A stretch of DNA of 64,000 bases, taken from a virus. Its lineage: Duplodnaviria > Caudoviricetes. The notes beneath the pieces are model-generated. The model saw only the letters and a list, made by a program, of their open reading frames with translations. It made no database searches and was not told the DNA's origin. A program made the position numbers and the translations under genes. Shown piece by piece: positions 1 to 64,000 of the stretch; the first letter of the stretch is position 1; each line of letters opens with the position of its first letter. The DNA is taken from IMG/VR virus record IMGVR_UViG_3300024331_000231, positions 1 to 64,000 of that record. One strand, written 5' to 3'.

Positions 1-94
1 TAATAGCAAGTTAGGAAAGATTGCGAAATAAAAAAGCCCTCCGGTAGATACCTAGGGCTTGCTTTTAACCTTATAGCGCAAAGCCTAGTTAGAA
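1..94. repeat. 94-bp perfect inverted repeat, copy 1 (copy 2 at 62898-62991); may extend beyond the window start
   Basis: The reverse complement of 1-94 is identical to 62898-62991 (ttctaactagg...cttgctatta); the match breaks at 95/62897. It contains the hairpin aagccct-N-agggctt plus a T-tract. Confidence 0.95.
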
Positions 95-112
95 GCTTTG
101 GCTACTGTATCA

Positions 113-185
113 TTAGTAAAGTTAGTCTTTTTAGAGAAATAAGTTTACACAAGTTAGTTTTTTTAGTTATTCTAGTGAAATAAGC
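113..185 (+). promoter_or_regulatory. Two runs of TTAGT-like direct repeats at 9-bp period, probable repressor operator upstream of the RAMP-like operon
   Basis: TTAGT(113)-aaag-TTAGT(122)-cttt-TTAGA(131)-gaaa-TAAGT(140); TTAGT(154)-tttt-TTAGT(163)-tatt-CTAGT(172)-gaaa-TAAGC(181). It abuts a -7-like TATCTTGT at 186-193. Confidence 0.6.
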
Positions 186-209
186 TATCTTGTTCGAAAA
201 ACAGCACAT

Positions 210-809
210 ATGGCCAAAACATCAGTGTCCGTAGAAGTCGTTGAATTCTCCATCCAACAAGTCATCATCCCCATTAAAGGCATCTCCCCTCTCATTGTTC
301 ACGCCTGGTCGGAAAAATCCAAGAAAATGATCGCCGACAAACAGGCCGGGAAAGCCAAGAACAAAAAGCACGAAATCCGTAACCCTAAGGAAGAATATGA
401 AGCGGCCAAACATATTGCCGTCGCCGGCTGGGAAGGATACCCCGCTGCTGGCTTCAAAGCTGCGATGATCCGGGGAGCCAAAATGATCGGGATGGTCATG
501 AAAGACACCCAGACGGCCTTTTTTATCCACGCCGATTGCGAACAGACGCAACTAGTCAAGATCATCGGCAAAAGCAAAATGCGCGATGACATGGTCCGGG
601 TCGGGATCGGTGCTTCCGATATCCGGTATCGGCCGGAGTATACCGAGTGGTCTGCCAAATTGACCGTCGAATTCAACGCCGGCATCCTTTCGATCGATCA
701 GATCCACCAACTGGTCAAGGCGGCCGGCTACGGCTGCGGAATCGGGGAAATGCGCCCAGAAAAAGGAAAATTCAATTATGGACGTTTTAAATTAGCCAAT
801 GAAAAATAA
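210..809 (+). CDS. RAMP/Cas7-like RNA-binding protein (Vipr-like)
   Basis: RAMP-style motifs in the expected order: N-terminal strand IKGISPLIVH, GYPAAGFKAAMIRG (cf. Cas7/Csm3 IPGSSLKGxxR), DIRYRPEY..W, and C-terminal glycine-rich loop AGYGCGIGEMRPEKG..YGRF. Adjacent to the pentamer array. Confidence 0.75.
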   Translation: MAKTSVSVEVVEFSIQQVIIPIKGISPLIVHAWSEKSKKMIADKQAGKAKNKKHEIRNPKEEYEAAKHIAVAGWEGYPAAGFKAAMIRGAKMIGMVMKDTQTAFFIHADCEQTQLVKIIGKSKMRDDMVRVGIGASDIRYRPEYTEWSAKLTVEFNAGILSIDQIHQLVKAAGYGCGIGEMRPEKGKFNYGRFKLANEK

Positions 810-1377
810 CCTTCAGCTAGCAAAAAATGCCAAATACGAATGGCGCCCGGAATTTAAAACCAGTCTGGCCAAATCCGATATCAAAGTTGCCATTGCCGAA
901 TTAAGAGCACTCGAAGACACGTATGGCGAAATTACCCCATCGCTTTTGGTTGAGCATTCAAAACGGAAAAAATCAATTTTTCACAATTTTTTTGAATGGG
1001 ACAACGAGCGAGCCGCCGACTCTTGGCGGTTCATGCAAGCTCGATATTTATTGGGATCCATCCAGGTCAAAGTGGTTAAAAAGGGCAATCCCGTTCGAAT
1101 GCCGGCCTATCAAATCACCAAGAGAAGCGCCCCGAAAGCCGGCAATACTACCTACACCCGATTCGATACGCTCACGCAAGACAATAAGATGTTCATTCTT
1201 CAGCAGTGTTTAGCAGACCTGGCAAGAGTCAAAAACAAACTTATGGCCAACGATTTTGAGGACGCTATACCATATATTGATAAAGCCATCATAGCACTTC
1301 AAAAAGAATCGGAGATAATTCCCATAGAAAGCTCACTATCACCAAATAAGGTTAAAATAATGTCTACAGGCAAGTAG
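799..1377 (+). CDS. Conserved phage protein partnering the RAMP-like gene (FEWD-x-AA-x-QAR family)
   Basis: Motif ITPSLLVEHS..SIFHNFFEWDNERAADSWRFMQARYLLGSI. Overlaps the upstream gene by 11 nt; its stop codon abuts the array. Confidence 0.75.
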   Translation: MKNNLQLAKNAKYEWRPEFKTSLAKSDIKVAIAELRALEDTYGEITPSLLVEHSKRKKSIFHNFFEWDNERAADSWRFMQARYLLGSIQVKVVKKGNPVRMPAYQITKRSAPKAGNTTYTRFDTLTQDNKMFILQQCLADLARVKNKLMANDFEDAIPYIDKAIIALQKESEIIPIESSLSPNKVKIMSTGK

Positions 1378-1381
1378 ATTT

Positions 1382-2276
1382 GGCAGTTATGATTTGGCAT
1401 GGTCCGGATTGGCCCTCAAAGGCTAGGAATGCTAAGGTTTGGTAAGGCAGAAAAGGTACGGAATGGCATGGACAGGAAACCAAAAGTAGTATGAGACTCG
1501 GTTTGGCAGATAGGGCCCGGAGTGAATAGGACAGGCCATCAAAGGAACGCTAAGGAATGGTTCGGTTAGGAGAGGCAGCTGCGGATGGGTATAGACCGGT
1601 TAGGCTGGGAGTGCCTAGCACTGGAGTGGTGCGGTGCGGTGGGATTTGGCAGCTATGGATTGGATCGGGGGCGCCGGGTTTGGTGCTCAAAGTCGCGCTG
1701 CGGAGAGGCAGCCATGGATTGGTGTGAGTAGGAACGGCTTGGTATGCAAGGACTCGTTTCGGATGGGCAGTAAAGGACCCTAAAGGAACGGAGTGTTCAG
1801 GCTCGTAAAGTTTGGGTAAGGCAGTTTTGGACTGCAAAGGATGGGCGAGATCGGGTTTGGAAGTCTCGGGTAAGGTACGGCAGTAAGGGCAAGGTTTGGC
1901 GGGGTATTGAAAGGTCGGTTTTGATAAGGTGAGGCAGTTGTGGTGGAAAGTGGGAAGGAATGGCAAGGTCAGCTATGGTACGGTTCTCTTTGGCAGCAGG
2001 GGCTGCGTGTGGCCGATTTGGACTGGCAAGCAATGGAAAGGCACATTTAGTTTCGCATGGGTGTTCTGAGGTATGGCAGTTCAGGTAAGCGTTGGACTGG
2101 AAAGGTATGGATAGGTTCTCCGAGGAGCGGCAGTTATGGAACGGTGAGGAATCACTTGACCAGGAATGCTTAGGTATGGTATGGCAATGCAGGGATCGCT
2201 GAGGAGCGGCAGTAATGGCAAGGAAGTCATTGGTGAGGCATGTTTGGGACCGATGTGGTAGGGTATGTTGCGGCAG
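1382..2276 (+). repeat. Pentamer-phased GGH-NN array with 15 GGCAG delimiters; putative guide-RNA (vrRNA-like) array
   Basis: GGCAG at 1382, 1446, 1505, 1574, 1648, 1707, 1766, 1820, 1879, 1933, 1992, 2075, 2129, 2208, 2272. Spacings are 64, 59, 69, 74, 59, 59, 54, 59, 54, 59, 83, 54, 79, 64: all 5n+4 except 83, which is 19+64 via GGCCG at 2011. By hand count 99 of 151 internal pentamers start with GG. Confidence 0.92.
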
Positions 2277-2336
2277 GAGAAGAATTCCCTATCTTCGCTC
2301 CGGCTTTTAATAGGATATTGAATTTAAACACATCCG

Positions 2337-2360
2337 GGCCCCTGTTCTCAGGGGCCTTTT
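2337..2360 (+). terminator. Rho-independent terminator closing the RAMP-partner-array transcript
   Basis: GGCCCCTG-ttct-CAGGGGCC followed by TTTT. Confidence 0.75.
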
Positions 2361-2599
2361 GTCGCCCAAAGCTCCTTAAAGCGAATACCGGCCACCAAAC
2401 AATTCAAAAGCCCCAATATTGTGTTACAACAACCTCTTTGGTAATCGTTTAGATATAAGTGTCCAACCCTCAAAATAAAATGGAATAAGAAGATCAATAA
2501 TTGGAAACCTCCCCATGTTATGGCTATTTTACACCATATTGCCCAGGCTCTTTTCTTTTGTAGCTGTTCCGTAAATTGATCTAGTATATGCTCTTCCAT
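2348..2599 (-). CDS. Small membrane protein, hypothetical
   Basis: 83-aa ORF with two hydrophobic segments, convergent with the array. Confidence 0.55.
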   Translation of the reverse strand: MEEHILDQFTEQLQKKRAWAIWCKIAITWGGFQLLIFLFHFILRVGHLYLNDYQRGCCNTILGLLNCLVAGIRFKELWATKGP

Positions 2600-2694
2600 T
2601 CCGCAAAATTAAAAGACCCAGGTGGAAACCCGGGCCGCAACTTAGAATTTCTATGAAAAAAAATTCTCAAATGTACTGATTTGGACTAAAAAAA

Positions 2695-3294
2695 CTAATT
2701 TATCTTACAAGTAACGCAGGGCGTAATCCCCTCCGCTGACATAAAGAGTTGCTTTCCTGATATGAATAGCGTATCTCCGCTCCAACTGGCTTCATCCGCC
2801 CCGGCTCTTGACCACCCCGCCTTGTGCCTTGCGATCAAGGCATTTGTTGTATGGTTCCACAATGCAAAATGGATATAGAAAGGCTCGTTGGCTGCTACCC
2901 GAATATAATAATTGTAAGCGGCTTGTCCCCCCACCGAGTCTTTGAAACAAAACTTGCGGATGCCCTTCCGCTCGGCATAGGCCAGCAACGAGTCCTCAGG
3001 GCCATAATACCAGTTCGCGTCGACACCGTTTGCCGCTAAATTCGTTGGGGCGAGCAAGGATATATTCATTCCATAGACGATTGCTCTCCACAGCGTATCT
3101 GTATCTCTATAACTGGAGTCTGAAGCGTATAACCGAACCGGCTTCAAAAGCAATTGTTCCTTGCTATACACGTCCGCCGCCGGAAATATCATCCCCGATT
3201 CTTTTGGGTTACGGGATTGGTACCAAAAAAGGAAGACAATCGCGGATACTACTAGCAGCACAAAAAGCAGTGCAAGGGCTTTAAATGGGTTCAT
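2695..3294 (-). CDS. Hypothetical protein with N-terminal membrane anchor
   Basis: Start placed at MNPFKALALLFVLLVVSAIVFLFW within the 222-aa ORF. Confidence 0.6.
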   Translation of the reverse strand: MNPFKALALLFVLLVVSAIVFLFWYQSRNPKESGMIFPAADVYSKEQLLLKPVRLYASDSSYRDTDTLWRAIVYGMNISLLAPTNLAANGVDANWYYGPEDSLLAYAERKGIRKFCFKDSVGGQAAYNYYIRVAANEPFYIHFALWNHTTNALIARHKAGWSRAGADEASWSGDTLFISGKQLFMSAEGITPCVTCKIN

Positions 3295-3497
3295 TTCATT
3301 GACAATCAAATGGTTAATAATAAAAAGGAGAAGAAAAAATCCCCGCTCGAGACGGGGATGCACTAATCAAGTACCATAACCATTAAACCTGAGCACTAAA
3401 TTAGCTAACCAACATATTATCTCCAAATTTTATCTTAGTTATTTTAGTCAAATTAGTGATTTTCTTTCCAGTTTGATAATTATCAATTATTTGCGGT

Positions 3498-3818
3498 TTA
3501 CCCCCCCCCGATAATTTCATTCGTCGCGCCGACCGCAGCGTTAGTAGCCAATAGCCGCTTCAACAGAATCAGTTTGCTTTTCAAGACAATGAAGTCTTCA
3601 CTTTTGGCCTCCTGCGTTCGTTTTAAATCTTCCAACTTTTTCAATATTTTGTCTGACCGTTGCTGTGAGTGTATCGCTGTCGGGGCCAGCATTATTCCCA
3701 TCAATTCGGCATTCATTAACTCAGCAGTTTCTTTTCCCGGGATGGCGTCCAAACCCTTCACCAGCAGGTCAAAATCTTCGGCCGTAAGGCCTACGGAGAG
3801 TATGTCTGTAATATCCAT
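3498..3818 (-). CDS. Hypothetical protein
   Basis: 106-aa ORF in the leftward early operon. Confidence 0.6.
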   Translation of the reverse strand: MDITDILSVGLTAEDFDLLVKGLDAIPGKETAELMNAELMGIMLAPTAIHSQQRSDKILKKLEDLKRTQEAKSEDFIVLKSKLILLKRLLATNAAVGATNEIIGGG

Positions 3819-3824
3819 ATGTTG

Positions 3825-4331
3825 TTATCTGTTTTGAAATTGTAATTGTAGGTAACGGTCACACATTTTCTGGAACGCGCCTTCTTTACCCCATATATCT
3901 GTATCTTCCCACAGCCAAGTTTTTTGGTCACGCATTTCATCCAACCACTTTGCGAACGACTTTTCCCCTTCCGCTTGCTTTATCAATAGCTCATCTCGTT
4001 CGCGCATACAACTGTAAGCAAACTTCACGAAGGATAGACGCGTAGGATTTTCGACGTTGTGACAATGCTTCCAATACATATCGATGGCTCCCGCAGCATA
4101 GGCGTCCTGGTCTCTTTTTTCATGAGAGTAATTATCTTCTGCCTCCCTGAGCCAATGGGTTAAGTCTTCAGGTAACCTCTCCTCTTCTTTAGGCCTACTT
4201 GCCGTGATAGTCTGCCTTCCCTCCTTTGCTACTTCTATGTCGCTGGCGATCCTTTTTGCTAATTCAAACATCACCTCAATGACGTCTCCCATTTTTTTCT
4301 GCTGTTCGGCTGATATGGTTTGTTCTGACAT
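3825..4331 (-). CDS. Hypothetical protein
   Basis: 168-aa ORF downstream of the TTAGT operator at 4363-4377. Confidence 0.65.
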   Translation of the reverse strand: MSEQTISAEQQKKMGDVIEVMFELAKRIASDIEVAKEGRQTITASRPKEEERLPEDLTHWLREAEDNYSHEKRDQDAYAAGAIDMYWKHCHNVENPTRLSFVKFAYSCMRERDELLIKQAEGEKSFAKWLDEMRDQKTWLWEDTDIWGKEGAFQKMCDRYLQLQFQNR

Positions 4332-4409
4332 GAATCCAAGGTATAAAAACTTTGCGGATTTGTTAGTTATTTTAGTTATTATTTCCTATTTTCGTTCAAA
4401 TTCTGATTA

Positions 4410-4778
4410 GTGACCATAGATGAACTCATAGCCGCTATCCGGGTACTGGTGGATGACGGGGTACGTTTGCGCGATATAGAAGAGCAACTCAAAATGCCCC
4501 TCAACTCTCTTAGCGGAATGCTCAACAAAAAAAAAGATTTTCCGCCCAAATGGATACGGAAGCTAACCGCCTATGTTGAAGCAAAGCAAAAGGCCAAAAA
4601 CAGCGCACCAGAACCGCCAAAAGAGCCTGCAGTTGAAACGCTTCCTGCTCCCCCATCCCCGCCCGCGAAAAAAGCTATTCCTGCCAGCAAACAACCTATC
4701 GTCAAAACTCCTCCAGCGGGCATGACCAAAGCCCAAACCATTCGCTTCCACCGGGAAAACAATCAGACACTGCAATAA
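4410..4778 (+). CDS. HTH transcription regulator (Cro/CI-like N-terminus, Pro/Lys-rich tail)
   Basis: VRLRDIEEQLKMPLNSLSGMLNKKK fits an XRE-type HTH. GTG start; divergent from the 4331 operon across an operator. Confidence 0.6.
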   Translation: MTIDELIAAIRVLVDDGVRLRDIEEQLKMPLNSLSGMLNKKKDFPPKWIRKLTAYVEAKQKAKNSAPEPPKEPAVETLPAPPSPPAKKAIPASKQPIVKTPPAGMTKAQTIRFHRENNQTLQ

Positions 4779-4779
4779 G

Positions 4780-5046
4780 CTATAGGACTATATAATTGAT
4801 TAATCGCTTGGCCGGTACAGTTCCTTCAAAAGTGGCACTTTTAATAGCATCCAGAGGCACCAGAAAATTCACGACTAGTAGATTCCGTTCGCCCGGATAA
4901 AGCAGCTGGGCAATGTAGTGGATCCCCTTTCCGGTCACTTTAAGCAGTATCGCGTATTCCTCTTCCTTTCGGAGATATTTTTTGAGTTCTTCTTTGGTGG
5001 GCATTTTAGAATGTTCCGGCTTCAAAAAGATGTTTGCCATGTTCAT
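4780..5046 (-). CDS. Hypothetical protein
   Basis: 88-aa ORF in a compact leftward operon. Confidence 0.5.
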   Translation of the reverse strand: MNMANIFLKPEHSKMPTKEELKKYLRKEEEYAILLKVTGKGIHYIAQLLYPGERNLLVVNFLVPLDAIKSATFEGTVPAKRLINYIVL

Positions 5047-5221
5047 CGTAGACGTGCATTTTCAGCATGATACCACCTTTCTTCTCGGCGACTTTTCGGG
5101 CTTCGGCAAAGGTATCATAATCATCGACCACCCAGTCGGTGCTATCAAATGTGTCCACGCCTACTACCCGAAATTGATCAGGCGGCGCTTTTAGTTCAAC
5201 GGTTGAGGTGGTGGGTTTCAT
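5006..5221 (-). CDS. Hypothetical protein
   Basis: 71-aa ORF overlapping both neighbours. Confidence 0.55.
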   Translation of the reverse strand: MKPTTSTVELKAPPDQFRVVGVDTFDSTDWVVDDYDTFAEARKVAEKKGGIMLKMHVYDEHGKHLFEAGTF

Positions 5222-5465
5222 TTCTCTTTTGAGCTTTTTTTAATAAACGAGCGCGCCGTTTGGCACTTATCTCCGCTAATTGTTGCGGCGTTAACGCTGG
5301 CTGACGTTTGGGCTTCGTGGAAACGAGTCCCGCTTGCTCGATCAGCCTCTTTGCAGTTGTGCATTTGTCCAGTAAAATCGCTGCATAAATTTCCACTTCT
5401 TCCACCGCTTTCAATATCTGCTTTTGCTGCGCAGCAGAAACAGTAATAGCTTCGTCAGTTGGCAT
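5196..5465 (-). CDS. Hypothetical protein
   Basis: 89-aa ORF with basic C-terminus. Confidence 0.55.
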   Translation of the reverse strand: MPTDEAITVSAAQQKQILKAVEEVEIYAAILLDKCTTAKRLIEQAGLVSTKPKRQPALTPQQLAEISAKRRARLLKKAQKRNETHHLNR

Positions 5466-5973
5466 AAACTAGTTTTTCCAGTCGAGTGTAGAAATTAGTC
5501 GCTCTTTCTTCGTCAGTAAGCAAAGGGGCCAAGACGAAAAACCGTTCTTTAATTATTGGCCAATCTTCCATATTTGGCCAACGATCCATCCCGGTGTCAT
5601 CCATAATCGAATGACAGGCGCTAGTTCCATTTTTTCCCGCCCAAAAACGCCGTTCTACCCAGTTAAGCGGGTGGTACTCAATGGATTTGAACAAGTGCTT
5701 CGGAAATATATGCGCTATTGAGTGTCGAAAATAAATGTCGTCTTTTTTTTGCGAAAATTCTCCGCATCCACATTGACAAACACCTACCATTTCCTTGCGC
5801 CGTGCTTTAAACCATTGCTCTTTGATCGTATCCCCGTCGGAAGACCCTAGTTTTTTTTCCGCGTCCTTCCTGGCCTGCGTCTTCGGCGCCACGGCCCGCA
5901 ACGGTTTTGGTTTTTTCTTCTCCTTCGGTATTCGCGCTCTATACATCCTTTCCAAATCTTCCGGGGTGGCCAT
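5455..5973 (-). CDS. HNH-like/Zn-binding nuclease (Ref/NinG-like)
   Basis: CQCGC...AHIFPK...N...CHS pattern; start placed at MATPEDL. Confidence 0.5.
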   Translation of the reverse strand: MATPEDLERMYRARIPKEKKKPKPLRAVAPKTQARKDAEKKLGSSDGDTIKEQWFKARRKEMVGVCQCGCGEFSQKKDDIYFRHSIAHIFPKHLFKSIEYHPLNWVERRFWAGKNGTSACHSIMDDTGMDRWPNMEDWPIIKERFFVLAPLLTDEERATNFYTRLEKLVYAN

Positions 5974-6054
5974 GGGGACTCTTTTGAGCAAAAAAAGACT
6001 AAAATAACTAAAATTCAAAATTATTGGATATTTTTAATTTTCTTAACATCGTTC

Positions 6055-6402
6055 ATGGATTCACCTGCTTTTATATCAACTCACCATCTCGATTTTGAAA
6101 TAGGTCAATGGCCATTTAGCAGCGAGTTTTTGAGGTTTCGGGTAGGAACAGTCTGCGGCCTTTGGCGAGCAACCGCCAAAAGCTATGATATCTTGGCAGT
6201 GGATAACGTAGAAAAGGGCAATGGGCATTTTGACGACTTGCTGGAGTGGTTCGAGTATTCCTGCCGGAGAGACGGAAAATATTTACGTATTTTGGAAATA
6301 TGGAATAAGGAATTACAAAAGCATTTGATCACTAAACGAGGATTTCAAGCAGACGGCTTAAATTGTAATAAGCATTTTTTACCAGAAAAATCTATAGTAT
6401 GA
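6055..6402 (+). CDS. Hypothetical protein, possible GNAT fold
   Basis: VDNVEKGNGHF..LLEW and C-terminal KRGF resemble GNAT motifs A/B. Confidence 0.45.
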   Translation: MDSPAFISTHHLDFEIGQWPFSSEFLRFRVGTVCGLWRATAKSYDILAVDNVEKGNGHFDDLLEWFEYSCRRDGKYLRILEIWNKELQKHLITKRGFQADGLNCNKHFLPEKSIV

Positions 6403-6653
6403 ATGATACCGCTGCCGACTTAGCCGTTGTAGACAAGTACATCGACGAGATCACAGTCTTTATTAATTCGATCATCTGCGAAGAAAAACAGTCTATTTTA
6501 ATTGCCTGCAAGGTATTTTTAGCCCACAAAGAAAAGAACAATACCAAACCGTTCAAAGACGAGGGACGGCGGAAAATGTGGCTATATCTTAAGGCGCGTA
6601 ATTTAGCCAGGGATTACATGCATAAACAAGCCCTTGCAAATGTCCAGGCGTAA
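6399..6653 (+). CDS. Hypothetical protein
   Basis: 84-aa ORF with ATGA overlap to the upstream gene. Confidence 0.55.
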   Translation: MNDTAADLAVVDKYIDEITVFINSIICEEKQSILIACKVFLAHKEKNNTKPFKDEGRRKMWLYLKARNLARDYMHKQALANVQA

Positions 6654-6828
6654 AGACTATTCCAAGACCTCTCATATGATATGGAACCTGGACACAGGCA
6701 ATATGGAGTGTCTGAATTGTGGCTCAAAACAAGCCGTCGCCTACCCGATTGGCCTTTCTATCTTCGTGGCCATGATAAAAGCATTTGAAAAAATTCATCG
6801 TCATTGTACCAAGCCGAAAATTTCATAG
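6634..6828 (+). CDS. Small Zn-finger protein
   Basis: CLNC ... HRHC. Confidence 0.5.
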   Translation: MQMSRRKDYSKTSHMIWNLDTGNMECLNCGSKQAVAYPIGLSIFVAMIKAFEKIHRHCTKPKIS

Positions 6829-6837
6829 CATTTAATT

Positions 6838-7026
6838 ATGGACAACGAAGACCTCTTTCTGAAATGGTTAACCAAGCAAATTGAAATCGCCACCACTTGG
6901 GATAATGCCGTAAAACCACATGAACTATCGGTTGAGGCAGATCGTTTTAGAATTCGTCGGGACACTTTTATTCAAATCAAAGAAAAATATTGCGAACTTT
7001 CCTCAAAAAAAGAAGATGGCCTTTAA
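6838..7026 (+). CDS. Hypothetical protein
   Basis: 62-aa ORF in operon. Confidence 0.5.
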   Translation: MDNEDLFLKWLTKQIEIATTWDNAVKPHELSVEADRFRIRRDTFIQIKEKYCELSSKKEDGL

Positions 7027-7543
7027 TCTCGAAATCCCCAAAGAATTATCGCACCTCAAAATAGATCGTCGTGGCTATCCTATCCCTTACTTTATAACAC
7101 CGACAAAAATAGGCGATCCGGATTTCCGGTTCATCCATCCCGAAAGAGTGAAAATGATTGTCGATAGAAATGTGTGCTGGGTATGTGGTAAAAGGTTGAT
7201 TCGGGACTGCTTTTACTTCATTGGCGGACCTATGGGCTTAAAGAACCGAGTAACAACTGACGCGGCAATGCACCTGCTCTGCGCAGAATTCTCTCTGCGC
7301 GCTTGTCCGCAACTCTATCTCGAAAAGGCACAGTACAGGAAAAATGATGAGTTGGGCCAAATGCTCGACAAGGAGCAAATCAATCAATTTCACGTCAAGG
7401 ACAAACCCTCAGAACTGTTCTTGATAAAAGCTGATAAATTTAAACTCCATATAGAGGGCAAACAGATGTATATTCGATACAGACCTGTCTCCCAGGTTCG
7501 ATATGTATACGAAAATAATGTTCTCGTTAAAGCCGAAGCATGA
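7016..7543 (+). CDS. Conserved phage protein of unknown function (CWVCG...MHxxCA...CP family)
   Basis: YPIPYF..DPDFR, CWVCGKRL, IGGP, MHLLCAEFSLRACP; start placed at MAFNLEIPK. Confidence 0.6.
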   Translation: MAFNLEIPKELSHLKIDRRGYPIPYFITPTKIGDPDFRFIHPERVKMIVDRNVCWVCGKRLIRDCFYFIGGPMGLKNRVTTDAAMHLLCAEFSLRACPQLYLEKAQYRKNDELGQMLDKEQINQFHVKDKPSELFLIKADKFKLHIEGKQMYIRYRPVSQVRYVYENNVLVKAEA

Positions 7544-7719
7544 CCGAAGAAAAAAAACAAGCCCTGTCACTTATCGAGCAATTTGGTAAGACAGAGGCGC
7601 TATCCCACGTCATCTTTGTACTCTCCCCACGGTTCAATCTCACTAAACCACTGCTGGTCAAGTACTGGCTGCGTGTTCTCCATGAAATACGAGCCTCCGA
7701 GGGCGACCGCGAAATATAA
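7540..7719 (+). CDS. Small hypothetical protein (59 aa, not in ORF track)
   Basis: MTEEKKQALSLIEQFG...DREI*, ATGA overlap with the upstream stop. Confidence 0.5.
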   Translation: MTEEKKQALSLIEQFGKTEALSHVIFVLSPRFNLTKPLLVKYWLRVLHEIRASEGDREI

Positions 7720-7841
7720 GCATTATGTAATTAATAATCACAAGTTATCACCAATTGTTATTAATTTCTTTGCAGAATCGTCAATTTTTTTTGGGACTGG
7801 ATTAAGTTATCACTAATTTTATCCCGCTTAACAAAAAAAAA

Positions 7842-7872
7842 TTGGTTTCATGGCCGAAGTATATTATCTTTG
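7842..7872 (+). promoter_or_regulatory. Bacteroidota sigma-A type promoter for the replication operon
   Basis: TTGG(7842)-19 nt-TATCTTTG(7865), against consensus TTTG-N19-21-TAnnTTTG. Confidence 0.55.
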
Positions 7873-7992
7873 TAATCTCTTGGGACAATTACGTCCAAGT
7901 CTCCATAGGTCCAATTTTTTTTGTTGCCCTTAAGCAAGGCGTGCCCTGCGGCTAAAATCGCGGGGTTTTTTTATTGACCCTAATTCAATGTT

Positions 7993-9042
7993 ATGGCTGA
8001 TAAGGAAAAGGACCCGGCATTTTTATTCTATCCACTGGATTGGCTTCAAGGGACCGCAAGTCTGTTCCCGATCGAAAAGGGTGTTTACATCGATTTGTTG
8101 TGCCATCAACACCAAGATGGTTCGCTACCGAACGATCCCGAACGGTTGGCTCGAATGGTCGGACTGCCGGTTGACCAATTCGCGACCATTTGGTCAACCA
8201 TTCGGTGCAAATTCGTTGACCGACCCGGTAACCGATTGGTCAACCTCCGGCTGGAAAAAGAGACAACCAAGCGGTCAACCGGATCTCACAAGAACGCTAT
8301 CGTCGGGCGGTTAGCGGTCCTTGTTCGGACGACCAAAGGAGTTCCAAAGGTCATTATCGAATCTATTAAAAAAGAATTTAATATAGCTCATTATGAGCAT
8401 CTTAGTATAAAAGAGGCTACCGACCGCTTAACCGAATGGTGGACCGATCGGTTAACCAAATATTTAAATAATGGTATACCGATTCCTATTGAAAATGAAA
8501 ATGAAAATAAAGATAAGGATAGGTTAGAGGAAGAAGAAGGGGGTATGGGGGGGGGAGAAGGGGAAAGGGAAGGGGAACCGATGTTCTCCGGCGATCCACC
8601 GAACACCGGACCGCCTGACGCTTTTTGGCGGGAAGGTCCCCCATGGCCGGAACACGCATCGCAGCTTCCTGCCCAGATGGTCGAAATTTTTGTCGCCCAG
8701 TTTCCGGAGTATCCGAGACAGGACGGGAAGGATTTTTCTGCCTGTTTGGAAATCGCCTACCAGATTGCGGATCAGCACGGTTGGCCGCGACAATCCGTGC
8801 TTAACGGGCACCAGGAGGACGTGCTCGGCAAGTGGAAGGATATCGTCACATGGATGCCCGATTCGACCTGGTTCAAAACAAAACCAATTCCGTTCCTAAA
8901 TACTAATTATCAAGCTCTTATACAAGAAAAATCGTATGGAACCCCAAAAAAATTTACGCCCAATAAAGGATATTCTGGCAGGGGACCTACCAACGGGCTT
9001 AGTGCCACTTCCATCGAAATCCATGGAGCCGGAAATCTATGA
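7993..9042 (+). CDS. Replication initiator, DUF1376/YdaU-type N-terminus (lambda O-like)
   Basis: PAFLFYPLDWLQGT..EKGVYIDLLCHQHQDGSLP; followed by a DnaC-like gene; internal GGTYRACC repeats. Confidence 0.75.
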   Translation: MADKEKDPAFLFYPLDWLQGTASLFPIEKGVYIDLLCHQHQDGSLPNDPERLARMVGLPVDQFATIWSTIRCKFVDRPGNRLVNLRLEKETTKRSTGSHKNAIVGRLAVLVRTTKGVPKVIIESIKKEFNIAHYEHLSIKEATDRLTEWWTDRLTKYLNNGIPIPIENENENKDKDRLEEEEGGMGGGEGEREGEPMFSGDPPNTGPPDAFWREGPPWPEHASQLPAQMVEIFVAQFPEYPRQDGKDFSACLEIAYQIADQHGWPRQSVLNGHQEDVLGKWKDIVTWMPDSTWFKTKPIPFLNTNYQALIQEKSYGTPKKFTPNKGYSGRGPTNGLSATSIEIHGAGNL

Positions 9043-9844
9043 TTCTGTGCAACTTAGCCCCGAAGAAACTGCCGCAGCATTGCGAGATGCCCGCGAAAAA
9101 AAATATTACCGTCAGCAGGAGATAGAACGGGAAGCGCGATCTGCAGAACTCCGTCGTATGCTGACAGAGCGCTGGAGCTACGAAAAAACCCGGGATTGGA
9201 TTGAATCCCGCAAGCAACAGGTATTTCCGGACGAAACGATTGAATTTCATGACGCTATGACCAGCGACGGCAAGCAAATCAGCAATGCCGGTAGTGTGTT
9301 TACTTTGCTCTGTTACTACTTTTCGGCCGATCCCCGTTTTATCCTGCTGGCAAGTGAACTCGGAATCAAGAACCCAGAACTACGGAAAGGGCTCTTGATT
9401 GCTGGACGGATCGGATGCGGAAAAACTAGTTTAATGCGCCTTTTTCAGCGCAATCAGCGGCAAGTGTTCATGATTCAAAGCGCCAAGGAAATCGCATGGA
9501 ATTGGCGGCAAGCAGGAGAAAATGCAGGCTTGTACATGGAAAGGATGACAAATGTGCATATGCTCCCCGTAAACGATATGCAGAATTTCTACCACCGTAT
9601 TGCCGGCTTATGCGTAGATGACGTAGGAACTGAAGATGTACAATTGAGTTTCGGCAACAGGGCCAGTGTCATTGGCGATCTTATCGAAGGGCGCTATTTT
9701 AATCGCTGTATGGGCGTATTATTTCATATGACAACCAATTTGACCATGAAGGATGTCAAGGACTTTTATGGGGACAGAGTAGCCAGCCGCCTGCGGGAAA
9801 CAATGAACGTCATTGAATACAAAGGGGAAGACAGGAGAAAATAA
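8936..9844 (+). CDS. DnaC/IstB-like AAA+ helicase loader
   Basis: Walker A GRIGCGKT, Walker B LCVDDVGTE, HMTTNL..YGDRVASRL. Confidence 0.85.
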   Translation: MEPQKNLRPIKDILAGDLPTGLVPLPSKSMEPEIYDSVQLSPEETAAALRDAREKKYYRQQEIEREARSAELRRMLTERWSYEKTRDWIESRKQQVFPDETIEFHDAMTSDGKQISNAGSVFTLLCYYFSADPRFILLASELGIKNPELRKGLLIAGRIGCGKTSLMRLFQRNQRQVFMIQSAKEIAWNWRQAGENAGLYMERMTNVHMLPVNDMQNFYHRIAGLCVDDVGTEDVQLSFGNRASVIGDLIEGRYFNRCMGVLFHMTTNLTMKDVKDFYGDRVASRLRETMNVIEYKGEDRRK

Positions 9845-9857
9845 AACTAGTTTTTCA

Positions 9858-10169
9858 ATGAAAACCCTCGGCGGAGAATTTTACGAACTAGCCCGACACC
9901 AGTTCAATCTCATGATGTCCAACAAATTCAATTACTGTGAAATTCTGGTTAACTGCTATTGCCCCCGTCATTTCCTCGTCATGGCCTATGAAAGACTCGT
10001 CAGATTGCGCAAAATCGGCGCTGTGGAAGATATGTACCAGCAGGACAAAGAATCCGCATGGGAAATGGCCAAAGATATAGCAAAAGGGAGACTGCGCAAA
10101 GAGCAGCTGATCGAACTGGTAAAAGCAATGCTGGCGATCGAATACTTTTTGAATGTGCAAACAAACTAG
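9858..10169 (+). CDS. Hypothetical protein
   Basis: Start placed at MKTLGG. Confidence 0.6.
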   Translation: MKTLGGEFYELARHQFNLMMSNKFNYCEILVNCYCPRHFLVMAYERLVRLRKIGAVEDMYQQDKESAWEMAKDIAKGRLRKEQLIELVKAMLAIEYFLNVQTN

Positions 10170-10175
10170 TTTTTT

Positions 10176-10436
10176 ATGCCCAGGTATCTGAGCTTCGAAG
10201 ACCACGAAGAAATAAAAAAACTACGCGACAGAGGATGGAAGATGAAGGATTTGGCAACGCGCTTCGGGATCAGCGAAGCGAGCGTTTCCAATATCGTTCG
10301 GGGAATAACCTTACCCCGAAAACCGCCTAAGCCCAAAAAAGAGGAATCCAAGAGAGAGGAAGAGTACGTGGATTTTAGCCGGCTTCCGAAGTCTGTCCTG
10401 TTCCAGCACGTAAAAGAATGTAATTTCATAGGTTGA
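10176..10436 (+). CDS. HTH DNA-binding protein
   Basis: IKKLRDRGWKMKDLATRFGISEASVSNIVRG. Confidence 0.75.
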   Translation: MPRYLSFEDHEEIKKLRDRGWKMKDLATRFGISEASVSNIVRGITLPRKPPKPKKEESKREEEYVDFSRLPKSVLFQHVKECNFIG

Positions 10437-10477
10437 TACTTAATTCGAGACTTTTTTCATAACATAAAAAAACATCC

Positions 10478-10747
10478 TTGAACAATGAACAAATGGTTGC
10501 AGGTCTGGCCACCATCCGGGAAGCAACTGGTAACCCTCCGGACATGGCACCGACCCCGCTGCCGCCCGCACCTGCAATTGCTAGACCCATCACCATTCAG
10601 TCGGCCAATCACGGCTTCTTCGTAAGCGTTGGATGCCAAAGCTTCGCTGTTGAAAGCCTCGACGCCCTACTCCATCGCCTCGGGACTTACCTCCGAAATC
10701 CTTCGGAAATTGAGCATAAATGGCTCGCAGGCGAATGGAAGTTCTAA
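10478..10747 (+). CDS. Hypothetical protein
   Basis: 89-aa ORF. Confidence 0.55.
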   Translation: MNNEQMVAGLATIREATGNPPDMAPTPLPPAPAIARPITIQSANHGFFVSVGCQSFAVESLDALLHRLGTYLRNPSEIEHKWLAGEWKF

Positions 10748-10841
10748 ACCTGTTCAAAGCATCGGCCCCGACACCGGCCCACGCCGATCGCTTTTTGGCA
10801 CATTGTTGGAACCTTTAATACTACCCTAAACTACTTTTAAC

Positions 10842-11357
10842 ATGAAATCATTCGTTTTAATTGCCCTTCTGTCCCTTTATGGGACTAAACCTTCCGATCC
10901 CGGGATCACCTACCGACCTTTGACCTGGGAAGATTTCAAAGGAAGTGCTACTGGAACCCCTTCCCGGATAGCCGCCGAAACCAACTGCGAAATTGATTTT
11001 GAGTGGACGGACTCTGCGGGCATATTCAATTTCGACGTTAAAGCCTATTTCCTGCCCCATACGTCCTTTGTTCGGGTCAAAAGCGACCAAGGGCTTCGGC
11101 ATGAACAATGCCACTTCCAAATCGCCTATATTGCGGCCCTACGATGTATGTCGGCGTTAGCTTCGCTCCAAGGAAGAAATGAAGCAGCCAAAGTAAAGGC
11201 GGAAAACATTTACAAAAGGTTTGTATCTTCATGGAAACAGCAAAACATTTTGTTTGACAACGATTCGCAGCACGGGCTAAACTCCGACCAGGAAGAGCAA
11301 TGGGAAACGCGCATGTCCTATGAACTCGAACAACTCTTAACCAATGGCCGAAACTAG
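10842..11357 (+). CDS. DUF922-family secreted Zn-dependent protease-like protein
   Basis: Signal peptide, LTWEDFKG, HEQCHF (HExxH). Confidence 0.7.
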   Translation: MKSFVLIALLSLYGTKPSDPGITYRPLTWEDFKGSATGTPSRIAAETNCEIDFEWTDSAGIFNFDVKAYFLPHTSFVRVKSDQGLRHEQCHFQIAYIAALRCMSALASLQGRNEAAKVKAENIYKRFVSSWKQQNILFDNDSQHGLNSDQEEQWETRMSYELEQLLTNGRN

Positions 11358-11748
11358 CAAGATACCCAAATCAGTCGTTCTTTACATCCATAAAACAGGC
11401 ACCCAATACAAGTGCAAAGATTGCATATTTGCCAAAAACCAGGGCAACAATTGCGCGATCTACGGATCTGGAGTTTCCATTCGTCCATATGGAACCTGTG
11501 CAGAATGGATCAAAAAGAAAGGCAATATCGAGATACCTTACATCGGAGGCTACACTAAGGAAAATACCGGCTACGTGGAGAATCTGGATGGTTACAGCTG
11601 CGGTCGTTGCGACGAATTCCTTCCCGACCAAAGGGACTGCAAAAAAGTGGACAAAGATTCTCCGGGAGATGACCCTGGGGAGGTGCTGAGCGCGGCCTGT
11701 TGCAATCGCTGGGAATTGAGAAAACAACCTGAAACAACGGAGTCATGA
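11344..11748 (+). CDS. Cys-rich protein with two HiPIP-like repeats
   Basis: CKDC-x9-C-x14-CAEW and CGRC-x9-C-x20-CNRW. Confidence 0.55.
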   Translation: MAETSKIPKSVVLYIHKTGTQYKCKDCIFAKNQGNNCAIYGSGVSIRPYGTCAEWIKKKGNIEIPYIGGYTKENTGYVENLDGYSCGRCDEFLPDQRDCKKVDKDSPGDDPGEVLSAACCNRWELRKQPETTES

Positions 11749-12113
11749 CGAGAAAAACCATCATGGACAACATACGCCGACTGGCTGCCTTTTATTGTTT
11801 GCCAGAGAGCTTTACTGACGAAAAGGAGATTATACGGCCTGATGTGGATGAAGTGACGCTTTTGTTTCGGGAGTACGGTCGTCTTTTGGATATTAACGGA
11901 GCGCCACGTACCGGATTGTCAATGATCTTTGTTCCAGAGAGTGAATATGACGAAGTTTTAAAGTGGGCAAAGAATGCAGGGAAAAATATAATCTACGAAA
12001 ATGATGGCAGACCAATAGTCGTGGAAGGTCACGAGCCTATTGTGACCGCAAGAGCTTTCGGATTTATCGATAATGTCGGCTATATGTGGGATGTGAAAAT
12101 AAAATCAGCCTAA
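11745..12113 (+). CDS. Hypothetical protein
   Basis: 122-aa ORF with ATGA overlap. Confidence 0.55.
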   Translation: MTRKTIMDNIRRLAAFYCLPESFTDEKEIIRPDVDEVTLLFREYGRLLDINGAPRTGLSMIFVPESEYDEVLKWAKNAGKNIIYENDGRPIVVEGHEPIVTARAFGFIDNVGYMWDVKIKSA

Positions 12114-12137
12114 CGAGGGAAAATCAAATCAAATAAT

Positions 12138-12488
12138 ATGCTTTCAGAAGAACAGATGCTAGAGCAAGCCTACGCTAAAGTATACGGTCGGAAATTGGAA
12201 AATGATTTCGAAAGAAAGGGACCGCTTTTGAAACTTGTGAAAGAATATACAACAATAGGTTTGCTTGAGCAGATGAATGATACCTCTGCTTGTTTTTACA
12301 CAGAGAGAGCTCCCGAAAAGGCGAAAGAACTAGCTTTAGATGCTGCTTTGAAAATTTACGCTGTTACACCGATGGGAATATCGTTCGATGGTAAAAACAA
12401 AACACAAACTGTCGTGGTAGAGATGGCGGAGGAAATCTATCAATGGCTTATCTCTGATAAAAAAGTGTCGAATGAAAATATATCTTGA
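12138..12488 (+). CDS. Hypothetical protein
   Basis: 116-aa ORF. Confidence 0.55.
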   Translation: MLSEEQMLEQAYAKVYGRKLENDFERKGPLLKLVKEYTTIGLLEQMNDTSACFYTERAPEKAKELALDAALKIYAVTPMGISFDGKNKTQTVVVEMAEEIYQWLISDKKVSNENIS

Positions 12489-12813
12489 GTGCCTTATCGT
12501 AGAAGAGGGCAAAGCCCACCGTTTTCGATTCTTGGTTCAAGAGATTCCTGCCAATCAGTTTGACGCAACCGAACACTGGTCAGTGAATTTTGATTGGATG
12601 GATATGGAGAAAGAAGTAGTTGAAGGAAGCTGGGAAAAAGGGTATCTCAATTATGCTGTAATCAACTGTGTAAGAGTTTGGAAAACCGCAGAATTTACCC
12701 CGGAGGAAAGAGAGTTCCTGATAAAAGAAGGTAAGATTGGCACTTTAACAGATTTACCGAAAAAAACCGAAGTAACGTATGACGGAAATAAACCGAATGG
12801 GAGTAGCCTATAG
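12472..12813 (+). CDS. Hypothetical protein
   Basis: 113-aa ORF overlapping both neighbours. Confidence 0.55.
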   Translation: MKIYLECLIVEEGKAHRFRFLVQEIPANQFDATEHWSVNFDWMDMEKEVVEGSWEKGYLNYAVINCVRVWKTAEFTPEEREFLIKEGKIGTLTDLPKKTEVTYDGNKPNGSSL

Positions 12814-14188
12814 GCAATTGCCCAATGGAACGCTTGTTTGCGGCCCCCTGGATCAATCGGCCAAGGTCGGAGGAACGAACGAGCAGGAACGTAACGCCGT
12901 TCACAATCCCGAACGTCTGCAGCGTATTCGTGATTTTTATCCCAATCCGAAGGTCTTGGACTATGGATGTGGATCAGGACTGCTGGTACGGTATCTTCGC
13001 AAAAACGGAATTGACGCTTTAGGCTATGACAAATATGCCAGCAGCAGCGACAGTATTCTCGGATATCAGGACAAACATCCAGTAGATTTGGACGTCATTA
13101 CCATGATCGAGGTAGTCGAGCATTTAGACGATCCATATATCGAATTCGACGCAGCTTTCGAAATGCTCAAACCCGGTGGAGTGCTGATGATAGAAACTAG
13201 TTTTTCGGACTGGATGGGACCGGACTACAACGATCCATATATCAATCCGGCCATCGGGCATTCTACCATCTTCAGCCATGCCGGACTCGATGAAGTGATG
13301 CTCTCCAAAGGCTTTGAGGTATATGGGCATATCAACCGGAATGTCCGCTGCTACCAGAAGCCGGAGCCAAAAGAGGGCCCAAAAATTAGTTTAATTACCA
13401 TGGGGCAGGCCAACCCGGTAGCTTTGAAACGCACGATGGACAGTTTTAAGGATGTCGTTGATGAAATTGTCTTTGGTGATTTCCTGATCTTCGAATCCGA
13501 CCGCGCGATCATACAATCTTACAAAGCAGACTATAACCTCAAAATAGTCCGTGCGCCGTTCAATTTTATTTTCGAGGAAGGGTTTTCAGAGACCTTGAAT
13601 ATGCTGGCGACGCATGCAAAGAACGACTGGATTCTTTACATGAACGTATCGGAAGTGCTGGACGGAGACCACCCTATTGGGGAGCAGATGAGCAATTTGT
13701 ACAACTGCTATTCATTCGATCATCACGAAGAGACGCACCGCTGGTTCAGGTTGTACAACAAAAAGGAGGTCAAGTGGGGAGGACTGATCCATGAGGAAGT
13801 TATACCGATTGACTCGTCGGGTTATTTACGGCCTTGTCCCTTTAATGTGTTCAGGATGAAGGACACGTTAAAGGACGGTGACGATCCTTTGAAAGAAAAA
13901 GCAAGCAACGATGTGAAAGAGATGGTCTACTGGAATCAATTGGTAAAACTCGTTGACAATCCTGAATTAAGGGCTAATACGCATCCGAACTGGATAGAAT
14001 ATGCCAAGGAGCAATATGATTACAATAACGAGCGCATGAAAATGAAGGGAAAACGCTATGAGGCCATGAAGAAAGGAGACCTGCAGATGTACCTTGACGA
14101 TATTTATCACAATCCGGATTTTGAGAAAGAAAGATTCCTTTCCAGTAAAAACATAAATTTCCAGGGCGATGGGCTGCTACTCGGTTAA
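12779..14188 (+). CDS. Class I SAM methyltransferase fused to a GT2-like glycosyltransferase
   Basis: VLDYGCGSG and ITMIEVVEHL (MTase); ISLITMG..VDEIVFGD..NDWILYMN..WGGLIHE (GT-A fold). Confidence 0.75.
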   Translation: MTEINRMGVAYRQLPNGTLVCGPLDQSAKVGGTNEQERNAVHNPERLQRIRDFYPNPKVLDYGCGSGLLVRYLRKNGIDALGYDKYASSSDSILGYQDKHPVDLDVITMIEVVEHLDDPYIEFDAAFEMLKPGGVLMIETSFSDWMGPDYNDPYINPAIGHSTIFSHAGLDEVMLSKGFEVYGHINRNVRCYQKPEPKEGPKISLITMGQANPVALKRTMDSFKDVVDEIVFGDFLIFESDRAIIQSYKADYNLKIVRAPFNFIFEEGFSETLNMLATHAKNDWILYMNVSEVLDGDHPIGEQMSNLYNCYSFDHHEETHRWFRLYNKKEVKWGGLIHEEVIPIDSSGYLRPCPFNVFRMKDTLKDGDDPLKEKASNDVKEMVYWNQLVKLVDNPELRANTHPNWIEYAKEQYDYNNERMKMKGKRYEAMKKGDLQMYLDDIYHNPDFEKERFLSSKNINFQGDGLLLG

Positions 14189-14990
14189 AATGATCAACGA
14201 GGCCAGTAAAAAAGGAATTCCTAATCCGCTTAACGCCAAGCACTATCTTAGCACTCATCCTGCTTACAGGATTTGGGCCGGTATCAAAAAAAGGTGTTAT
14301 AATTCTAATGACCCAACATATGCAGATTATGGGGCTCTTGGAGTTATTATGTGCCCGGAATGGAAAGACAATCCAGAGGCATTTATCCTATGGGCTTTGA
14401 AGAATGGCTGGGAAAAAGGTCTACAAATTGACAAGGACATTATAGCAGCAAAAATCGGTATTCCACCTCTCCTTTATTCGCCTGAAACATGCCTTGTCGT
14501 CACTCGAAAAGAAAATTGTAATCAAAGGCGGAATAGCCGAATGATTGAATATGGGGGAGAGAAGAAGACTTTAACGCAATGGAGCGAAATTTTGGGCATA
14601 AAACATACCACCCTTACCATGCGCTTGAAGGAATACGGATACTCAGTCGAGAGAGCTTTTTCAGAAGCGGTTGCGTTTAACAAACCAAATGCCGAGCCCA
14701 AAAACCAAAGATTTATTACTCGCGGCGGCGTCACGAAAAATTTGAAGCAGTGGTGCGAATATTACGGGACCAGCGTCGCCACTTTTCGGTCCAGAATGAA
14801 ATACGGATGTTCCTTTGAAGAAGCTTTAACCGGAAAAAATCAAAGAGAAAGAATTCCTGAAGATGCAAAACAAAATGTACGTCTTTTGCATAAATCTGGT
14901 TACAATCAACTCCAAATATCGAAAACCCTCAATCTATCTAGAACATCTGTAGGTAGAATTGTTAAATCGATAAAAAACAAAAATGGCTAA
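14169..14990 (+). CDS. HNH-type homing endonuclease with C-terminal HTH repeats
   Basis: YRIWAGIKKRC..YG..GV..CPEW..AF..WA..NG..LQIDKD..YSPETC..EN..R; TLTQWSEILG repeats. Confidence 0.75.
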   Translation: MGCYSVKMINEASKKGIPNPLNAKHYLSTHPAYRIWAGIKKRCYNSNDPTYADYGALGVIMCPEWKDNPEAFILWALKNGWEKGLQIDKDIIAAKIGIPPLLYSPETCLVVTRKENCNQRRNSRMIEYGGEKKTLTQWSEILGIKHTTLTMRLKEYGYSVERAFSEAVAFNKPNAEPKNQRFITRGGVTKNLKQWCEYYGTSVATFRSRMKYGCSFEEALTGKNQRERIPEDAKQNVRLLHKSGYNQLQISKTLNLSRTSVGRIVKSIKNKNG

Positions 14991-16023
14991 AATTTCTATA
15001 ATACTGCCTCATTATAAAACATGGAAGATGAGTTTCTACACCATCCACCAGCTTCTGAAATGCCGGGGCCGTCATCAACTTGACATCTACGTTATAGACA
15101 ACCATCCGCAAGATGGAAGCGGGCAAAAGCTAAAGGACTTTTTCGAGGATAAGATTAGGCTCTTCCCCTACCCTACCGACAAAATGCAATCACATGGGAT
15201 CGCCTATGACCATATAGTTCCGCATTTGCGGACAGAACTTTTTGTCACCATAGAGAGCGATTCGTTTCCCCAAACGGGACACGAAAATTGGCTGGACTGG
15301 TATGAAACGCTTTCTAAACAAGGTTACGACAGCGCGGGTTCTCTAATGTGGCTTTCCGGTGGTCAGTTTGTCCATACTGCAGGTGCTTTCTACAAGAAAA
15401 GTGTTTGGCAGCAGGCGAAGCGCTATATCGACAATATCGAGTACTCCTACGTACCGAATGTCGCGATGAAAGACGGCTTCCCTTGCCATTTGATGGTGCA
15501 TGATAGCGTCTTGGAACAATTCATCTCCGGGGCTGGCGATCTTGTCGAACTGTCGCCGGAGTATAGGCAGTTTTCAGGCGAAGAATTGTCGAACCACATT
15601 GGAAAGAAAATAGCGGAATATTCGCCGATTGGTCGCGGCGTTTTCCACAACGGGATCGGTAACAGAGACGAGTCCTACCTCACCTACGCGCAGCGCAACC
15701 ACGTAGAGGAAAGAAAAAATCTTTTGCTTGACAATAGCAAGCCCTTAATATGGCGGATGGGGTATGAACCGGGTCAATTTTTCTTTTACTGGATGCTGGC
15801 TAATGGACACCACATTTATGAGATACCAACTGAAGTAAAATGGATGCCGGGGCGCGAAAACCAGCAGCAGGAAAGAACAATGATGGAGAACGGCTTTACC
15901 CACCTTTGGGCAGTGACCGCCTATCATGGGGCTACGGACCCGGCGCTCATGGATATCATCCAGCACAAAAGTAATGTCATGGAAGAATTATATGACTCAA
16001 TCCCTGCAAAAGAACGAATATGA
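14983..16023 (+). CDS. Glycosyltransferase family 2-like
   Basis: ISIILPHY..IYVIDN..DGS..VTIESDSFP (DxD-like). Confidence 0.7.
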   Translation: MAKISIILPHYKTWKMSFYTIHQLLKCRGRHQLDIYVIDNHPQDGSGQKLKDFFEDKIRLFPYPTDKMQSHGIAYDHIVPHLRTELFVTIESDSFPQTGHENWLDWYETLSKQGYDSAGSLMWLSGGQFVHTAGAFYKKSVWQQAKRYIDNIEYSYVPNVAMKDGFPCHLMVHDSVLEQFISGAGDLVELSPEYRQFSGEELSNHIGKKIAEYSPIGRGVFHNGIGNRDESYLTYAQRNHVEERKNLLLDNSKPLIWRMGYEPGQFFFYWMLANGHHIYEIPTEVKWMPGRENQQQERTMMENGFTHLWAVTAYHGATDPALMDIIQHKSNVMEELYDSIPAKERI

Positions 16024-16904
16024 AAACAAAATCTTATTTCCATAATTGTAATGCGGGCGATTTGATCGCGACTCTTCCCGGTATGCGTCATGTTTACCGG
16101 ACAACCGGAAGAAAGGCCGTCATCTATCAACAACTGGATATGCCGGGTCATTATATGGCAGGCCTCGTTCATTCTGTAAAAGACGAAAAAGGCGTACAGG
16201 TCACGATGAACCAGCGCATGTTTGACATGCTCAAACCTCTCTTGCTGGTGCAAGATTACGTCGAAAGTTTCGAGGTATACACCGACCAAAAAATCGAAGT
16301 GGATCTTGCAATTATTCGGGAAAGCCTAATCGTCTCACCGACCGAGCCGGAAAAGCCACCAACCATGATTCCAGCCAAAGTCTATGTCAATATTCCTGCG
16401 GGAGCCCTTCCCAGCTGGATCATGCTCGCCTACCCTCCCATGGCCTGCGATATTTCCGAACCATGGATCGAGACGCCCGGATTGGAAGTCATCAACAAAT
16501 CGTACATTCTGGTTAACCGAACCCAGCGGTATCAGAATGAATCGATTGACTATTCCTTTCTCAAACAATATCAATCAGAACTGCTCTTCACAGGAACTGA
16601 AAAAGAACACGCCTTATTCTGCAAAGAGTTTAAACTGGATTTCCCGCGCCTGCAGGTAGACAATTTCCTTGATCTTGCCGAAGTCATGCGGATGTGCCGG
16701 TTTTTTATCGGCAATCAGTCGTTTCCCTGGAATTTAGCGAACGCGATGGACATACCTCGGATTTTAGAAATGTACCCACTGGCTCCCAATTGCCAGCCAT
16801 TCATCGGAAAGTACAATTATGGTTTCTACCATCAAATCCCGTTAGAATACTATGTTGACTTGCTTTATAATAAAACAGGCCGCTCCGACGAAGAAGCAGC
16901 CTGA
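16020..16904 (+). CDS. Glycosyltransferase family 9-like (heptosyltransferase, GT-B)
   Basis: AGDLIATLP near the N-terminus; LAEVMRMCRFFIGNQSFPWNLANAMDIP. Confidence 0.7.
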   Translation: MKTKSYFHNCNAGDLIATLPGMRHVYRTTGRKAVIYQQLDMPGHYMAGLVHSVKDEKGVQVTMNQRMFDMLKPLLLVQDYVESFEVYTDQKIEVDLAIIRESLIVSPTEPEKPPTMIPAKVYVNIPAGALPSWIMLAYPPMACDISEPWIETPGLEVINKSYILVNRTQRYQNESIDYSFLKQYQSELLFTGTEKEHALFCKEFKLDFPRLQVDNFLDLAEVMRMCRFFIGNQSFPWNLANAMDIPRILEMYPLAPNCQPFIGKYNYGFYHQIPLEYYVDLLYNKTGRSDEEAA

Positions 16905-16930
16905 TATATATGGAAACCGGCGCAAAGAGA

Positions 16931-17194
16931 CTATGCGTTGAACAAGGTTTTTAGGGCACTCACGCTCTCGACTACATAATAAACATGCCCCCCTGAATAG
17001 GCGGCACCAGGTGCCGTGATCTGGATCATGGAATAAACGCTTACCCCACTGGAAAGGCTCCTGGTAGGTGAGTCTGTACAATCATTGAGCAAAATATCGC
17101 CCTGCGTGGGGAAGCCGATTGGCCGGGAGGCGCCCGGGTCCAAAACCCGCTGATCGATCTGGTATACATTAAGAACGACAATATTGGTAGCCAT
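16931..17194 (-). CDS. Hypothetical protein
   Basis: 87-aa ORF with AT-rich start context. Confidence 0.6.
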   Translation of the reverse strand: MATNIVVLNVYQIDQRVLDPGASRPIGFPTQGDILLNDCTDSPTRSLSSGVSVYSMIQITAPGAAYSGGHVYYVVESVSALKTLFNA

Positions 17195-17294
17195 AAAAAA
17201 AGTAGTTTTTCCAAAGCTAGCCCCGGACTTTACTGAAAAGCGGTTTTACAAATGTTGCGTATATTAGAGTGATATACCTCTGATATACATATTT

Positions 17295-17432
17295 ATGAAA
17301 TCGATCCTGCTGCGGATAAATCCATGGCTGTATGGAAAAATAAAGACCTATGCTGACGAACGGAATATATCTGTAGTCGGAGCTATCCGCCTTATGTTAA
17401 ATGAATTTTTCAGAAATAAACCCGGAATATGA
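17295..17432 (+). CDS. Ribbon-helix-helix (Arc-like) regulator, 45 aa, not in ORF track
   Basis: MKSILLRINPWLYGKIKTYADERNISVVGAIRLMLNEFF; preceded by TGATATAC direct repeats at 17270 and 17281. Confidence 0.7.
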   Translation: MKSILLRINPWLYGKIKTYADERNISVVGAIRLMLNEFFRNKPGI

Positions 17433-17713
17433 GCTTTGGAGACATATTAAGAGAAGTAGTCCAAAAAGATTTGGCAGGTGGCAAGCGCTTCAGTTTGCTA
17501 TACGAAGAGAAAATTGAAGACGATAAGTTTAAAATAAGACTCGTCTCCGAAACCGATCCGGAGGCCTACATTCATGCTTCTGTGCCTTATGACGGCCTCG
17601 AATCCACCGAAAACTACGCCCGGGCCTATTTTCTTTCGATGGTCTTTAATGCGGCTATATATGGGGTCAAACGTAAAAAAAATAAAGATGGGCCAGCAAC
17701 CTCAAAAAACTAA
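17429..17713 (+). CDS. Hypothetical protein
   Basis: 94-aa ORF with ATGA overlap. Confidence 0.55.
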   Translation: MSFGDILREVVQKDLAGGKRFSLLYEEKIEDDKFKIRLVSETDPEAYIHASVPYDGLESTENYARAYFLSMVFNAAIYGVKRKKNKDGPATSKN

Positions 17714-17915
17714 TAACATTCTCCTGGGAAACCTGGGCGATGTGCAAATTAACAATGGCGAAAAACAACCTATTGGGAAAGTTTATTTTGGAAACGATGG
17801 TTCGGTCACAATTACAATAGTTGGAAAATCTGGAGACATTTCCAGACGTCGCTTTGATGTCTTCAAGTCTTTGCTAGAGCCTTCAAATACCAAAGAACTT
17901 CCCGATAATTCTTAA
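17688..17915 (+). CDS. Hypothetical protein
   Basis: Start placed at MGQQPQK. Confidence 0.45.
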   Translation: MGQQPQKTNNILLGNLGDVQINNGEKQPIGKVYFGNDGSVTITIVGKSGDISRRRFDVFKSLLEPSNTKELPDNS

Positions 17916-17928
17916 CTTTTTTACCTCT

Positions 17929-19515
17929 ATGCACAAAAAGACACTTTACGGATCAGAAGCCAGGGAAAAACTACTTTCTGGCATCAACAAGATCAGCAAC
18001 GCCGTCGCCGTCACGCTCGGCCCTCTCGGCCGAAATGTTTTCATCGCCCAGAGTTACGAAGCCAATTATGGCACTCACTCCTACCCTATCGAAGTCACCA
18101 AAGACGGCTACCGGGTCACCCAGCGGTTTGACTTGGAAGACTTCTTTGAGAAGGCCGGGGCGGTTATGGTTAAGGAATGCGCCCAAAAAAGCGTAGATCA
18201 GAGCGGCGACGGGACTACCACGACGGTTATTCTAATGCGACACATGGTCATGGAGGGTATGAAAGCGGTCGAAGCCGGGGCCAACCCCGTCGAATTGAAA
18301 CGGGAGATCGATGCGGCTATTAGCCGGGTCGTGGGACAACTTCGCAGCCGTTCGGTGCAAATCGGTCATGATATCGAAAAAATATACCAGATCGCGACCA
18401 TCTCTGCCAATAATGATCCAGAGATTGGGCGCCTGATTGCTGACGCTTTCAAAAAAATTGGATACGAAGGTATGATCGATATCGAAGCCGGTAAAAGCGT
18501 CACGACGGAAATAAAAATAGCTTCCGGTTATCGGTTTGAGCGCAGTTGGGAAAGCCCTTTCTTTATTACCAATAAAGAGAAGCAAACGGTCGAATTTGAA
18601 GATCCATTGATCCTTCTATACAACCGCGTCATTACTTCCAGCAAACAGATTCGCAGGGCTACCGAAATTGCGTTGAACTCCTCCAAACCGCTGCTTATTA
18701 TTTGTCCCGGCGCAGAGACCGAAGGTCTGGCTATGCTGGCGGGTAATGCCTTCAAAGGGAATATTAAGTGCTGCGTCGTAAAAGCACCTGCGATCGGTGA
18801 AGCTCAGCGCATCGAAATGGAAGATCTGGCCATCCTCACAGGAGCCACGTTCATGGGGGACAATAGGGGAGAAGACGTGAAAGAAATTCTGCCCAAACAA
18901 TTCGGAACAGCAAAAAAAGTGATCGTTACCAAGGATGACACTACGATCATCGAAGGCGAAGCCAACAAACAGGCCTTGGAAGATTTACTCGTGGAACTCA
19001 GAATCAACAAAGCCCAAGCCAAAAATGAGGAAGAAGCGGCGCCCATCGAAAAAAGGATAGCCAAACTCACAGGGGGGGTCGCCGTAATCCAGGTAGGAGC
19101 CGCTACCGAAACCGAGATGAAAGAAAAGATGGACCGCTTCGACGACTCCGTTCGGGCCGTCAAGTCTGCAATAGCCGAAGGCTATACGGTAGGAGGGGGG
19201 ACTGCGTTGCTTCGGATACGTTCGGGCAACAAGATCGTAGACTCTGCCATGGACAAACTGCTGCAGCAGATCTGTTGGAATGCTGGTCTGCGTCCCAAAA
19301 AATGGTGGCATTTCTGGAAATCCAAGCACGTCTTTGACCTGGTGAAGGAAGCTCGGGGAAATATCGGCTACAACGCCAAGACAGGTAGGATAGAGGACTT
19401 GATCGAGGCCGGCGTCATCGATCCCGTAAAAGTCCTCCGCTGCGCCCTTCAGAACGCTGCCAGCAGCGCCGGGATGGTGCTGACATCCGAATGCTTAATC
19501 GTAGATAGTTATTAA
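17929..19515 (+). CDS. groEL: Chaperonin GroEL (phage-encoded)
   Basis: VAVTLGPLGRNV, VTKDG, GDGTTT, VVKAP, IAKLTGGVAVIQVGAATETEMKEK, GVIDPVKV. Confidence 0.97.
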   Translation: MHKKTLYGSEAREKLLSGINKISNAVAVTLGPLGRNVFIAQSYEANYGTHSYPIEVTKDGYRVTQRFDLEDFFEKAGAVMVKECAQKSVDQSGDGTTTTVILMRHMVMEGMKAVEAGANPVELKREIDAAISRVVGQLRSRSVQIGHDIEKIYQIATISANNDPEIGRLIADAFKKIGYEGMIDIEAGKSVTTEIKIASGYRFERSWESPFFITNKEKQTVEFEDPLILLYNRVITSSKQIRRATEIALNSSKPLLIICPGAETEGLAMLAGNAFKGNIKCCVVKAPAIGEAQRIEMEDLAILTGATFMGDNRGEDVKEILPKQFGTAKKVIVTKDDTTIIEGEANKQALEDLLVELRINKAQAKNEEEAAPIEKRIAKLTGGVAVIQVGAATETEMKEKMDRFDDSVRAVKSAIAEGYTVGGGTALLRIRSGNKIVDSAMDKLLQQICWNAGLRPKKWWHFWKSKHVFDLVKEARGNIGYNAKTGRIEDLIEAGVIDPVKVLRCALQNAASSAGMVLTSECLIVDSY

Positions 19516-19517
19516 CC

Positions 19518-19784
19518 ATGATCAACATAGCCTGTAATGACTGGGTGCTCATTCTTAGAGATGAGACCGAATCCGAAAAAGGAGGACTCTGGACCCCGCC
19601 AGAAGGCCGCGTAAAACCACATCGAGGCCTAATCCACGCCGTCGGCTCCAAAACCGAAGACGAAAACATCAAAGCGGCAGTGGGGCAAAAATGCTTATTT
19701 CATCCAACGGCAGGGTGGGAGATAGAGTATGAAGATGTCGTCTACCTGGTTCTACGGGATAAAGAAATCATTGCACTCCCCTAA
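19518..19784 (+). CDS. groES: Co-chaperonin GroES
   Basis: NDWVLILRD..EKGGLWTP..GLIHAVG..EYEDVVYLVLRDKEIIA; adjacent to groEL. Confidence 0.85.
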   Translation: MINIACNDWVLILRDETESEKGGLWTPPEGRVKPHRGLIHAVGSKTEDENIKAAVGQKCLFHPTAGWEIEYEDVVYLVLRDKEIIALP

Positions 19785-19797
19785 GTTTTTATAAGAT

Positions 19798-20349
19798 ATG
19801 AAGACACCTAACAACAGAGTCTTAGTGCGGGTGAATATGTCCCAAAAAGACACTATGATTATAGCAGGTGTCCAAGTGATGACCGCGCTGCAGTATGAAA
19901 CGAACTACAGAGAAAAGTCACCTGTCATCGCCCAAGTCGTCGATGCTAACGACCGGCTAAATGAAGGTGACTACCTTCTCTGTCACCACAACCATTTCCA
20001 TGGTAACTCTCCGTATTATCTCCTGGACGATTTATATTCGATTCCAGCCAACCACACCATTTTTGCTGTCCTGAGCCCTTCCGGGGAAGTTACGCCAGTA
20101 TATGGCAATGTGCTGTCCTCTAAAGTCGAAATTGAAACGATCCTGCCGGTAACGTCGGAGCATCGGCAATATTATAAAGATCGAGGGCTTATCATTGACG
20201 GCGGCTGGACAGAGTTCAAAGCAGGAGACTTGGTGTTTACAAGGCCAGACGCCATCTACGAGATCGTCTATATATTTGGAGAGATCGAGCACCGGATTTG
20301 CAAAATCAATTCGGAAATGATTTGTGCGGTAGTACCGGCAAAAAACTAG
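19798..20349 (+). CDS. GroES-like protein (two GroES-like halves)
   Basis: PNNRVLVRV..LNEGDYLLCHH and VYGNVLSSKV..FKAGDLVF..ICAVV. Confidence 0.55.
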   Translation: MKTPNNRVLVRVNMSQKDTMIIAGVQVMTALQYETNYREKSPVIAQVVDANDRLNEGDYLLCHHNHFHGNSPYYLLDDLYSIPANHTIFAVLSPSGEVTPVYGNVLSSKVEIETILPVTSEHRQYYKDRGLIIDGGWTEFKAGDLVFTRPDAIYEIVYIFGEIEHRICKINSEMICAVVPAKN

Positions 20350-20401
20350 TTTTCCCTATCTTTATCCTGATTTGGCTCATTTTACCTTCCCATCCATCAA
20401 G

Positions 20402-20424
20402 AAGCCGCTTTAGGGCGGCTTTTT
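20402..20424 (+). terminator. Rho-independent terminator after the chaperonin operon
   Basis: AAGCCGC-tttagg-GCGGCTT followed by a T-tract. Confidence 0.6.
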
Positions 20425-20524
20425 GTATATTTATCCTTGAAACCACGCCGACACCTACGCCAGCACTCGCGGCCTGCCGGACGAAAAAACTATTTTTTCA
20501 CGGCAAAATTGCTCACCTCTACAT

Positions 20525-22981
20525 ATGGACACGAGTACTTCGAATCCGCAGTTTTCGGACCCGCTGTTGAACCGATTTTTCCTGTCTCCCCAGGAAAAGG
20601 CCGATAAAGAAACCGGCAAAAAGATCGTCACCGCCTTTTACAAGGAACAGACTTCGAACGATTCGAGTCTTAACTATTTCAAGCTCCGGAATGCGAGATG
20701 GATCGAAGTTCTTTTGTGGTGCAAAGGTAGCCAGAAGATGTCAGAATTTCTAGATTTTATGAACGTTTCCGACGCCAACAAGTCCTATGTCAACATCGAT
20801 ATGACGCCCAACCGGATCGCGGCGCAGTTCGTCGGCACGCTGGTAGAGAGCATGTCCAAAAACCGGACGTATCCTTCCGTATCGGCGATCGACGATGGTT
20901 CTGTCAACGAAAAAGAATCTAGATTGATGGAAGCGCTATTCCGAATGCACGAGTCGGCCACCGTCGCCCAGCTCCAGGTCGCCGCCGGCATGTCCTTGGA
21001 ACCACCCGGCGCCTTTGTCCCCGATGACGAAATCTCCGCAAAAGTACATTTTGAACTCGAAGATCGCCTGCCCAAAGAGATTCGATTCGAGCAGATGCTT
21101 CGAAAGACGCAGAACGATATCGACTTCGAACGAATTGCGAACCGACAAACTATTTTTGATCTCACAGTCCTCAATGCCGGCTTTACCAAGATAGAACGTC
21201 TCGCACCGCGCTGCTACACCGTCCGCAAATGCATCGCGACCAATATGGTCTACAACTTCTTCATCAATCCGTCCGGCAAGCATGAAATCTCTAAGATAGG
21301 AGAGTTCTGGAACATCAAAGTGCCGCAATTCCGGGAGATGTTCGGCAAAACCGACGAACGTCCCGACGGGCTCACTGAAAAGGAAATTTTCGATCTGGCA
21401 CGTCTGACCACCAACAAGAATATCGGCTCTTTCAACTATATGTGGAATGATAACTGGGCGCTCACCACCTACAACCAGCAGAGGCCTTACGATGACTGTT
21501 CCATTCTGGTCTTCGATTGTGAGATCAATTGTCCGGAAGCAGTTTATTACGTTGATAAAAAGGATGCCTACGGCCGCTCCAACATTACCGAAAAGAAGGG
21601 GGTGCCTTACATGACCGTTACCAAGGAAGGAAAACTAATTTCACAACCCAAGCCGGACAATGTAGAAGTCATTCAACGAACCCGCAATACCTGGATGCGT
21701 GGGGTATATGCGCCCTACGGCGACAAGATGCTGTATTGGGGGAGACCGGATATTATCATAACCCCCTACACAGAAACGGCCAAGCCGATGTCGTCTTATA
21801 CCGTAAATATTCCGAACAATGACGGGGAATATGTCCCTTCTTTGTTCGAAAGGGGTATCGAATGTTTACGGGAATACCAGTTGACGAAGCTCAAACGGAA
21901 GCAGTTGATCGCCAAGATCAAGCCCTCCGGTATCCGAATAGACGTCGAAAGCGCCCGCAACCTGGATTTAGGCAACGGCGACACGATTGATTGGGAAGAA
22001 GTGGTTCGGATATATGACCAGACCGGCAATGAAATATACAGTAGTAGGGGCGTAGATCCTCTTTCGAGGGAAACACCACCGCTTTCCAACACCGTTCGGG
22101 ACGAATCCATCGAAAAAGTGATTGGCCTAACCAATATTTTGGCTTCGATTGTGCAAGAATTGCGCCAGTTATGGGGCGTTCCGCAATACCGGGATGGTAG
22201 CGATGTAGGTGACCGGACCGCCAATAAACTGGCCGAATCTCAGAACGAAAGTTCCTACAACGTCACGGACTTTATCGTCAATGCCAATAACCAACTCTGG
22301 GAGGAAACGTTCTATAAAATTTGCCTGCTGCACTGGAACGATATCGTCAAGACCGAGCCGGAGACCAAAGATGACTTACTCAATACCCGGTTTGATCTGA
22401 AGATCAAGACCAAAGCAACTGATTACGAAAAGCAGCGACTCGAACAGGATATCCAGCGATATAGCCAAGTCCCGGACGCCATGGGCAACCCGTCCGCGAC
22501 GTTAAAGGACGCGATGATGCTGCGGGAAATTGACGATTACAAATTGGCGTGCTGGTACCTGGCATCGACCGTGGCCAAAAATCAGACAGAGGCGAGAAAA
22601 CAAAAGCAGGCGGATGTTGAAGCGAATGCAAAATTACAGCAACAGAGCAACGCGCAGGCGGCTCAAAATGAACAGGCCGTACAACAGCAGAAGTTGGCTA
22701 ACGAAGCGCAGATGGAAAGAGCTAAGACCGAAAGCGCCGAAAAGCTCGCCATAATAAATGGGTTGTTCATGGTTGCCGCCAAAAGTCCTACGGGAGAACT
22801 TCCGGCTTACTTGCAGCCACTGGCCACGGCGACGATCAGCAACGTAATGATGCCAATAGTTTTAGAAAATCAGGAACTACAAGGCGGCCTTAATGCGGCA
22901 ATGAATGCCCAAAATGCTCCCGATCAACCAGCCGCTGGACAGCCGGCGCCGCAACCACAGACCTCACCTCAAATGCAATAA
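20525..22981 (+). CDS. Portal protein (crAss-like)
   Basis: 818 aa, helical, Gln-rich C-terminal coiled coil, first gene of the head module next to TerL. Confidence 0.8.
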   Translation: MDTSTSNPQFSDPLLNRFFLSPQEKADKETGKKIVTAFYKEQTSNDSSLNYFKLRNARWIEVLLWCKGSQKMSEFLDFMNVSDANKSYVNIDMTPNRIAAQFVGTLVESMSKNRTYPSVSAIDDGSVNEKESRLMEALFRMHESATVAQLQVAAGMSLEPPGAFVPDDEISAKVHFELEDRLPKEIRFEQMLRKTQNDIDFERIANRQTIFDLTVLNAGFTKIERLAPRCYTVRKCIATNMVYNFFINPSGKHEISKIGEFWNIKVPQFREMFGKTDERPDGLTEKEIFDLARLTTNKNIGSFNYMWNDNWALTTYNQQRPYDDCSILVFDCEINCPEAVYYVDKKDAYGRSNITEKKGVPYMTVTKEGKLISQPKPDNVEVIQRTRNTWMRGVYAPYGDKMLYWGRPDIIITPYTETAKPMSSYTVNIPNNDGEYVPSLFERGIECLREYQLTKLKRKQLIAKIKPSGIRIDVESARNLDLGNGDTIDWEEVVRIYDQTGNEIYSSRGVDPLSRETPPLSNTVRDESIEKVIGLTNILASIVQELRQLWGVPQYRDGSDVGDRTANKLAESQNESSYNVTDFIVNANNQLWEETFYKICLLHWNDIVKTEPETKDDLLNTRFDLKIKTKATDYEKQRLEQDIQRYSQVPDAMGNPSATLKDAMMLREIDDYKLACWYLASTVAKNQTEARKQKQADVEANAKLQQQSNAQAAQNEQAVQQQKLANEAQMERAKTESAEKLAIINGLFMVAAKSPTGELPAYLQPLATATISNVMMPIVLENQELQGGLNAAMNAQNAPDQPAAGQPAPQPQTSPQMQ

Positions 22982-22983
22982 AT

Positions 22984-23178
22984 ATGCAAGAAACCATCAA
23001 ACCGACCGAGCCGGGTCAAAAGAAAATCACTTTCCAAAAGGGGGGATTGCACCAAACAACCTCGACGCCGCCGGGAGACAAGATTCCCGCTTCAAAAATT
23101 GCGGCCGCCCTGGCTGGTAAATATGGTCCAAAAGGTCGGCAGCAAGCACTATTTATGAAAAATGTGTTGAAAGGGTAG
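22984..23178 (+). CDS. Small basic conserved phage protein (GxLHxxxxxPxGxKIP family)
   Basis: GGLHQTTSTPPGDKIPASKIAAA. Confidence 0.6.
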   Translation: MQETIKPTEPGQKKITFQKGGLHQTTSTPPGDKIPASKIAAALAGKYGPKGRQQALFMKNVLKG

Positions 23179-23181
23179 GCT

Positions 23182-25272
23182 ATGGGCGTTGTTAACATCC
23201 AGGGGATCGATGTGAAGTATCGGGACTTATTTCCCGGTGAAACGGTGTTATATGCGGACCTGCCAAAAGATGAGCAGTATTTCAGGCGGATATCTCACCC
23301 TTTTTCAGACGATGAAATATCCGACCAGATTCAATTGGATTACGAAAGCAGAAAAGGGACATATACCGCTTTCCAAAGAGAATGGGTCGAACGCGAAGAA
23401 ACGCGGATGACTTATGGCGAGGGAGTCTACGCCAGTATTAACGGTGTTCTCACTTATATTCCGGCGTCCTATTGGGGCTATATCAATTATTGGACCTTAG
23501 AGCATGACGATAAAGCAGATTATCGGGAAGCTGATCGACTGTTCTTTCTTTTCATGGAGTATATTTATTTTGAAACTGACGTTTATGGCGTTACACGCGG
23601 GAAAGGCCGGCGTCAGGGCGCCTCTTCCTTAGGGTATTACTGGACCTGGTGGATATGCGGGAGGAAGGAAAACCAGATAGGGGGCTCCATTTCCTATAAT
23701 GATGCAATAGCCCAGACCAACTTTCAGGGCATGTTCATGCTGGGCTTGACCTCCATGCTACCTTGTTTTTTACGCGACATTTCCAGCAAGTCGGACAATT
23801 TTGTTGACTTTGAGAAGCCAAGCGAGAAAGCCAAAAGAGGCGTTATCCACAAAAAGGAAGGGTTGAAAAGCTATGTAGATTTTTTGCCTAATGGCATCAA
23901 TGCGTATGATGGAGGAAGGGCAACTTGGTTGGTCCTGGATGAAACCGGGAAGTATGAGAAAATGAATATCAACACCTACTGGTCTAAGGTGTCTCCCACC
24001 TTAAAAATAGGGCGAAGAAAAGTCGGTATGGCGTACATGCCGACGACCGTCAATCCGCCAAAAAAAGGTGGAGAACATTACAAGCAATTTTGGGAAGAGG
24101 CAAATCAAAACGCCATAAATCCGGCAACGGGTGTTCCCTATGGCCTGAAGACTCCCCATAAAGTCATAAGATACTTCGTGCCAGCAAGTGAAGGATACGC
24201 AGGATGTATAGACAAATTTGGAGCAAGCGTAGTAGATGATCCGCCGGGACCGATTATGGGAAATGATGGAGAATGGATCACTAAAGGTGCCAGAACCGTT
24301 ATTTTGGAGGAAAGGGCACTGAAAAAAGACGAGCAATTATTGGAACACAGAAGGGATTTTCCTTTGGACGAGTATGATATGTTTTCCTTCTACCTCGGGG
24401 CTTGTGAGTTTTCCGAAGCCAATTTCATCGCCCAACTGCAGTGGCTCGAAGCCCATCCGGTATACCTGCGCAAATGTAGGTTATACCGCGAGAAAGTTAC
24501 CAAAAAAAATATGTTCAATGCCCGGGAGGAGCGTTTCGACGAGATTAGGTTCATGGACGACGAAGCTGGCGGATGGCTACTTTTCGAACCGCCCGATCGG
24601 GAAAATATGTACTACCACCGCGGAAGGATCAGGCCGCTTCATACCGAACGATACTCGATCGGCGTGGACACGATCAAAAGTGGTTTCAGTTCCGGGGGAT
24701 CGACCGCGACGATCTGCGTGTTTAAAAAATCACACATTGTAGAAGGAGTCGAAAAGGGACTCTATCCGGTCGCCTTGTACATGGGGAAACCCCGACTCAT
24801 GCAGGACCTCTTCGAAGAGGTATTAAAGGCCTGCATGTGGTATGGGGCGAAAGTCAACTTTGAGATTGACGCAGGAAGCTCTTACTATGACTATTTCCTG
24901 GCAAAAGATGCTGATCTATTTTTGGAATGGACACCGCGAGTAGCAATCGACCCCAGTAAAAAACATCCGCTGATCAAACCAGGAACGGAGAGCGGCAACC
25001 CTTATCAATTCGCGATGCAGCTGGAAGTAGCCAAGAAATATTTTGATGGAACGATACCGGATGGTTATAACGGGAATGTGCATCGTGTCGTCTTTCCGAT
25101 TATCCTGAAGCAGGGGCTGGAATACAATCATGCTGATAGAACAAAATCCGACGTCATCATTTCCCTTATGATGGCACTCTTGCCATGCTTTGGTTCGCTT
25201 GACTATTTGGACCCAGTTCCCCTTAAACCCAAACGTCTCCTTCCGACCTACAAACTAAAAATGGCAAGTTAA
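23182..25272 (+). CDS. terL: Terminase large subunit
   Basis: KGRRQGAS (Walker A-like), LVLDETGK (Walker B), C-terminal RNase H-like YSIGVDT...DVIISLMMA. Confidence 0.88.
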   Translation: MGVVNIQGIDVKYRDLFPGETVLYADLPKDEQYFRRISHPFSDDEISDQIQLDYESRKGTYTAFQREWVEREETRMTYGEGVYASINGVLTYIPASYWGYINYWTLEHDDKADYREADRLFFLFMEYIYFETDVYGVTRGKGRRQGASSLGYYWTWWICGRKENQIGGSISYNDAIAQTNFQGMFMLGLTSMLPCFLRDISSKSDNFVDFEKPSEKAKRGVIHKKEGLKSYVDFLPNGINAYDGGRATWLVLDETGKYEKMNINTYWSKVSPTLKIGRRKVGMAYMPTTVNPPKKGGEHYKQFWEEANQNAINPATGVPYGLKTPHKVIRYFVPASEGYAGCIDKFGASVVDDPPGPIMGNDGEWITKGARTVILEERALKKDEQLLEHRRDFPLDEYDMFSFYLGACEFSEANFIAQLQWLEAHPVYLRKCRLYREKVTKKNMFNAREERFDEIRFMDDEAGGWLLFEPPDRENMYYHRGRIRPLHTERYSIGVDTIKSGFSSGGSTATICVFKKSHIVEGVEKGLYPVALYMGKPRLMQDLFEEVLKACMWYGAKVNFEIDAGSSYYDYFLAKDADLFLEWTPRVAIDPSKKHPLIKPGTESGNPYQFAMQLEVAKKYFDGTIPDGYNGNVHRVVFPIILKQGLEYNHADRTKSDVIISLMMALLPCFGSLDYLDPVPLKPKRLLPTYKLKMAS

Positions 25273-25479
25273 TTACTGTCGCTTGGGAAGCAACTTTGCT
25301 TTTTCCGCAAGTTGGGCTTGCAAAAGTTCTATCATTACGGATTGCTCTTTGTGTTGTCGTAGCATCGTATTAATGGCCTGCTGTTGGGAATACTTGCCAA
25401 GTCCTTTACTGGACTTGATTTTCCCTTGAAAATCCAGTACATGCTCACGTACGTCATCGTCGAGGTCTAGGTTTATCAT
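25273..25479 (-). CDS. Small RHH-like regulator, antisense within the head module
   Basis: MINLDLDDDVREHV...SQQQAINTML pattern. Confidence 0.5.
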   Translation of the reverse strand: MINLDLDDDVREHVLDFQGKIKSSKGLGKYSQQQAINTMLRQHKEQSVMIELLQAQLAEKAKLLPKRQ

Positions 25480-25620
25480 AACGATTAGTTATTAATAGGT
25501 ACTAACGGTGATCTTTATTAAGTATATGTGTCTAAGGGTTATTAAATATAACGGATTTATTTTTTGTGATAAAATAAACTTGCATCGAACACCTTTAATT
25601 TCGTTGAAACATCGGCGCAA

Positions 25621-26778
25621 ATGGCAGAGCAAATTTCTCAAGAGCAAACGACAACAACAACGACCGTCGCTCCAGATCTGAAGGCAGAACTGGCTCAACA
25701 GATGGCCATTAGCCTCAATAACGGTGTTGCGCCCGAGCCCGACGTACCTGCTGCTCCCACCACATCAGATCCCGCCGCTCCGACGACGACTGCCGATCCG
25801 TTTGGCCTCTTCAAAGAAAAATTCGGTTATGAGTCACCGGAAGCAGCCGTCCAGGAAATAGAAAGTCTCCGCGCTTTTCGCGCAGCGCCGCCACCTGCTG
25901 AACTCAAATTCGAGAACGAGCAAAGCAAGGCAATAGCGGAGGCCCTGCAAGCAGGCCCTGAAAAATTCCATGAGGTCCATGCGATTCTGGATAAGATGAT
26001 AAGAATAGACCAGTTGACTACGGGCGATCTGACGCACGAAGCAGCGGCAAATGTCATCAAACTGGGGATGCAACTCAAATATCCGGACCTCAAACCGGAG
26101 GAAATAAACTACAAGTTCAACAAAACATACGGGCTTCCACCTAAACCTGGTATGTTGCCAGCCGAAGATCAGGAGGAATTTGACGAACGCCTTCGCAACT
26201 GGGAAGCGGTCGTCGCTGATAAACAGATGGAAATGATGATTGATGCGAAACTCGCCCGTCCTGATCTTGCTGCTGCCAAATCAAAACTCGTTATTCCCAC
26301 TATAGCCCGGCAACAGGACGCCGATTTCCAAGAATGGCAGAAAACCGTTCAGGAAAACGATCGCCTCGCCGCCGAAACCACGCAAGTATACAAAGCCTTT
26401 ACGCCCAAGTCGCTCGAAACCAAAGTCAATTTTGTGGACGAAGCCAGTAAGATTGCTTTTGAGTTCTACTTCGAGCCGGACCCGGAGAGCTTTAACCAGT
26501 CGGTAGACATGGTCACGGACATCAACAAATTTTGGGAATCCTTCAAGACACCGGATGGAAGCCCGGATCGGATCGGATTTCTCAGAAGCATGTACATCGC
26601 CAAGAACTTTGAAAAGATGATCACGCAAGCGATGATCCAGGCCAAAAACGCTACTATCAAAGCCAGCCTGCCGGATAATACTGCCGGCGGCCTTGTCCGG
26701 CAAATGCCGCCCACACAAGTTCCCAATGAACTGGATACATTGATGCGCGCTTCGCTAAAAGGGTACGGGGGATTTTAA
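25621..26778 (+). CDS. Capsid scaffolding protein
   Basis: Acidic, Pro/Thr-rich N-terminus; directly upstream of the MCP. Confidence 0.7.
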   Translation: MAEQISQEQTTTTTTVAPDLKAELAQQMAISLNNGVAPEPDVPAAPTTSDPAAPTTTADPFGLFKEKFGYESPEAAVQEIESLRAFRAAPPPAELKFENEQSKAIAEALQAGPEKFHEVHAILDKMIRIDQLTTGDLTHEAAANVIKLGMQLKYPDLKPEEINYKFNKTYGLPPKPGMLPAEDQEEFDERLRNWEAVVADKQMEMMIDAKLARPDLAAAKSKLVIPTIARQQDADFQEWQKTVQENDRLAAETTQVYKAFTPKSLETKVNFVDEASKIAFEFYFEPDPESFNQSVDMVTDINKFWESFKTPDGSPDRIGFLRSMYIAKNFEKMITQAMIQAKNATIKASLPDNTAGGLVRQMPPTQVPNELDTLMRASLKGYGGF

Positions 26779-26801
26779 TCACTCCTTTAAAGTAATTTTT
26801 T

Positions 26802-28247
26802 ATGCCATCCGCAATAGTACGGGGTGCCACAGGGCAACCCGGGCCCGGTGGGTTTCCCTTGGGACTCACCACCGGTATTTTTAATGACCTGAATTTCGTC
26901 ATCCCGGACTATATCCCCGGGCTGATCGCCAAATACGGCAACAGCTCTTACATGCTCGCCGCAGAAATTCTGGGCAATTCCAACATCGAACAAGTCAATA
27001 CGACGACCAATACCTACTCGCACTTCGAAAAGGGGCGTCCTTATGGATCGGGTCTCGTAGCGTCGAACGTTGCCGCTACAGGTGTGGGCAATGATATCGT
27101 GGTCACGCTCAAATTCCCGCAGTCCTACGTGCAGGGTCCCAATAACACGATCCCCGCCGGCACGCGGATTCCCTTCCTGGAAAACCAGACTGTGAAGATT
27201 CGCTCCAACGGTCTGAAAGCCCGCGTCAAAGCCGTCGGACGTGTGACGCCGGGTGCCTATACGCTCACCCTCACTCCGCTGGGCACCTACCAGCTCGTTA
27301 CCGGTCCTCAAACCAGCCTGCAGATCAACGCCGGCGAAGGCTTGGAAACTTTCGGTAACCAGCTTGCCGGACAGGCTTCCGACAGCCAAGGTACACAACA
27401 GCCCAACCTTTACCGTTACGATAACACCGCAACGGTTCTCAGGGCTTCTGTAAAGGCAAGTGACCTGGCTGGGATGAACAAGACACAGGTGGATTTTGGC
27501 AATGGCAGTTTCTACCTTCCTACGCTGGCGATCAAGACCATGAACATGCAGATGATGGTCAACATCGAAGATGCGGTCATGGAAGGCGTGCCGTACGGCA
27601 ATGTGGTAGACGCCGACGGTATTACTTCGGTGGGTACGACTGGTGTGCTGCCTGACGTATCGGCCCGCGGTTCGGAAGTGGATTATGTGATCGGTATGTT
27701 CGCCATCGGAGACTTCCAGAACTTTACCAACGTGCTGGATTCCAATGGCGGCCCCCGGGAATATCACTTCCTGCAGTCCCTCGACCAACGCCAGGATATC
27801 AACAACCTGCTCTTCGGCATCTATCGGAACGGAGCGATCAGCTACGGCAGCGTAGGTTTTGGTGCAGAAGCCGCTGTGAGCTACGGTTTCAAGAGCTTTT
27901 CGACCGATACCTTCGATTTCCACTTCCACCGGTACAAAGGATTCTCGGCAGGTCCAGTCTTTGGTTACAACCCCACCCAGGGCGACTACCGTAGGGCCTT
28001 CGGCTTTGGCGTTCCCCAGGGTATGACGCAGGATGCCAAGGACGACACTACTCGGCCTTACCTGCAATGGGTCTATCAGCAGAACCCGGATATCCCCACT
28101 TCCCAGCGCATCTACTCGTGGGATCTCGGTTACACCAAGAATACCAAGACGACCGAAGCATCGAATAAATATGAACAGATCGCCTACGTCGGTAGCCGGG
28201 TAACGGCCGCCGAACAGTTCGCCATCCTTCGCGGTCTCGTCAGCTAA
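26802..28247 (+). CDS. Major capsid protein
   Basis: 481 aa, strong C-ending codon bias (high expression), follows the scaffold, followed by a hairpin. Confidence 0.85.
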   Translation: MPSAIVRGATGQPGPGGFPLGLTTGIFNDLNFVIPDYIPGLIAKYGNSSYMLAAEILGNSNIEQVNTTTNTYSHFEKGRPYGSGLVASNVAATGVGNDIVVTLKFPQSYVQGPNNTIPAGTRIPFLENQTVKIRSNGLKARVKAVGRVTPGAYTLTLTPLGTYQLVTGPQTSLQINAGEGLETFGNQLAGQASDSQGTQQPNLYRYDNTATVLRASVKASDLAGMNKTQVDFGNGSFYLPTLAIKTMNMQMMVNIEDAVMEGVPYGNVVDADGITSVGTTGVLPDVSARGSEVDYVIGMFAIGDFQNFTNVLDSNGGPREYHFLQSLDQRQDINNLLFGIYRNGAISYGSVGFGAEAAVSYGFKSFSTDTFDFHFHRYKGFSAGPVFGYNPTQGDYRRAFGFGVPQGMTQDAKDDTTRPYLQWVYQQNPDIPTSQRIYSWDLGYTKNTKTTEASNKYEQIAYVGSRVTAAEQFAILRGLVS

Positions 28248-28257
28248 TTACCTCACC

Positions 28258-28285
28258 GGTCGCGGGCATTAGTCCGCGACCATTT
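28258..28285 (+). terminator. Hairpin after the MCP (terminator/attenuator)
   Basis: GGTCGCGG-gcattagt-CCGCGACC-atttt. Confidence 0.6.
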
Positions 28286-28299
28286 TAAACTTTCAATTT

Positions 28300-29241
28300 A
28301 TGGCAAACGCTTACACAGAAGAGGCCCCAGTAAAAGGGACGACGCCCAAAAAAGACAAATGGGCAGCAGAGACCGCATTTCTGGCCCAGGAATTCGATCC
28401 CCAGAAGAAATATATGTTCGAGCTGGCAGACCAGAACCCGAAAAGGGAACTGCCTGTGTACGACATGCACATGAAGACTTTCGTGCCTCACAAGCCGTTC
28501 ATCCCTTACCGCAATGTGGTGATGACCTCCCAGATCATTTGGAAAGGACAAAGACGTGGCATACGGTACTATGACGGTTGCGATAGCATCTTCATTGACG
28601 AACAACCCAAAGAGAAAGAAACTATCCAATCCTTTATCCAGCAGACGATCCGCCGGGAATTCACCGATGGCAAATTCGGCGTTTATGGGGAAGAACGAAT
28701 GCTACTGCTATTCATGCTGGCTTCCAGTTTCAATGGCGAAAGTCCATTCCGGACCCGCACGGCCAATATTGTCTACATCCCGGTCAACGTCGAAAAGAAG
28801 ATGAGCCAGGAATCTGAGCGACTTGACCGGATCGAACAGGCTCTTGAACTCGCCAAATCGGCTTCGGACAAAAAGATGATGATCCATGCGGACTATCTCG
28901 GCATTCCGCTGGAAGATTTTGACTCTGGCAATGCACTGACGGCCAAAGAAATTCGGACAGGCTACCGGTTGGAGGCCTCCCGGGATCCCGACAGGTTCGT
29001 AAAAAGCTACGGAAATAAAGCCTTGGAGACCATGTTCTATGTGAAGAAGGCCTTAACCGCTCGTTTGATCGACACGGCAAGCAATCCCAACAAAGCGCTC
29101 TGGAAAACCAGTGGTCGGGAAATCTGCGACATCTCCGGCCTGAAATCCTTTGAAGTGATCAGCGACCGCCTCGTCGAATTCAGCCAAACGGAAGAAGGAG
29201 AAGAATTTAAGGCGCAACTCACTGCTCTTTATAACGAATAA
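28300..29241 (+). CDS. Conserved structural-module protein following the MCP
   Basis: 313 aa; same position as the post-MCP gene of crAss-like phages. Confidence 0.6.
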   Translation: MANAYTEEAPVKGTTPKKDKWAAETAFLAQEFDPQKKYMFELADQNPKRELPVYDMHMKTFVPHKPFIPYRNVVMTSQIIWKGQRRGIRYYDGCDSIFIDEQPKEKETIQSFIQQTIRREFTDGKFGVYGEERMLLLFMLASSFNGESPFRTRTANIVYIPVNVEKKMSQESERLDRIEQALELAKSASDKKMMIHADYLGIPLEDFDSGNALTAKEIRTGYRLEASRDPDRFVKSYGNKALETMFYVKKALTARLIDTASNPNKALWKTSGREICDISGLKSFEVISDRLVEFSQTEEGEEFKAQLTALYNE

Positions 29242-29244
29242 ACG

Positions 29245-29919
29245 ATGCCATGGTCCGTCGATAATATCTACCAGTATACCCGGTTTCTGACCAACAAAAA
29301 CCAGGCAGGGGGGATATCTGCGACGGACCTTTTTAACGCCTGGAATGCGGAGCAGTCGCAGCAGCACCAAGATTTGGTCGGACGATGGCAAAAGCAGAAC
29401 AACACCAAGACAGGTGTCATGAGCGGAATGGTAGAGGATGAAGTGACGATTAGCATGATGGCCCCTTTTATCGTACAAACTACGCTCCCAATAGCTGGGG
29501 GAAGAGGCATTAAGCCGGTGGATTATATTTACGGTATAGCCCTGCGCATTAACAACGCGAAGGTTTTTTCTATCCCGCACGATACCATTTGGTCAGTTGA
29601 GGATGACGTAATCGACCCTGCAAGCATCGCAGAAGATTCCTATTATTATTCCGAAGCCGGCAACTATTTCGCTTTTCTTCCCAACACAGTCACCAGTTTT
29701 GATCTCGATTACGTGGCGGAAACGACCGATATCGTGTGGGGGTTCACGCTCGACGGTAGTAACCGCCAGGTCTACAATCCGGCAACAAGCGTTCAGCCGA
29801 AGTGGAATAAAAATACTGTGATCTCGATCACAAAAAGAACTCTTACAGGATTCGGATTGCATTTCGATTCGCGGGAATTTGAAGCGTTCGGTGAATCTAA
29901 TATCCAAACCGGGAACTAA
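29245..29919 (+). CDS. Head-tail adaptor/ring protein
   Basis: Position, size and helical N- and C-termini. Confidence 0.55.
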   Translation: MPWSVDNIYQYTRFLTNKNQAGGISATDLFNAWNAEQSQQHQDLVGRWQKQNNTKTGVMSGMVEDEVTISMMAPFIVQTTLPIAGGRGIKPVDYIYGIALRINNAKVFSIPHDTIWSVEDDVIDPASIAEDSYYYSEAGNYFAFLPNTVTSFDLDYVAETTDIVWGFTLDGSNRQVYNPATSVQPKWNKNTVISITKRTLTGFGLHFDSREFEAFGESNIQTGN

Positions 29920-29921
29920 CC

Positions 29922-30593
29922 ATGGCAACACCTCCGTACATATGGAAGCAGTTGATCCAGCGGATCAGAAAGCACATGAACAATGGCTTTCCCAATGACT
30001 CATTTGCGACCAGCGACAATGAGATCCTGCTTTATATCAATGAGGCCAATGCTTATTCCCTAGTCGGGCAGGTATGGATGAATGCGAAAGTCCTGGGAGT
30101 AATGGAAGTCCCGGACGGCTATATGGCAACCGTCCAACTACCCGCCGTCCAGCAAGATCCAGTGACTGGAGAATGGTTTACCACTTTGCCGCAGCCGCCC
30201 GTCGGCCTTCCTTTGGGTTACAGCATCAACCGCATCTATTCGGCTCAGGCCAGCAGCGGTGTAGGCCAGGACGTCTTCCTGATTAAAGCAAAAAGGGTAG
30301 GGCGCCGGGCCAATATGCCGATGCCTGGCGGGATTCGGGCTTGGGTAGACTATACGAATGCCACCATTATCCGCCTGCAGGCGAGCGATAACCAACCCCT
30401 GCTGGGACGTGTCTTTTATGTCCAAATGCCCATCACCAGGACGTCAGACATCACGTTGCCGATGAATTTGCCCGATGACGCAATCGAGGCCATTTTTAAC
30501 AATGTGGTCACTAAATTGACACAGCGTTACCAGGAACCCAAAGACGTCATCCGGGATAACCTGCCAGCCGGCAACAACACTCTCAAGTCATGA
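29922..30593 (+). CDS. Head-tail adaptor/ring protein
   Basis: Position, SDNEILLYINEAN motif, paralog-like size. Confidence 0.55.
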   Translation: MATPPYIWKQLIQRIRKHMNNGFPNDSFATSDNEILLYINEANAYSLVGQVWMNAKVLGVMEVPDGYMATVQLPAVQQDPVTGEWFTTLPQPPVGLPLGYSINRIYSAQASSGVGQDVFLIKAKRVGRRANMPMPGGIRAWVDYTNATIIRLQASDNQPLLGRVFYVQMPITRTSDITLPMNLPDDAIEAIFNNVVTKLTQRYQEPKDVIRDNLPAGNNTLKS

Positions 30594-31336
30594 GCATAGC
30601 CAATACCGACATACTACCCGAAGTCTCTCTGCTGCAAATCGTGGACTATACGCTCGACGAATGCGAAAAATCGGACGGTGACCGGGATAAATATTGGATA
30701 CTGGCTTTCCGCGCCTTGGTAGACCTTATGTATGATATATCTGCTCATCCGATCACGTTGCGCATTCCCGTCAACGCTAACATGACGGTCAATTTTCCTC
30801 CGGGTTGTATCACCTGGACGAAAATCGGCATTTTGAATAACAACGGGGAGATCAGCACGCTGAAAATCAACAATGCGCTGACGTCGTGGAAGGAATTGAA
30901 TCCTAATCGGCTTGTCGATCTTACCCCGGATATCACCGATAGCCTTCCTACGCTTATCCAAAGCCCCTTTTATCTCAACTATTTCTATGACGGTGTATAC
31001 CAGCCGCTTTTCGGGGTAGGAGGGGGGCTTATCCAGTACGGCGATGCCAGGGTCGATGAAGAGAACCGGGTAGTTATCCTGCAACCAGATTTCAAATACA
31101 GCAGCATCCTTTTCGAATGCATTTACAGCCCGCAGCGCGATGGCGACTACAAAGTATCGCTCGCCTTACAGGAGGCGATCATCGCTTTTATCAAGTGGAA
31201 AGATAAGCAGGGAACTTATCAGGAGTACATAGCCGCAAAGATCAACGCCCGTCGCCGTATGCCGAAGAAGAAAGTCATATTACAAAAAATCAACCAGGTC
31301 ATCCGGGAATCGGAAACCATGAAATTAAGAGGATAA
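30590..31336 (+). CDS. Head-tail adaptor/ring protein
   Basis: Position; ALQEAIIAFIKWK C-terminal helix. Confidence 0.55.
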   Translation: MSIANTDILPEVSLLQIVDYTLDECEKSDGDRDKYWILAFRALVDLMYDISAHPITLRIPVNANMTVNFPPGCITWTKIGILNNNGEISTLKINNALTSWKELNPNRLVDLTPDITDSLPTLIQSPFYLNYFYDGVYQPLFGVGGGLIQYGDARVDEENRVVILQPDFKYSSILFECIYSPQRDGDYKVSLALQEAIIAFIKWKDKQGTYQEYIAAKINARRRMPKKKVILQKINQVIRESETMKLRG

Positions 31337-34300
31337 TGCCTATCGATGTCATATCATTTGTCGGAGCCATGGATACCGATTCCACTAATGAAAACATTGG
31401 CAAAGGATACGTACGCTCCGCCTATGATGTGATCTGGCGCGGACCGGTAGGCAACCGTAGGGCAGAGACGAACTTGGGTACCACGCTTGTTCCCAATAGC
31501 TTTTTGCCCGCTGGCCAGAACGCCACGGTCGCAGCCAAATACGATCCTGTTTACAAACGTGCTTTTTTCTTCAACTGGAACAATGGCGGCCTGCACGGAA
31601 TATATGTGTATAATACTACGTCCCAGGCGGTCAATAAATTTCAAAGACTGATACAGACAGGGACCAATACCGATGGCGATCCATTGGGATTTACGGCCAC
31701 TGGACGAATCAGTTCCATCGATATTCTGTACGCGGACGCGCCCCTCGGGCCGATCTTATTTTATGTCGATTCGCTCGGCCGTCCTACCCAGATCAATATT
31801 AATCGTTACCTGGCAGGCACATATCCCAAGGTGAAAAGGAGCTACATCGATGTGATCAAGGCCCCACCGATCATGGCTCCCCAAGTGACTTATGAAAACG
31901 ACAGCACGGTTCAGGCCAACAACCTGATCAATTCTCTCTGGAAATTTGCCTGTGCGCATATTTGCGACAACAACGAAAAGACTGTTATTTCCACGGCTTC
32001 AAAAGTACCGCTTCCGACCTACCCCTTCGACCCGACTCAAAATATCGATAAATCGCAGAACGCACGCATTGCAGTCTACGTAGCCACAGGCGACGCCACT
32101 GTTAAGACCATCCGGGTATACGGCAAGCAAACCAAAGACGGCGCCACCAGTGACTGGTATATTTTGGCCGATTTGAAAAAAGCCGATCTTGGAATTGCGG
32201 ATAATACGGTCTATAAATTCCTGTTCTACAACACCGGCAGTTATATTATTGAAGACCCGGCGTTTGCCGTATTGAACTTTGACATTGTGCCACTACAGAC
32301 CAATTGCGGTACTTTGCTCAATGGCAACACGCCGGCTTATGCCGGTATCCTTGAAGGCTACGATTTTTTTAACCCTGTCCTGAATGTTACCGCTTCCAAC
32401 CAGACCGTTCCACGTTATTCGGTTAACGGGACGTGTTTTTTTGCGACGACTAATGGTCAGTTTGAGCTCAGTGGCCAGCCGCATGTCCAGGTATTTCTGA
32501 CCGGTGCTGGCAGCAATGACGGGAACGGCAATCCTACCACGCTGTTTTGGCCGCCTGCGTTTCTCGCTGTTCGGGCCAAATCGGGAGCCACCGATATCAG
32601 TTTTTCGATCAACAACCTGGTTGGTACGATCGCGACCATCTTGTCCAATTTGCAGGCAGCAGCCGTGGCCGCCGGTTGGGTTTTTGTTAGTAGCGATACC
32701 AATTCGATTACGATATATTACCCTTCTGGCCAGGTTACCGTTCAATCTTCCTATGTCCAAGGTCAAAGCACGCTTCCCACCTTCCCGTATAACTATCCCC
32801 AGCTCGCCTTTTATCCTCAATCGGCTTCGCAATGGGGCGCTATTTATTTCGATGCGTACGGAAGAACTAACGGCGTGATTAGCAACATCCAAGGCCAGGT
32901 AACAACGCCTCCATACGTAATCGGAAGTCGGATGACTCCTGAGATCACTTTGGACGTATCAGGATACAGGCCTCCGGCATGGGCCATTTATTGGCGCCCG
33001 GTTCGGACGGACAACCTGACGTTCAACCGCCGGTTGGATTGGATTTCCGATGCAGCCTACAGCGGGACGGGCCAAGTTGTCAATAGCCAGTACGCGTATT
33101 TTGGAGTAACCAACATTTTCAGCTATAACACGGCTATCGGTGCCACGGAAGGCGTCGTTTCCTACGGTGCTACAAGCTTTGTCCCGGGAGATCGAATTCG
33201 CGTTCTCGGGCGCTATTCCGCCAACGGAGCCCTCGTTGCTACCCTCAACCTGGACTATGCCATTCTCGGCGTCGTCGTCAACCCCAATATCAACGGCGTT
33301 GTTAAAGTCGGCACCTTTATCCAGATCGCCTATCCAACGGCCGACATATCCGCTGATTTTAAATTCGATGGAACGGACGATTTTCAGAACTACCAGATCC
33401 TGATCTACAACTACAAAGCGCAGGTCGCCTCTTCTCCCAACACTTTCTGGGAAGTAGGGGAGACCTTCGCCATTGGCAATCCAGGACTGCTGACAGCCTA
33501 CCACATGGGGAACGTCGCTGACAATATCGTCAAGATATCCGACGGCGATATTTTCTTTCGGCCCCGGACGGTGCCGATACAGAACTCCTACTCGATCAAT
33601 ACGGGCAGTTTTGATATGACGACGCCAGGAAGCACATTGTGGATTGATCCTGGAGGTGGCGCGCGATTTCTGGCCAACAACTCCGTCTATCAAATCCAGG
33701 GAGATGGACCGCGGGGAGCGGGATTGCTCTCTACCGACTTTCCTTTTTATACGACCGCGCAACCGACGGTTTTCAATAAATCAGCCTCTCCGATCGTCGT
33801 GCGCGTGCGGTTCACGCTGCCTGTCGTCGATAAAACGGACCCGAATGGACAGTTTGCCGGCTTTTTCAAGCTCATTGCCCCGGGTAATATCGTCACCACT
33901 CAACCTATCCTGGCGCAGCAGACGGGGCTCGTCCCTGGACAATCCAATAATTTCGTGATCGATGCCAGTATCTCGATGCCAGGCAATACAAAGCTCTGGA
34001 TGGTCATGACGGCTGTCAACGAAATGCTCATCGGGGGAATGACCATCCAACTGGACGTGATCCGCAATATCTCCATCTTCGCTTTTGACGCTTCTTTTTC
34101 GGACATCTACAACCTCAAGACCAATTCGGACAATAGACCTAGTACGATCGACGGAACCGCTCAGCAAACCTTCTTTCCTACGCTGTTCCGTTTTTCGGAA
34201 CCTTATGTACCGGGCACCAATATTTTGCAGACCAACCGATTTTTTGACGCCAACAAAGATGAGTTCACTACCTCTTACGGACAAGTCATGCGAATGGTGC

Positions 34301-35292
34301 AATGGCAAAAGCGGCTACGGGTGGCGCAAGAAAGAAAGTGGGGAGAAGTGGGAGTTTATAGCAAATTTATAAAGAATAACAACGGAGAAACCCAGCTGAT
34401 CGTCAACGACCAGATCATTGAGCAAAATAACATCCAATATTTCGACCAGGATTTCGGTATCGGCAACCAGCCAGACTGTTTGGCCATTAATGATTACCAG
34501 ATTTGGTTTTTTGATCCTGTCCGCGGGGCTATCTGCCGGTTGTCCCTTGATGGCATTAAGCAGATATCCGAAGAGTTTATGGTGCAAACCTTTGCCGGAT
34601 CACTTACACCTCGATATCTGCAACAGTTTAATGCGGTTACGGCCGGAAATGCCGTCGTATTAGGGGTATACAGCTTTTCCAGCGATCGTTATGCTGAAAC
34701 ATTGATGTGCTTTCAGGGAGGAATAAAAGGTCATACGACTATCCCTTCACAAACGATTGCTTTTATTGAAAAGACAAACGCCTTTAGCAGCTTCTACCGT
34801 TTCGCGCCGGAGGCGATCGTTTGCGCTGAAAATCAGTTGATCTCCTTTTATCAAGGGCAGCTGTACATCCATAATGATACGGGCAATAATCGCAACTATT
34901 ATGGCTTTTCTATGCTTCCGCAGCTAGAATTAATCTATAACGATCAGGAAGCTATTCGCAAAACATACGATGCCCTTTCTTTTCAAACTTTCAACAACAA
35001 GGTATGGACGGCCCCGAATGTAGGAGACATTACGACAAGTTTCATCAATCCCCAGACCGGTCTACAGCAGATCAGTCAACTGATTCTGGAAGATTTTGAG
35101 GTCGTGGAAGGACAAGCAAACGCGGCTTTCAAGCGGGATGCCAATAGCCAGGCGAATGCGGCCATCGCTATCAACGAAGGCGATTATCTGAAAGGCAATT
35201 GGATCAGAATCTTACTATCTGCACCAAGTAGTGCCTTCAACGCTTTTTACGCGCCTATTCTCCGGTGGACGCCTTCACAAAAAACACCTTAA
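31336..35292 (+). CDS. Tail nozzle/stabilisation protein (P22 gp10/crAss muzzle-like)
   Basis: 1318 aa, beta-rich; N-terminal AMDTDS..YVRSAYDV; C-terminal FFD..RGAICRLS.DG..IS and LKGNWI typical of this class. Confidence 0.75.
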   Translation: MPIDVISFVGAMDTDSTNENIGKGYVRSAYDVIWRGPVGNRRAETNLGTTLVPNSFLPAGQNATVAAKYDPVYKRAFFFNWNNGGLHGIYVYNTTSQAVNKFQRLIQTGTNTDGDPLGFTATGRISSIDILYADAPLGPILFYVDSLGRPTQININRYLAGTYPKVKRSYIDVIKAPPIMAPQVTYENDSTVQANNLINSLWKFACAHICDNNEKTVISTASKVPLPTYPFDPTQNIDKSQNARIAVYVATGDATVKTIRVYGKQTKDGATSDWYILADLKKADLGIADNTVYKFLFYNTGSYIIEDPAFAVLNFDIVPLQTNCGTLLNGNTPAYAGILEGYDFFNPVLNVTASNQTVPRYSVNGTCFFATTNGQFELSGQPHVQVFLTGAGSNDGNGNPTTLFWPPAFLAVRAKSGATDISFSINNLVGTIATILSNLQAAAVAAGWVFVSSDTNSITIYYPSGQVTVQSSYVQGQSTLPTFPYNYPQLAFYPQSASQWGAIYFDAYGRTNGVISNIQGQVTTPPYVIGSRMTPEITLDVSGYRPPAWAIYWRPVRTDNLTFNRRLDWISDAAYSGTGQVVNSQYAYFGVTNIFSYNTAIGATEGVVSYGATSFVPGDRIRVLGRYSANGALVATLNLDYAILGVVVNPNINGVVKVGTFIQIAYPTADISADFKFDGTDDFQNYQILIYNYKAQVASSPNTFWEVGETFAIGNPGLLTAYHMGNVADNIVKISDGDIFFRPRTVPIQNSYSINTGSFDMTTPGSTLWIDPGGGARFLANNSVYQIQGDGPRGAGLLSTDFPFYTTAQPTVFNKSASPIVVRVRFTLPVVDKTDPNGQFAGFFKLIAPGNIVTTQPILAQQTGLVPGQSNNFVIDASISMPGNTKLWMVMTAVNEMLIGGMTIQLDVIRNISIFAFDASFSDIYNLKTNSDNRPSTIDGTAQQTFFPTLFRFSEPYVPGTNILQTNRFFDANKDEFTTSYGQVMRMVQWQKRLRVAQERKWGEVGVYSKFIKNNNGETQLIVNDQIIEQNNIQYFDQDFGIGNQPDCLAINDYQIWFFDPVRGAICRLSLDGIKQISEEFMVQTFAGSLTPRYLQQFNAVTAGNAVVLGVYSFSSDRYAETLMCFQGGIKGHTTIPSQTIAFIEKTNAFSSFYRFAPEAIVCAENQLISFYQGQLYIHNDTGNNRNYYGFSMLPQLELIYNDQEAIRKTYDALSFQTFNNKVWTAPNVGDITTSFINPQTGLQQISQLILEDFEVVEGQANAAFKRDANSQANAAIAINEGDYLKGNWIRILLSAPSSAFNAFYAPILRWTPSQKTP

Positions 35293-35302
35293 AACCAAAA
35301 AA

Positions 35303-36067
35303 ATGCCAGACGATATACTTTCAGGAGCAAGCGCGGGAGCATCACTGGGATCAGTCATACCCGGGGTGGGCACCTTGATTGGAGGCCTCGGAGGCGCGGC
35401 GCTGGGGATCGTAGGAGGGCTATTCGGTCGCAAAAAGGCCAAAAACCTATTGGCCCAGAATCCTTATCCCAACGAAGAAATGCCTTCCGAGGTCACTGCC
35501 AACCAGCAGATTGCCCAAAGCGCCGCGCTGGAAGGCACCCCCTCGGAGCAATTGCAGGCGGCACAAAAAGATATTCAACGCAACCAAGCAGCGGCGATTA
35601 CAGCCGCCTCTGCTTCCCCTGGCGGGGCCGTGCGCAATATCGGTGCCATCCAGCAGGCCAGCGATGATGCCTCCGGGAGACTCAACGCACAAAGCGCGGA
35701 AGCTCGCCGCCAGAACATAGGCCAACTGATCGGCGTCAACCAGCAGGCGGCCTCCTGGAAAGACAAACTCTTCGACTGGAACCAACGGCAGAAGTACATC
35801 CAGAATTACAACTACGGCATGGGGCTGCTCGGGCAGTCAAACCAGAATATCCTTTCGGGGGCGGATAAACTGCTCGGAACGGCTACCGGTGCGTTGTCGT
35901 CTGGCGCGTTTGGTGGAGGTGGTAATGCGGCAGCGGCGTCTGGGGCGCCCGCTCCCTATCTGTACAATCCAGGAACAGCAAATACTGCCGGTGGATACAA
36001 TAGCCCCGCCGGATTAGTAGGTAGTATCGACCCCAATTCAGCACGAAATTTCTTAATCGGACAATAA
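35303..36067 (+). CDS. Internal virion/ejection protein
   Basis: Gly/Ala-rich hydrophobic N-terminus GASLGSVIPGVGTLIGGLGG and a Gln/Ala coiled coil. Confidence 0.65.
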   Translation: MPDDILSGASAGASLGSVIPGVGTLIGGLGGAALGIVGGLFGRKKAKNLLAQNPYPNEEMPSEVTANQQIAQSAALEGTPSEQLQAAQKDIQRNQAAAITAASASPGGAVRNIGAIQQASDDASGRLNAQSAEARRQNIGQLIGVNQQAASWKDKLFDWNQRQKYIQNYNYGMGLLGQSNQNILSGADKLLGTATGALSSGAFGGGGNAAAASGAPAPYLYNPGTANTAGGYNSPAGLVGSIDPNSARNFLIGQ

Positions 36068-37555
36068 ATGGCACAGATCGGCGAATTACCGGGCGGAGGG
36101 GCTCCATGGGGAGGGATCGTAAAAATTGATACCCCGTTCACCGACAGGGTGACCGCCGCTCTATTGGCCCAACAGCAGGACCGCCGGAAATACCAGCAGG
36201 AAACCACCTTGAAGGCTGATGAACTCATGAACAAAGAACTGGCCAATGTCCGCAGTATCGACATGGACCAGGTCATGGACTCCTACGGCAAATGGAAGAA
36301 CGTCGCCATGCAGATGCTGAATCCCAAAGTTCAGGCCGATCCGCGAAAGTTCAATGAACTCCAGATACAAAAAAATGCTGCTCTGGGCCAAACGATGGCC
36401 GCCATCAACCAAAGCGCCCAGCTGAACACGCAGGCCAAAGAACTCTTGGGGGAGCGAAAAGCGAAACCCAATCTGTATAACGACGACTTTGGCGATCGGT
36501 TAGCCGCGCTCAATAATACGCCGCTCGATCAGGTGCGCAACCACCCTAAATATGGTGACTTAACAAACCCCGATAGCTTTCGATATCAAGGCTCCCAGAC
36601 GGATTTTGCCAAACTGGAAGCAACGGCTTCCGGGCAACCGAAGCCGGTGGAAGGAGCAGAGAAGGTAGAAAAGATCAGCGACTTGCAAACCCGCCGGACG
36701 CCTACTCTTTTTGGTAATACCCCGACCCAATTTTTCGAGAATATGAAAGGCCAGCTCGCCCAGCACATCCCGGGGCGGGATGCGGCGGCGGCATGGGAAG
36801 CCATTCCGGAGCAACAGCGGGCAGCCGTAGATCAGCAGTTTGCGGCGATTGCCCCCGAAAAATGGCTCGCTATGACCGGCACGGCGAAGCCCCAGGTTAT
36901 TGCTCCGACTGATCCCAATAATCCGACGGAGAACTATGCCGCTTACCGGGCCAAGATATACGCCATCAACGCAGCCCCGAAAGCAGGAACGCCAAAAGAG
37001 GAAACGAATCTGCAGGCGAAAATGAACGTGCAGTTTGATCAGAGAAAGGTTATGGAAGCATTGCGGGAAGGAGATCGTGAAAAATTGGCGGATATAAAAC
37101 ACAGGTGGAAGACTTTAGATGTCAACGCCAAAGATGATGTCATGAATGGTGTTGTTCGAAGCATGCTGGAAGAGTCCAAACAGCATCCGCGCACCTATAG
37201 TATGGCTGGCGGGAAGGTCATCCAGCAATATGAGATCCCCGCTTCGACGATCCTGAAGAAAGAATTTGCCGTACCCGACGAAAAAGGACAGCCCATTTTG
37301 GTAGACGCTTTCCGGCTAAGTGAAGACGGACAATCGGTGACGCCCATTTTTTATGAACCGGGCCAGACCGGCGACAACCGCGCGGTGAATACCGAAGTCA
37401 GCAAACCGATGACGATCGGTGAATTCAAGGCCCGCGCCGCCAAAGCGATGTTCGGAATTAAAGAATCCGCTAAAGAAACCAAAACTCAAGGGCAAGCCCC
37501 TTCAGCCGCGCCGGCGACGCCAGCAAAAGGAGGGTCCGGCATTAAATGGCAATAA
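36068..37555 (+). CDS. Internal virion/ejection protein
   Basis: 495 aa, helical, between the pilot-like gene and the giant gene. Confidence 0.6.
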   Translation: MAQIGELPGGGAPWGGIVKIDTPFTDRVTAALLAQQQDRRKYQQETTLKADELMNKELANVRSIDMDQVMDSYGKWKNVAMQMLNPKVQADPRKFNELQIQKNAALGQTMAAINQSAQLNTQAKELLGERKAKPNLYNDDFGDRLAALNNTPLDQVRNHPKYGDLTNPDSFRYQGSQTDFAKLEATASGQPKPVEGAEKVEKISDLQTRRTPTLFGNTPTQFFENMKGQLAQHIPGRDAAAAWEAIPEQQRAAVDQQFAAIAPEKWLAMTGTAKPQVIAPTDPNNPTENYAAYRAKIYAINAAPKAGTPKEETNLQAKMNVQFDQRKVMEALREGDREKLADIKHRWKTLDVNAKDDVMNGVVRSMLEESKQHPRTYSMAGGKVIQQYEIPASTILKKEFAVPDEKGQPILVDAFRLSEDGQSVTPIFYEPGQTGDNRAVNTEVSKPMTIGEFKARAAKAMFGIKESAKETKTQGQAPSAAPATPAKGGSGIKWQ

Positions 37556-40500
37556 TGGCAGAAGAAGTCGACATACCAGAAGTGGCGCCTCCAGACGAAG
37601 GACAAACCGGAAACGGCCAACAACCGCCCGACAAGGTAGCGCAATACTATGACTACCTTAAAAAGGCCGGGGCTGACGTGGCGCCATCGCTGGATTCGTT
37701 CAAAAAAACGCTATCCAACGATTCGACCGCCCGGCAATATTATGGCTACCTCAAGGATAATAAGTTCGATGCACCGCCGACCTACGGCTCTTTTGCCAAA
37801 ACGCTGGGTATTACTACCGAACAGCCCGCTCCGCCGGAGCACCAGGTAGTACATACGCCTATACAGGACGTCCGGCACCTGAAGGATCTTGCCAACCAAC
37901 CCGTCCGACAAAACGTGGTTGATCCGCAGGGGGGGCTGACCGAGAATAACCAGGAGGACGTCGCCCGGAATAAAGGCTACCAGGACCAATACGAAAAAAG
38001 TGTGAACGATATCGCCTCTACCTGGGGAACCGATCCGAGAGCTACCAAAGCCACCTTGGAGGATTTTCCTGACATCCAGGACGAAAATTTATTGAAGAAG
38101 TATACGTCGCTTTACAAAGATAATCCTGTAAACTACGGAAGGCTGAAAGACGGTACTGATATTCGGATGGCTGTATTTCGATCGGGACGACCGGACGCCG
38201 CCGCCGACGCTCACAATTTGAATATGCTATTTACGCCTTCCCCCGCCGATACTTATGATGATTTGCAGCATTACATCGCCGGCGCGCAGGGAATTCTATC
38301 AAAGCATGGGTTGGGGCAACAGTATACGGAAAAATTAAAAAATGTATTCAGTCCCCTGATCAACACGCTTCAACCGGGACTATTGACGCAGTATTGGAAC
38401 AGCGACGACAAAAAGCTCGGCCTTTCCGATTTTCAGTACGCAGGCCTGGAGACGGAAAAAATGTTCAACCCCGGGAAATATAAGCAGGATATGGCCATCA
38501 TTCGCCAGAACCGGGGACTAGACCAGCCGGGCGGTACGCCAATTCCGCAAGGGAAAGAAGGATACGCCTATGATCGTGGTGTTGAAAACGTCCTCTATGC
38601 CCTGGAGCACCAAGGAAGGCAAAACACGTCTCAATATATTTCGCAGCGCACGGCCGATCTTGGACCCCAGATCGATAAGGTAAAACAGCACTACCAGGAC
38701 TATATCAATAGCACTACCGATCCGCAGATGCAGCAATATTTTTTCCAGGAATTCCAGAAAGACCCGTTGCTGCAAGAAGCTACCAAGCTCTACGAAGGGC
38801 AACAAGCCATTGACTATGCGCGATCGGAAGACCAACGCCGTTTTCCGCTCAATTATGGCGATCAGGCTACCCGTGTCGTCAAAGATGCTCTTAGCAGCAC
38901 TTCCGGAGTTATGGGCAGCGCTGGGGTGGCCGGTCAGCAGGTATTGCTTGGGGCCGGCGAGACTTCCGACAATACCCTGCGCTTCATCAAAAACACGTTT
39001 ATCAATCTACTGGGTAGCGATCAACTGCAGGCCAAAAATGCGGCTGCCAATATCGGCCACCAGGCGCTGACCGAGCTGGCCGGCTACGAAGGAAGCGCCT
39101 TTTCTATGCAGCAATCGCCTATCCTGATCGATGACCAGCTACAAAAGAGCATTCAAGAGGTTTTTGATAATCCGAACCTGACCACGATTCAAAAGAATCA
39201 AAAAGCTACTGACCTGATCATCAACCACGGAGATCAGATCAAGGTCAATCCAAATGCCGGCCAGCAGAATATTACCGGCAAAGCAGTGCTCTACACCGCG
39301 TCCAACACGATCGGCCAGATCCTCGGCATCGCGGACCAATCATTTTTGATGGGAGGGCTCGTGGGAGACGCATCCAAGGCCCAGCAAATGGCGAATGCGC
39401 TGGTGCCCATGTATGCCTCAACCCAGAACCAGCTATATGAACAGTCGCTCGCCCGCGGCGACGAAAAGCCTCTCCTAAAGTCGCACCTGGATGCAGCAAT
39501 CATCTCACTGGCTTCCCTGATCAATCCTGATATCAAAGTCGTCAAAGGAATGATCGGTGCTGAAACGGGCCTTGGAAAGCTTATTGCTGGCGTGGACGAG
39601 TCCACGTGGAACAAAGTGCTCACGACCAACAAGCCGCTCGTTGACAAAATGGTCGCCGGAACAAAGGCGACTGCCCGGCAATTGGGTCTCGCAGGCCTGC
39701 AGTACGGACTCGTCGTTCCCGGCGCCCAGTATGTCGTCCACAAAAATGTGTTAAATGAAGATCCCAATCTCGGGGATGCGATAAAGGATGGTCTTATACA
39801 AACCGGGATTACAATGGCAGTTCCTGCACTGTTCCATGGCGTATGGGGCGGCGTCAACGCTACAAAAGTTAATCCCACTCAGAAATATGCACTGGTTGAA
39901 GCAGGCCTGCATCCCAAAGAAAATATCGAACTCATCGATCAAATGGTTCAGCGGGGGCAGGTAACGCCGGATCGGGCAGACCAGATCAAAGACGTCATTA
40001 AAATGACGGGAAATATTTTAGAGCAAAGCGATCATGTTAAAGGGGATGGAACGCCCATGACTGAAAAAGAAGCGGCTGATCTCACATTTCAGATGCTGCG
40101 CAAGAAAGTGCTGGAAGGAAAGCTCAAAAATGCGCCCGACCCACAGAAGCCGGCGATTGAGGCCAAAATCCACGAAATCAACCAGGATATTTCGGACCTG
40201 CACACTTCGGATGCGGATAAGCAGAAAAGTGAACTCAACCAATTATTGACCGATCATCTTGACCTGTTATCGAAAGTCCCGACCATGGAAGGGACCGTTA
40301 AGGAAGCTATCAAACGCAATGAGCCGGAAGTCGTCTTCTCAGAAATTTACGACGCCGCAACCGAAACCAAAAACGAAGAAGGAAAAGAGGTTAGCAAGCG
40401 CCCAGAAGTGGAAGCAATTTATGGCAAAAAACTGGTTGACAAGGCTTTCGAATTACATAACCAAAAACAACCCACTCATGGCCAAGAAGCCATCCCAGAC

Positions 40501-43500
40501 AATGCCCAAGCCGGGAACCAAGGGCAAGTAACACCAGAACCATCGCAAGAAGGTGCGGCGCCTCCTACAACCACAACAGAGCCTGTGCCGGCCGCATCTT
40601 CTTTTACTCCAAATTCCGACAAAATACAACCTACCAACCAATTCCGTACGTGGAACCTGGGGGACATGGAAGGGAAGCCGGAGGACGAGGCAGCAAAAAA
40701 ACACCTCGAAGGCGTGGTCCGTGCCTGGGATCAGCATCCGGCCGGCGAGACCGGCGGCGAAACCTTCGGCGCATTCGTGGATCGGGTCATTCCAGCCTTT
40801 GAAAAGGCGCTCCAGGAAGACCCCAATAATACGACCATTGTAACCCATAGCTCCGTCCTTAAAGCCATGCGCGTCTGGGAAGAAATGGGGCGCCCAGCAG
40901 TCGATAAACTGACTGGCGAACAGAAAAAACAGTTCGCCGACAAGTACAACGCCGCCGAAACCCACAACGGCGATCTGGAAACCTTCAAAGGGACGAACGG
41001 CGATATTCATGTCATCCGGCACGGAGAGACAGAGGATAATGCAAAAAATAATTTCCGTTCGGGCAATACCAATCTGACAGATAAGGGAATGCAAGATGCC
41101 GCTAATGTCGGTCAGGAATTAAAGTCCAAGACCGGCGGAGACGTTCCGAAGATCATCACGTCGGACCTGCCACGGACGATTCATAGTTCAAATATTATAA
41201 ACGATGCCTTATCAGAGTCTAGCCCAGGAACGCTGGGCGCACACGCAGGCGGGGACGCAGGCGCTGGGGGGACCCCAGAAGGTGAAGGAGTGGGACCAGG
41301 CCAGCAAGGGGAAGCATCTCCCGGCCAAACTGGCGGGGAAGGGGAGGGGCAAGAGCCACCAGGCGGCCCTGGTGGGACGAAAGTAGCCGCTGGAGGCGAA
41401 GCAGGTTCGCAAACGGGCATTGCCGAACGAGTTAAGAAAGAACGGGAAGCCTCGGCTGGCGTCAAGGCCCCCGAACCGGGGACTGGCTTGTCGGTCGAAG
41501 CGGGAGTCGAACGAGGAAGGACGTTACTAAGGGGAGGGGCTGATCCAGAAAGGATAATGGAAGCGTTTGAAACCGGCAAAGGCTTAATAGCCGACGATGT
41601 AAGTGTCGTTCGCGCTCAACTGGAACAACTAGCCAAAGCGACAGATGCGGCTATCGAGGAACATGGAGAAGAAAGTCCGGAGGCTGAAGATGCCAGAAAA
41701 GCCGAAAGTGATTGGGCGGCGCGTATTCAGCCCATGCAGACAGAGTGGGCCGAAATTGGTCGGCGACAACAAGGAAGCACCGATTTGGACACAGGAACTG
41801 TCACTTCCATAAAAAGAGCTTTTAAGGAACAAAGCGGCAAGCCTTTGACTGACAAACAAGCCGAAACTGCTCAAAATCTTCACGCTAGAATAAAAGAACA
41901 AGAAACAACCATTTCAGATTTACAAAAGAGATTGGATGACATTAACAATAGCGATCAGTCAAAAAAATCGACGACTTTTTCAGACAAAGCTAAAAAAGCC
42001 GCAAATCTTGTTCGGAAATTAAAGAATAAAGAATTCACTTTTAAGGACAGTGACGGCAACGACATTCCGGTTCATAAAATGGGCGTAAGCTGGAATGATA
42101 TTGTAGAATTAGGAGCAAAGGCCATTGAAAAAACTGGTCAAATTGCTGATGGAATAGCCGCTATTATAGAGAAAGTAAAAGAAGCTGATTGGTATAAAGG
42201 GCTTTCTGCAGAAGATCAGAAAAGATTTGCAAAAGAATTAGAAGACCACTATACTGGTATTGCAGATAAAAAAGAAGCGGCACGAATTAAAGCCCTCGAA
42301 AAGCAACTGGAAGAGCTGCAAGCCGGGAAAGTAAAAACCAAAACCGAACGGCAGCAAAGTGCTAGGGAACAAGCTCTGAAAGATCAAATATTCCAAGCTA
42401 AACAAAATTTGGGTCTAATTAAACCTAAGGGAGCGCCCACACCTAAGACTCAAATTAATAAACCCAAAATTGATATTGCCACACATTTTATCGATAAAAA
42501 AGACAACAATTTCACACAGGAGGAGTCAAAAGCAATTTGGGAACACACGAAGGCTGTAATGGAGAATGGCAAAACTGATTTTCACGATGTGATTAAGCAG
42601 GTTGCAATGGATAGCGGCTTATCTTCCGAACAGGTCCGCCGAGCCATTGCACAACCCAAAGGAGCAAAAGTTGTCACCGATAAGATGTATGCGGCCATGT
42701 ATAAAAGAAATCAGATTATACAACAGGCCAAAGCCTGGGTTAAATCAGCCGACCAATCCCCCGCTAAAAAGTTTTGGAAAGCAGTGATTGCAGGTCCGGC
42801 GGCCATAGTAACTGCACTGCACGGGAGCGTAGCGCCCATAACGCATGTGGGAGGTGATCTATACCGGCCTTTCAATTGGAAGAGCTATTTCAATTTCATG
42901 TTGAATTCTTACCAATATTCGTTCGGGGGTTTAACGGAAAAAGGAAAAGCAAGATACGAAAAGGACATGGGCGATTTAGTTCGCGATCCTATGTTTATAA
43001 TGGCTAAAAAGGCTGGAGTTAAATGTGATCCCACCGATTTAAGTGGAGACGATTACTCTAAATATCAGGGGATTTGGGGCAAATTGGCAAAAATGGGTGA
43101 AAGAGGATTTAATGCCATGAAGCCTTATAGGCTGGAGCAGTTTAAGAAAATGTATAATGGACTTTCGGATCAAGCAAAAGGAAATTCCGATGTAATTAAG
43201 ACCATCGCAGAAATAGCGAATCTTTCTTCCGGCACAACAAGCGTAAAAACAGGCAAGTATACCGATGTGGTGGTTTTTGCTCCTAAACTGGTCACTTCTC
43301 AATATCAAAGAATTTTTTCGGAACCCGCCAAGGCGGTAGGCACATTCGCGAAATGGGGGGCATCCCTTGCTTCTCCGAATAAGATTGCAGCCCCGACTGA
43401 TGCACAAAAATTGCAGGCCAAAATGGTCGCAAGACATACAGGCGAAATGATGGCTACCTATATGATTGGCCTTGCTGCTAACCAGGCTATATTGACGATG

Positions 43501-44064
43501 AACGGTTCTAAACAAAAAATAAATTTCACTAATCCTCTGGAGCCGGACTGGATGAAATTTAAAATTGTAGGAAAAGACGTTGACGCCTCCGGCGGAATGA
43601 ATTCCTCTTTGCGATTCGTGGCTTCATTGATGAAAGAAGGATTACGTGCAAACGGAATTATAAAAACAGACGAGAAAGGGAAGCCGGGAGACGTTGAAGG
43701 AAGGAAGATATTACAGCAAGCTGCCAATAAATTATCTCCACTTGCGGGAGACGTGAAAGAACTATTCAGCACAACAGATAATAACGGCAATCCTCTGCCT
43801 TGGTCTTCAGTAAAGCCGTCTGCAGGAAGAGAAAAATTAACATGGGCTGAATACTTTGAAAGTAAATCTCCCATTTTCATATCAGAAGGATTCAAAGCGT
43901 TTAACGACGGAGCTAAGTCGAACGGGGTGCCCGACGCTAAATTAAATAATTATTTAGAAGGCGTCGTAATAGGAATATTGGCCGGGACAACAGGAGCGCA
44001 TATTACCCCTGAAATAGCAAAAAAATCCGGCAGCCGAATGCCTAACGGAAAAACATCTCAATGA
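37546..44064 (+). CDS. Giant internal virion protein containing a circularly permuted histidine-phosphatase domain
   Basis: 2172 aa; FRTWNLGDMEGK..GGETF..RV..IVTHSS precedes VIRHGETEDN..LTDKG..SDLPRT. Confidence 0.75.
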   Translation: MAIMAEEVDIPEVAPPDEGQTGNGQQPPDKVAQYYDYLKKAGADVAPSLDSFKKTLSNDSTARQYYGYLKDNKFDAPPTYGSFAKTLGITTEQPAPPEHQVVHTPIQDVRHLKDLANQPVRQNVVDPQGGLTENNQEDVARNKGYQDQYEKSVNDIASTWGTDPRATKATLEDFPDIQDENLLKKYTSLYKDNPVNYGRLKDGTDIRMAVFRSGRPDAAADAHNLNMLFTPSPADTYDDLQHYIAGAQGILSKHGLGQQYTEKLKNVFSPLINTLQPGLLTQYWNSDDKKLGLSDFQYAGLETEKMFNPGKYKQDMAIIRQNRGLDQPGGTPIPQGKEGYAYDRGVENVLYALEHQGRQNTSQYISQRTADLGPQIDKVKQHYQDYINSTTDPQMQQYFFQEFQKDPLLQEATKLYEGQQAIDYARSEDQRRFPLNYGDQATRVVKDALSSTSGVMGSAGVAGQQVLLGAGETSDNTLRFIKNTFINLLGSDQLQAKNAAANIGHQALTELAGYEGSAFSMQQSPILIDDQLQKSIQEVFDNPNLTTIQKNQKATDLIINHGDQIKVNPNAGQQNITGKAVLYTASNTIGQILGIADQSFLMGGLVGDASKAQQMANALVPMYASTQNQLYEQSLARGDEKPLLKSHLDAAIISLASLINPDIKVVKGMIGAETGLGKLIAGVDESTWNKVLTTNKPLVDKMVAGTKATARQLGLAGLQYGLVVPGAQYVVHKNVLNEDPNLGDAIKDGLIQTGITMAVPALFHGVWGGVNATKVNPTQKYALVEAGLHPKENIELIDQMVQRGQVTPDRADQIKDVIKMTGNILEQSDHVKGDGTPMTEKEAADLTFQMLRKKVLEGKLKNAPDPQKPAIEAKIHEINQDISDLHTSDADKQKSELNQLLTDHLDLLSKVPTMEGTVKEAIKRNEPEVVFSEIYDAATETKNEEGKEVSKRPEVEAIYGKKLVDKAFELHNQKQPTHGQEAIPDNAQAGNQGQVTPEPSQEGAAPPTTTTEPVPAASSFTPNSDKIQPTNQFRTWNLGDMEGKPEDEAAKKHLEGVVRAWDQHPAGETGGETFGAFVDRVIPAFEKALQEDPNNTTIVTHSSVLKAMRVWEEMGRPAVDKLTGEQKKQFADKYNAAETHNGDLETFKGTNGDIHVIRHGETEDNAKNNFRSGNTNLTDKGMQDAANVGQELKSKTGGDVPKIITSDLPRTIHSSNIINDALSESSPGTLGAHAGGDAGAGGTPEGEGVGPGQQGEASPGQTGGEGEGQEPPGGPGGTKVAAGGEAGSQTGIAERVKKEREASAGVKAPEPGTGLSVEAGVERGRTLLRGGADPERIMEAFETGKGLIADDVSVVRAQLEQLAKATDAAIEEHGEESPEAEDARKAESDWAARIQPMQTEWAEIGRRQQGSTDLDTGTVTSIKRAFKEQSGKPLTDKQAETAQNLHARIKEQETTISDLQKRLDDINNSDQSKKSTTFSDKAKKAANLVRKLKNKEFTFKDSDGNDIPVHKMGVSWNDIVELGAKAIEKTGQIADGIAAIIEKVKEADWYKGLSAEDQKRFAKELEDHYTGIADKKEAARIKALEKQLEELQAGKVKTKTERQQSAREQALKDQIFQAKQNLGLIKPKGAPTPKTQINKPKIDIATHFIDKKDNNFTQEESKAIWEHTKAVMENGKTDFHDVIKQVAMDSGLSSEQVRRAIAQPKGAKVVTDKMYAAMYKRNQIIQQAKAWVKSADQSPAKKFWKAVIAGPAAIVTALHGSVAPITHVGGDLYRPFNWKSYFNFMLNSYQYSFGGLTEKGKARYEKDMGDLVRDPMFIMAKKAGVKCDPTDLSGDDYSKYQGIWGKLAKMGERGFNAMKPYRLEQFKKMYNGLSDQAKGNSDVIKTIAEIANLSSGTTSVKTGKYTDVVVFAPKLVTSQYQRIFSEPAKAVGTFAKWGASLASPNKIAAPTDAQKLQAKMVARHTGEMMATYMIGLAANQAILTMNGSKQKINFTNPLEPDWMKFKIVGKDVDASGGMNSSLRFVASLMKEGLRANGIIKTDEKGKPGDVEGRKILQQAANKLSPLAGDVKELFSTTDNNGNPLPWSSVKPSAGREKLTWAEYFESKSPIFISEGFKAFNDGAKSNGVPDAKLNNYLEGVVIGILAGTTGAHITPEIAKKSGSRMPNGKTSQ

Positions 44065-45437
44065 GAAAGTATTATGCCATATTAGACGATCCGGGAAGCG
44101 GAGGAGGCGGAGGGAATCCACCCACCGCACCAAAAGGCTATGTACCCAGTACCCCGGACCAGCGGACGCAGTGGAATTCATTTTTAGACTTTGCCGGCAA
44201 GCAGCCGGGAGCAAATCTGACGGACCCCAAGGCGCAGACAGCGCTGCTCGCGCAGTACAAAAAGCAAAACCCGGAGTTCTCCATTACGGCGGAGCAAATC
44301 CCTAACATCCAGTACGAAGCCTATCAGATACGAAAAGGGGACAAATTTGGCAATCTGGGCTCCAAAGAACTCGGGTACATCCGTCAAGGCCTGTCGCCCA
44401 ACTTTATCAACGCCGATACGACCAATATCGGGAAGCTCTATTATCCCCAGATGTCCACACATGGCACTGACCTGGAAGGATACTATAATTCTAAATTCAA
44501 CCCTACGGCGGTCCAGTCCCCGGCCGAACCGTCGCCAACAGCCCAACCAGCAGCGACTAGTCCTGTAGCAGTATCTCCATCCGCAACTTCGAGCAATACG
44601 CCAAGCGGGGCAATTCCCCTGCCAAACTATAATGATCCGACTTCGAGATTAAACTATGCTAATTCGTTTCGACAGAAATATGGTAAAGAGGTGCTGAAAG
44701 GCTATGGCGACATTCCTTTGCGAGTAAATGAAAAACCTGAGTATGCCTCGGATACATCCAAGAATCTAGCGATCAAAGAAGCGAAAAAGTTAGGTCTTGA
44801 TCCTGCATTACTTTATGCTTCCAGTATGATCGAGGGACAGAGTGGACTATACCCGCAAAAAGATAAGATAACGGGCGAAATGACGGTCAATTACACAGGA
44901 GACGATGAATATCCGGTCAGTGGGCTATGGAGCTTCGGTCTGGACAGTTTTTTAGACTATCTCCCGCAACTAAAAAAGAAAGGATACTTGCCACAAGATT
45001 TCGAGAAAAACTACAAAGTGTGGGATAAACCAGGTGGTCCCGCTGGAAAAGATGCTAATGAAGAATCCGTCATGTTCAAAACAACTGACGCGGGGGTGCA
45101 GGCGAAAGCCGCAATGCTCAGAGCTTTCAATGATGAATTTGACGAGAAGTTACATGAAAAGAACATAACGCTTAGTCCACAGCAAAGAGATTTCTTCAGG
45201 CTCGCCTACTTCAATAGCGGACAACATTCATTTCAACTATTGGATGCATATAAAAAAAATGGTCTCCTTAAGAGCGATGATTTTATAAATAAAATGCCGG
45301 ATGTGCCCATTCCGGAATTTGTCAAATTATATAAAGGAGACACAAAAAAAGCGGAAACGCTTCACAAACAAATTTATGGCAATATCGTCCCTCGAATTTT
45401 GGCGGCCAAAGGACTAAAACAAGAAGGACTTTTTTAA
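44061..45437 (+). CDS. Virion protein with C-terminal lysozyme/lytic-transglycosylase-like domain
   Basis: KEAKKLGLDPALLYASSMIEG (catalytic Glu position) and RLAYFNSG (cf. AAYNAG). Confidence 0.55.
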   Translation: MRKYYAILDDPGSGGGGGNPPTAPKGYVPSTPDQRTQWNSFLDFAGKQPGANLTDPKAQTALLAQYKKQNPEFSITAEQIPNIQYEAYQIRKGDKFGNLGSKELGYIRQGLSPNFINADTTNIGKLYYPQMSTHGTDLEGYYNSKFNPTAVQSPAEPSPTAQPAATSPVAVSPSATSSNTPSGAIPLPNYNDPTSRLNYANSFRQKYGKEVLKGYGDIPLRVNEKPEYASDTSKNLAIKEAKKLGLDPALLYASSMIEGQSGLYPQKDKITGEMTVNYTGDDEYPVSGLWSFGLDSFLDYLPQLKKKGYLPQDFEKNYKVWDKPGGPAGKDANEESVMFKTTDAGVQAKAAMLRAFNDEFDEKLHEKNITLSPQQRDFFRLAYFNSGQHSFQLLDAYKKNGLLKSDDFINKMPDVPIPEFVKLYKGDTKKAETLHKQIYGNIVPRILAAKGLKQEGLF

Positions 45438-45460
45438 AATATTAAAAAACTAGCAATAAT

Positions 45461-45967
45461 ATGGCACTTGTTCCATCCTTTACCGTTGCCCCAACTTCTG
45501 ATCCGTCCCAACTAGTCCTGGTGGACACAAGCACAGGCAGCGATGGAGCGATCACGGATCGCAAGATCATCCTTCTGAATTCCGCCGGCAACCAGTACGC
45601 CGGCTCGCCCTTCGATTGGCCGATCGCCAATCCTTCGATCACCATTTCGCCGCTGACGTCAGACGTCGCGCTGAACATCGTTGTCAATTGGAATAACAAT
45701 GTAGGGACCGTTTTGTATACCAAAAGCCAGTTATACGTCGCTACACAATATGCAGAGCAGTTTTATTATTCGCTGACCCAGCAGCAGGCTGCAACGACCA
45801 ACCTGAATATCCTGAACGACTATCCTTATTTCGAGAACAAAAGCAAGCTCCGAATGCTCATCGATTCTGCCGTGCAGGCAGTAGCCGTTGGACTGGATAT
45901 TTTCAGCGCACAATTCTGCATTTCTATTTATCAACAAATGCTTAATAATCCTAATCTGTATTTCTAA
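45461..45967 (+). CDS. Tail-associated protein
   Basis: 168 aa, beta-rich N-terminal half, in the tail module. Confidence 0.55.
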   Translation: MALVPSFTVAPTSDPSQLVLVDTSTGSDGAITDRKIILLNSAGNQYAGSPFDWPIANPSITISPLTSDVALNIVVNWNNNVGTVLYTKSQLYVATQYAEQFYYSLTQQQAATTNLNILNDYPYFENKSKLRMLIDSAVQAVAVGLDIFSAQFCISIYQQMLNNPNLYF

Positions 45968-46836
45968 TGAGTATTCAATTATCCATACCGCAAATATTGC
46001 AGATCGCCAAGCTCTGCCAGCCCTTGACGGTAGTCGATAGTCATACAAAAATGGTCTACCAGGGAGGGGACCTGAACATGCGACAGGCGAGGCTCATTTA
46101 TATGGAGCGCGTGGCCGTTCAAAACCGGTATAACCTCAATCCCAATGACCCAACGCTGCGCGATACCTCAAACTACCTATTCTCGCTGCTGCGCAACTGG
46201 CCGGCTGCTCAGAATATGATCAACGCCATTGGCGGCGGTTTAGCTGTTATAACCGGGCCTTCGAACGCCAGCGTCAATGTAGGTGATACGGCGACTTTTA
46301 CGATCGGGGTCACTTCATCTTCGGTATACACCATTCAATGGTACAAAAATGGCTCCCCCATTGCCGGGGCTACATCGCTTTCCTATAGTTTGGTCAATGC
46401 ACAGCTCACAGATAGCGGTGACAGTTTTTACGCGATCGTGACCAACGGTGCAGGTCCGTCGCCCTCGCTGACAGCAAGTTTGACCGTGACAGCCGCCCTG
46501 CAGGCGAAGTGGTGGTTTGGGGACACTGATCCCTTCCCGGACCTCAGCGGCGGAAGCGACACGCTCGATTACCAGATCACGCAGAATATCACGCACAATG
46601 CCCCCATTGTGATCGATTATTCCGGGCAAACGGGAGCCGAAAATAACCAGTTCAATGTCCTGAGATATCCCAATACCGAAAACGATAAGACGACATGGAT
46701 CAATACCGGATTCAACCAAGGAAACATTCCTGATAGTGTAATGCACGCGATCCTGAATATCAACGGTTTTAAATATGTGATCAGCCGCAATGCCATGAAC
46801 CTAGATGCCATAACCACAACAATGACTTATTCGTAA
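45967..46836 (+). CDS. Tail-associated protein with Ig-like domain
   Basis: VGDTATFTIGV..YTIQWYKNGSPIAGAT..DSGDSFYAIVTN (I-set Ig). Confidence 0.7.
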   Translation: MSIQLSIPQILQIAKLCQPLTVVDSHTKMVYQGGDLNMRQARLIYMERVAVQNRYNLNPNDPTLRDTSNYLFSLLRNWPAAQNMINAIGGGLAVITGPSNASVNVGDTATFTIGVTSSSVYTIQWYKNGSPIAGATSLSYSLVNAQLTDSGDSFYAIVTNGAGPSPSLTASLTVTAALQAKWWFGDTDPFPDLSGGSDTLDYQITQNITHNAPIVIDYSGQTGAENNQFNVLRYPNTENDKTTWINTGFNQGNIPDSVMHAILNINGFKYVISRNAMNLDAITTTMTYS

Positions 46837-46852
46837 AGACCAAAAAAACGAT

Positions 46853-49800
46853 ATGACAATGACCCATAACCAGAGGTTACCGGATAAATACCGGTCCCTC
46901 CTTTTAGGAATCTTCTTCGCAGTTCTTACTTTTTCAGCCAGTAGTCAGACGTATAACCCTTCGACTTGCTGTACGGTGAGTAACAAAAGCTATGGCGCTG
47001 CCCAAGCTGTATCTACAGACGGGCGTTCATGGTTTTACGATGCTACTAATTTCGTGATGCGAGACTACAACGGAACCACAGAAGTCTTTTCCTACCTGAA
47101 TCTGGCCAAATACCGTTCCGGGCACTTCCCGATCTTTGTTCACAGCGGGGGTATATTGCAATCCAATGGCGTATGGTTGGGAGGATCGACGCTCGTTTAC
47201 TGGTTCAAGGATTCCACAGGGAACGCGAACCTCGTAAGATGGTATACGGATTCCACCGCCCTACCGGGGGCGCCGTTTTATTCTGTCGCCAATAACCTGT
47301 CGGAAGGTAATGCAGGTCTCATCAAAGGAAACCTCGCCCTGGACTTCGTCAACAATACAAGCGATGCCACAAAAAATGCGGCTGCCGTGTCCCTGACCAA
47401 TCATACGATAGACGGCACGCTCAACACATTGCAGAACATTCCGAATGCTGCGCTTGCCCATAGTACGATCGGCCTTACGGCGACACACAATCCCGCCTCC
47501 GATATCAGTGTACCGGTCAGCCCGGCAACGTTGGGTAATAGCATCACTATTAATATTCCAGATGGTGGCACTGCTTCACGAGGAGCTATCATAGCTACAG
47601 ACTGGAATTCGTTCCACAGCAAATTGGACAGCATTCACATATCCAACGATACCGTCTATAATTGCGCAAACGGGACCTGTACTTTTCAAAGCGTCCTCGT
47701 CGGGACAGGATCGGTCAATTCGGTGGACGGCACAGATGCTTCCTTGCTTTTTTCGCCGACTACTGGAAATGTACTCGGAAAAGTGAATCCAGCCTTTACC
47801 TTTAACTGGGCGGGCCAACATTCCTTTCTTTCCTTTGCGCCGATTTTTTCTACATTAACCACGGCTGGCGGAATCTTCTATGGGAATGGAAGTGGCCAAC
47901 TGCTGCAATCCAGCGGGGGCACCAATGGACAAATATTCAAGTCGACCGGCGGCGGGACAGCCCCATTATTTTTTACACCGGATGCGGCAACGGTAAATGG
48001 CTGGCTCGGCTATACCGCGCTTTCCAGCGCACTGAGTTCCAGCCATATTTTTGTAGGAAATGGATCAAATATAGCTACGGATGTAGCCATGTCGGGGGAC
48101 GGAACATTAAGCAATACTGGGGTATTAACGATTACAAAGCCGGACAGCGCTCTGGCGGCTGGCTATAATCTTGGCCTGTCCCGGTCCGGCACCACGGTGA
48201 CCGTTTTTTCCACGGATACGTTAGAGGCGTACGTTGGGCAGATTTTGCGCTCGCCCTCTTTTGCTTCGCTAACCGGCTGGACCAATAACGGATCTGCGAC
48301 TTTCACCGCTACGGGAGGCGTCATCACCGCATCTGGCGGAGCGGGGCTCGATGATTTTACCAATAGTCTTGACTATAACTATTACACCGGTGCAGACGAG
48401 TGGGGCTTTTCTACTGTTTTGAAAACGGGAACAGCCGCCGCTAATGTTGGCATGTCTGTGGGAATTCGGACTACCAATACTTATGTACCCTGCTCAATGG
48501 CCGTTCAATTCGACGGTTCGAATTCGGCGCATGCCGGTCGCATATACCTGAGAGCCTTTCGTGGTGTAAACTTTATACGGGTCGATTCTACCGCTGCCCT
48601 ATCTTTCACGGCAGGAGACAAAATTGAGATCAATGTATTTTTGAACCGCTACTCGGTTACCATTCTCGCCAGAGACCAGACTACCAACAGCGCTCACGTC
48701 TACATTACACACAATTTTCCCGTAGCGCTCAGTTCTGACGTGTTGCCCAATACCGGCCATTTTTCCATATGGCAGCATGGGGGAGCCAATGAGATCGACA
48801 GCGCGGCCATAACCATATATTCGTTGAAATACCCGGCAATTTGTGTGCTCGGGGATAGCCGCCTCTATGGTGATTTGGTCGGCGATTACGGAGTTTCTTA
48901 CGTGCAGCAATTACAAAGCAGGTATGGGAGCGTCGTGAATTTCGCAAAGGCCGGAGATAGGACAACAGATATTCTCAACCGTGTTCCGGAAGCGTTATCC
49001 ACGCATACAAAGCAATTTGTATACATGGCCGGCGTTAACGACATAGCTGCCACCACCGATACCAATACCATAAAAAGTAATATCGCTTCGACCTACAGCG
49101 GCCTTATATCACAAGGTGCGAAAGTGTGGTTTTTATTGCCGTGGTTTTCCTCGGTCTACGACCAGACGTGGCTCAGAAATTATATCGTTCGAACGTATCC
49201 CAATTGGATAGATACATGGACGCCCTCAGTGAATTGTGCAGATTGTCGAGCTGCCGACGGCGTGCACTATACCGCTATCGGTAATAGAATCCTGGCACGA
49301 GCCACACTTGACACCAATGTCCTGGTGGGTGGAAGAACGCGGCTCCCGGATAGCGCCGTCGTCAAAGCGATCAGCCTCTGGAGTGCCAATGACAGCGTCC
49401 AGACCCTTGTCACAGCAACCGTCGACAACCAGGTGACTTCGGATAACACCTTCGTATACAATCGGAAGACGAGGAGGTTAGGGATCTTTCCCGGCGTTGG
49501 TCCTTCATCCGGGCTGACTGATCCACAGCATACGATTGATGCAAGTACAGGAGATATCTCCGGAAGGACTATTCAACTAAACCCGGCTTCCGGCGGAGGA
49601 ATGGCCATGAAAACGATCACGCTTTTTAAGACCGTCAATGGTCTTTCATTTAATGATACGTGGATCATGGGACTGGACAATTCCTCCCTTGCTAACCTGT
49701 ATCTAGGGAGTGGTAGTCTTTCAGCTTTCCACCTATTTGACCGCGGCGGAAACGATTTCATTAACGCCTTTATCGGCTCCTTATCTTCTGCCTTGACAAT

Positions 49801-50491
49801 TAGCGGCGGCTCCTGCTATGCGGGAGCAACCAACACCGGCGCCAGCCAGTTACAATTGAACGGTGGAAGCGGCACGGGAACCGGCACTCCCAGTGATGTA
49901 ATTATCGGGTTACCCACCACTACTGGCAGTGGATCGACCCTTCAAACCATCACCAACCGCTGGTGGTTCAAAGGCACGACGCTAGGATTATCGAACAATA
50001 GCTCTCCATCGGCGTCGGCAGCGATTGACCTTACCGGAAACGTAACACAAGGGTTTTTACCGCCGGTAATGACGACCGCCCAATTCAATGCCATTAGCTC
50101 CAGGGCCACCGGGTTGCACGCTGTGCTCACGGATTCTTCCAACCGAATGGCCGTCTATAATGGAGCCAGCACGCTTGCGTACGCGACGTCGGATATGCTC
50201 AACAATATTCCCCTGCGCTATCCGCATTCAATTTCCACGCCCGCCACAGGAGGGACAGTCAATCTGGTCGCCAACCAATACAATATTATCAACCCGGCAG
50301 GAGCCTTGGTCGCCCTTACAGTCAATCTGCCCTCCAGCCCGGTCAATAATGATGTAGTGTACATCAAATACACCCAAGCGATCACAACCGTCACGTACGG
50401 CAATGGAACTGTTGTCGATGGGATTACTGCACCGACTGCAGGAGGACTGGTCGTGCTCACTTATGACAGCGGAACAACGTCCTGGTATTAA
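46853..50491 (+). CDS. Tail fibre/spike with SGNH/GDSL esterase domain
   Basis: VLGDS, AKAGD, AGVND and DGVH blocks; Gly/Ser/Thr-rich fibre segments. Confidence 0.8.
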   Translation: MTMTHNQRLPDKYRSLLLGIFFAVLTFSASSQTYNPSTCCTVSNKSYGAAQAVSTDGRSWFYDATNFVMRDYNGTTEVFSYLNLAKYRSGHFPIFVHSGGILQSNGVWLGGSTLVYWFKDSTGNANLVRWYTDSTALPGAPFYSVANNLSEGNAGLIKGNLALDFVNNTSDATKNAAAVSLTNHTIDGTLNTLQNIPNAALAHSTIGLTATHNPASDISVPVSPATLGNSITINIPDGGTASRGAIIATDWNSFHSKLDSIHISNDTVYNCANGTCTFQSVLVGTGSVNSVDGTDASLLFSPTTGNVLGKVNPAFTFNWAGQHSFLSFAPIFSTLTTAGGIFYGNGSGQLLQSSGGTNGQIFKSTGGGTAPLFFTPDAATVNGWLGYTALSSALSSSHIFVGNGSNIATDVAMSGDGTLSNTGVLTITKPDSALAAGYNLGLSRSGTTVTVFSTDTLEAYVGQILRSPSFASLTGWTNNGSATFTATGGVITASGGAGLDDFTNSLDYNYYTGADEWGFSTVLKTGTAAANVGMSVGIRTTNTYVPCSMAVQFDGSNSAHAGRIYLRAFRGVNFIRVDSTAALSFTAGDKIEINVFLNRYSVTILARDQTTNSAHVYITHNFPVALSSDVLPNTGHFSIWQHGGANEIDSAAITIYSLKYPAICVLGDSRLYGDLVGDYGVSYVQQLQSRYGSVVNFAKAGDRTTDILNRVPEALSTHTKQFVYMAGVNDIAATTDTNTIKSNIASTYSGLISQGAKVWFLLPWFSSVYDQTWLRNYIVRTYPNWIDTWTPSVNCADCRAADGVHYTAIGNRILARATLDTNVLVGGRTRLPDSAVVKAISLWSANDSVQTLVTATVDNQVTSDNTFVYNRKTRRLGIFPGVGPSSGLTDPQHTIDASTGDISGRTIQLNPASGGGMAMKTITLFKTVNGLSFNDTWIMGLDNSSLANLYLGSGSLSAFHLFDRGGNDFINAFIGSLSSALTISGGSCYAGATNTGASQLQLNGGSGTGTGTPSDVIIGLPTTTGSGSTLQTITNRWWFKGTTLGLSNNSSPSASAAIDLTGNVTQGFLPPVMTTAQFNAISSRATGLHAVLTDSSNRMAVYNGASTLAYATSDMLNNIPLRYPHSISTPATGGTVNLVANQYNIINPAGALVALTVNLPSSPVNNDVVYIKYTQAITTVTYGNGTVVDGITAPTAGGLVVLTYDSGTTSWY

Positions 50492-50516
50492 TTTGGAAAC
50501 CCAAAACTGCAAAGCG

Positions 50517-51839
50517 ATGAAAAAAGTAGGTGTTCTGCCTCTCTTGCTGCTCATACTGACCGCGCCGGCTTTCCGGCTTTGCGCGCAGAGCGAACCCAAC
50601 AACCCAGTAACCTATGACACGACCATCACGGAAGCCGCCAACGGAGAGGGGCCGTACACCTGGAACGTCCGGATCACCCGCCAAAAGGCAGATACTGTTT
50701 CTCGGCCGGGCATTTTCTTCATACCGGGGTCCGGTGAGGTGGGAACAAATGCGCTTTTGCTGCGTAACTACGGTCCCCATTACTGGCTATTGAACGGCTG
50801 GGACGGCGGCGTAAAGCTCGGTAATGGCGTCCACTATCCCGTCCTGGTCAGTATTCAACAACCGGTACAGAACATGCGGCCGTGGCATCTCAAAGCCGTT
50901 TTGGAGACCTTGCTCAAAATCCTGCCTGTTAAACGGAGCAGCGTTCATGTGACAGGGCTCAGCCAGGGGTCCTATGAATGGGGCGAATTGATCGGGTTTG
51001 CAGCCTTTAAAGGCGATCAGCAGGCCATGAGCGAGGTCCGGAGCTGGGTGGACCTGGAAGGGGTAGGCCCCGGCGACAATTTCCTCGGTTTCGATCCGCC
51101 TTTTCCGCAGGCCTACCAAACATGGGTCAGTAAATATGGCGGCCGGTTTATGGGGCTGGAAGGCACACAGGACTCCCGCGGTATTTGGCAGCTGACGCAG
51201 CCGATGAATGCGGCGGCCGCGAACTCGGCCTATTTCGCTTATGAAAATATCGGCGGAGGGACACACTGCTGCTGGAATTCGATGTACGACCCGAAGGTAA
51301 CGAGCTGGATCGCCGGCCAGAATGTGAACGTCATCGCTTCCACCAGTCCTGCCACTACCTATGGCTCCTACTATTACTGCGCGACAACAGGCTCCAGTCT
51401 TTTTCAGTGGATGCTGCGCCAGGGAGATACCTCCATGGCCAACTATGTGCCCCCTCCGGCTCCTGTGGCCCTCATCACAACCGATACTACCCAACTCACG
51501 ACGCCTATCTCTGTGATCCGGCTAAGCGGCGCTACTTCAACGGGGTCCGGATTGACGTATGCATGGGGGCAACTGAGCGGACCCAATACCGCCGGCAGCT
51601 CGCTTATCCCGGGTAACACCACCGATATCATATTCTGGGGTCTGGTCCCCGGCTCCTACGTGTTTCAGTTGACGGTCAAAGACAATCAAGGCCGCTCGGC
51701 GGTCGCGACCGTCAATGTGAACATTTATCAGCCGCCTCCCCGGATAGTGACCGCTGTCACGATAAATGTCAATGGCTCGACCTATCCTATCCCCCTTAGC
51801 TGGCTGAAGATCACCTACTCAGACGGCACAACGCAATAA
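50517..51839 (+). CDS. Secreted alpha/beta hydrolase with C-terminal PKD/REJ domain
   Basis: Signal peptide MKKVGVLPLLLLILTAPAFRLCA; TGLSQG nucleophile elbow; GGTH; YAWGQLSGP..GLVPGSYVFQLTVKD. Confidence 0.75.
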   Translation: MKKVGVLPLLLLILTAPAFRLCAQSEPNNPVTYDTTITEAANGEGPYTWNVRITRQKADTVSRPGIFFIPGSGEVGTNALLLRNYGPHYWLLNGWDGGVKLGNGVHYPVLVSIQQPVQNMRPWHLKAVLETLLKILPVKRSSVHVTGLSQGSYEWGELIGFAAFKGDQQAMSEVRSWVDLEGVGPGDNFLGFDPPFPQAYQTWVSKYGGRFMGLEGTQDSRGIWQLTQPMNAAAANSAYFAYENIGGGTHCCWNSMYDPKVTSWIAGQNVNVIASTSPATTYGSYYYCATTGSSLFQWMLRQGDTSMANYVPPPAPVALITTDTTQLTTPISVIRLSGATSTGSGLTYAWGQLSGPNTAGSSLIPGNTTDIIFWGLVPGSYVFQLTVKDNQGRSAVATVNVNIYQPPPRIVTAVTINVNGSTYPIPLSWLKITYSDGTTQ

Positions 51840-51854
51840 TCATTTGAAAACAAT

Positions 51855-52115
51855 ATGAAAACTACTTTTTCCATGGCAAATTTTCAAGCAAACTTAAATA
51901 CCGTCCTTCTGGGCCTCTGCGTGACAGGAATAGCATGGACCTTGAAATCGATCAACGAACTGGATAGCCAGATGGCCGCCCAAGAAGTCAACGTCTCGGA
52001 CTTACGGGAGGATATAAAGAGCATTAATGATGTCAACAACGACCATTCTAAAGCGATTCAGGATCTCAATGGACGGTTATTAAAGCTGGAACTGCTTTCT
52101 AAGCCAAAACCATAA
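51855..52115 (+). CDS. Membrane-anchored coiled-coil protein (lysis accessory)
   Basis: One TM segment, then a coiled coil; first gene of the lysis cluster. Confidence 0.55.
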   Translation: MKTTFSMANFQANLNTVLLGLCVTGIAWTLKSINELDSQMAAQEVNVSDLREDIKSINDVNNDHSKAIQDLNGRLLKLELLSKPKP

Positions 52116-52141
52116 TTTTTTTACCACGAAAACCACACAAC

Positions 52142-52861
52142 ATGGCTACCTCTTCAAACCAATTCTCACTGAACATCTCCGATTTTTTAAAGGGCCTCGC
52201 CGTTGCTGCCCTGAGCCAGCCCGTATTGGTCATCCTGACCAGTCTTTCGGCCGGACATTTCGACATAAACTGGACCGAACAGTGGCACCTGGCTGTCTCT
52301 TCCGGAGCGGCGTATTTGATCAAAAATTACTTTTCAGGTCCCAAACCTCCCGCCTCCTCCAACACGGGAATAGCCGGAAAAGTCGTAGCGCTCGTTATTG
52401 TCCTGTCGCTTTTAGGGCATCTTTGCAAGGCGCAAAGCATGTTCAAACCGCTGCCGGTATATACCAAGCCAGTGGCAACGAACCGGTTTTTTCGTACGAT
52501 CTTGCCGACAGATAGCCTGCCTTCCATCAGTAAAGGAAAGTTTCAGGGTTTCCGGTTCTCTGGGCCCGATCTGGCCTTTGCGATCCCCGATTTTTCACTC
52601 TACACAGGCCTCGGCATCGATTATGTCTGGGCTACTGCCAATCCTGCAACGGGAAAATGGGAATATACCACCACGATCGGGCCGCGGGTGTACGGAGGGG
52701 CCAATCTGGGGGCGCCGACAGTCCGGGCCATTGGGGCGATAGGTATACGGCTGACGCTTTTTAAGGGCTGGTTGGCGCTAGGAGCGCTTTATAATCTTAC
52801 CTTGAAAGAAACGCAGGCTACCATGGGCAACCCGGCGGCCCTCATCCCGGGATTAAACTAA
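52142..52861 (+). CDS. Holin-like N-terminus fused to a beta-rich exported domain
   Basis: FSLNISDFLKGL...AYLIKNYF holin-like segment; internal signal-like VVALVIVLSLLGHLCKA-Q; amphipathic beta strands. Confidence 0.55.
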   Translation: MATSSNQFSLNISDFLKGLAVAALSQPVLVILTSLSAGHFDINWTEQWHLAVSSGAAYLIKNYFSGPKPPASSNTGIAGKVVALVIVLSLLGHLCKAQSMFKPLPVYTKPVATNRFFRTILPTDSLPSISKGKFQGFRFSGPDLAFAIPDFSLYTGLGIDYVWATANPATGKWEYTTTIGPRVYGGANLGAPTVRAIGAIGIRLTLFKGWLALGALYNLTLKETQATMGNPAALIPGLN

Positions 52862-52971
52862 TGAAACGCAATCCCAAAGACACGTTGTTTTTTGCGGTCG
52901 TGGCTATTGTTGTCACGATCCTACTAATTATTGCATTTTTAGTAGTATTTTATAAACTCGCAGAATCATGA
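52861..52971 (+). CDS. 36-aa single-pass membrane peptide (not in ORF track)
   Basis: MKRNPKDTLFFAVVAIVVTILLIIAFLVVFYKLAES*; ATGA overlap with the endolysin start. Confidence 0.45.
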   Translation: MKRNPKDTLFFAVVAIVVTILLIIAFLVVFYKLAES

Positions 52972-53396
52972 ACAGCAAATTGCTTGAAATCGCGCTGGCT
53001 TATTACGGGCTCACCGAAGCGCCTGGAGCGGCGGATAATCCTATTATTCTTTCTATGGCTCAGGAGTGCGGGTTCACCGACTACAAACACGACGACATCG
53101 CCTGGTGCTCTCTTTTCATGAACTGGATAGCTTTAAAAGCAGGTTACCAGCGGTCCAATAGTCTCATGGCTCGCAGTTGGCTGGGCGTGGGGCAGCAAGT
53201 CGCTATTTTATCAGCAGCCCACGTGGTCGTTTTATGGCGGGGATCGCCCGACGGTGCAGAAGGGCACGTTGGACTGCCGATCACCCAGCGAAATGGCCTA
53301 ATTTACATCCTGGGAGGAAACCAGGGCAACCAGGTCTCTATCGAGGGCTTTGATCCGGCCCGGGTTCTCGGCTTCCGCCAGCTTTCCCCCATTTAA
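52968..53396 (+). CDS. Endolysin, TIGR02594/NlpC-P60-like
   Basis: DDIAWCSLFMNW, MARSWL.VG, VVVLWRG..GHVG, ILGGNQGNQV. Confidence 0.85.
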   Translation: MNSKLLEIALAYYGLTEAPGAADNPIILSMAQECGFTDYKHDDIAWCSLFMNWIALKAGYQRSNSLMARSWLGVGQQVAILSAAHVVVLWRGSPDGAEGHVGLPITQRNGLIYILGGNQGNQVSIEGFDPARVLGFRQLSPI

Positions 53397-53572
53397 CCAC
53401 CCAAACGCTTGCCTCATGCATACGCTATACGTAATTTTAGCCACCCTCATCGTCCTTGCCGTCGGATTTGTCCTGCTGGCCGTGTCCAGCAAAATGACAG
53501 AACCCGGCGATAACGAGCGTTTTCCTAACGACGAATAACCTCTGTTTCGGAATAAGGATACTTGCACCCAGC

Positions 53573-53599
53573 GGAGCGGTTTTCTAACCGCTCCTTTTT
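53573..53599 (+). terminator. Rho-independent terminator ending the late operon
   Basis: GGAGCGGT-tttcta-ACCGCTCC-TTTTT. Confidence 0.7.
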
Positions 53600-53647
53600 A
53601 TTTTAGTCTTTTTAGTTAAATTAGTTATAATTCCCTATTTTCACGCC

Positions 53648-53872
53648 ATGGAAATCCAATTGCACAATACGACTAAGATCGTAACGATCAATGGAGTACC
53701 GGGCCAATTATGGGAAGGATTCACCTCCAGCGGCATCCGGATTTTTGCTTTCATTGTACGCATTGGTGTTGAAGAAGGTGCTGACTTATCCTAATTTGAA
53801 GAAGAACTGCAGGCCGTAAGTGCGCCGGCCCCAGATTTAGGAGCAATTGATATGCGGTTTTTCATTGATTGA
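53648..53872 (+). pseudogene. 74-codon phage ORF interrupted by one in-frame TAA (53792-53794)
   Basis: MEIQLHNTTKIVTINGVPGQLWEG...EGADLS*FEEELQAVSAPAPDLGAIDMRFFID*; the frame continues after the stop. Confidence 0.55.
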
Positions 53873-53899
53873 TTTACTCTAACCTTAAATAAAAATTGT

Positions 53900-54199
53900 A
53901 TGGAACAACCTTTTACTTGGGACCCGGAAAAAGATACCATGTGGGAAGCTTTGGGCATTACAGAAGAACGGTATAAAAAAATGAATTGGCAGATGAGTCT
54001 TGCGGTCCATCGATTTAACGAGCCTACAGAAGAAGGGGTGATCGAAATTGAGCCAGCGAAAGCAATCCGTACTTTTCTTGATTTGGGTGAGACCTTGGAA
54101 GAAAAACTATTTGCAGCATACAGAGCTGGACGATATATCCAAGAAGAATTGCAGGAGGCTCGAAATCCAATTGCATCACATTTAAAAGGCGTGAGATAA
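53900..54199 (+). CDS. Hypothetical protein
   Basis: 99-aa ORF. Confidence 0.6.
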   Translation: MEQPFTWDPEKDTMWEALGITEERYKKMNWQMSLAVHRFNEPTEEGVIEIEPAKAIRTFLDLGETLEEKLFAAYRAGRYIQEELQEARNPIASHLKGVR

Positions 54200-55017
54200 T
54201 GCCGGCGAAACCACTTGCAAAAGACGAGCGGAACAATTTCTTTTTTGTAGATTCGCGCCGGTTAATTATAGATGAAGACTATATTGAGCGCGAAGATTTC
54301 GGCGACATAGGAGCGATCGTAAAGTGGATAGAAGCCAACGGGCTGCGGAAATTAAATCCGCTCCGGTGCTACAAGAAAGGGGAAAACTGGGTCATCATCC
54401 GGGGACACAGAAGGCATAGAGCCATAAAGGAAATTGAAGTCAAAACGGGCGCTCTTCAAATGGTGCCTATTTTTGTGGCCAATAAAGGCGAAAGCCTTGA
54501 ACAGCGATATTTTGAACAAGCCACGGAGAATGATAGCAAGGCCTATACTCCTTGGGAAAAAGCCAAGGTGTTAAAAAAAGCCCGAAGTTTTGGATGGAGC
54601 GAAGAAAAAATGATAGAGGAGTCCGGCTGGTCCGACGTATATGTTCGGCGGTTGTTATCGTTAGCAGACGCACCCCAAAAACTGATCAATCTAGTAAGGG
54701 AGGGCACCGTCTCCGGCACGTATGCTATGGACGTGATTGCCGAAGGACCTGAGTCCGTTCAAGAGTTAATTGCTAAGGGCGAAGCCAATTTACTCCCCCC
54801 CACCAATCCTGAATTATTTGATCAACCAATCCCTCCGAAGCCCGCAAAAATCACCAAAAGCGATTTACGTCCGAATTCCATCAAAATCTTTAAAAAATGG
54901 GCGCCCCAGGTAGATGTAAAAGAAATGTCCCCCGAAAAGGCAAAACTTTTCAAATGGTTGCAGAAATTGCTGGAGGGTGAGCTAACAGAGGAAGATTTCA
55001 AAAAATTCTTTCGTTGA
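54199..55017 (+). CDS. ParB/Spo0J-like protein (N-terminal ParB domain plus HTH)
   Basis: NPLRCYK..WVIIRGHRRHRA; TENDSKAYTPWEKA..GWSEEKMIEESGWSDVYVRRLLSL. Confidence 0.8.
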   Translation: MPAKPLAKDERNNFFFVDSRRLIIDEDYIEREDFGDIGAIVKWIEANGLRKLNPLRCYKKGENWVIIRGHRRHRAIKEIEVKTGALQMVPIFVANKGESLEQRYFEQATENDSKAYTPWEKAKVLKKARSFGWSEEKMIEESGWSDVYVRRLLSLADAPQKLINLVREGTVSGTYAMDVIAEGPESVQELIAKGEANLLPPTNPELFDQPIPPKPAKITKSDLRPNSIKIFKKWAPQVDVKEMSPEKAKLFKWLQKLLEGELTEEDFKKFFR

Positions 55018-55085
55018 TGATACTTCGGGTCGACTCGTAGTTTGCAAGGTGGCGCTCCCCAATGTGGGAGCGCTTTTTTACAAAT

Positions 55086-55616
55086 ATGATAACGGAAAGG
55101 CAATATAAAATCTTACTGGCGCAGGCCCAAGAAATGGTTGAAGGTTCATTTCTTTGCGCAGTGGATATCTTGCACGACGCTATTTTGGAGCACGAGGTCC
55201 CCACTTTGAAACAGCTAAAAGCATTCATTTACCGCGAAATTTTTAGGGTCCGCTCCTTAACCCCAGTCGGGTATCTCGACCGCCAACAGAAGCCGAAAAC
55301 ACTTTTCAAGATGTGCAGTGGGTGTAAAGAGCCGCTTCCATATTCCGCTTTTTATACTAGTCCCCAGGGTAAAGTAGCCGGTCGCTGTGATCCTTGCATG
55401 GCCCTTTATCATGAACAATACAGGCGTAAACATCGGCTGAAAATTCGCTCGGATCACAGCAAATGGCGGAAAAATAATCAGCGGTCTATCAGGAGGAAAA
55501 ACAGGACCTATTATAAAAAAAATGCCAGTCGACTTCGTAAAAAAGCAAATGATTATTACCAAGCTAAAAAAAAGGGCGGAAAATACGAAGGATACAGCAG
55601 CGACAAAATTAAGTAG
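55086..55616 (+). CDS. Zn-finger, basic protein (HNH-associated N-terminal type)
   Basis: CSGCKEPLPYSAFY..RCDPC with Arg/Lys-rich tail; start placed after the terminator hairpin at 55052-55078. Confidence 0.55.
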   Translation: MITERQYKILLAQAQEMVEGSFLCAVDILHDAILEHEVPTLKQLKAFIYREIFRVRSLTPVGYLDRQQKPKTLFKMCSGCKEPLPYSAFYTSPQGKVAGRCDPCMALYHEQYRRKHRLKIRSDHSKWRKNNQRSIRRKNRTYYKKNASRLRKKANDYYQAKKKGGKYEGYSSDKIK

Positions 55617-55772
55617 ACTAAAAAAGTAAAGTCTGTAATAAGAACACTTAGCAAAATGATCATCCAAATAGTATGCATTTTGCGGTCTTTGTTCAGTTGT
55701 CGTATAAAATCATCTTCTATGGGCAAACGGCTTTCAGTGGTACGCATGATAGGTGGTTTGTGGCATGAAAAA

Positions 55773-55955
55773 TCAACCAATTGTCTCCAATGTCTTGGTA
55801 ATAATATCCCTTACGGCTTTATGGTCCATTGGCTGATCCGATAAGGCCAGTTCCTGTATCTTCGCGAGCGCTAGCATTAATATCAGATTGTCGTTCAACG
55901 TCTTGAGATGTTGGATATCTTCTAGGGAGACGGTCTGTAATTCCTCGGTGGTCAT
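55773..55955 (-). CDS. Hypothetical protein
   Basis: 60-aa ORF at the end of the leftward operon. Confidence 0.5.
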   Translation of the reverse strand: MTTEELQTVSLEDIQHLKTLNDNLILMLALAKIQELALSDQPMDHKAVRDIITKTLETIG

Positions 55956-55967
55956 ATAATGGTAGGT

Positions 55968-56546
55968 TTAAAGATCCTTGAACAAAAGCGCTTCCAGCAT
56001 CTTGGCGCGGTGATAGCCATTTTTCAGGGAATAGAACGTTTCGGTAGCCGCATCCCAGCCAGCAAACTGTCTCATTGAGTCGCGGTATAAAATGAAATGC
56101 GTCGTAGGATCGATCCCGGTTTCCTCAGCAATGTCGGCTATTACGTTTTCAATATCGTTGGTGACCGACATGCGGCCTAAGTTCAGGTCGCGGATAAAGA
56201 GTATTTGCTGTCCGTGCAACTCCCCTATTTTGTACTCAAAATCTGCCTTGGATCTCTTGGGCGGTCTGACCTTCTCAAGTTCGATATAGCCTTTTTGCTG
56301 CGCTATTCTCAACACGGCAGGAGTGATGAACATTTGAACCTGTGCCTCAGTGGGGCGAATGAAATTGTCTCTGTGTTCGACATATTCTTCCCCGTCTGGG
56401 CCTATCCATGCAAATTTGCTGCCCGTTATCTCTTTACTGGCCGACTCTGAAAGAAGCCAGACAGACGAAGCTAAAGGTCCGTCAACCGCTAATCCTATAT
56501 GGTGGTAACGGTCGATCACAAAAGCGAGGAGATTATTGATTTTCAT
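55968..56546 (-). CDS. Hypothetical protein
   Basis: Start placed at MKINNLL; C-terminal MSVTNDIENVI..YRDS motif. Confidence 0.55.
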   Translation of the reverse strand: MKINNLLAFVIDRYHHIGLAVDGPLASSVWLLSESASKEITGSKFAWIGPDGEEYVEHRDNFIRPTEAQVQMFITPAVLRIAQQKGYIELEKVRPPKRSKADFEYKIGELHGQQILFIRDLNLGRMSVTNDIENVIADIAEETGIDPTTHFILYRDSMRQFAGWDAATETFYSLKNGYHRAKMLEALLFKDL

Positions 56547-56751
56547 TTGTTGAGGTTGAAGGTGAATATACTTCGGTTTCGAGGATAGGCCAATCAGGGG
56601 GAGCAGTTCGGCTCCAGTAAGGATATGGACCTGCCATTCCATTAGCTGCGTCTATATCGATTACCTTATACCAAGTGCCTTTTCTCCATTTTCGATAGGC
56701 TCTGAGTCCTGAGAAAACATTGTCAAAATACCACTGAAAAAAGCGTTTCAT
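56533..56751 (-). CDS. Hypothetical protein
   Basis: 72-aa ORF. Confidence 0.5.
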   Translation of the reverse strand: MKRFFQWYFDNVFSGLRAYRKWRKGTWYKVIDIDAANGMAGPYPYWSRTAPPDWPILETEVYSPSTSTNENQ

Positions 56752-56767
56752 ATGGCGATGGTTAAGA

Positions 56768-57007
56768 TTAAATTTTGGGAACGTCGATTTCTTCGGATTT
56801 AAGGATGGTTTTGGACGTGAAGGAAGCAGGGTCGGCTTTCACCATATCGTAGTATTTCTCTGCTTTTTCGCGGGTTTCGGTCTCTTTCTGGGTGGTGAAG
56901 CCGTCCACCACGTTTCCGACGTGAAAAGATTTTTCACGGCCTTCTATCCGCACGATGTACCAAACATCTCCGGCGGTATCCTGTTCCTTGCTGAGTTCTA
57001 GTTTCAT
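56768..57007 (-). CDS. Hypothetical protein
   Basis: 79-aa ORF. Confidence 0.55.
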   Translation of the reverse strand: MKLELSKEQDTAGDVWYIVRIEGREKSFHVGNVVDGFTTQKETETREKAEKYYDMVKADPASFTSKTILKSEEIDVPKI

Positions 57008-57031
57008 GACTATGGGTTTTGAGTGAAGGGT

Positions 57032-57463
57032 TTAAGAAGGGAGGAAATACAATTCAATGGTTTGTTCGTGCGCTCTATAGAGATTTTCCGGATTCAGCCA
57101 GTCTGAGGCGCGGCCATCTTCTGGCAGCAATCCGACAGTATCTACTCCGTCAGTAATAGCATGAAATAGACGTCCGTCACCCAAAACAATCTCCTCGCCT
57201 ACGCCTGGCATAGATGGAAAAAAGCCCCTGAATAGGTCCCCAATATGGGTAGACTTTCTTGTCTCAATGATCTTTGCAATCAATTGCCCCTTGTTGCCTG
57301 CCATATTCTGAATGGTTGCTACATTCAAATTAGCTCCCTTACAGACAGTTTTTTCAGTAGAATCCTCATTGTAAACGCCAATACTCCCATATCTATCTGA
57401 AACCCGTTCCATTCTAGGCCAAGAAAGGGAACCCATTCCGATTAAAATTGCATTTGTATCCAT
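57032..57463 (-). CDS. Conserved phage hypothetical protein
   Basis: LSWPRMERVSDRYG..STHIGDLFRG..WLNPENLYRAHEQ. Confidence 0.6.
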   Translation of the reverse strand: MDTNAILIGMGSLSWPRMERVSDRYGSIGVYNEDSTEKTVCKGANLNVATIQNMAGNKGQLIAKIIETRKSTHIGDLFRGFFPSMPGVGEEIVLGDGRLFHAITDGVDTVGLLPEDGRASDWLNPENLYRAHEQTIELYFLPS

Positions 57464-57526
57464 AACAATAGTTGTGTTTTTACTGCCGAAGGCCCGGTAT
57501 TACCCGGGCTGTCCAGCTATTGAGGT

Positions 57527-58072
57527 TTACGCATACCAGCTTTCATATTGTTTTTTGCCATTCCAAAGATGAGCACGAGAACACTCCGTTACCTTAATCC
57601 ATTCACTTGCCTTTCTTTTGATGACCTCAGCCCGGAATTTGATATCTTTGGTGGCACGTGTTGTACCTGCCATCGAGCTATACCCTTCTGATTGACGGCT
57701 GGTCTTGTTCATAGGCAGCAGTTTAACCGTTTTGGCGGTCATTTCCACCACTACATAAAAATCGACATTGGTCTGCTCATAGCCCCACGAAGCCACCAGA
57801 ATGGCCCCAATTTCCAATTGTTGGGCTGGGTGCGGATCTATGCCGCTATATTTGGCAATGTTTTCGGCCTCAAGCGTGTCGTAGGTGACTTTTTCCTTAC
57901 AGCGGCCGTAGATGTATTCTTCGTTCTGGTTCTCAAATGGCAGTTCTTCGCCAGCCAACCGGCGGTTAACTCTGTCGGTCACTTCATTTTGGTTGGGCAT
58001 GAAATATTCCATATCCCAGTGGCTGTTATTAATCAGGGGGATAATTGTTCCGACGGTGAATAGAGTAGTCAT
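57527..58072 (-). CDS. Conserved phage hypothetical protein
   Basis: GAILVASWGYEQTNVDFYVVV motif. Confidence 0.65.
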   Translation of the reverse strand: MTTLFTVGTIIPLINNSHWDMEYFMPNQNEVTDRVNRRLAGEELPFENQNEEYIYGRCKEKVTYDTLEAENIAKYSGIDPHPAQQLEIGAILVASWGYEQTNVDFYVVVEMTAKTVKLLPMNKTSRQSEGYSSMAGTTRATKDIKFRAEVIKRKASEWIKVTECSRAHLWNGKKQYESWYA

Positions 58073-58096
58073 GTGTTTAGTTTTTGTGTTTAGGTG

Positions 58097-58273
58097 TTAA
58101 TTATTTGCAGAAAGTATTTTGGCTGCTGTTTGTGCCGGGGACAGGGCGAGCCCCCACGATTGCGCCATGTAAAAAGGCTGAGCTTCTACAATCCCCGCCG
58201 CGACTCCGTAGGTGCAAGAGAGCGCTGCGGCTATTATTTTAGTTACGGCTTCTTCCCAGTTGTTGTAGTCCAT
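58097..58273 (-). CDS. 58-aa hypothetical protein (not in ORF track)
   Basis: MDYNNWEEAV...GIVEAQPFYMAQSWG...AAKIL; first ORF after the duplicated promoter. Confidence 0.55.
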   Translation of the reverse strand: MDYNNWEEAVTKIIAAALSCTYGVAAGIVEAQPFYMAQSWGLALSPAQTAAKILSANN

Positions 58274-58298
58274 GGTGTGATCGTTTGTTATGTAAAGG

Positions 58299-58344
58299 TA
58301 CTCAACTTTGTGGACTATCCAAATATTTCGTTAGTTATTTTAGT
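58299..58344 (-). promoter_or_regulatory. Early promoter with TTAGT operator, copy 1 of a 46-bp exact direct repeat
   Basis: Identical to 61129-61174; minus strand reads TTTG-19 nt-TACCTTTA. Confidence 0.75.
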
Positions 58345-58372
58345 GAAATTAGTCCTTTTTAAGTGAAACTAC

Positions 58373-58663
58373 TTATTTCTTGACCAAGGTAATATCGAGT
58401 TCCGGGATATACCACAGTTCAAATATAAAGGTCCGCCGCCCTTCCACAAACCGGGTGATCCGGTGGCACAGGGTATTGAGCTTAACGCCTTCCAAGGCTG
58501 CTTTTTGGGCTATAGTGGTCCAAACGGCTGTGTCTATGGACAGAATGCGGCCGGGTTGCTCCTGGTGGACAAAAGGCCTTAATTCCTGTCCGTATGGGGT
58601 CTCAAGATGCTCGGCTATTCTTGTGCCTATGGTGGTGATCCCGGTCTTGCGTTGTTTCGTCAT
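58373..58663 (-). CDS. Hypothetical protein
   Basis: 96-aa ORF. Confidence 0.55.
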   Translation of the reverse strand: MTKQRKTGITTIGTRIAEHLETPYGQELRPFVHQEQPGRILSIDTAVWTTIAQKAALEGVKLNTLCHRITRFVEGRRTFIFELWYIPELDITLVKK

Positions 58664-58680
58664 AAAAGTTCAATGCTTTA

Positions 58681-59019
58681 CTATATTGAATTGAGGATGC
58701 CCGGGGTAGCCTTGTCAATAGCTTCGTGCATTTGAATAATAAGTTCCACAGATAGACTCTCGCCGCGGGGCGATTTGAAGATGTTCAACAGCGCAGAATA
58801 CAAATCCGGGGCTGCTGCTATTAAATGAGCATTAGCCAATGCCGAAACATTAGGAGTTAGTCGATTGGTAAATTCGTCGTCTACTCGCCCAATTTGAACA
58901 CCGTCTTCGCCGCTAATCAGATAGGGGGCAATCGTATCTAGCCACAAGTCTTTTCCTATTGTGCGGTCCGTTACGGTTATTACTTGCCACGGCCCCGGAG
59001 TGAATTTCGTTTCCATCAT
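58681..59019 (-). CDS. Conserved phage protein (TPGPW...ANAxLIAAAP family)
   Basis: KFTPGPWQV and ANAHLIAAAPDLYSAL. Confidence 0.7.
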   Translation of the reverse strand: MMETKFTPGPWQVITVTDRTIGKDLWLDTIAPYLISGEDGVQIGRVDDEFTNRLTPNVSALANAHLIAAAPDLYSALLNIFKSPRGESLSVELIIQMHEAIDKATPGILNSI

Positions 59020-59079
59020 GTATTAGTTTGAGAAGATAAAAAATAGCCGGTTCTCAGCCCTCCGGCAATAGGCTAATGG

Positions 59080-59787
59080 TTATTCACTTAGTCGTCCGAT
59101 GACGTCCCCGCCATAAGCGTTTTTAGTTAGTTCAATAAATTGCTCTACGGTCATGGTGGATTTTATATCTATTGCATTCTGAAACACCCACATATCCTTT
59201 CCAGACTTGCAAGAACCGGTCAAAAGAGAATGCCAATCGTAAAACAACGCCGCTGCATACGGAACTCCTTTCTTGAATTTAGCTTTAAATTGTTCTATTT
59301 TTTCTTCTACGGTCTGGGAGACCATCCATTTTGCTTCTACTTGATCTACGGCCTCCTTAAGAGTATACCCATGTGCAAAAAGGCCATATCTCTTTGCAAC
59401 GTACATCCTTTTTTTGCCAAGCGAGGCCGTATCGATCACTTCAACTAACGCGTACTCCTCTTTTATTGACTTAATGACGCAAGGGATGCCGTCAATGTAA
59501 TGAACGGGCGCTTTTTCGTATGATTGAAGTTTAATTTTATCACCGTCGCCGGAGCCGTCGCCGTCGCCGTCGCCGTAGCCGTCGCCGTAGCCGGAGCCGG
59601 AGCCGTAGCCGGAGCCGGAGCCGTAGCCGGAGCCGTCGCCGTAGCCGGAGCCGGAGCCGTAGCCGGAGCCGTCGCCGTAGCCGTCGCCGTAGCCGTAGCC
59701 GGAGCCGTCGCCGTAGCCGTCGCCGTAGCCGTCGCCGTAGCCGTAGCCGGAGCCGGAAAGGAATTGTTTAATCTTTACTGCTTCCAT
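59080..59787 (-). CDS. Phage protein with N-terminal (G-S/Y/D)n repeat
   Basis: GSGYGYGDGYGDG tract encoded by 6-bp units at 59542-59757; C-terminal LTGSCKSG motif. Confidence 0.75.
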   Translation of the reverse strand: MEAVKIKQFLSGSGYGYGDGYGDGYGDGSGYGYGDGYGDGSGYGSGSGYGDGSGYGSGSGYGSGSGYGDGYGDGDGDGSGDGDKIKLQSYEKAPVHYIDGIPCVIKSIKEEYALVEVIDTASLGKKRMYVAKRYGLFAHGYTLKEAVDQVEAKWMVSQTVEEKIEQFKAKFKKGVPYAAALFYDWHSLLTGSCKSGKDMWVFQNAIDIKSTMTVEQFIELTKNAYGGDVIGRLSE

Positions 59788-60074
59788 ACGGGAACGTCAT
59801 TAATGATGGCTAATGCTTTTTCGGACACGGGATGACTTTCAACTACGTTATGGATAGTTGACAAATCATTTTCTCCTAATTGGACGGAGAATTTACATCC
59901 GCGTGGATTGGAGACGCCTTCTTTTGCAATCATGGATACGTCTAAGGCTCCTGACCAATAATAGAGGCGGCGAAGGGAATTGACCGTATAGGTATCGCCT
60001 TCGGTAGATTGAATACGGCATAAGAAAACGCCTGCTTTTTCAGCACGTACAATGTGGAATTGATCCTTTTTCAT
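59775..60074 (-). CDS. DUF6948-like protein, usual partner of GSGYGDG-repeat genes
   Basis: IVRAEKAGVF..RRLYYWSGA..IAKEGV. Confidence 0.65.
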   Translation of the reverse strand: MKKDQFHIVRAEKAGVFLCRIQSTEGDTYTVNSLRRLYYWSGALDVSMIAKEGVSNPRGCKFSVQLGENDLSTIHNVVESHPVSEKALAIINDVPVWKQ

Positions 60075-60098
60075 GTTTTGTTTTATTTGTGTGTTTGA

Positions 60099-60323
60099 TT
60101 AGAGATTATCCTGAATAACGATGTGGTCTATATCTGATCCGCTGCCAAATTTGTCTTTATAGACGGATCGGTCGCCGTCCTTCAAATGATAGTAGTCGCC
60201 TTCCAGGTAGAGCTGGTAGGCTCCTTTTTGTTTGTTCTGACGGTAGTTTTGGTACAGGGAAACGGCCAGCACGAGGCCAAGGATTGCGATAATTGCATTC
60301 TTTTTCATGTATGGGGTGTTCAA
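60099..60323 (-). CDS. Small membrane-anchored protein
   Basis: KKNAIIAILGLVLAVSLY N-terminal anchor. Confidence 0.5.
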   Translation of the reverse strand: MNTPYMKKNAIIAILGLVLAVSLYQNYRQNKQKGAYQLYLEGDYYHLKDGDRSVYKDKFGSGSDIDHIVIQDNL

Positions 60324-60787
60324 TTGATTACCTTATTCAATCTGTGAAATGGATTTCCGGTAGCAATAGCTGCCTTATTGAACGCCCTTGCGGCTTCTTC
60401 TTCAGTTGAATACACTCCGAGGTATTTCCACTTACCATCGATGGTGATATAGGCTTGCCATTTGTTTTTCCAACGAGATACTCCCAGATATTGTGACTTT
60501 CCTCTAGCTTTTCGATTGTTAGCATTTTGTGAATTATTACACAATCGTAAGTTATTGCGTTGATTGTTGAGCCCGTTACCATCGATATGATCTACTTGTA
60601 TTTTTGTTTGAGTTACTTGTAAGATAAATCTGTGCAAATACACTTCTTTATTTTTTATTTGCGCTCTACAATAAATGATGCCATTTTTCTTTAAAATATA
60701 CCAGCCATGTTGCTTCACCCTTTCGTAGTCCTCCTCACTTATGATTGCGACATGGCCGCTTTTTAGCTTTAACTGGCGAACGCTCAC
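60320..60787 (-). CDS. HNH-AP2 homing endonuclease
   Basis: YLHRFIL..VDHIDGNGLNNQRNNLR (HNH); YLGVS..KWQAYI..YLGVYSTEEEAARAFN (AP2). Confidence 0.9.
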   Translation of the reverse strand: MSVRQLKLKSGHVAIISEEDYERVKQHGWYILKKNGIIYCRAQIKNKEVYLHRFILQVTQTKIQVDHIDGNGLNNQRNNLRLCNNSQNANNRKARGKSQYLGVSRWKNKWQAYITIDGKWKYLGVYSTEEEAARAFNKAAIATGNPFHRLNKVIN

Positions 60788-60871
60788 AAAAGAAAGATTT
60801 AGTAGGTTATTTTTTTGCCACCAAAGCCCCGGACCGTAATAGGCCGGGGCGTCCAGCGTTTTTCGATTGGG

Positions 60872-61078
60872 TTATTTAAGAGGTTTTTGAGGTACGATAC
60901 CTGTTACATAAAGAACCTGCCATTCTTCACGTAAATTGGCGTCCAATTGGTCGCGGTCAAATCCTAATCTATCCATATAAGAGACAAGCAGAGCGGCAAG
61001 AACGGCCTTCGGCATTTTGGTATAAAGAGCATTCTTGTCCATTAGCTGCTGAAATTCGTTTTCGGTTTTGAAGGGCAT
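60872..61078 (-). CDS. Hypothetical protein
   Basis: 68-aa ORF, first gene after the promoter at 61129-61174. Confidence 0.6.
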   Translation of the reverse strand: MPFKTENEFQQLMDKNALYTKMPKAVLAALLVSYMDRLGFDRDQLDANLREEWQVLYVTGIVPQKPLK

Positions 61079-61128
61079 AAAAACTAGTTTTTGTTAAGAG
61101 GTGATTGTGTTAGATGACATAACAAAGA

Positions 61129-61174
61129 TACTCAACTTTGTGGACTATCCAAATATTTCGTTAGTTATTTTAGT
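61129..61174 (-). promoter_or_regulatory. Early promoter with TTAGT operator, copy 2
   Basis: Minus strand TTTG-19 nt-TATCTTTG (full Bacteroidota consensus); identical to 58299-58344. Confidence 0.8.
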
Positions 61175-61239
61175 TATTTTTTTTATCTTGAGCTAAGATT
61201 CAGTGTTTCAACCCCTTTTCTTTTAAAACCTTCCGAACT

Positions 61240-62712
61240 ATGGATCCATTGCAAGAGGAGATATTGATGGACGAGTTCCGCAAAGGCAGTCAATTGGCCT
61301 TTAAACGGGTATTCGATGAGCTTAATGAGCATTTGGTATGGTGGTGTAAATGGTCATTTAAACTTGAGATGGAGGAAGCGGAAGACGCGGTTTCCGAAGC
61401 CTGGGTGAAAGTGTATAAAAACAGGGGGGATTTAAAGAGCTATGAGCATGTGAAACGATTTGTGCATGTGGTTATCCGGAACCAATTAATCGATCGACAT
61501 CGAGCTGAGGTGACCAAAAGAAAGGCTATTGAGAATTACACCTTTCTGCATACCGAAGAAATGGAGTGGGAAGGAGCATCAATTTCAAAAAAGGACGAAC
61601 TATTGGACAACCTGCCTGAATTAATTCAGCGAGTAAAAGGGAGACGCGGACGGGCATTGCGGCTGTATTTCGTTGAACAGAAGGACACGGGGGAAATAGC
61701 TGCGTTAATGGGAATTACCAGGCAAAGTGCGCTTAACTTGAAAGCTCAGGGAATAGACCAAATTAGGCAATTTATCGAAAATAATGCGTCACTGCCTGAA
61801 ATTCGCAAGAGTACGAATTCGAGGGAAGAAGAGGAGGATTTGGAAAAGGCAGTTTTTGCAGCCAATTTGCCTAAATTCCTCAATCATGTGAATTCGAAAA
61901 CAAAGCGAGTTCTTTCGCTTTATTTTCTGGAAAGAAAAAAGACGCAGGAGGTAGCCGCTGAAATGGGAATACCTGCTCAGAGCGCATTGAATTTGAAAAG
62001 TCAAGGAGTAGCCACAATTAAGGCGATCATGGCCGCTAATAATTCGTCGTTTCCTGCTGATAGCGAGAATGAAGCAGAGCCGATTGTTGCCGTGCCTGAG
62101 CTCGCAACGGTATTGGTGGAAGAACCAAGGCCGGTTTTCGTAGTTTCGAATTGGCAACGTGTCACGCATTTAGAGGAATTGATGAAAGGGTTCAAGGCAG
62201 GAGAGCGGGACGCGTTCCGTTACGTCTATGATCTTTGCAATCGCCAGTGGTTCGGCTTCTGTTTGAGTTTGGAGTTGATCGAGCCAATCGAGGATGTATT
62301 AGCGGATCTATGGTATTTGATCTTTGTAAAAAGGGAACAATTCAAGGATTTTAGGCACGTGAGAAATTACGGTTACGTGTATTTGCGGCATTATTCGATT
62401 AATAGCGCAATTGCTTTGCGTAGAAAGGAGCGAGCACTCGCCAGTGTGGCCATTACAAGGGATTATCCAAAAGAATGGGACAGCAAATTGAATTACAACG
62501 CGATAGCCATACATATACTTGAATTGCTCAACCGTTCGAAGCGCGCAGCAGGCGCCAAAGTGTTACGACTGCAATTTTTTTATGACATGAGTGTAGAAGA
62601 TATTGCGGAGCGATTGGGTATTAGTGTGAAGGCTGCGTATAAGAACAGGTCCCACGCGTTGGAGCATTTGAAAGAGCAATTATCTGAACAAAAAAATTGG
62701 CTACTATGTTAA
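61240..62712 (+). CDS. Tandem ECF-type sigma factor (sigma2-sigma4-sigma4-sigma2-sigma4)
   Basis: AFKRVFD..EAEDAVSEAWVK..RNQLIDRHR; two near-paralogous HTHs (EIAALMGITRQSALNLK, EVAAEMGIPAQSALNLK); second AFRYVYD block; DIAERLGISVKAAYK. Confidence 0.75.
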   Translation: MDPLQEEILMDEFRKGSQLAFKRVFDELNEHLVWWCKWSFKLEMEEAEDAVSEAWVKVYKNRGDLKSYEHVKRFVHVVIRNQLIDRHRAEVTKRKAIENYTFLHTEEMEWEGASISKKDELLDNLPELIQRVKGRRGRALRLYFVEQKDTGEIAALMGITRQSALNLKAQGIDQIRQFIENNASLPEIRKSTNSREEEEDLEKAVFAANLPKFLNHVNSKTKRVLSLYFLERKKTQEVAAEMGIPAQSALNLKSQGVATIKAIMAANNSSFPADSENEAEPIVAVPELATVLVEEPRPVFVVSNWQRVTHLEELMKGFKAGERDAFRYVYDLCNRQWFGFCLSLELIEPIEDVLADLWYLIFVKREQFKDFRHVRNYGYVYLRHYSINSAIALRRKERALASVAITRDYPKEWDSKLNYNAIAIHILELLNRSKRAAGAKVLRLQFFYDMSVEDIAERLGISVKAAYKNRSHALEHLKEQLSEQKNWLLC

Positions 62713-62903
62713 CTCCGATTCGCGGTCATTTACAAGAGGGTGGGTCATTGAAGGAGGATTTTATCCTTCAAAATATGATCTTGCTCGAAGGTTATGGGAA
62801 GTTGATCACGTTGGCGCAAGAAAAAGGCTATGAAGACGTTGCCGTGTTGATTGATGCAATATTATCGGCAGCCCGTGAAGCGGCAGAACGGAATCTTTTC
62901 TAA
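62706..62903 (+). CDS. Hypothetical protein
   Basis: 65-aa ORF overlapping the sigma stop; its own stop lies inside the inverted repeat. Confidence 0.5.
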   Translation: MLTPIRGHLQEGGSLKEDFILQNMILLEGYGKLITLAQEKGYEDVAVLIDAILSAAREAAERNLF

Positions 62904-62991
62904 CTAGGCTTTGCGCTATAAGGTTAAAAGCAAGCCCTAGGTATCTACCGGAGGGCTTTTTTATTTCGCAATCTTTCCTAACTTGCTATTA
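62898..62991. repeat. 94-bp inverted repeat, copy 2; contains a terminator and an outward -7-like TAACTTGC
   Basis: Exact reverse complement of 1-94. Confidence 0.95.
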
Positions 62992-63511
62992 CTCATCAAT
63001 AATGCTGAGCAACAAGGTTTTCACTGATCTCGTCGTTTTCAAGTAACCGAAGGTCAGCAGAACAGGTGATCAAGGTAAACGAGAGGACAGGGAACTTAGT
63101 CAAGCACGCAAATGGTATTACAGCCCCTGAGTTTCCACTTGGGGGCTTTCTTCATTTAGAGCCCAATGGAGCGCCATTTCCCCCGCGACCTATCAACACT
63201 CCACAAACCGATCGAAGAGCCAGCCAGGGGCCTGCCAGGTGGTTTACCAAACAGTTTACCTACAAACAACAGAACAGAATCTTGCCGGCCGCGAGGGGAA
63301 CCTGCCGCGAATTCGGGGGCCGATTTGGGGGTACCCGGTCGCGAGAAAGCGAAACCCCCGTGGAAAAGAAGGCCCGGAAATACCCCCGGTGCCTCGGAGG
63401 TCGGGACTTGTTGAATTTTTGCGGGCTTGCTGGATTTCAATCGTTTGGCTGCTGCAGGAATATTTTTTCGCCCTTTTGTGGAATATTTTTTACCGAATTC
63501 CGGAAATCCGA

Positions 63512-63727
63512 TTATTCCCCCGCGGGGTCGTTTTCGCCGTTGTACTTCCGGTTAACCTCCAAAGCCGCTCGCTCGAATAATGACAGGAAATAAGGATGGG
63601 TGAACCTGACGGTCTTCTCTTCGCCGTCCTCTTCGTAGGTGACGGTGACCTCTTCTACGTGCGATCCGCTGGCTACCTGTGCCGCGATCTGCTTCAAATG
63701 CTCCAGTTCTTTTGGGGTGATGTCCAT
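63512..63727 (-). CDS. Hypothetical protein
   Basis: 71-aa acidic ORF. Confidence 0.5.
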   Translation of the reverse strand: MDITPKELEHLKQIAAQVASGSHVEEVTVTYEEDGEEKTVRFTHPYFLSLFERAALEVNRKYNGENDPAGE

Positions 63728-64000
63728 AAACGGGTTTTGGAACGAAAATACCGATTGGTGGGGTGAAATACCCCAGCCCGGGAGCTTTTTCTGGCATTTT
63801 GTCTTACTTTGCAGACCTGTATAATTTAATTTTAATGATGTAGCCGGCTCCGATGTCTATCGGGGCCTTTTTTATCGTGGTTTGTGGGTATTTTTTGGAC
63901 CTTGCGTTACTTTTTGACCGATTCCGGACTTTAAGTATTTGAAGGATATACCATTTCACCCCAAATCAACCACCATGTCAAGTCAAAAAGACCTGAGTGC

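Follow-up and report, generated by a model that had tools for sequence, protein, structure and literature searches.

VIPR, a CRISPR-related, RNA-guided DNA silencer, was first described in 2026 (bioRxiv 10.64898/2026.04.26.720920; 10.64898/2026.04.26.720927), the former preprint cataloguing 667 systems. VIPR systems are carried mainly by phages or proviruses. Both staggered arrays and recombinase targets are already part of these preprints, as are scaffolds that depart from GGY, with related consensus forms such as NNNGG being allowed. For the type II system of Escherichia phage SUSP1 (PDB 36pp; SUSP1/P. fulva clade), the one-base skip of the guide code, its alignment to codon wobble positions and the targeting of a recombinase were shown by experiment (bioRxiv 10.64898/2026.04.26.720927; 10.64898/2026.10.15.759431). 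In SUSP1, each vrRNA has a gene of its own, with a structured tail (pseudoknot) and with spacers in the locus; in the F5 satellite family, these vrRNAs map to the excision recombinase. VIPR proceeds in steps of 5 nt with three flipped bases, as opposed to 6 nt and one flipped base for the backbone subunits of class 1 CRISPR-Cas systems.

The window analyzed here is a stretch of 64,000 nucleotides (positions 1 to 64,000 of the viral record IMGVR_UViG_3300024331_000231; 75.9 kb, CheckV completeness of 100%). Within it, positions 210–2360 contain two overlapping genes (199 aa and 192 aa), followed by five-base units arrayed over 895 bp and by a terminator hairpin. An earlier note, made from the sequence letters, had outlined this operon, and all its sequence features were found at the positions it gave. 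Its account of VIPR also agrees with both April preprints. However, the novelty it assigned to the locus was overstated, since the design, the scaffolds other than GGY and the recombinase targets already appear there. The locus therefore adds a further, well-supported member to a kind that is already known, namely phage VIPR loci.

The closest resemblance in architecture is to the staggered-array VIPR systems outlined in the fig. S18 legend of bioRxiv 10.64898/2026.04.26.720920, which likewise combine a phage-borne vipr gene, one accessory gene and an array with a pentamer scaffold, variable NN dinucleotides and guides overlapping by 1 nt, the end of one being the start of the next. Instead of GGY, the scaffold here is GG-H, with A at position 3 in approximately 40% of the pentamers, and the first pentamer of each unit retains only its first G. 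The locus shares with SUSP1 a homologous Vipr, the one-base-skip code with the skip on wobble positions and, as predicted here, the recombinase of a rival integrated element as natural target. In contrast to SUSP1, the units carry no tail and abut, with only GGCAG and 4 nt between repeat tracts, and the predicted guides read motifs of many unrelated integrases. The SUSP1 vap1 gene is unrelated to the partner gene found here (E-value of 67, no similarity in sequence). Owing to the missing structured 3' tails and the missing vap1, the locus was not filed as type II.

Furthermore, the Vipr loci of the actinophages Donkeykong (NC_051648) and ODay (MW534375) encode full-length Vipr homologues (36–39% identity), an adjoining gene of the same vap family and staggered arrays whose units end in GGCAG and overlap by 1 nt. 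They differ in their GGC-NN scaffold, their Actinomycetota hosts and the position of the array, which lies upstream of vipr in Donkeykong and between vipr and vap in ODay. Both loci are unannotated.

Unlike class 1 CRISPR-Cas systems (type III Csm3/Cas7, type VII Cas7), the locus features neither a repeat-spacer array nor an adaptation module nor multi-subunit effector genes, and its code is gapped and its predicted target is DNA. Only one RAMP gene is present in the operon, accompanied by one accessory gene. As the earlier note had stated, cas1 and a conventional repeat-spacer array are missing: no Cas1 gene was found in the whole 75.9-kb phage record and no CRISPR-type direct repeats were found in 1382–2276. 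A tyrosine-recombinase gene (PF00589) is also absent from the phage record. In addition to the virus record itself, 15 relatives of the locus are located on IMG/VR contigs, and the gene order vipr, vap-like gene, array is kept in 13 viral or metagenome-assembled genome (MAG) relatives. The host of this soil phage is probably a member of the Bacteroidota; binned MAG contigs and the kind of integrase targeted lend indirect support to the host assignment made in the earlier note.

Vipr protein and partner gene

The vipr gene (210..809, plus strand) encodes a 199-aa minimal RAMP/Cas7-like subunit. The earlier designation of this product as RAMP-like was borne out, as its structure model adopts the RAMP fold of the Cas7/Csm3 kind, with an RRM core, a thumb and a G-loop (GIGEMRP, residues 177–183), and its sequence matches the deposited SUSP1 Vipr chain (PDB 36pp_D) with a BLASTP E-value of 6e-10 and an hhalign probability of 98.6%, the alignment being confined to the C-terminal third at 30% identity. 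The residues by which SUSP1 Vipr contacts the GG-Y bases of its RNA (H, R, C, D/E and R) are conserved in the protein encoded here. The tryptophan stacking on G2 in SUSP1 (Trp178) is replaced by Met181, and methionine occupies this position throughout the Vipr clade of this locus. The Vipr family is large, comprising 3192 representatives at E ≤ 1e-3.

The vap-like accessory gene (799..1377, plus strand; 192 aa) overlaps vipr by 11 nt and represents a conserved partner in this Vipr clade, syntenic homologues with 31–39% identity being located directly after vipr in 13 related loci. By means of hhalign, it was connected to the Vipr-adjoining genes of Mycobacterium phage Donkeykong (E-value of 3e-13) and Gordonia phage ODay (E-value of 7e-15). 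Neither a Pfam family nor a convincing fold match was obtained for its product, and the nearest ESM Atlas clusters consist of viral hypothetical proteins. The partner protein may assist the Vipr complexes in some way.

Array grammar and flanking signals

The staggered vrRNA array (1382..2276, plus strand) begins with a GGCAG at 1382, 4 nt past the TAG stop codon of the partner gene (1375–1377), and ends with the last GGCAG at 2272–2276, in accordance with the start and the span of 895 bp noted earlier. Its units follow the grammar [G-N-T-NN][GG-H-NN]n[GGCAG] and comprise 11–16 pentamers. Judging from the sequence, the terminal G of GGCAG would at the same time be the first base of the first pentamer of the next unit. 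The GGCAG-to-GGCAG spacings are 64, 59, 69, 74, 59, 59, 54, 59, 54, 59, 83, 54, 79 and 64 nt. The 83-nt interval harbors a degenerate delimiter, GGCCG (2011..2015, plus strand), by which it is resolved into a vestigial unit of 19 nt and a regular one of 64 nt. When this delimiter is counted, 15 out of 15 spacings equal 4 mod 5 (5n-1), because neighboring units share one base, and the downstream pentamers are then in phase. The phase is therefore strict within units and not over the whole array. Accordingly, the earlier description of a strictly phased array of 14 units holds for each unit taken separately and for the number of full units, but the phase slips by -1 at every delimiter and the vestige behind GGCCG has to be added. 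A single five-base phase over the whole array was rejected, with GG counts being spread across all five global phases.

The periodicity itself is pronounced: 61 GG-to-GG pairs were counted at lag 5 vs. 20.0 ± 4.5 (maximum of 33) in 500 shuffles. At position 3 of the GG pentamers, T and A were each observed 39 times, C 19 times and G twice, which fits the GGH scaffold originally read from the array; about a third of the array pentamers do not contain the full GG. A profile built from 46 units of 10 related loci showed a first G at approximately 0.9, a G at position 3 of at most 0.09 and variable NN positions. The array thus represents a tandem of pentamers with conserved GG scaffold and hypervariable NN dinucleotides, exceeding the at least four units expected of vrRNA. 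The same grammar was observed in relatives and in the actinophage loci, and the NN strings are not common to relatives whose Vipr is 75% identical. The Rfam search of the array returned no family and no ribozyme, hence no array of the hammerhead type is present.

Upstream of vipr, a non-coding leader (113..209, plus strand) is presumed to harbor the promoter. The promoter named in the earlier note dwindled to one weak sigma-70-like site (144–173), below the 4.0 sites expected from shuffles, for a consensus that is not applicable to Bacteroidota. The proposed terminator fared better: an intrinsic terminator-like hairpin with a 9-bp G+C-rich stem and a 4-nt loop, followed by a U run, is located at 2336..2363 (plus strand). 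The hairpin proper (2336–2357) has a free energy of -19.6 kcal/mol (z = -3.2; 0 of 200 shuffles folded as well), and it was not listed by a simple terminator scan.

Recombinase motifs read by three units

Guides were decoded by means of the published one-base-skip rule, according to which the target reads NN-x-NN-x. The NN dinucleotides had been proposed to form the exposed code, and in the gapped-pattern search three units indeed spell conserved recombinase motifs far above controls, while the other 12 of 15 units yielded no target above controls in the scans made.

For unit 3 (1509..1578, plus strand), pentamers 1–11 (1509–1563) correspond to the antisense of D[IM]FVFCCYTGL, a motif of Bacteroidota-type tyrosine integrases. 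In 151 genomes, 51 matches were detected vs. five for the control. Furthermore, four exact matches were found in IMG/VR and at least 120 exact matches (22 specified bases) in metagenomes, with 120 out of 120 at the integrase motif DIFVFCCYTGL. The target proteins feature the Pfam domains Arm-DNA-bind_5, Phage_int_SAM_5 and Phage_integrase. None of 401 genomes contained the full-length pattern of this unit (28 bases, ≤ 3 mismatches), since no match was ever obtained for its last three pentamers.

Pentamers 2–10 (1391–1435) of unit 1 (1386..1450, plus strand) represent the antisense of F[LM]YFGNGMN from a second tyrosine-recombinase subfamily (Phage_int_SAM_5 and Phage_integrase). This guide matched 18/18 in one genome (G015) and 17/18 in two others (G034 and G032), each time at the same motif (FMYFGNGMN) of homologous integrases. 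The decoding evidence for unit 1 is weaker, since the eight matches (vs. one for the control; 121 genomes) include three at the motif and five at chance sites.

Unit 8 (1824..1883, plus strand) has the opposite orientation relative to its target, pentamers 1–10 (1824–1873) representing, in the sense direction, FLKWDRFSRN, a motif of large serine recombinases (Resolvase, Recombinase and Zn_ribbon_recom). All eight matches (vs. one for the control; 121 genomes) are located at FLKWDRFSRN-like serine-recombinase sites, including three perfect 20/20 matches with differing skip bases.

Taken together, two of the guides (units 1 and 3) address the first active-site position and its surrounding box in two Bacteroidota-typical tyrosine-integrase subfamilies. 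In large serine recombinases, the catalytic motif DRFSR is read by unit 8. For all three units, the skip coincides with the wobble positions of codons, and targets occur on both strands; at the target sites, the read bases are fixed and the skip bases vary. The terminal two to three pentamers of units 3 and 8 never match targets, and the guide boundaries are therefore putative.

Within the phage's 75.9 kb, no self-targets were detected above shuffled guides (skip 0, 1, 2 or 3), and self-regulation by the array was accordingly rejected; the same scan of the VIPR loci of 15 relatives gave nothing above shuffled guides. Skip lengths other than one were compared on this local sequence only, where nothing exceeded chance. 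Exact IMG/VR scans with 18 specified bases gave two matches for unit 12 and six for unit 9 (three families), without extension and at chance level; for units 8 and 4, patterns including the terminal pentamers gave no matches. Exact-scan matches of units 13 and 1 were likewise at chance level, peptide coherence at these sites being imposed by the pattern itself. In family scans of units 14, 4, 13, 6 and 10, matches were not in excess of those for the reversed control. Neither around 11 integrase sites (20-kb flanks) nor at 120 metagenome loci did several guides converge on one element; other guides of the array did not match the integrase-bearing loci, and nothing was found there for guides of the relatives.

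Proposed mode of action and its implications

Based on these results, the locus is interpreted as a phage VIPR system of the staggered-array kind acting on recombinase genes of rival integrated elements, to which a probability of roughly 0.88 is assigned. Since three guides spell core motifs of integrases and recombinases, the system probably immobilizes such elements. By homology to SUSP1, transcription of the operon would start upstream of 210 and run up to the terminator at approximately 2360, and the array RNA would be cut or read as units of 55–80 nt. On each unit, Vipr protomers are predicted to polymerize, one per five bases, gripping G-G-H via the conserved residues H31, R141, E180 and R182 and presenting the NN dinucleotides. 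As computed for the three units, the NN string would pair with double-stranded DNA as NN-x-NN-x, the skipped x lying on third codon positions. By analogy to SUSP1 and satellites, the complexes may occupy recombinase genes of resident satellites, prophages and conjugative elements at infection and block their transcription; elements silenced in this way would then be unable to excise and to exploit or compete with the phage.

It is improbable that the array instead gives rise to one or a few long RNAs under a continuous Vipr filament, with GGCAG as a mere phase-shifting spacer and units that are not separate guides. Tails, ribozymes and promoters are indeed missing between the units, and in bioRxiv 10.64898/2026.04.26.720920 staggered arrays are not among the architectures whose processing was confirmed by sRNA-seq. 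However, the -1 slip at each delimiter breaks the five-base register and would put a single filament out of phase, and the matched code ends two to three pentamers before each GGCAG and resumes after it. Moreover, the fig. S18 legend of the same preprint refers to individual processed vrRNAs with a 1-nt overlap.

Targeting of RNA instead of DNA, with Vipr-guide filaments on recombinase mRNAs in the manner of type III Cas7/Csm3, is considered very unlikely. Outside VIPR, the closest solved folds belong to proteins that target RNA (Csm3, Cmr and type VII Cas7), and the antisense orientation of units 1 and 3 relative to the coding strand would allow them to pair with mRNA. Unit 8, however, runs in the sense of its target's coding strand and cannot pair with serine-recombinase mRNA, and in the VIPR systems characterized so far it is double-stranded DNA that is bound, on either strand. 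A simple or structural repeat (e.g., quadruplex-forming DNA) or a translated low-complexity region with incidental protein homology, as might be suggested by the 39% G of the array region and by mechanical ORFs of 42–138 aa crossing it on both strands, is already contradicted and has a negligible chance of being correct, since no reading frame is compatible with a period of five that slips by -1 in each unit, scaffold positions are conserved and NN variable among relatives, and three units give recombinase motifs only under the gapped rule.

For the preferred reading of a DNA-targeting staggered VIPR system, the locus provides a clean example of the staggered architecture, with GGCAG closure, shared G and 5n-1 rule. 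Mycobacteriophages and Gordonia phages that are well studied show the same grammar, and in their genomes the array either lacks an annotation or is called as a gene. Natural targets of VIPR are known for few clades, and three more guides were decoded here, together with defined target sites of 30–33 bp. The one-base-skip rule holds in a distant clade featuring a relaxed GG-H scaffold and a Trp-to-Met exchange at the G2 contact.

The chances are about even that the array acts as a broad-spectrum anti-recombinase battery, whose guides do not track one element but read codon positions one and two, which are invariant in catalytic-core motifs. In the presumed host family, 35 out of 151 genomes contain sites with at most two mismatches. 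If this interpretation is true, a single guide would silence hundreds of otherwise unrelated integrases, and a virulent phage would, upon infection, immobilize the entire resident mobilome. In this case, gene families as such would be targeted, which is beyond the reach of contiguous CRISPR guides. With guides on catalytic motifs of both tyrosine and serine recombinases, the single experimental case of SUSP1 against a satellite recombinase is extended towards a general theme, in which phages may immobilize integrated rivals by means of VIPR.

A Vipr homologue and its partner gene

The VIPR system, reported in 2026, comprises the RAMP/Cas7-like protein Vipr, an accessory vap gene and guide RNAs (vrRNAs) of GGY/NN pentamers, and is described as reading double-stranded DNA by pairing through every NN while skipping a single base of the target, usually at a codon wobble position (bioRxiv 10.64898/2026.04.26.720920, 10.64898/2026.04.26.720927, 10.64898/2026.10.15.759431). 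According to the same three preprints, the outcome is transcriptional silencing, the seven VIPR types include staggered arrays and non-GGY scaffolds, and the guides of Escherichia phage SUSP1 are aimed at its satellite's excision recombinase. The locus at positions 210-2360, which the earlier note had called VIPR-like, is a true VIPR system with a staggered array, as shown by its homology and design, the grammar of its array and three decoded targets. The layout described for it, 3' of a presumed promoter, was recovered on the plus strand: ORF1 (199 aa, 210-809) overlaps ORF2 (192 aa, 799-1377) by 11 nt, a G-rich non-coding stretch extends from a first GGCAG at 1382, 4 nt 3' of the ORF2 stop codon, to a last GGCAG at 2272-2276, and a hairpin occupies 2336-2357 (9-bp stem, -19.6 kcal/mol, z = -3.2), with a U run directly behind it.

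A Pfam search assigned ORF1 to no family, and its PHROG match was phrog_4652, a family of unknown function. Residues 129-190 matched PDB chain 36pp_D, named SUSP1 Vipr protein (E 6e-5), BLASTP against the SUSP1 vipr gene gave E 6e-10, and hhalign with a profile built from 70 family members reached 98.6% probability against SUSP1 Vipr. The Vipr residues holding the G-G-Y bases are named in the cryo-EM preprint (bioRxiv 10.64898/2026.04.26.720927). In a global alignment of SUSP1 Vipr with ORF1 they corresponded as H17 to H31, R138 to R141, C173 to C176, D177 to E180, W178 to M181 and R179 to R182, with H31, R141 and R182 being conserved in 62, 69 and 70 of the 70 family members, respectively. 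Whereas SUSP1 and most of the family carry G[DE]WRP in the G-loop, the ORF1 clade carries GEMRP (750-758, residues 180-182); since this motif is present in 120/120 close relatives, methionine replaces, throughout the clade, the tryptophan that stacks on the second G. The scaffold of these phages shows weaker conservation of its second G than of its first, and position 3 tolerates A. It is possible that the protein change and the relaxed scaffold are linked.

Homologues of ORF2 are located directly 3' of vipr in 13 related loci (31-39% identity), although a word search retrieved only four close ones. Profile comparison identified ORF2 as homologous to the genes adjoining Vipr in Gordonia phage ODay (E 7e-15) and Mycobacterium phage Donkeykong (E 3e-13). 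In sequence, it is unrelated to SUSP1 vap1. Pfam yielded no family, a search with its structure model (moderate quality, pLDDT 72.7) gave no convincing fold, and the closest clusters in the ESM Atlas consist of viral hypothetical proteins. ORF2 was treated as a putative accessory (vap-like) gene of this Vipr clade.

Rhythm and grammar of the array

The five-base rhythm of the array is real: 61 GG-to-GG pairs were counted at lag 5 compared to 20.0 +/- 4.5 in shuffles, and counts were also high at lags 10 and 15 and likewise raised at lags 9 and 14. A phase count found no single phase across the array, so that the description 'strictly phased' was not retained. Thirteen of the 14 spacings between the 15 GGCAG copies are 5n-1; the odd one (83) resolves into 19 + 64 via a degenerate GGCCG at 2011, and when this element is counted all 15/15 spacings equal 4 mod 5.

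In a profile of 46 units aligned on GGCAG, drawn from nine related loci as well as this phage, GGCAG is followed by the four bases N-T-N-N and then by pentamers with G at position 1 (about 0.9) and position 2 (0.6-0.9), little G (<=0.09) and preferred T at position 3, and variable positions 4-5. The simplest reading is that the final G of GGCAG also opens the following unit, whose initial pentamer is G-N-T-NN; each unit then consists of complete pentamers only (11-16 in this array) and has one base in common with its neighbour. Within the window array, 131/151 body pentamers begin with G and 99/151 with GG. The GG-H scaffold postulated earlier holds, as position 3 of GG pentamers is nearly devoid of G (T 39, A 39, C 19, G 2). 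An Rfam search of the array returned no family; SUSP1 vrRNAs carry a tail/pseudoknot, whereas nothing of that kind occurs here. The NN strings are not common to relatives with 75% identical Vipr.

GGCAG closure and overlap recur in Donkeykong and ODay, where the scaffold is instead GGC-NN. The Donkeykong array (NC_051648, 2520-2865; about six units, each closed by GGCAG, 1-nt overlaps) lies directly upstream of the Vipr homologue and nearly all under gp48 (locus 2501-2887), a CDS annotated as 'hypothetical protein' that was probably called as a gene in error. In ODay (MW534375, 3635-3777), three staggered units closed by GGCAG fill the unannotated gap from the Vipr homologue (gene 19) to the vap-family gene (gene 20), placing the array between the vipr and vap genes, inside the tail-gene region. 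Variants of a single long guide recur in several relatives from IMG/VR (L008 5109, L009 4346, L010 2155, L012 5229), with the first four dinucleotides of the NN strings identical and much of the rest as well; comparison of these strings suggests a conserved target under diversification.

Three decoded guides match recombinase genes

Every unit was decoded as NN-x-NN-x. The gapped-pattern search recommended in the earlier note linked units 3, 1 and 8 to recombinase genes. An exact IMG/VR scan with unit 3 pentamers 2-11 (20 specified bases) yielded four sites on three contigs, 4/4 antisense to D[IM]FVFCCYTG in genes with Arm-DNA-bind_5, Phage_int_SAM_5 and Phage_integrase domains; skipped bases vary between contigs and sit on wobble positions. 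Of two scans with 18 specified bases, one gave 2 hits and the other 3 families of hits unrelated to each other; a single IMG/VR scan with an 18-base gapped pattern thus turns up 2-3 unrelated families, and four hits at 20 bases are unexpected. Chance matches of unit 9 fell on unrelated viral contigs, in a 724-aa ORF (L028 6282-8456) and, on the opposite strand, a 297-aa one (L027 2368-3261, minus).

Allowing <=2 mismatches, the 20-base core of unit 3 produced 51 hits in 35/151 genomes of the family of a MAG titled Segetibacter koreensis, which bears a close Vipr relative, versus 5 for the reversed control. The 22-base pattern of pentamers 1-11 gave at least 120 exact matches in a metagenome collection, and among the matches listed 120/120 were at DIFVFCCYTGL or DMFVFCCYTGL. 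Since the scaffold is degenerate in three of these 11 pentamers, code is still carried by imperfect ones; pentamers 12-14 matched at no target site.

Unit 8 pentamers 1-10 obtained 8 hits versus 1 control in 121 genomes, all at sites that spell [F]xKWDxFSR[NK] in the sense orientation, within genes for 522-543-aa proteins (Resolvase, Recombinase and Zn_ribbon_recom domains); three hits were perfect (20/20) with different skip bases. Unit 1 pentamers 2-10 matched one genome at 18/18 bases and two more at 17/18. Each of these sites is antisense to F[LM]YFGNGMN, which forms the homologous box in a second subfamily of integrases (Phage_int_SAM_5 + Phage_integrase). Since 5/8 unit 1 hits (1 control, 121 genomes) are chance sites, this assignment is less secure. 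Targets on both strands fit DNA recognition and speak against mRNA recognition. The remaining units gave nothing above controls, and no guide exceeded its shuffled counterparts in matches to the genome of the phage itself or to the loci of its relatives. Units 1 (1386-1450) and 3 (1509-1578), both directed against tyrosine-integrase boxes, have the strings TCAAAGG and GCTAAGG in common at degenerate pentamers, which hints that one may derive from the other by duplication and retargeting.

Host, phage lifestyle and implications

Unit 3 targets an integrase architecture typical of Bacteroidota elements, and three Vipr relatives (76%, 76% and 48% identity) were located on contigs of Bacteroidota MAGs in a genome collection. 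This indirect evidence points to a Bacteroidota host. The 75,922-bp virus record was judged complete, and the same phage is present in other soil metagenome assemblies. Screening of the complete record, which covered tyrosine recombinases (PF00589) and Cas1, found neither. The phage is probably virulent, and it can bear anti-integrase guides without self-targeting.

By analogy with the SUSP1 work, the array would be transcribed and processed, and filament assembly, silencing and the biological outcome would follow as in that system. The kind of system, VIPR, is already known; what this example usefully adds is an explicit array grammar and a set of decoded guides against recombinases.

What the first reader, a model, noticed from the sequence alone, without database searches (positions are those of the whole stretch)
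210..809. Stand-alone minimal Cas7-like protein in a phage
Seen: the motifs GISPLIVH, YPAAGFKAAMIRG and the terminal G-rich loop GYGCGIGEMRPEKG..YGRF follow RAMP motif order in only 199 aa. Inference: this is an RNA-binding filament subunit with no nuclease partner in the locus, so the output may be steric (transcriptional repression or blocking) rather than cleavage.
Basis: partly seen in the sequence, partly recalled or inferred. Interest (0 to 1): 0.75.

Follow-up and report, generated by a model that had tools for sequence, protein, structure and literature searches.

The report
Phage VIPR guide-RNA silencing system
The 199-aa gene is a Vipr protein, the minimal Cas7-like subunit of the recently described phage VIPR RNA-guided DNA-silencing systems, and it sits in a complete locus with a partner gene and 15 pentamer-coded guide RNAs, so it is a real and well-preserved example of a kind first reported in 2026.

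Summary

The gene heads an operon-like unit: vipr, an overlapping partner gene (799-1377), then an 895-nt array (1382-2276) of 15 guides, then a terminator hairpin. Each guide is GGCA plus 10-15 GG-H-NN pentamers. Thirteen of 14 delimiter spacings are 5n-1, the "staggered array" form noted in the VIPR preprint.

Every homologue locus with enough flanking DNA carries such an array beside vipr, from Bacteroidota-linked phage contigs (48-88% identity) to Gordonia and Mycobacterium phages (36-39%).

The scan had already flagged this same stretch as "VIPR-like".

Local peculiarities are Met in place of the guanine-stacking Trp, 36% A at the pyrimidine position, and no structured vrRNA tails. I found no self-targets. 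One guide matches a conserved serine-recombinase motif at 20 of 22 positions, in frame; this is suggestive but unproven.

The parts
144..173 (+). Weak sigma-70-like promoter match upstream of vipr, lying within 9-bp TTAGTTATT-type repeats
   Evidence: The consensus scan gives 9 of 12 matches. Tandem Repeats Finder reports a 9-bp repeat at 154-176. Function is inferred only, and the likely Bacteroidota host uses different promoter rules.
210..809 (+). vipr: a 199-aa minimal RAMP (Cas7-like) protein
799..1377 (+). vap-like partner gene, 192 aa, overlapping the end of vipr by 11 nt
   Evidence: ORF confirmed. Hits phrog_15946 at E 8e-11. Orthologues sit between vipr and the array in all related loci, and one is present as gp20 in Gordonia phage ODay. 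It shows no similarity to SUSP1 Vap1, and its fold is uninformative.
1382..2276 (+). Staggered vrRNA array of 15 guides, each GGCA plus 10-15 pentamers of form G-G-H-N-N, ending in a last GGCAG at 2272-2276
   Evidence: Parsed and tested statistically. Pentamer position 1 is G in 86% of units and position 2 in 63%. Position 3 is A 36%, T 42%, C 19%, G 2%. Positions 4-5 carry about 1.9 bits of entropy each. All three + frames contain 8-17 stop codons. There is no Rfam family and no hammerhead.
1820..1878 (+). Guide g1820, the only guide with a candidate natural target
   Evidence: Under the 1-nt-skip rule it matches 20 of 22 positions, in frame, on the motif KWDRFSRNT of large serine recombinases. 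One hit lies in a 44-kb provirus and 60 of 80 listed metagenome hits are of this kind. Significance is uncertain.
2336..2362 (+). Terminator-like hairpin (9-bp GC stem) followed by UUUUG, closing the unit
   Evidence: Folds at -19.7 kcal/mol, z -2.95 against shuffles. Relatives end their arrays with an analogous hairpin plus T-run. The simple consensus scan did not flag it because it has only 4 T.

Best explanation
Window 144-2362 is a complete VIPR (Viral Interference Programmable Repeat) locus of a 75.9-kb tailed phage, probably one infecting Bacteroidota. The finding's ORF encodes Vipr, a single-RRM RAMP protein. By homology with the solved SUSP1 complex, one Vipr protomer binds each 5-nt repeat of a guide RNA. 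It hides the GG-H bases and presents the two variable bases. The filament then reads double-stranded DNA two bases on, one base skipped. It forms an R-loop/triplex that blocks transcription without cutting.

Here vipr, a partner gene and 15 guides appear to be made as one transcript. The guides abut each other with a 1-nt register slip at an invariant GGCAG, with no structured tails. The likely role is silencing genes of competing mobile elements in the infected cell.

Shown here: the fold, homology to Vipr, conservation of RNA-contact residues, the array grammar, the gene-array linkage across the family, purifying selection, and the absence of self-targets. Inferred from the literature: filament formation, DNA targeting, the 1-nt-skip rule, and repression as the output. 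Unknown: how guides are separated at GGCAG, what the partner protein does, and what the targets are.
For: - **Homology to solved Vipr.** The sequence alone hits PDB 36pp_D 'SUSP1 Vipr protein' at E 6e-5, and a 75-sequence profile hits it at E 8e-14.
- **Contact residues.** The residues that contact GGY in SUSP1 (H17, R138, C173, D177, R179; bioRxiv 10.64898/2026.04.26.720927) align to H31, R141, C176, E180 and R182.
- **Array grammar.** Grammar and statistics are given. The 5n-1 spacing matches the 'staggered arrays ... 1 nt overlapping positions' of Fig. S18 of 10.64898/2026.04.26.720920.
- **Linkage in close relatives.** All 10 IMG/VR loci with downstream DNA show vipr-vap-array. So do a Bacteroidota MAG contig and a Mariniphaga contig, and the 88%-identical L031.
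- **Linkage in distant relatives.** Gordonia phage ODay and Mycobacterium phage Donkeykong carry the same GGCAG-staggered arrays next to the gene.
- **Guide turnover.** Guide content is completely replaced between phages with 88%-identical Vipr, while the grammar is kept.
- **Selection.** dN/dS for vipr is about 0.03.
- **No self-targeting.** No guide matches its own genome above the shuffled-guide null, as the authors also report for their systems.
- **Phage context.** Portal, large terminase, GroEL and virion proteins are present, and the record is rated 100% complete.
Against: - Transcription and processing of the array are therefore unshown.
- The array is looser than the published consensus. 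Only 100 of 166 pentamers start with GG, and 36% have A where SUSP1 Vipr sterically excludes purines.
- The Trp that stacks on the second G in SUSP1 is Met in this whole clade.
- The partner protein is unrelated in sequence to SUSP1 Vap1.
- No statistically secure natural target was found.
- Pairwise identity to SUSP1 Vipr is low, alignable only over residues 129-189 at 30%. Mechanistic transfer therefore rests on profile and structure.
Confidence: 0.85

Rival explanations
1. It is a VIPR-type system whose output is destruction rather than steric block. The clade-specific partner protein (799-1377) would be an effector, such as a nuclease or recruiter, acting on DNA marked by the Vipr filament, as proposed for VIPR types III-V.
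For: The partner gene is as tightly linked as the array. It is unrelated to the DNA-binding Vap1 of SUSP1. It has no assignable fold, so an enzymatic role cannot be excluded. The VIPR preprint reports vap genes that encode nucleases or helicases in some types.
Against: There is no nuclease, helicase or any other Pfam, NCBIfam or PADLOC domain. The model is small and largely helical, with a winged-helix-like weak top hit only. No conserved Asp, Glu or His cluster typical of nucleases stands out among the invariant columns.
Confidence: 0.12
2. The locus is a decaying or idle relic. The array has drifted (40% of pentamers lack GG and many have a purine at position 3) and no longer yields functional guides.
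For: GG conformity is lower than in relatives: position 2 is G in 63% of units versus 68-81%, and position 3 is A in 36% versus 8-15%. There is one irregular unit at 1992-2074. No secure target was found.
Against: The nearest relative with a long contig (L031, 88% Vipr identity) has an independent 13-guide array with the same composition: position 2 G 0.62, position 3 A 0.37. It shares no guides with the window, so this is a maintained sub-clade grammar rather than drift. The 5n-1 register is kept in 13 of 14 intervals. vipr is under strong purifying selection. Functional SUSP1 vrRNAs also contain degenerate units.
Confidence: 0.08
3. The filament acts mainly on RNA, blocking or sequestering transcripts, rather than on DNA.
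For: The fold is closest to RNA-targeting type III Cas7 (Csm3). SUSP1 VIPR can pair with ssRNA in vitro.
Against: For SUSP1, ssRNA targets gave mostly incomplete filaments, and the DNA non-target strand is needed for the stabilising triplex. Silencing worked on either DNA strand. The basic helix-1 and bundle surfaces that clamp the non-target strand have Lys/Arg-rich counterparts here.
Confidence: 0.05

Closest known systems
VIPR type II system of Escherichia phage SUSP1 (Vipr, PDB 36pp; vap1; vrRNA1-4), bioRxiv 10.64898/2026.04.26.720920 and .720927
   Same: It has a homologous Vipr protein of about 200 aa: profile E 8e-14, with conserved His, thumb Arg, and G-loop Cys, acidic residue and Arg. 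The gene order vipr, partner gene, downstream guide array is the same (L019). Guides are 5-nt repeats with two variable bases. It is phage-borne, with no cas genes and no CRISPR array.
   Different: Only the C-terminal third aligns pairwise, at 30% identity. The G-loop has Met where SUSP1 has the G2-stacking Trp. The partner protein is unrelated to Vap1. SUSP1 has four separate vrRNAs of about 100 nt, each with a structured 3' tail or pseudoknot. Here 15 tail-less guides abut, separated only by GGCAG with a 1-nt register slip. Position 3 is H (36% A) rather than Y.
'Staggered vrRNA arrays' (Fig. S18 of 10.64898/2026.04.26.720920)
   Same: [quoted passage not shown] That is the 5n-1 spacing seen here.
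   Different: The figure and its example locus are not available as text. I therefore cannot say whether the GGCAG delimiter, this Vipr clade or this partner gene is what the authors show, nor which of their seven types this belongs to.
Unannotated homologous loci in cultured actinophages (Gordonia phage ODay gp19-gp20; Mycobacterium phage Donkeykong gp49 and relatives)
   Same: Vipr identity is 36-39% over the full length. The same GGCAG-delimited staggered pentamer arrays lie directly beside the gene. ODay gp20 carries the same partner-protein core motif.
   Different: Their arrays are much cleaner (GGC-NN or GGY-NN) and shorter, at 3-6 guides. The array lies between vipr and the partner gene (ODay) or upstream of vipr (Donkeykong). 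Their G-loop keeps Trp.
Cas7 backbone subunits of type III CRISPR-Cas (Csm3/Cmr4)
   Different: Identity is 8-15%. There is no CRISPR array, Cas10, Cas5/6 or small subunit in the locus. The repeat period is 5 nt rather than 6. The guide is internally repetitive, and the target is dsDNA read with a gap.

Membership tests
VIPR system (Vipr + vrRNA) | Protein homologous to experimentally characterised Vipr | tested here: met
   phmmer gives E 6e-5 and the family profile E 8e-14 to PDB 36pp_D, SUSP1 Vipr. tblastn finds the SUSP1 gene itself (H53).
VIPR system (Vipr + vrRNA) | Minimal single-RRM RAMP fold with thumb and glycine-rich loop | tested here: met
VIPR system (Vipr + vrRNA) | RNA-contact residues of SUSP1 Vipr (H17, R138, C173, D177, W178, R179) | tested here: inconclusive
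   Five of six are conserved or conservatively replaced: H31, R141, C176, E180 and R182. W178 is Met181 in all 120 close relatives.
VIPR system (Vipr + vrRNA) | Adjacent tandem GGY/NN (YNNGG) pentamers, at least 4 units, with hypervariable NN | tested here: met
   There are 15 guides of 10-15 units. Positions 4-5 carry about 1.9 bits each, and position 3 is almost never G (2%). It is relaxed to GGH here; the preprint lists NNNGG variants.
VIPR system (Vipr + vrRNA) | Gene-array linkage conserved among homologues | tested here: met
   Every homologue locus with enough flanking DNA has an array beside the gene, at 88% to 36% identity.
VIPR system (Vipr + vrRNA) | Accessory vap gene in the operon | tested here: inconclusive
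   A conserved partner gene is present. It is not similar to Vap1, and sequences of vap2-6 were not available for comparison.
VIPR system (Vipr + vrRNA) | vrRNAs expressed, processed and bound by Vipr | not testable with these tools
No RNA data are held for this phage.
VIPR system (Vipr + vrRNA) | Guides match natural targets by the 1-nt-skip rule (>=80% NN) and do not self-target | tested here: inconclusive
   No self-target was found. One guide matches serine-recombinase genes at 20/22 (91%), in frame. Four other guides gave nothing or background in exact-seed scans, and the other nine were not scanned outside this genome and the fetched loci.
CRISPR-Cas type III Cas7 (Csm3/Cmr4) | RAMP fold | tested here: met
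CRISPR-Cas type III Cas7 (Csm3/Cmr4) | Encoded with a CRISPR repeat-spacer array and other cas genes (Cas10, Cas5, small subunit) | tested here: not met
   There is no repeat-spacer array in 1-5000. Neither gene hits a Cas model in PADLOC, Pfam or NCBIfam. Neighbouring ORFs have no Pfam hits. It is therefore not a CRISPR-Cas member, only a RAMP relative.
PD-Lambda-6 (PADLOC candidate defence gene) | Significant match to the family model | tested here: inconclusive
   E 0.001, 17 bits, residues 22-100 only. Only 2 of 75 family members reach E 0.01.

The most novel reading that the evidence does not exclude
This Bacteroidota-phage clade would be a mechanistically distinct VIPR variant in three ways. 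First, a Met-for-Trp G-loop tolerates purine A at repeat position 3, giving a GGH/NN code. Second, the guides lack any structured tail and are demarcated only by an invariant GGCAG with a 1-nt register slip. That signal is conserved from Bacteroidota phages to actinophages. It would imply a maturation or capping mechanism different from SUSP1, perhaps involving the clade-specific partner protein. Third, at least one guide (1820-1878) would be aimed, codon-in-register, at the conserved catalytic motif of large serine recombinases, so that the phage silences the integrase or excisionase of rival temperate elements.
Probability: 0.3. Interest if true: 0.6.

Novelty: new member of a known kind. 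Interest (0 to 1): 0.4.

Why it matters
VIPR systems were reported only in 2026. They are proposed both as the viral ancestors of CRISPR RAMPs and as a compact, PAM-free programmable DNA-silencing tool.

This locus adds a complete, intact example from an uncultured 76-kb phage, with an unusually large array of 15 guides in one transcription unit. The clade differs from the two characterised systems at a base-contacting residue, in the repeat consensus, in array architecture and in its accessory protein.

It therefore offers natural test cases for three questions. How strict is the GGY rule? How are tail-less staggered guides matured? What do accessory proteins contribute?

The same architecture is present, unannotated or mis-annotated as a protein-coding gene, in cultured Gordonia and Mycobacterium phages. 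These are experimentally tractable.

Tried and rejected
- **Family libraries.** Pfam and NCBIfam gave nothing for Vipr or the partner protein.
- **Known RNA families.** Rfam found no hammerhead or other family in 1-2600.
- **Self and cross-targeting.** No guide matches its own genome above the null. No guide from this phage or from relatives matches the other fetched loci above the null.
- **Exact-seed target scans in IMG/VR (9-10 units).**
  - g1574 3' end: 0 hits. g2208: 0 hits. g2129: 0 hits.
  - g1574 5' end: 1 hit, extending to only 19/28 and out of frame.
  - g1505: 2 related hits at 20/26.
  - g1820: 1 hit at 20/22.
  - The hit rate of about 0.6 per 18-base seed is what chance predicts for this database, so these alone prove nothing.
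- **Follow-up on g1820.** The full 22-base pattern has 0 hits in metagenomes. No second window guide converges on provirus G001 or on 61 recombinase segments. The seed is absent from 401 sampled genomes of the phylum of the Segetibacter MAG and from the three MAGs carrying relatives. G001 has 35% GC against 48% for this phage.
- **Other.** The PD-Lambda-6 similarity proved weak. The VIPR type (I-VII) could not be assigned because the defining figures are not held as text.

Full report
**1. The observation**

The ORF 210-809 (+) is real, starts with ATG and encodes 199 aa containing the three quoted motifs. It belongs to a very large, mostly metagenomic and viral family:
- 676 hits in the word-indexed search, the best 120 at 74-100% identity;
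- 3192 clusters at 50% identity in the exhaustive search;
- phrog_4652, annotated 'unknown function', at E 4e-29.

Pfam and NCBIfam have no model for it. Against relatives with 87-88% identical protein, synonymous sites are saturated while pN is 0.08-0.09, giving dN/dS of about 0.03. It is therefore a working gene.

**2. What the protein is**

A sequence search of PDB chains returned a single hit, 36pp_D 'SUSP1 Vipr protein' (E 6e-5). A profile of 75 diverse family members raises this to E 8e-14 over residues 65-196.

The name led to three 2026 preprints on VIPR systems. They report the following:
- Vipr is a minimal RAMP encoded mainly by phages.
- It polymerises one protomer per 5-nt repeat on vrRNAs made of alternating GGY and NN.
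- The NN bases read dsDNA with one base skipped per unit.
- Binding forms an R-loop triplex that silences transcription.
- Natural targets are competing phages, satellites and prophages.

In a six-sequence alignment including SUSP1 Vipr, the SUSP1 residues that hold the GGY bases align as follows:

| SUSP1 residue | Window residue |
|---|---|
| H17 | H31 |
| R138 | R141 |
| C173 | C176 |
| D177 | E180 |
| R179 | R182 |
| W178 (stacks on the second G) | M181 |

The Met is present in all 120 close relatives. More distant members of the family mostly keep Trp.

**3. The locus**

The gene is the first in a compact unit.
- **Partner gene.** A 192-aa ORF (799-1377) overlaps its end by 11 nt.
- **Array.** Five bases after that ORF's stop codon, an 895-nt G-rich, C-poor stretch begins. 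It parses into 15 guides. Each is the 4-nt unit GGCA followed by 10-15 pentamers.
- **Delimiter statistics.** GGCAG occurs 15 times where 1.08 are expected. Thirteen of 14 spacings equal 4 mod 5. The one exception, 83 nt at 1992-2074, is an irregular unit.
- **Pentamer composition.** Position 1 is G in 86% of units and position 2 in 63%. Position 3 is A 36%, T 42%, C 19%, G 2%. Positions 4-5 are near maximal entropy.
- **Periodicity.** GG recurs at lag 5 with frequency 0.43, against 0.148 +/- 0.03 in shuffles.
- **Coding potential.** All three + frames are full of stop codons, and no Rfam family or ribozyme is present.
- **End of the unit.** It closes with a 9-bp GC hairpin plus UUUUG at 2336-2362.

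The 5n-1 periodicity means that the last pentamer of one guide (GGCAG) shares its final G with the first unit of the next. This is how the VIPR preprint describes 'staggered vrRNA arrays'.

The record is a 75,922-bp IMG/VR virus rated 100% complete. It carries portal, large terminase, GroEL, virion proteins and a sigma factor.

**4. Linkage across relatives**

All ten IMG/VR loci that extend past the gene show vipr, partner gene, then a GGCAG-staggered array, usually ended by a hairpin terminator. The same holds for:
- a Bacteroidota MAG contig at 76% identity and a Mariniphaga contig at 48%;
- the nearest relative with a long contig, L031 at 88%.

The family also occurs in cultured phages at 36-39% identity. 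In Gordonia phage ODay the array lies directly after the gene and before a homologue of the partner gene. In Mycobacterium phage Donkeykong a very clean six-guide array lies just upstream and is annotated as a protein-coding gene, gp48.

The GGCAG delimiter and the 1-nt slip are conserved throughout. By contrast, SUSP1 has four separate vrRNAs with structured tails, and its Vap1 is unrelated to the partner protein here.

The three MAG titles are the only host clue, and they point to Bacteroidota.

**5. Peculiarities of this sub-clade**

Relatives at 65-80% identity have T at position 3 in 64-79% of units and A in 8-17%. The window and L031 both have about 36-37% A and about 62% G at position 2. 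Their guide contents share nothing: the best NN overlap is at chance level. The looser GGH grammar is therefore maintained rather than a sign of decay. I found no protein difference between the sub-clades in helix-1 or the G-loop that would explain it.

**6. Targets**

I applied the published rule (NN, one wildcard, NN, and so on) with shuffled-guide nulls.
- No guide matches its own genome above the null.
- No cross-matches appear among the fetched related loci.
- Public collections can only be scanned for exact patterns, so I used 9-10-unit seeds from five guides. Hits came at about the rate expected by chance, and most did not extend.

The exception is guide 1820-1878.
- **Viral hit.** Its seed hit one viral contig. 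With the flanking units the match is 20 of 22. It lies in frame, with skipped bases on wobble positions, on the peptide KWDRFSRNT of a 520-aa large serine recombinase. The protein has Pfam Resolvase, Recombinase and Zn_ribbon_recom domains. The gene sits at the end of a 44-kb provirus.
- **Metagenome hits.** The same seed found 84 stretches in the metagenome collection. Of the 80 listed, 60 are this motif in recombinase homologues with diverse flanking sequence, and all match at 20/22. About ten independent unrelated hits represent the background.

This parallels the published finding that SUSP1 VIPR silences a satellite's excision recombinase in codon register. I regard it as a lead, for these reasons:
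- The 60 hits are homologous, so they amount to one event.
- The perfect 22-base pattern is absent from metagenomes.
- No other guide of this or related arrays converges on these genes.
- The provirus has 35% GC against 48% for the phage.
- The seed is absent from 401 sampled genomes of the candidate host phylum.

**7. The partner protein**

It is conserved in the clade, with core motif H..FEWD..A....R..QAR and 22 invariant columns in 12 sequences. It evolves faster than Vipr, with pN of 0.21-0.27. No library, solved structure or fold search assigns it a function.

**8. Verdict**

The protein is a Vipr, and the locus is a complete VIPR system with a staggered array. Because VIPR was described in 2026 preprints, staggered arrays and NNNGG-type variants included, this is a new member of a known kind.

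Remaining open points worth testing:
- the Met-for-Trp G-loop and the GGH code;
- the tail-less GGCAG demarcation shared with actinophages;
- the unassigned partner protein;
- the candidate recombinase target.

The scan's own earlier notes on this same genome had already called the stretch 'VIPR-like' and described the 5n+4 array rule. I reached the identification independently through the PDB hit, before reading those notes.

Noticed in passing
L018:2501-2887 (Mycobacterium phage Donkeykong NC_051648.1, 36870-37256): The annotated CDS gp48 ('hypothetical protein') coincides with a clean six-guide GGC-NN staggered array directly upstream of the Vipr homologue gp49. It is probably a mis-annotated noncoding vrRNA array, and the same is likely in the about 27 related mycobacteriophages.
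   Followed up: partly
L017:3635-3777 (Gordonia phage ODay MW534375.1): A three-guide GGCAG-staggered array lies in the gap between gp19 (Vipr homologue, 39% identity) and gp20. gp20 carries the same FEWD...QA core as the window's partner protein. The locus sits inside the tail gene block, between the tail assembly chaperones and the tape measure gene.
   Followed up: partly
window 1-94 and 62898-62991: A perfect 94-bp inverted repeat (an exact reverse complement) brackets almost the whole window. It includes the hairpin just upstream of the VIPR operon.
   Followed up: partly
window 154-176 and 4363-4380: 9-bp TTAGTTATT tandem repeats lie in the promoter region of vipr and again upstream of the ORF at 4410. 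They may form a shared operator for early genes.
   Followed up: no
window 210-806, residues 22-100: There is weak similarity to the PADLOC model PD-Lambda-6 (E 0.001) and to phrog_36733 (E 0.007). Both models are 131 positions long. Only 2 of 75 family members reach E 0.01, so a link between that experimentally selected defence gene and Vipr is an unverified lead.
   Followed up: partly
L028:3591-3628 and L029:560-597: Guide 1505-1573 matches two related viral contigs from one sample at 20 of 26 positions. The match is in frame with an open reading frame, with skipped bases on wobble positions. This is below the 80% threshold, and the extension beyond the seed is at chance level.
   Followed up: partly
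window 17929-19515 and 61240-62712: The phage encodes its own GroEL-type chaperonin (phrog_5725, E 4e-126) and a 490-aa sigma-factor-like protein.
   Followed up: no
L035-L114 (metagenome contigs): A large family of serine recombinases shares the block LFTKWDRFSRNT.DAYQMI, with first and second codon positions invariant over 9 codons in at least 60 diverse homologues. A conserved block of this kind would make a good target for a codon-register (1-nt-skip) guide.
   Followed up: partly

Follow-up and report, generated by a model that had tools for sequence, protein, structure and literature searches.

A tailed-phage VIPR locus with a staggered guide array that probably silences recombinase and helicase genes of resident mobile elements

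VIPR systems consist of Vipr, Vap and vrRNAs built from 9-16 GGY/NN pentamers. When reading DNA they skip one base at a time, usually at a wobble position, and they repress transcription (10.64898/2026.04.26.720920). Staggered arrays with 1-nt overlaps are known from fig. S18 of the same source, and alternative NNNGG repeats from its Methods. Cryo-EM resolved one Vipr per pentamer, and a pocket of the SUSP1 protein bars a purine at the third base (10.64898/2026.04.26.720927). A SUSP1 guide placed on the active-site codons of a satellite recombinase blocks excision (10.64898/2026.10.15.759431).

The locus presented here lies in a window of 64,000 nucleotides (positions 1 to 64,000 of the IMG/VR record IMGVR_UViG_3300024331_000231). 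The contig of 75.9 kb belongs to a tailed phage, as seen from its portal, large terminase and structural protein genes; upstream of the portal and terminase genes it also encodes a GroEL chaperonin (17929-19515; phrog_5725, E 4e-126). We consider it very probable that the locus is a VIPR system of this tailed phage and that its guides are directed at mobile elements resident in the host, whose recombinase and helicase genes they would silence. In common with the published staggered arrays, it comprises vipr, vap and a non-CRISPR pentamer array in a phage, a 1-nt overlap of units, a 1-nt skip on wobble positions, targets on either strand and no self-target. The skip-one code, its wobble alignment and arrays with 1-nt overlaps are already published (2026). 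The main text of that paper names no GGCAG delimiter, no Bacteroidota hosts and no targets of staggered arrays (10.64898/2026.04.26.720920).

The vipr gene and the candidate vap gene

The locus and its surroundings comprise the following features.

163..171, + strand: TTAGTTATW motif, 38 nt upstream of the vipr start
210..809, + strand: vipr, 199 aa, a minimal RAMP (Cas7-like) protein with a C-terminal G-loop
799..1377, + strand: candidate vap accessory gene, 192 aa, overlapping the vipr stop; phrog_15946, E 8e-11
1382..2276, + strand: staggered vrRNA array, 14 GGCAG-delimited units (15 with U11 split)
2277..2366, + strand: structured 3′ region with a GC-rich hairpin (2337-2356) followed by T4; fold z -2.7

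The only PDB sequence match of the 199-aa ORF, which was assigned to phrog_4652, is the SUSP1 Vipr 36pp (E 6e-5 with the single sequence, 3.8e-14 with a profile). Its AF2 model (pLDDT 92) found Csm3/Cmr RAMPs as top Foldseek matches with TM up to about 0.5. Homologues are numerous (676 close ones, 3192 at the 50% cluster level) and carry invariant Gly residues in the G-loop. The G-loop, the thumb Arg and the first-strand His are shared with SUSP1 Vipr. Trp178 of the SUSP1 G-loop, which stacks on G2, is replaced by Met in 120 of 120 close homologues, all of which also have small residues at the positions tentatively aligned to SUSP1 E71/M72. As far as this weak alignment can be relied on, the two replacements may explain the looser scaffold of the array.

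Between vipr and the array, a gene of 168-197 aa is also present in related contigs. The Atlas neighbours of the 192-aa vap candidate are unnamed viral clusters, and Pfam and NCBIfam hold no entry naming Vipr or Vap. Both genes are intact. No nuclease was detected in the vipr-vap-array locus. Ten copies of the TTAGTTATW motif occur in the window (at 163, 3435, 4363, 4372, 6003, 25485, 53621, 58331, 61161 and 61170) as compared to 0.79 expected, and a tandem pair precedes a sigma-factor gene at 61240. The motif is a candidate promoter or operator element of the phage.

The SUSP1 type II system resembles the phage locus in its homologous Vipr and in guides directed against active-site codons of recombinases. 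It has four tailed vrRNAs, whereas 14 staggered units without tails are found here, and the structured pseudoknot tail of SUSP1-like type II systems is absent. Class 1 CRISPR-Cas shares the RAMP fold (Cas7/Csm3 on crRNA) and a protein filament on a guide from a multi-unit array. Class 1 systems rely on contiguous pairing and repeats, whereas pairing here is gapped, there is no repeated 22-mer such as CRISPR repeats would give, identical repeats of 23-47 nt with contiguous spacers are absent, and there are no cas genes among the annotated ORFs. The phage locus has what characterizes VIPR: a stand-alone RAMP homologue with an RRM core, a thumb and a G-loop, a minimal vipr-vap locus in a phage, 11-16 pentamers per regular unit, a skip-one wobble code on either strand, self-matches below 80% and a 1-nt overlap of neighbours in the array.

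Grammar of the staggered array

GGCAG occurs 15 times between 1382 and 2272, with spacings of 64, 59, 69, 74, 59, 59, 54, 59, 54, 59, 83, 54, 79 and 64 nt. Mononucleotide shuffles contained 1.8 copies on average and 8 at most. Thirteen of the 14 spacings are 4 mod 5 (P ~5e-8 for any one residue class). A unit opens on the last G of one GGCAG and closes on the last G of the next, and every regular unit therefore consists of whole pentamers. One G is common to neighbouring units, giving the 1-nt overlap in 13 of the 14 units. The first-pass annotation had described each unit as GGCAG, a 4-nt linker and a run of pentamers. Its 5n+4 rule is borne out by the 13 spacings, and its view that the 1-nt phase slip at GGCAG marks unit boundaries agrees with fig. 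S18 of 10.64898/2026.04.26.720920. The linker has to be abandoned, as these bases belong to the first coding pentamer. Accordingly, the dinucleotide strings that it had extracted are correct in their letters but omit the first dinucleotide of each unit. Its counts by hand (99 of 151 pentamers with GG, 2 of them with G and about 39 with A in third place) came to 100 of 152, 2 and 39 when repeated in the same parse.

In the staggered parse, the scaffold is mostly GG[T/A/C]. GG is followed by T 37 times, by A 37 times, by C 16 times and by G twice, which corresponds to GGH and not to strict GGY; about one third of the pentamers of the array lack GG. GGA is as common as GGT and takes part in the code, whereas the third base of SUSP1 is a strict pyrimidine. 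The one irregular spacing was resolved by phasing forward and backward.

1996..2079 (83-nt spacing), + strand: U11, a 20-nt stub followed by the 65-nt unit U11b (2015-2079)

The stub is closed by a variant delimiter, GGCCG (2011-2015).

The 75.9-kb contig contains no other strong period-5 GG tract, and the array recurs unchanged in two other assemblies. No reading frame longer than 57 codons crosses it on the + strand, and an Rfam search of the array gave no match. The units abut directly, carry no 3′ tail or pseudoknot and are unstructured (folding z ~0 to +0.8). The region downstream of the array, 2277..2366, is a candidate terminator; a terminator scan made no call there. Two units, U12 and U13 (2075-2133 and 2129-2212), have the same final dinucleotides (ga, gc) before GGCAG, and U5 nearly so, which is a possible trace of unit duplication. 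Elsewhere in the window, a 6-nt unit is repeated 35 times at 59543-59755 within the minus-strand ORF 59080-59787. This tract encodes a dipeptide repeat and has no connection with the array.

Related viral and metagenome loci retain the order vipr, gene of 170-200 aa, GGCAG array. Their GGCAG spacings are 4 mod 5 in 72 of 89 cases, some of the loci being near-duplicates.

Guides matching recombinases, integrases and a helicase

Vipr homologues from genome collections sit in Bacteroidota MAGs, one of them labelled Segetibacter. Therefore, the family of this genome was chosen for the target search, which covered 301 genomes and has Dinghuibacter silviterrae as one member. Both Segetibacter and Dinghuibacter belong to the Chitinophagaceae, and the host of the phage is probably a Chitinophagaceae bacterium. 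Each guide dinucleotide was read as the first two bases of a codon, and reversed patterns served as controls. Eight guides (U1, U3, U4, U5, U6, U8, U10 and U14) were searched in the family genomes, and skips other than 1 were run against fetched loci. U3 and U8 had been chosen by eye from the codon reading, and only the 11 best dinucleotides of U3 were kept; U5 was not a choice by eye. Three of the eight guides each match one gene family in codon phase with the wobble base skipped, and the genes concerned are intact or recognisable.

1824..1883, + strand: U8, sense match to the DRFSR catalytic motif of large serine recombinases
1509..1578, + strand: U3, antisense to box I (catalytic Arg region) of Bacteroidota tyrosine integrases
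1652..1711, + strand: U5, antisense match on the SAT motif; the gene is an SF2 helicase of the strawberry-notch type in an integrated, apparently tailless virus-like element
L156:9143-20000 and L157:1-6279 (G101): example of the conserved integrated Chitinophagaceae element matched by U5; 11 similar loci

Allowing up to two mismatches, U8 gave 13 matches in 12 of the 301 genomes, as compared to one for the reversed control. All of them lie on the DRFSR motif, which occupies residues 75-83 in the intact recombinases (PF00239, PF07508, PF13408). At five of the 13 loci the conjugative genes traK, traM and traN are found within 10 kb. The first 11 dinucleotides of U3 matched 54 times in 43 of the 301 genomes, 12 times with a single mismatch, and the control not at all. 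The 20 matches examined are on box I of tyrosine integrases (PF00589, PF13102, PF17293), and the remainder have the same codon string. In the string search that the first-pass annotation had proposed, run here against reversed controls, the skip of one base was enriched for U8, U3 and U5. Its proposal that the dinucleotides form a gapped target code is supported by this enrichment, by the codon phase and by the published VIPR code. The same code, together with skipped bases that keep codon phase in real genes, speaks for its suggestion that skipping one base tolerates wobble mutations.

U5 gave 16 matches at three mismatches (control, 6). Twelve of them fall on one site, nine with a single mismatch (21/22). 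The protein is a helicase of 1550-2280 aa (PF13872, PF13871), and the 12 loci around it share all or part of a module of about 17-20 kb. The module codes for a transglutaminase-like protein and several small proteins, for lysis functions (endolysins and a spanin-like protein) and for an ATPase, often accompanied by a serine recombinase. A scan of ten module genes revealed neither a terminase nor a portal. One of its proteins, of 239 aa, is about 70% identical across Bacteroidota and has 1495 homologues. In its structural model a helical N-terminal part is joined to a single jelly roll, and structurally it comes closest to the capsid proteins of SPV1, PBCV-1 and EhV-201, with middling scores (Z ~8, rmsd 3.5-4.8, Foldseek E ~2e-4). 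Because the scores are middling, we only infer from the model that the element may be a tailless provirus or a capsid-forming satellite. A literature search matched it to no described virus family, which does not prove that it is undescribed; the group is possibly an undescribed family of integrated tailless viruses.

Might the array be a simple-sequence or protein-coding repeat that matches host genes by chance? One of its minus-strand frames is open over 163 codons. The E values come from an independent-base model in which reversed controls occasionally reach 0.0005, so that single matches are weak. An origin by chance is hardly credible, since the matches of U3 and of U8, each far in excess of the control, are on one motif in codon phase, the nine one-mismatch matches of U5 share one site, and a Vipr homologue adjoins the array.

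Further searches gave no additional target. A perfect target was not found for any guide (best, 21/22), and exact-match scans with U3, U8 and U5 in IMG/VR and with U8 in metagenomes were empty. In the family genomes, the matches of U1 were heterogeneous and nothing stood above the control (6 versus 2), and U4 (0 versus 0), U14 (1 versus 1), U6 (10 versus 6) and U10 (8 versus 10) behaved similarly; a guess by eye that U6 spells an integrase motif failed on these counts. For U2, U7, U9, U11b, U12 and U13, the best skip-one match in 3.4 Mb of fetched loci was no better than those with other skips. A self-target search with skips 0-3 gave nothing, the best skip-one self-match of the 13 regular guides being at most 75% and that of U11b not significant at any skip. 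Likewise, 70 guides compared with about 350 kb of related VIPR-phage DNA had no match at any skip, and the phage itself contains no homologues of the target genes. A code in which the third scaffold base specifies the skipped one was rejected, as agreement was at chance level (29%).

Across nine decoded guides, the first pentamer matched the target in 83% of cases and the terminal AG in 13%, with U5 as an exception. Judging from these alignments, the terminal AG of GGCAG is mostly not code. GGY pentamers matched in 70%, GGA in 81% and pentamers lacking GG in 75% of cases; all these rates are conditioned on guides that had found matches. They bear on a further explanation, namely that the array is one long unprocessed RNA or a degenerate, inactive relic. 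Units that are unfolded and, compared with type II vrRNAs, lack a 3′ tail or pseudoknot would fit such an RNA, as would the stub in U11 and the third of pentamers without GG. We nevertheless regard it as improbable: the deviating pentamers match targets as often as GGY does, relatives retain both the delimiter and the phase slip, and neither vipr nor vap is damaged.

Proposed mode of action and breadth of targeting

Taking the locus as an active VIPR system, we propose the following course of events. vipr, vap and the array would be transcribed on the + strand as one precursor. By analogy with fig. S18 and from the sequence, processing of the precursor at each GGCAG would yield vrRNAs of about 55-80 nt, with neighbours sharing one G. 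As shown for SUSP1, one Vipr subunit per pentamer would grip three scaffold bases and present two variable bases. These would pair with double-stranded DNA two at a time with every third base skipped, as in SUSP1 and as the target matches show for the code used here. Since the skipped bases fall on codon wobble positions, synonymous changes would not permit escape. The output is most likely a block of transcription, as no nuclease was detected in the locus, and by analogy with the family it would involve filament assembly and steric silencing. The guides would be aimed at serine recombinases of ICEs, at tyrosine integrases and at the helicase of a tailless-virus-like provirus. During infection, resident elements would then stay locked in the chromosome, as has been demonstrated for the satellite of SUSP1, and would be unable to excise, replicate or compete. 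Three of the 14 guides spell conserved motifs of such elements, which suggests that the phage shuts down competing elements in its host.

How many elements a guide serves is a separate matter. There is about an even chance that each guide targets one specific rival element and that the focus on catalytic motifs reflects ascertainment, because only conserved motifs are recognisable when the true host and its elements are missing from the databases. In accordance with this, three of eight searched guides were decoded and none perfectly. The last two dinucleotides of U3 mismatch in the family members found, and one base of U5 disagrees with nearly all of them, as expected for a single unsampled variant. 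However, U5 and U8 match many family members at 21/22, so that breadth follows if one mismatch is tolerated. Moreover, guides of relatives independently match the same gene classes. Guide L024_10 matches box II of an integrase at 23/26 with a skip of one. Genome-wide, guide L029_2 gave 12 matches (control, 4), 11 of them on one motif of IS1595 transposases. Four further guides, from the L026, L027, L029 and L034 arrays, match these transposases elsewhere, at 20/24 to 22/26 and always in codon phase. In that comparison, E values below 0.01 were reached in none of 222 tests with skips 0, 2 and 3 and in 3 of 296 with reversed guides. In total, five guides from these four relatives match IS1595. 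L024_10 and four IS1595 guides had no part in picking the fetched loci, and they matched at skip 1 only.

A Bacteroidota phage clade in which staggered arrays constitute a broad anti-mobilome panel is a reading that we advance tentatively and judge rather unlikely. Its guides would be kept matched to near-invariant catalytic codons, and each would silence many family members instead of one satellite. Such a panel would cover IS1595 transposons, resident conjugative elements and mobilisable elements with an integrase, together with the possibly undescribed tailless viruses whose capsid has a single jelly roll.

With our study, natural targets are decoded for a staggered-array VIPR; none is reported in the published main text. 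Serine recombinases of the ICE type, the helicase of a jelly-roll element and IS1595 transposases do not appear as targets in the main texts of the VIPR and SUSP1 papers. Predicted VIPR targets, so far satellites and prophages, thereby come to include insertion sequences, conjugative elements and an element resembling a tailless virus. The reading frame of staggered arrays is fixed: the first pentamer codes, GGCAG is a fixed handle, and GGA and non-GG pentamers code as well. Guide-target pairs are now concrete for a reporter assay, and programmable repression tools could profit from a compact multiplex array whose scaffold is relaxed.

The arrays of related loci differ in ways that hint at diversification of guides via slippage and recombination between pentamers. 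Whole or half units are shared and shuffled among L004-L008 and between L034 and L035. Unit 2 of L008 contains a threefold internal 15-nt duplication, and in L035 two units of L034 are fused by a deletion. Additional period-5 GG tracts occur away from vipr (L032:5443-5740, L032:2836-2988, L024:9298-9481 and, on the minus strand, L026:3095-3263). Two of these tracts were examined and do not have GGCAG delimiters; the tracts possibly represent solo vrRNAs.
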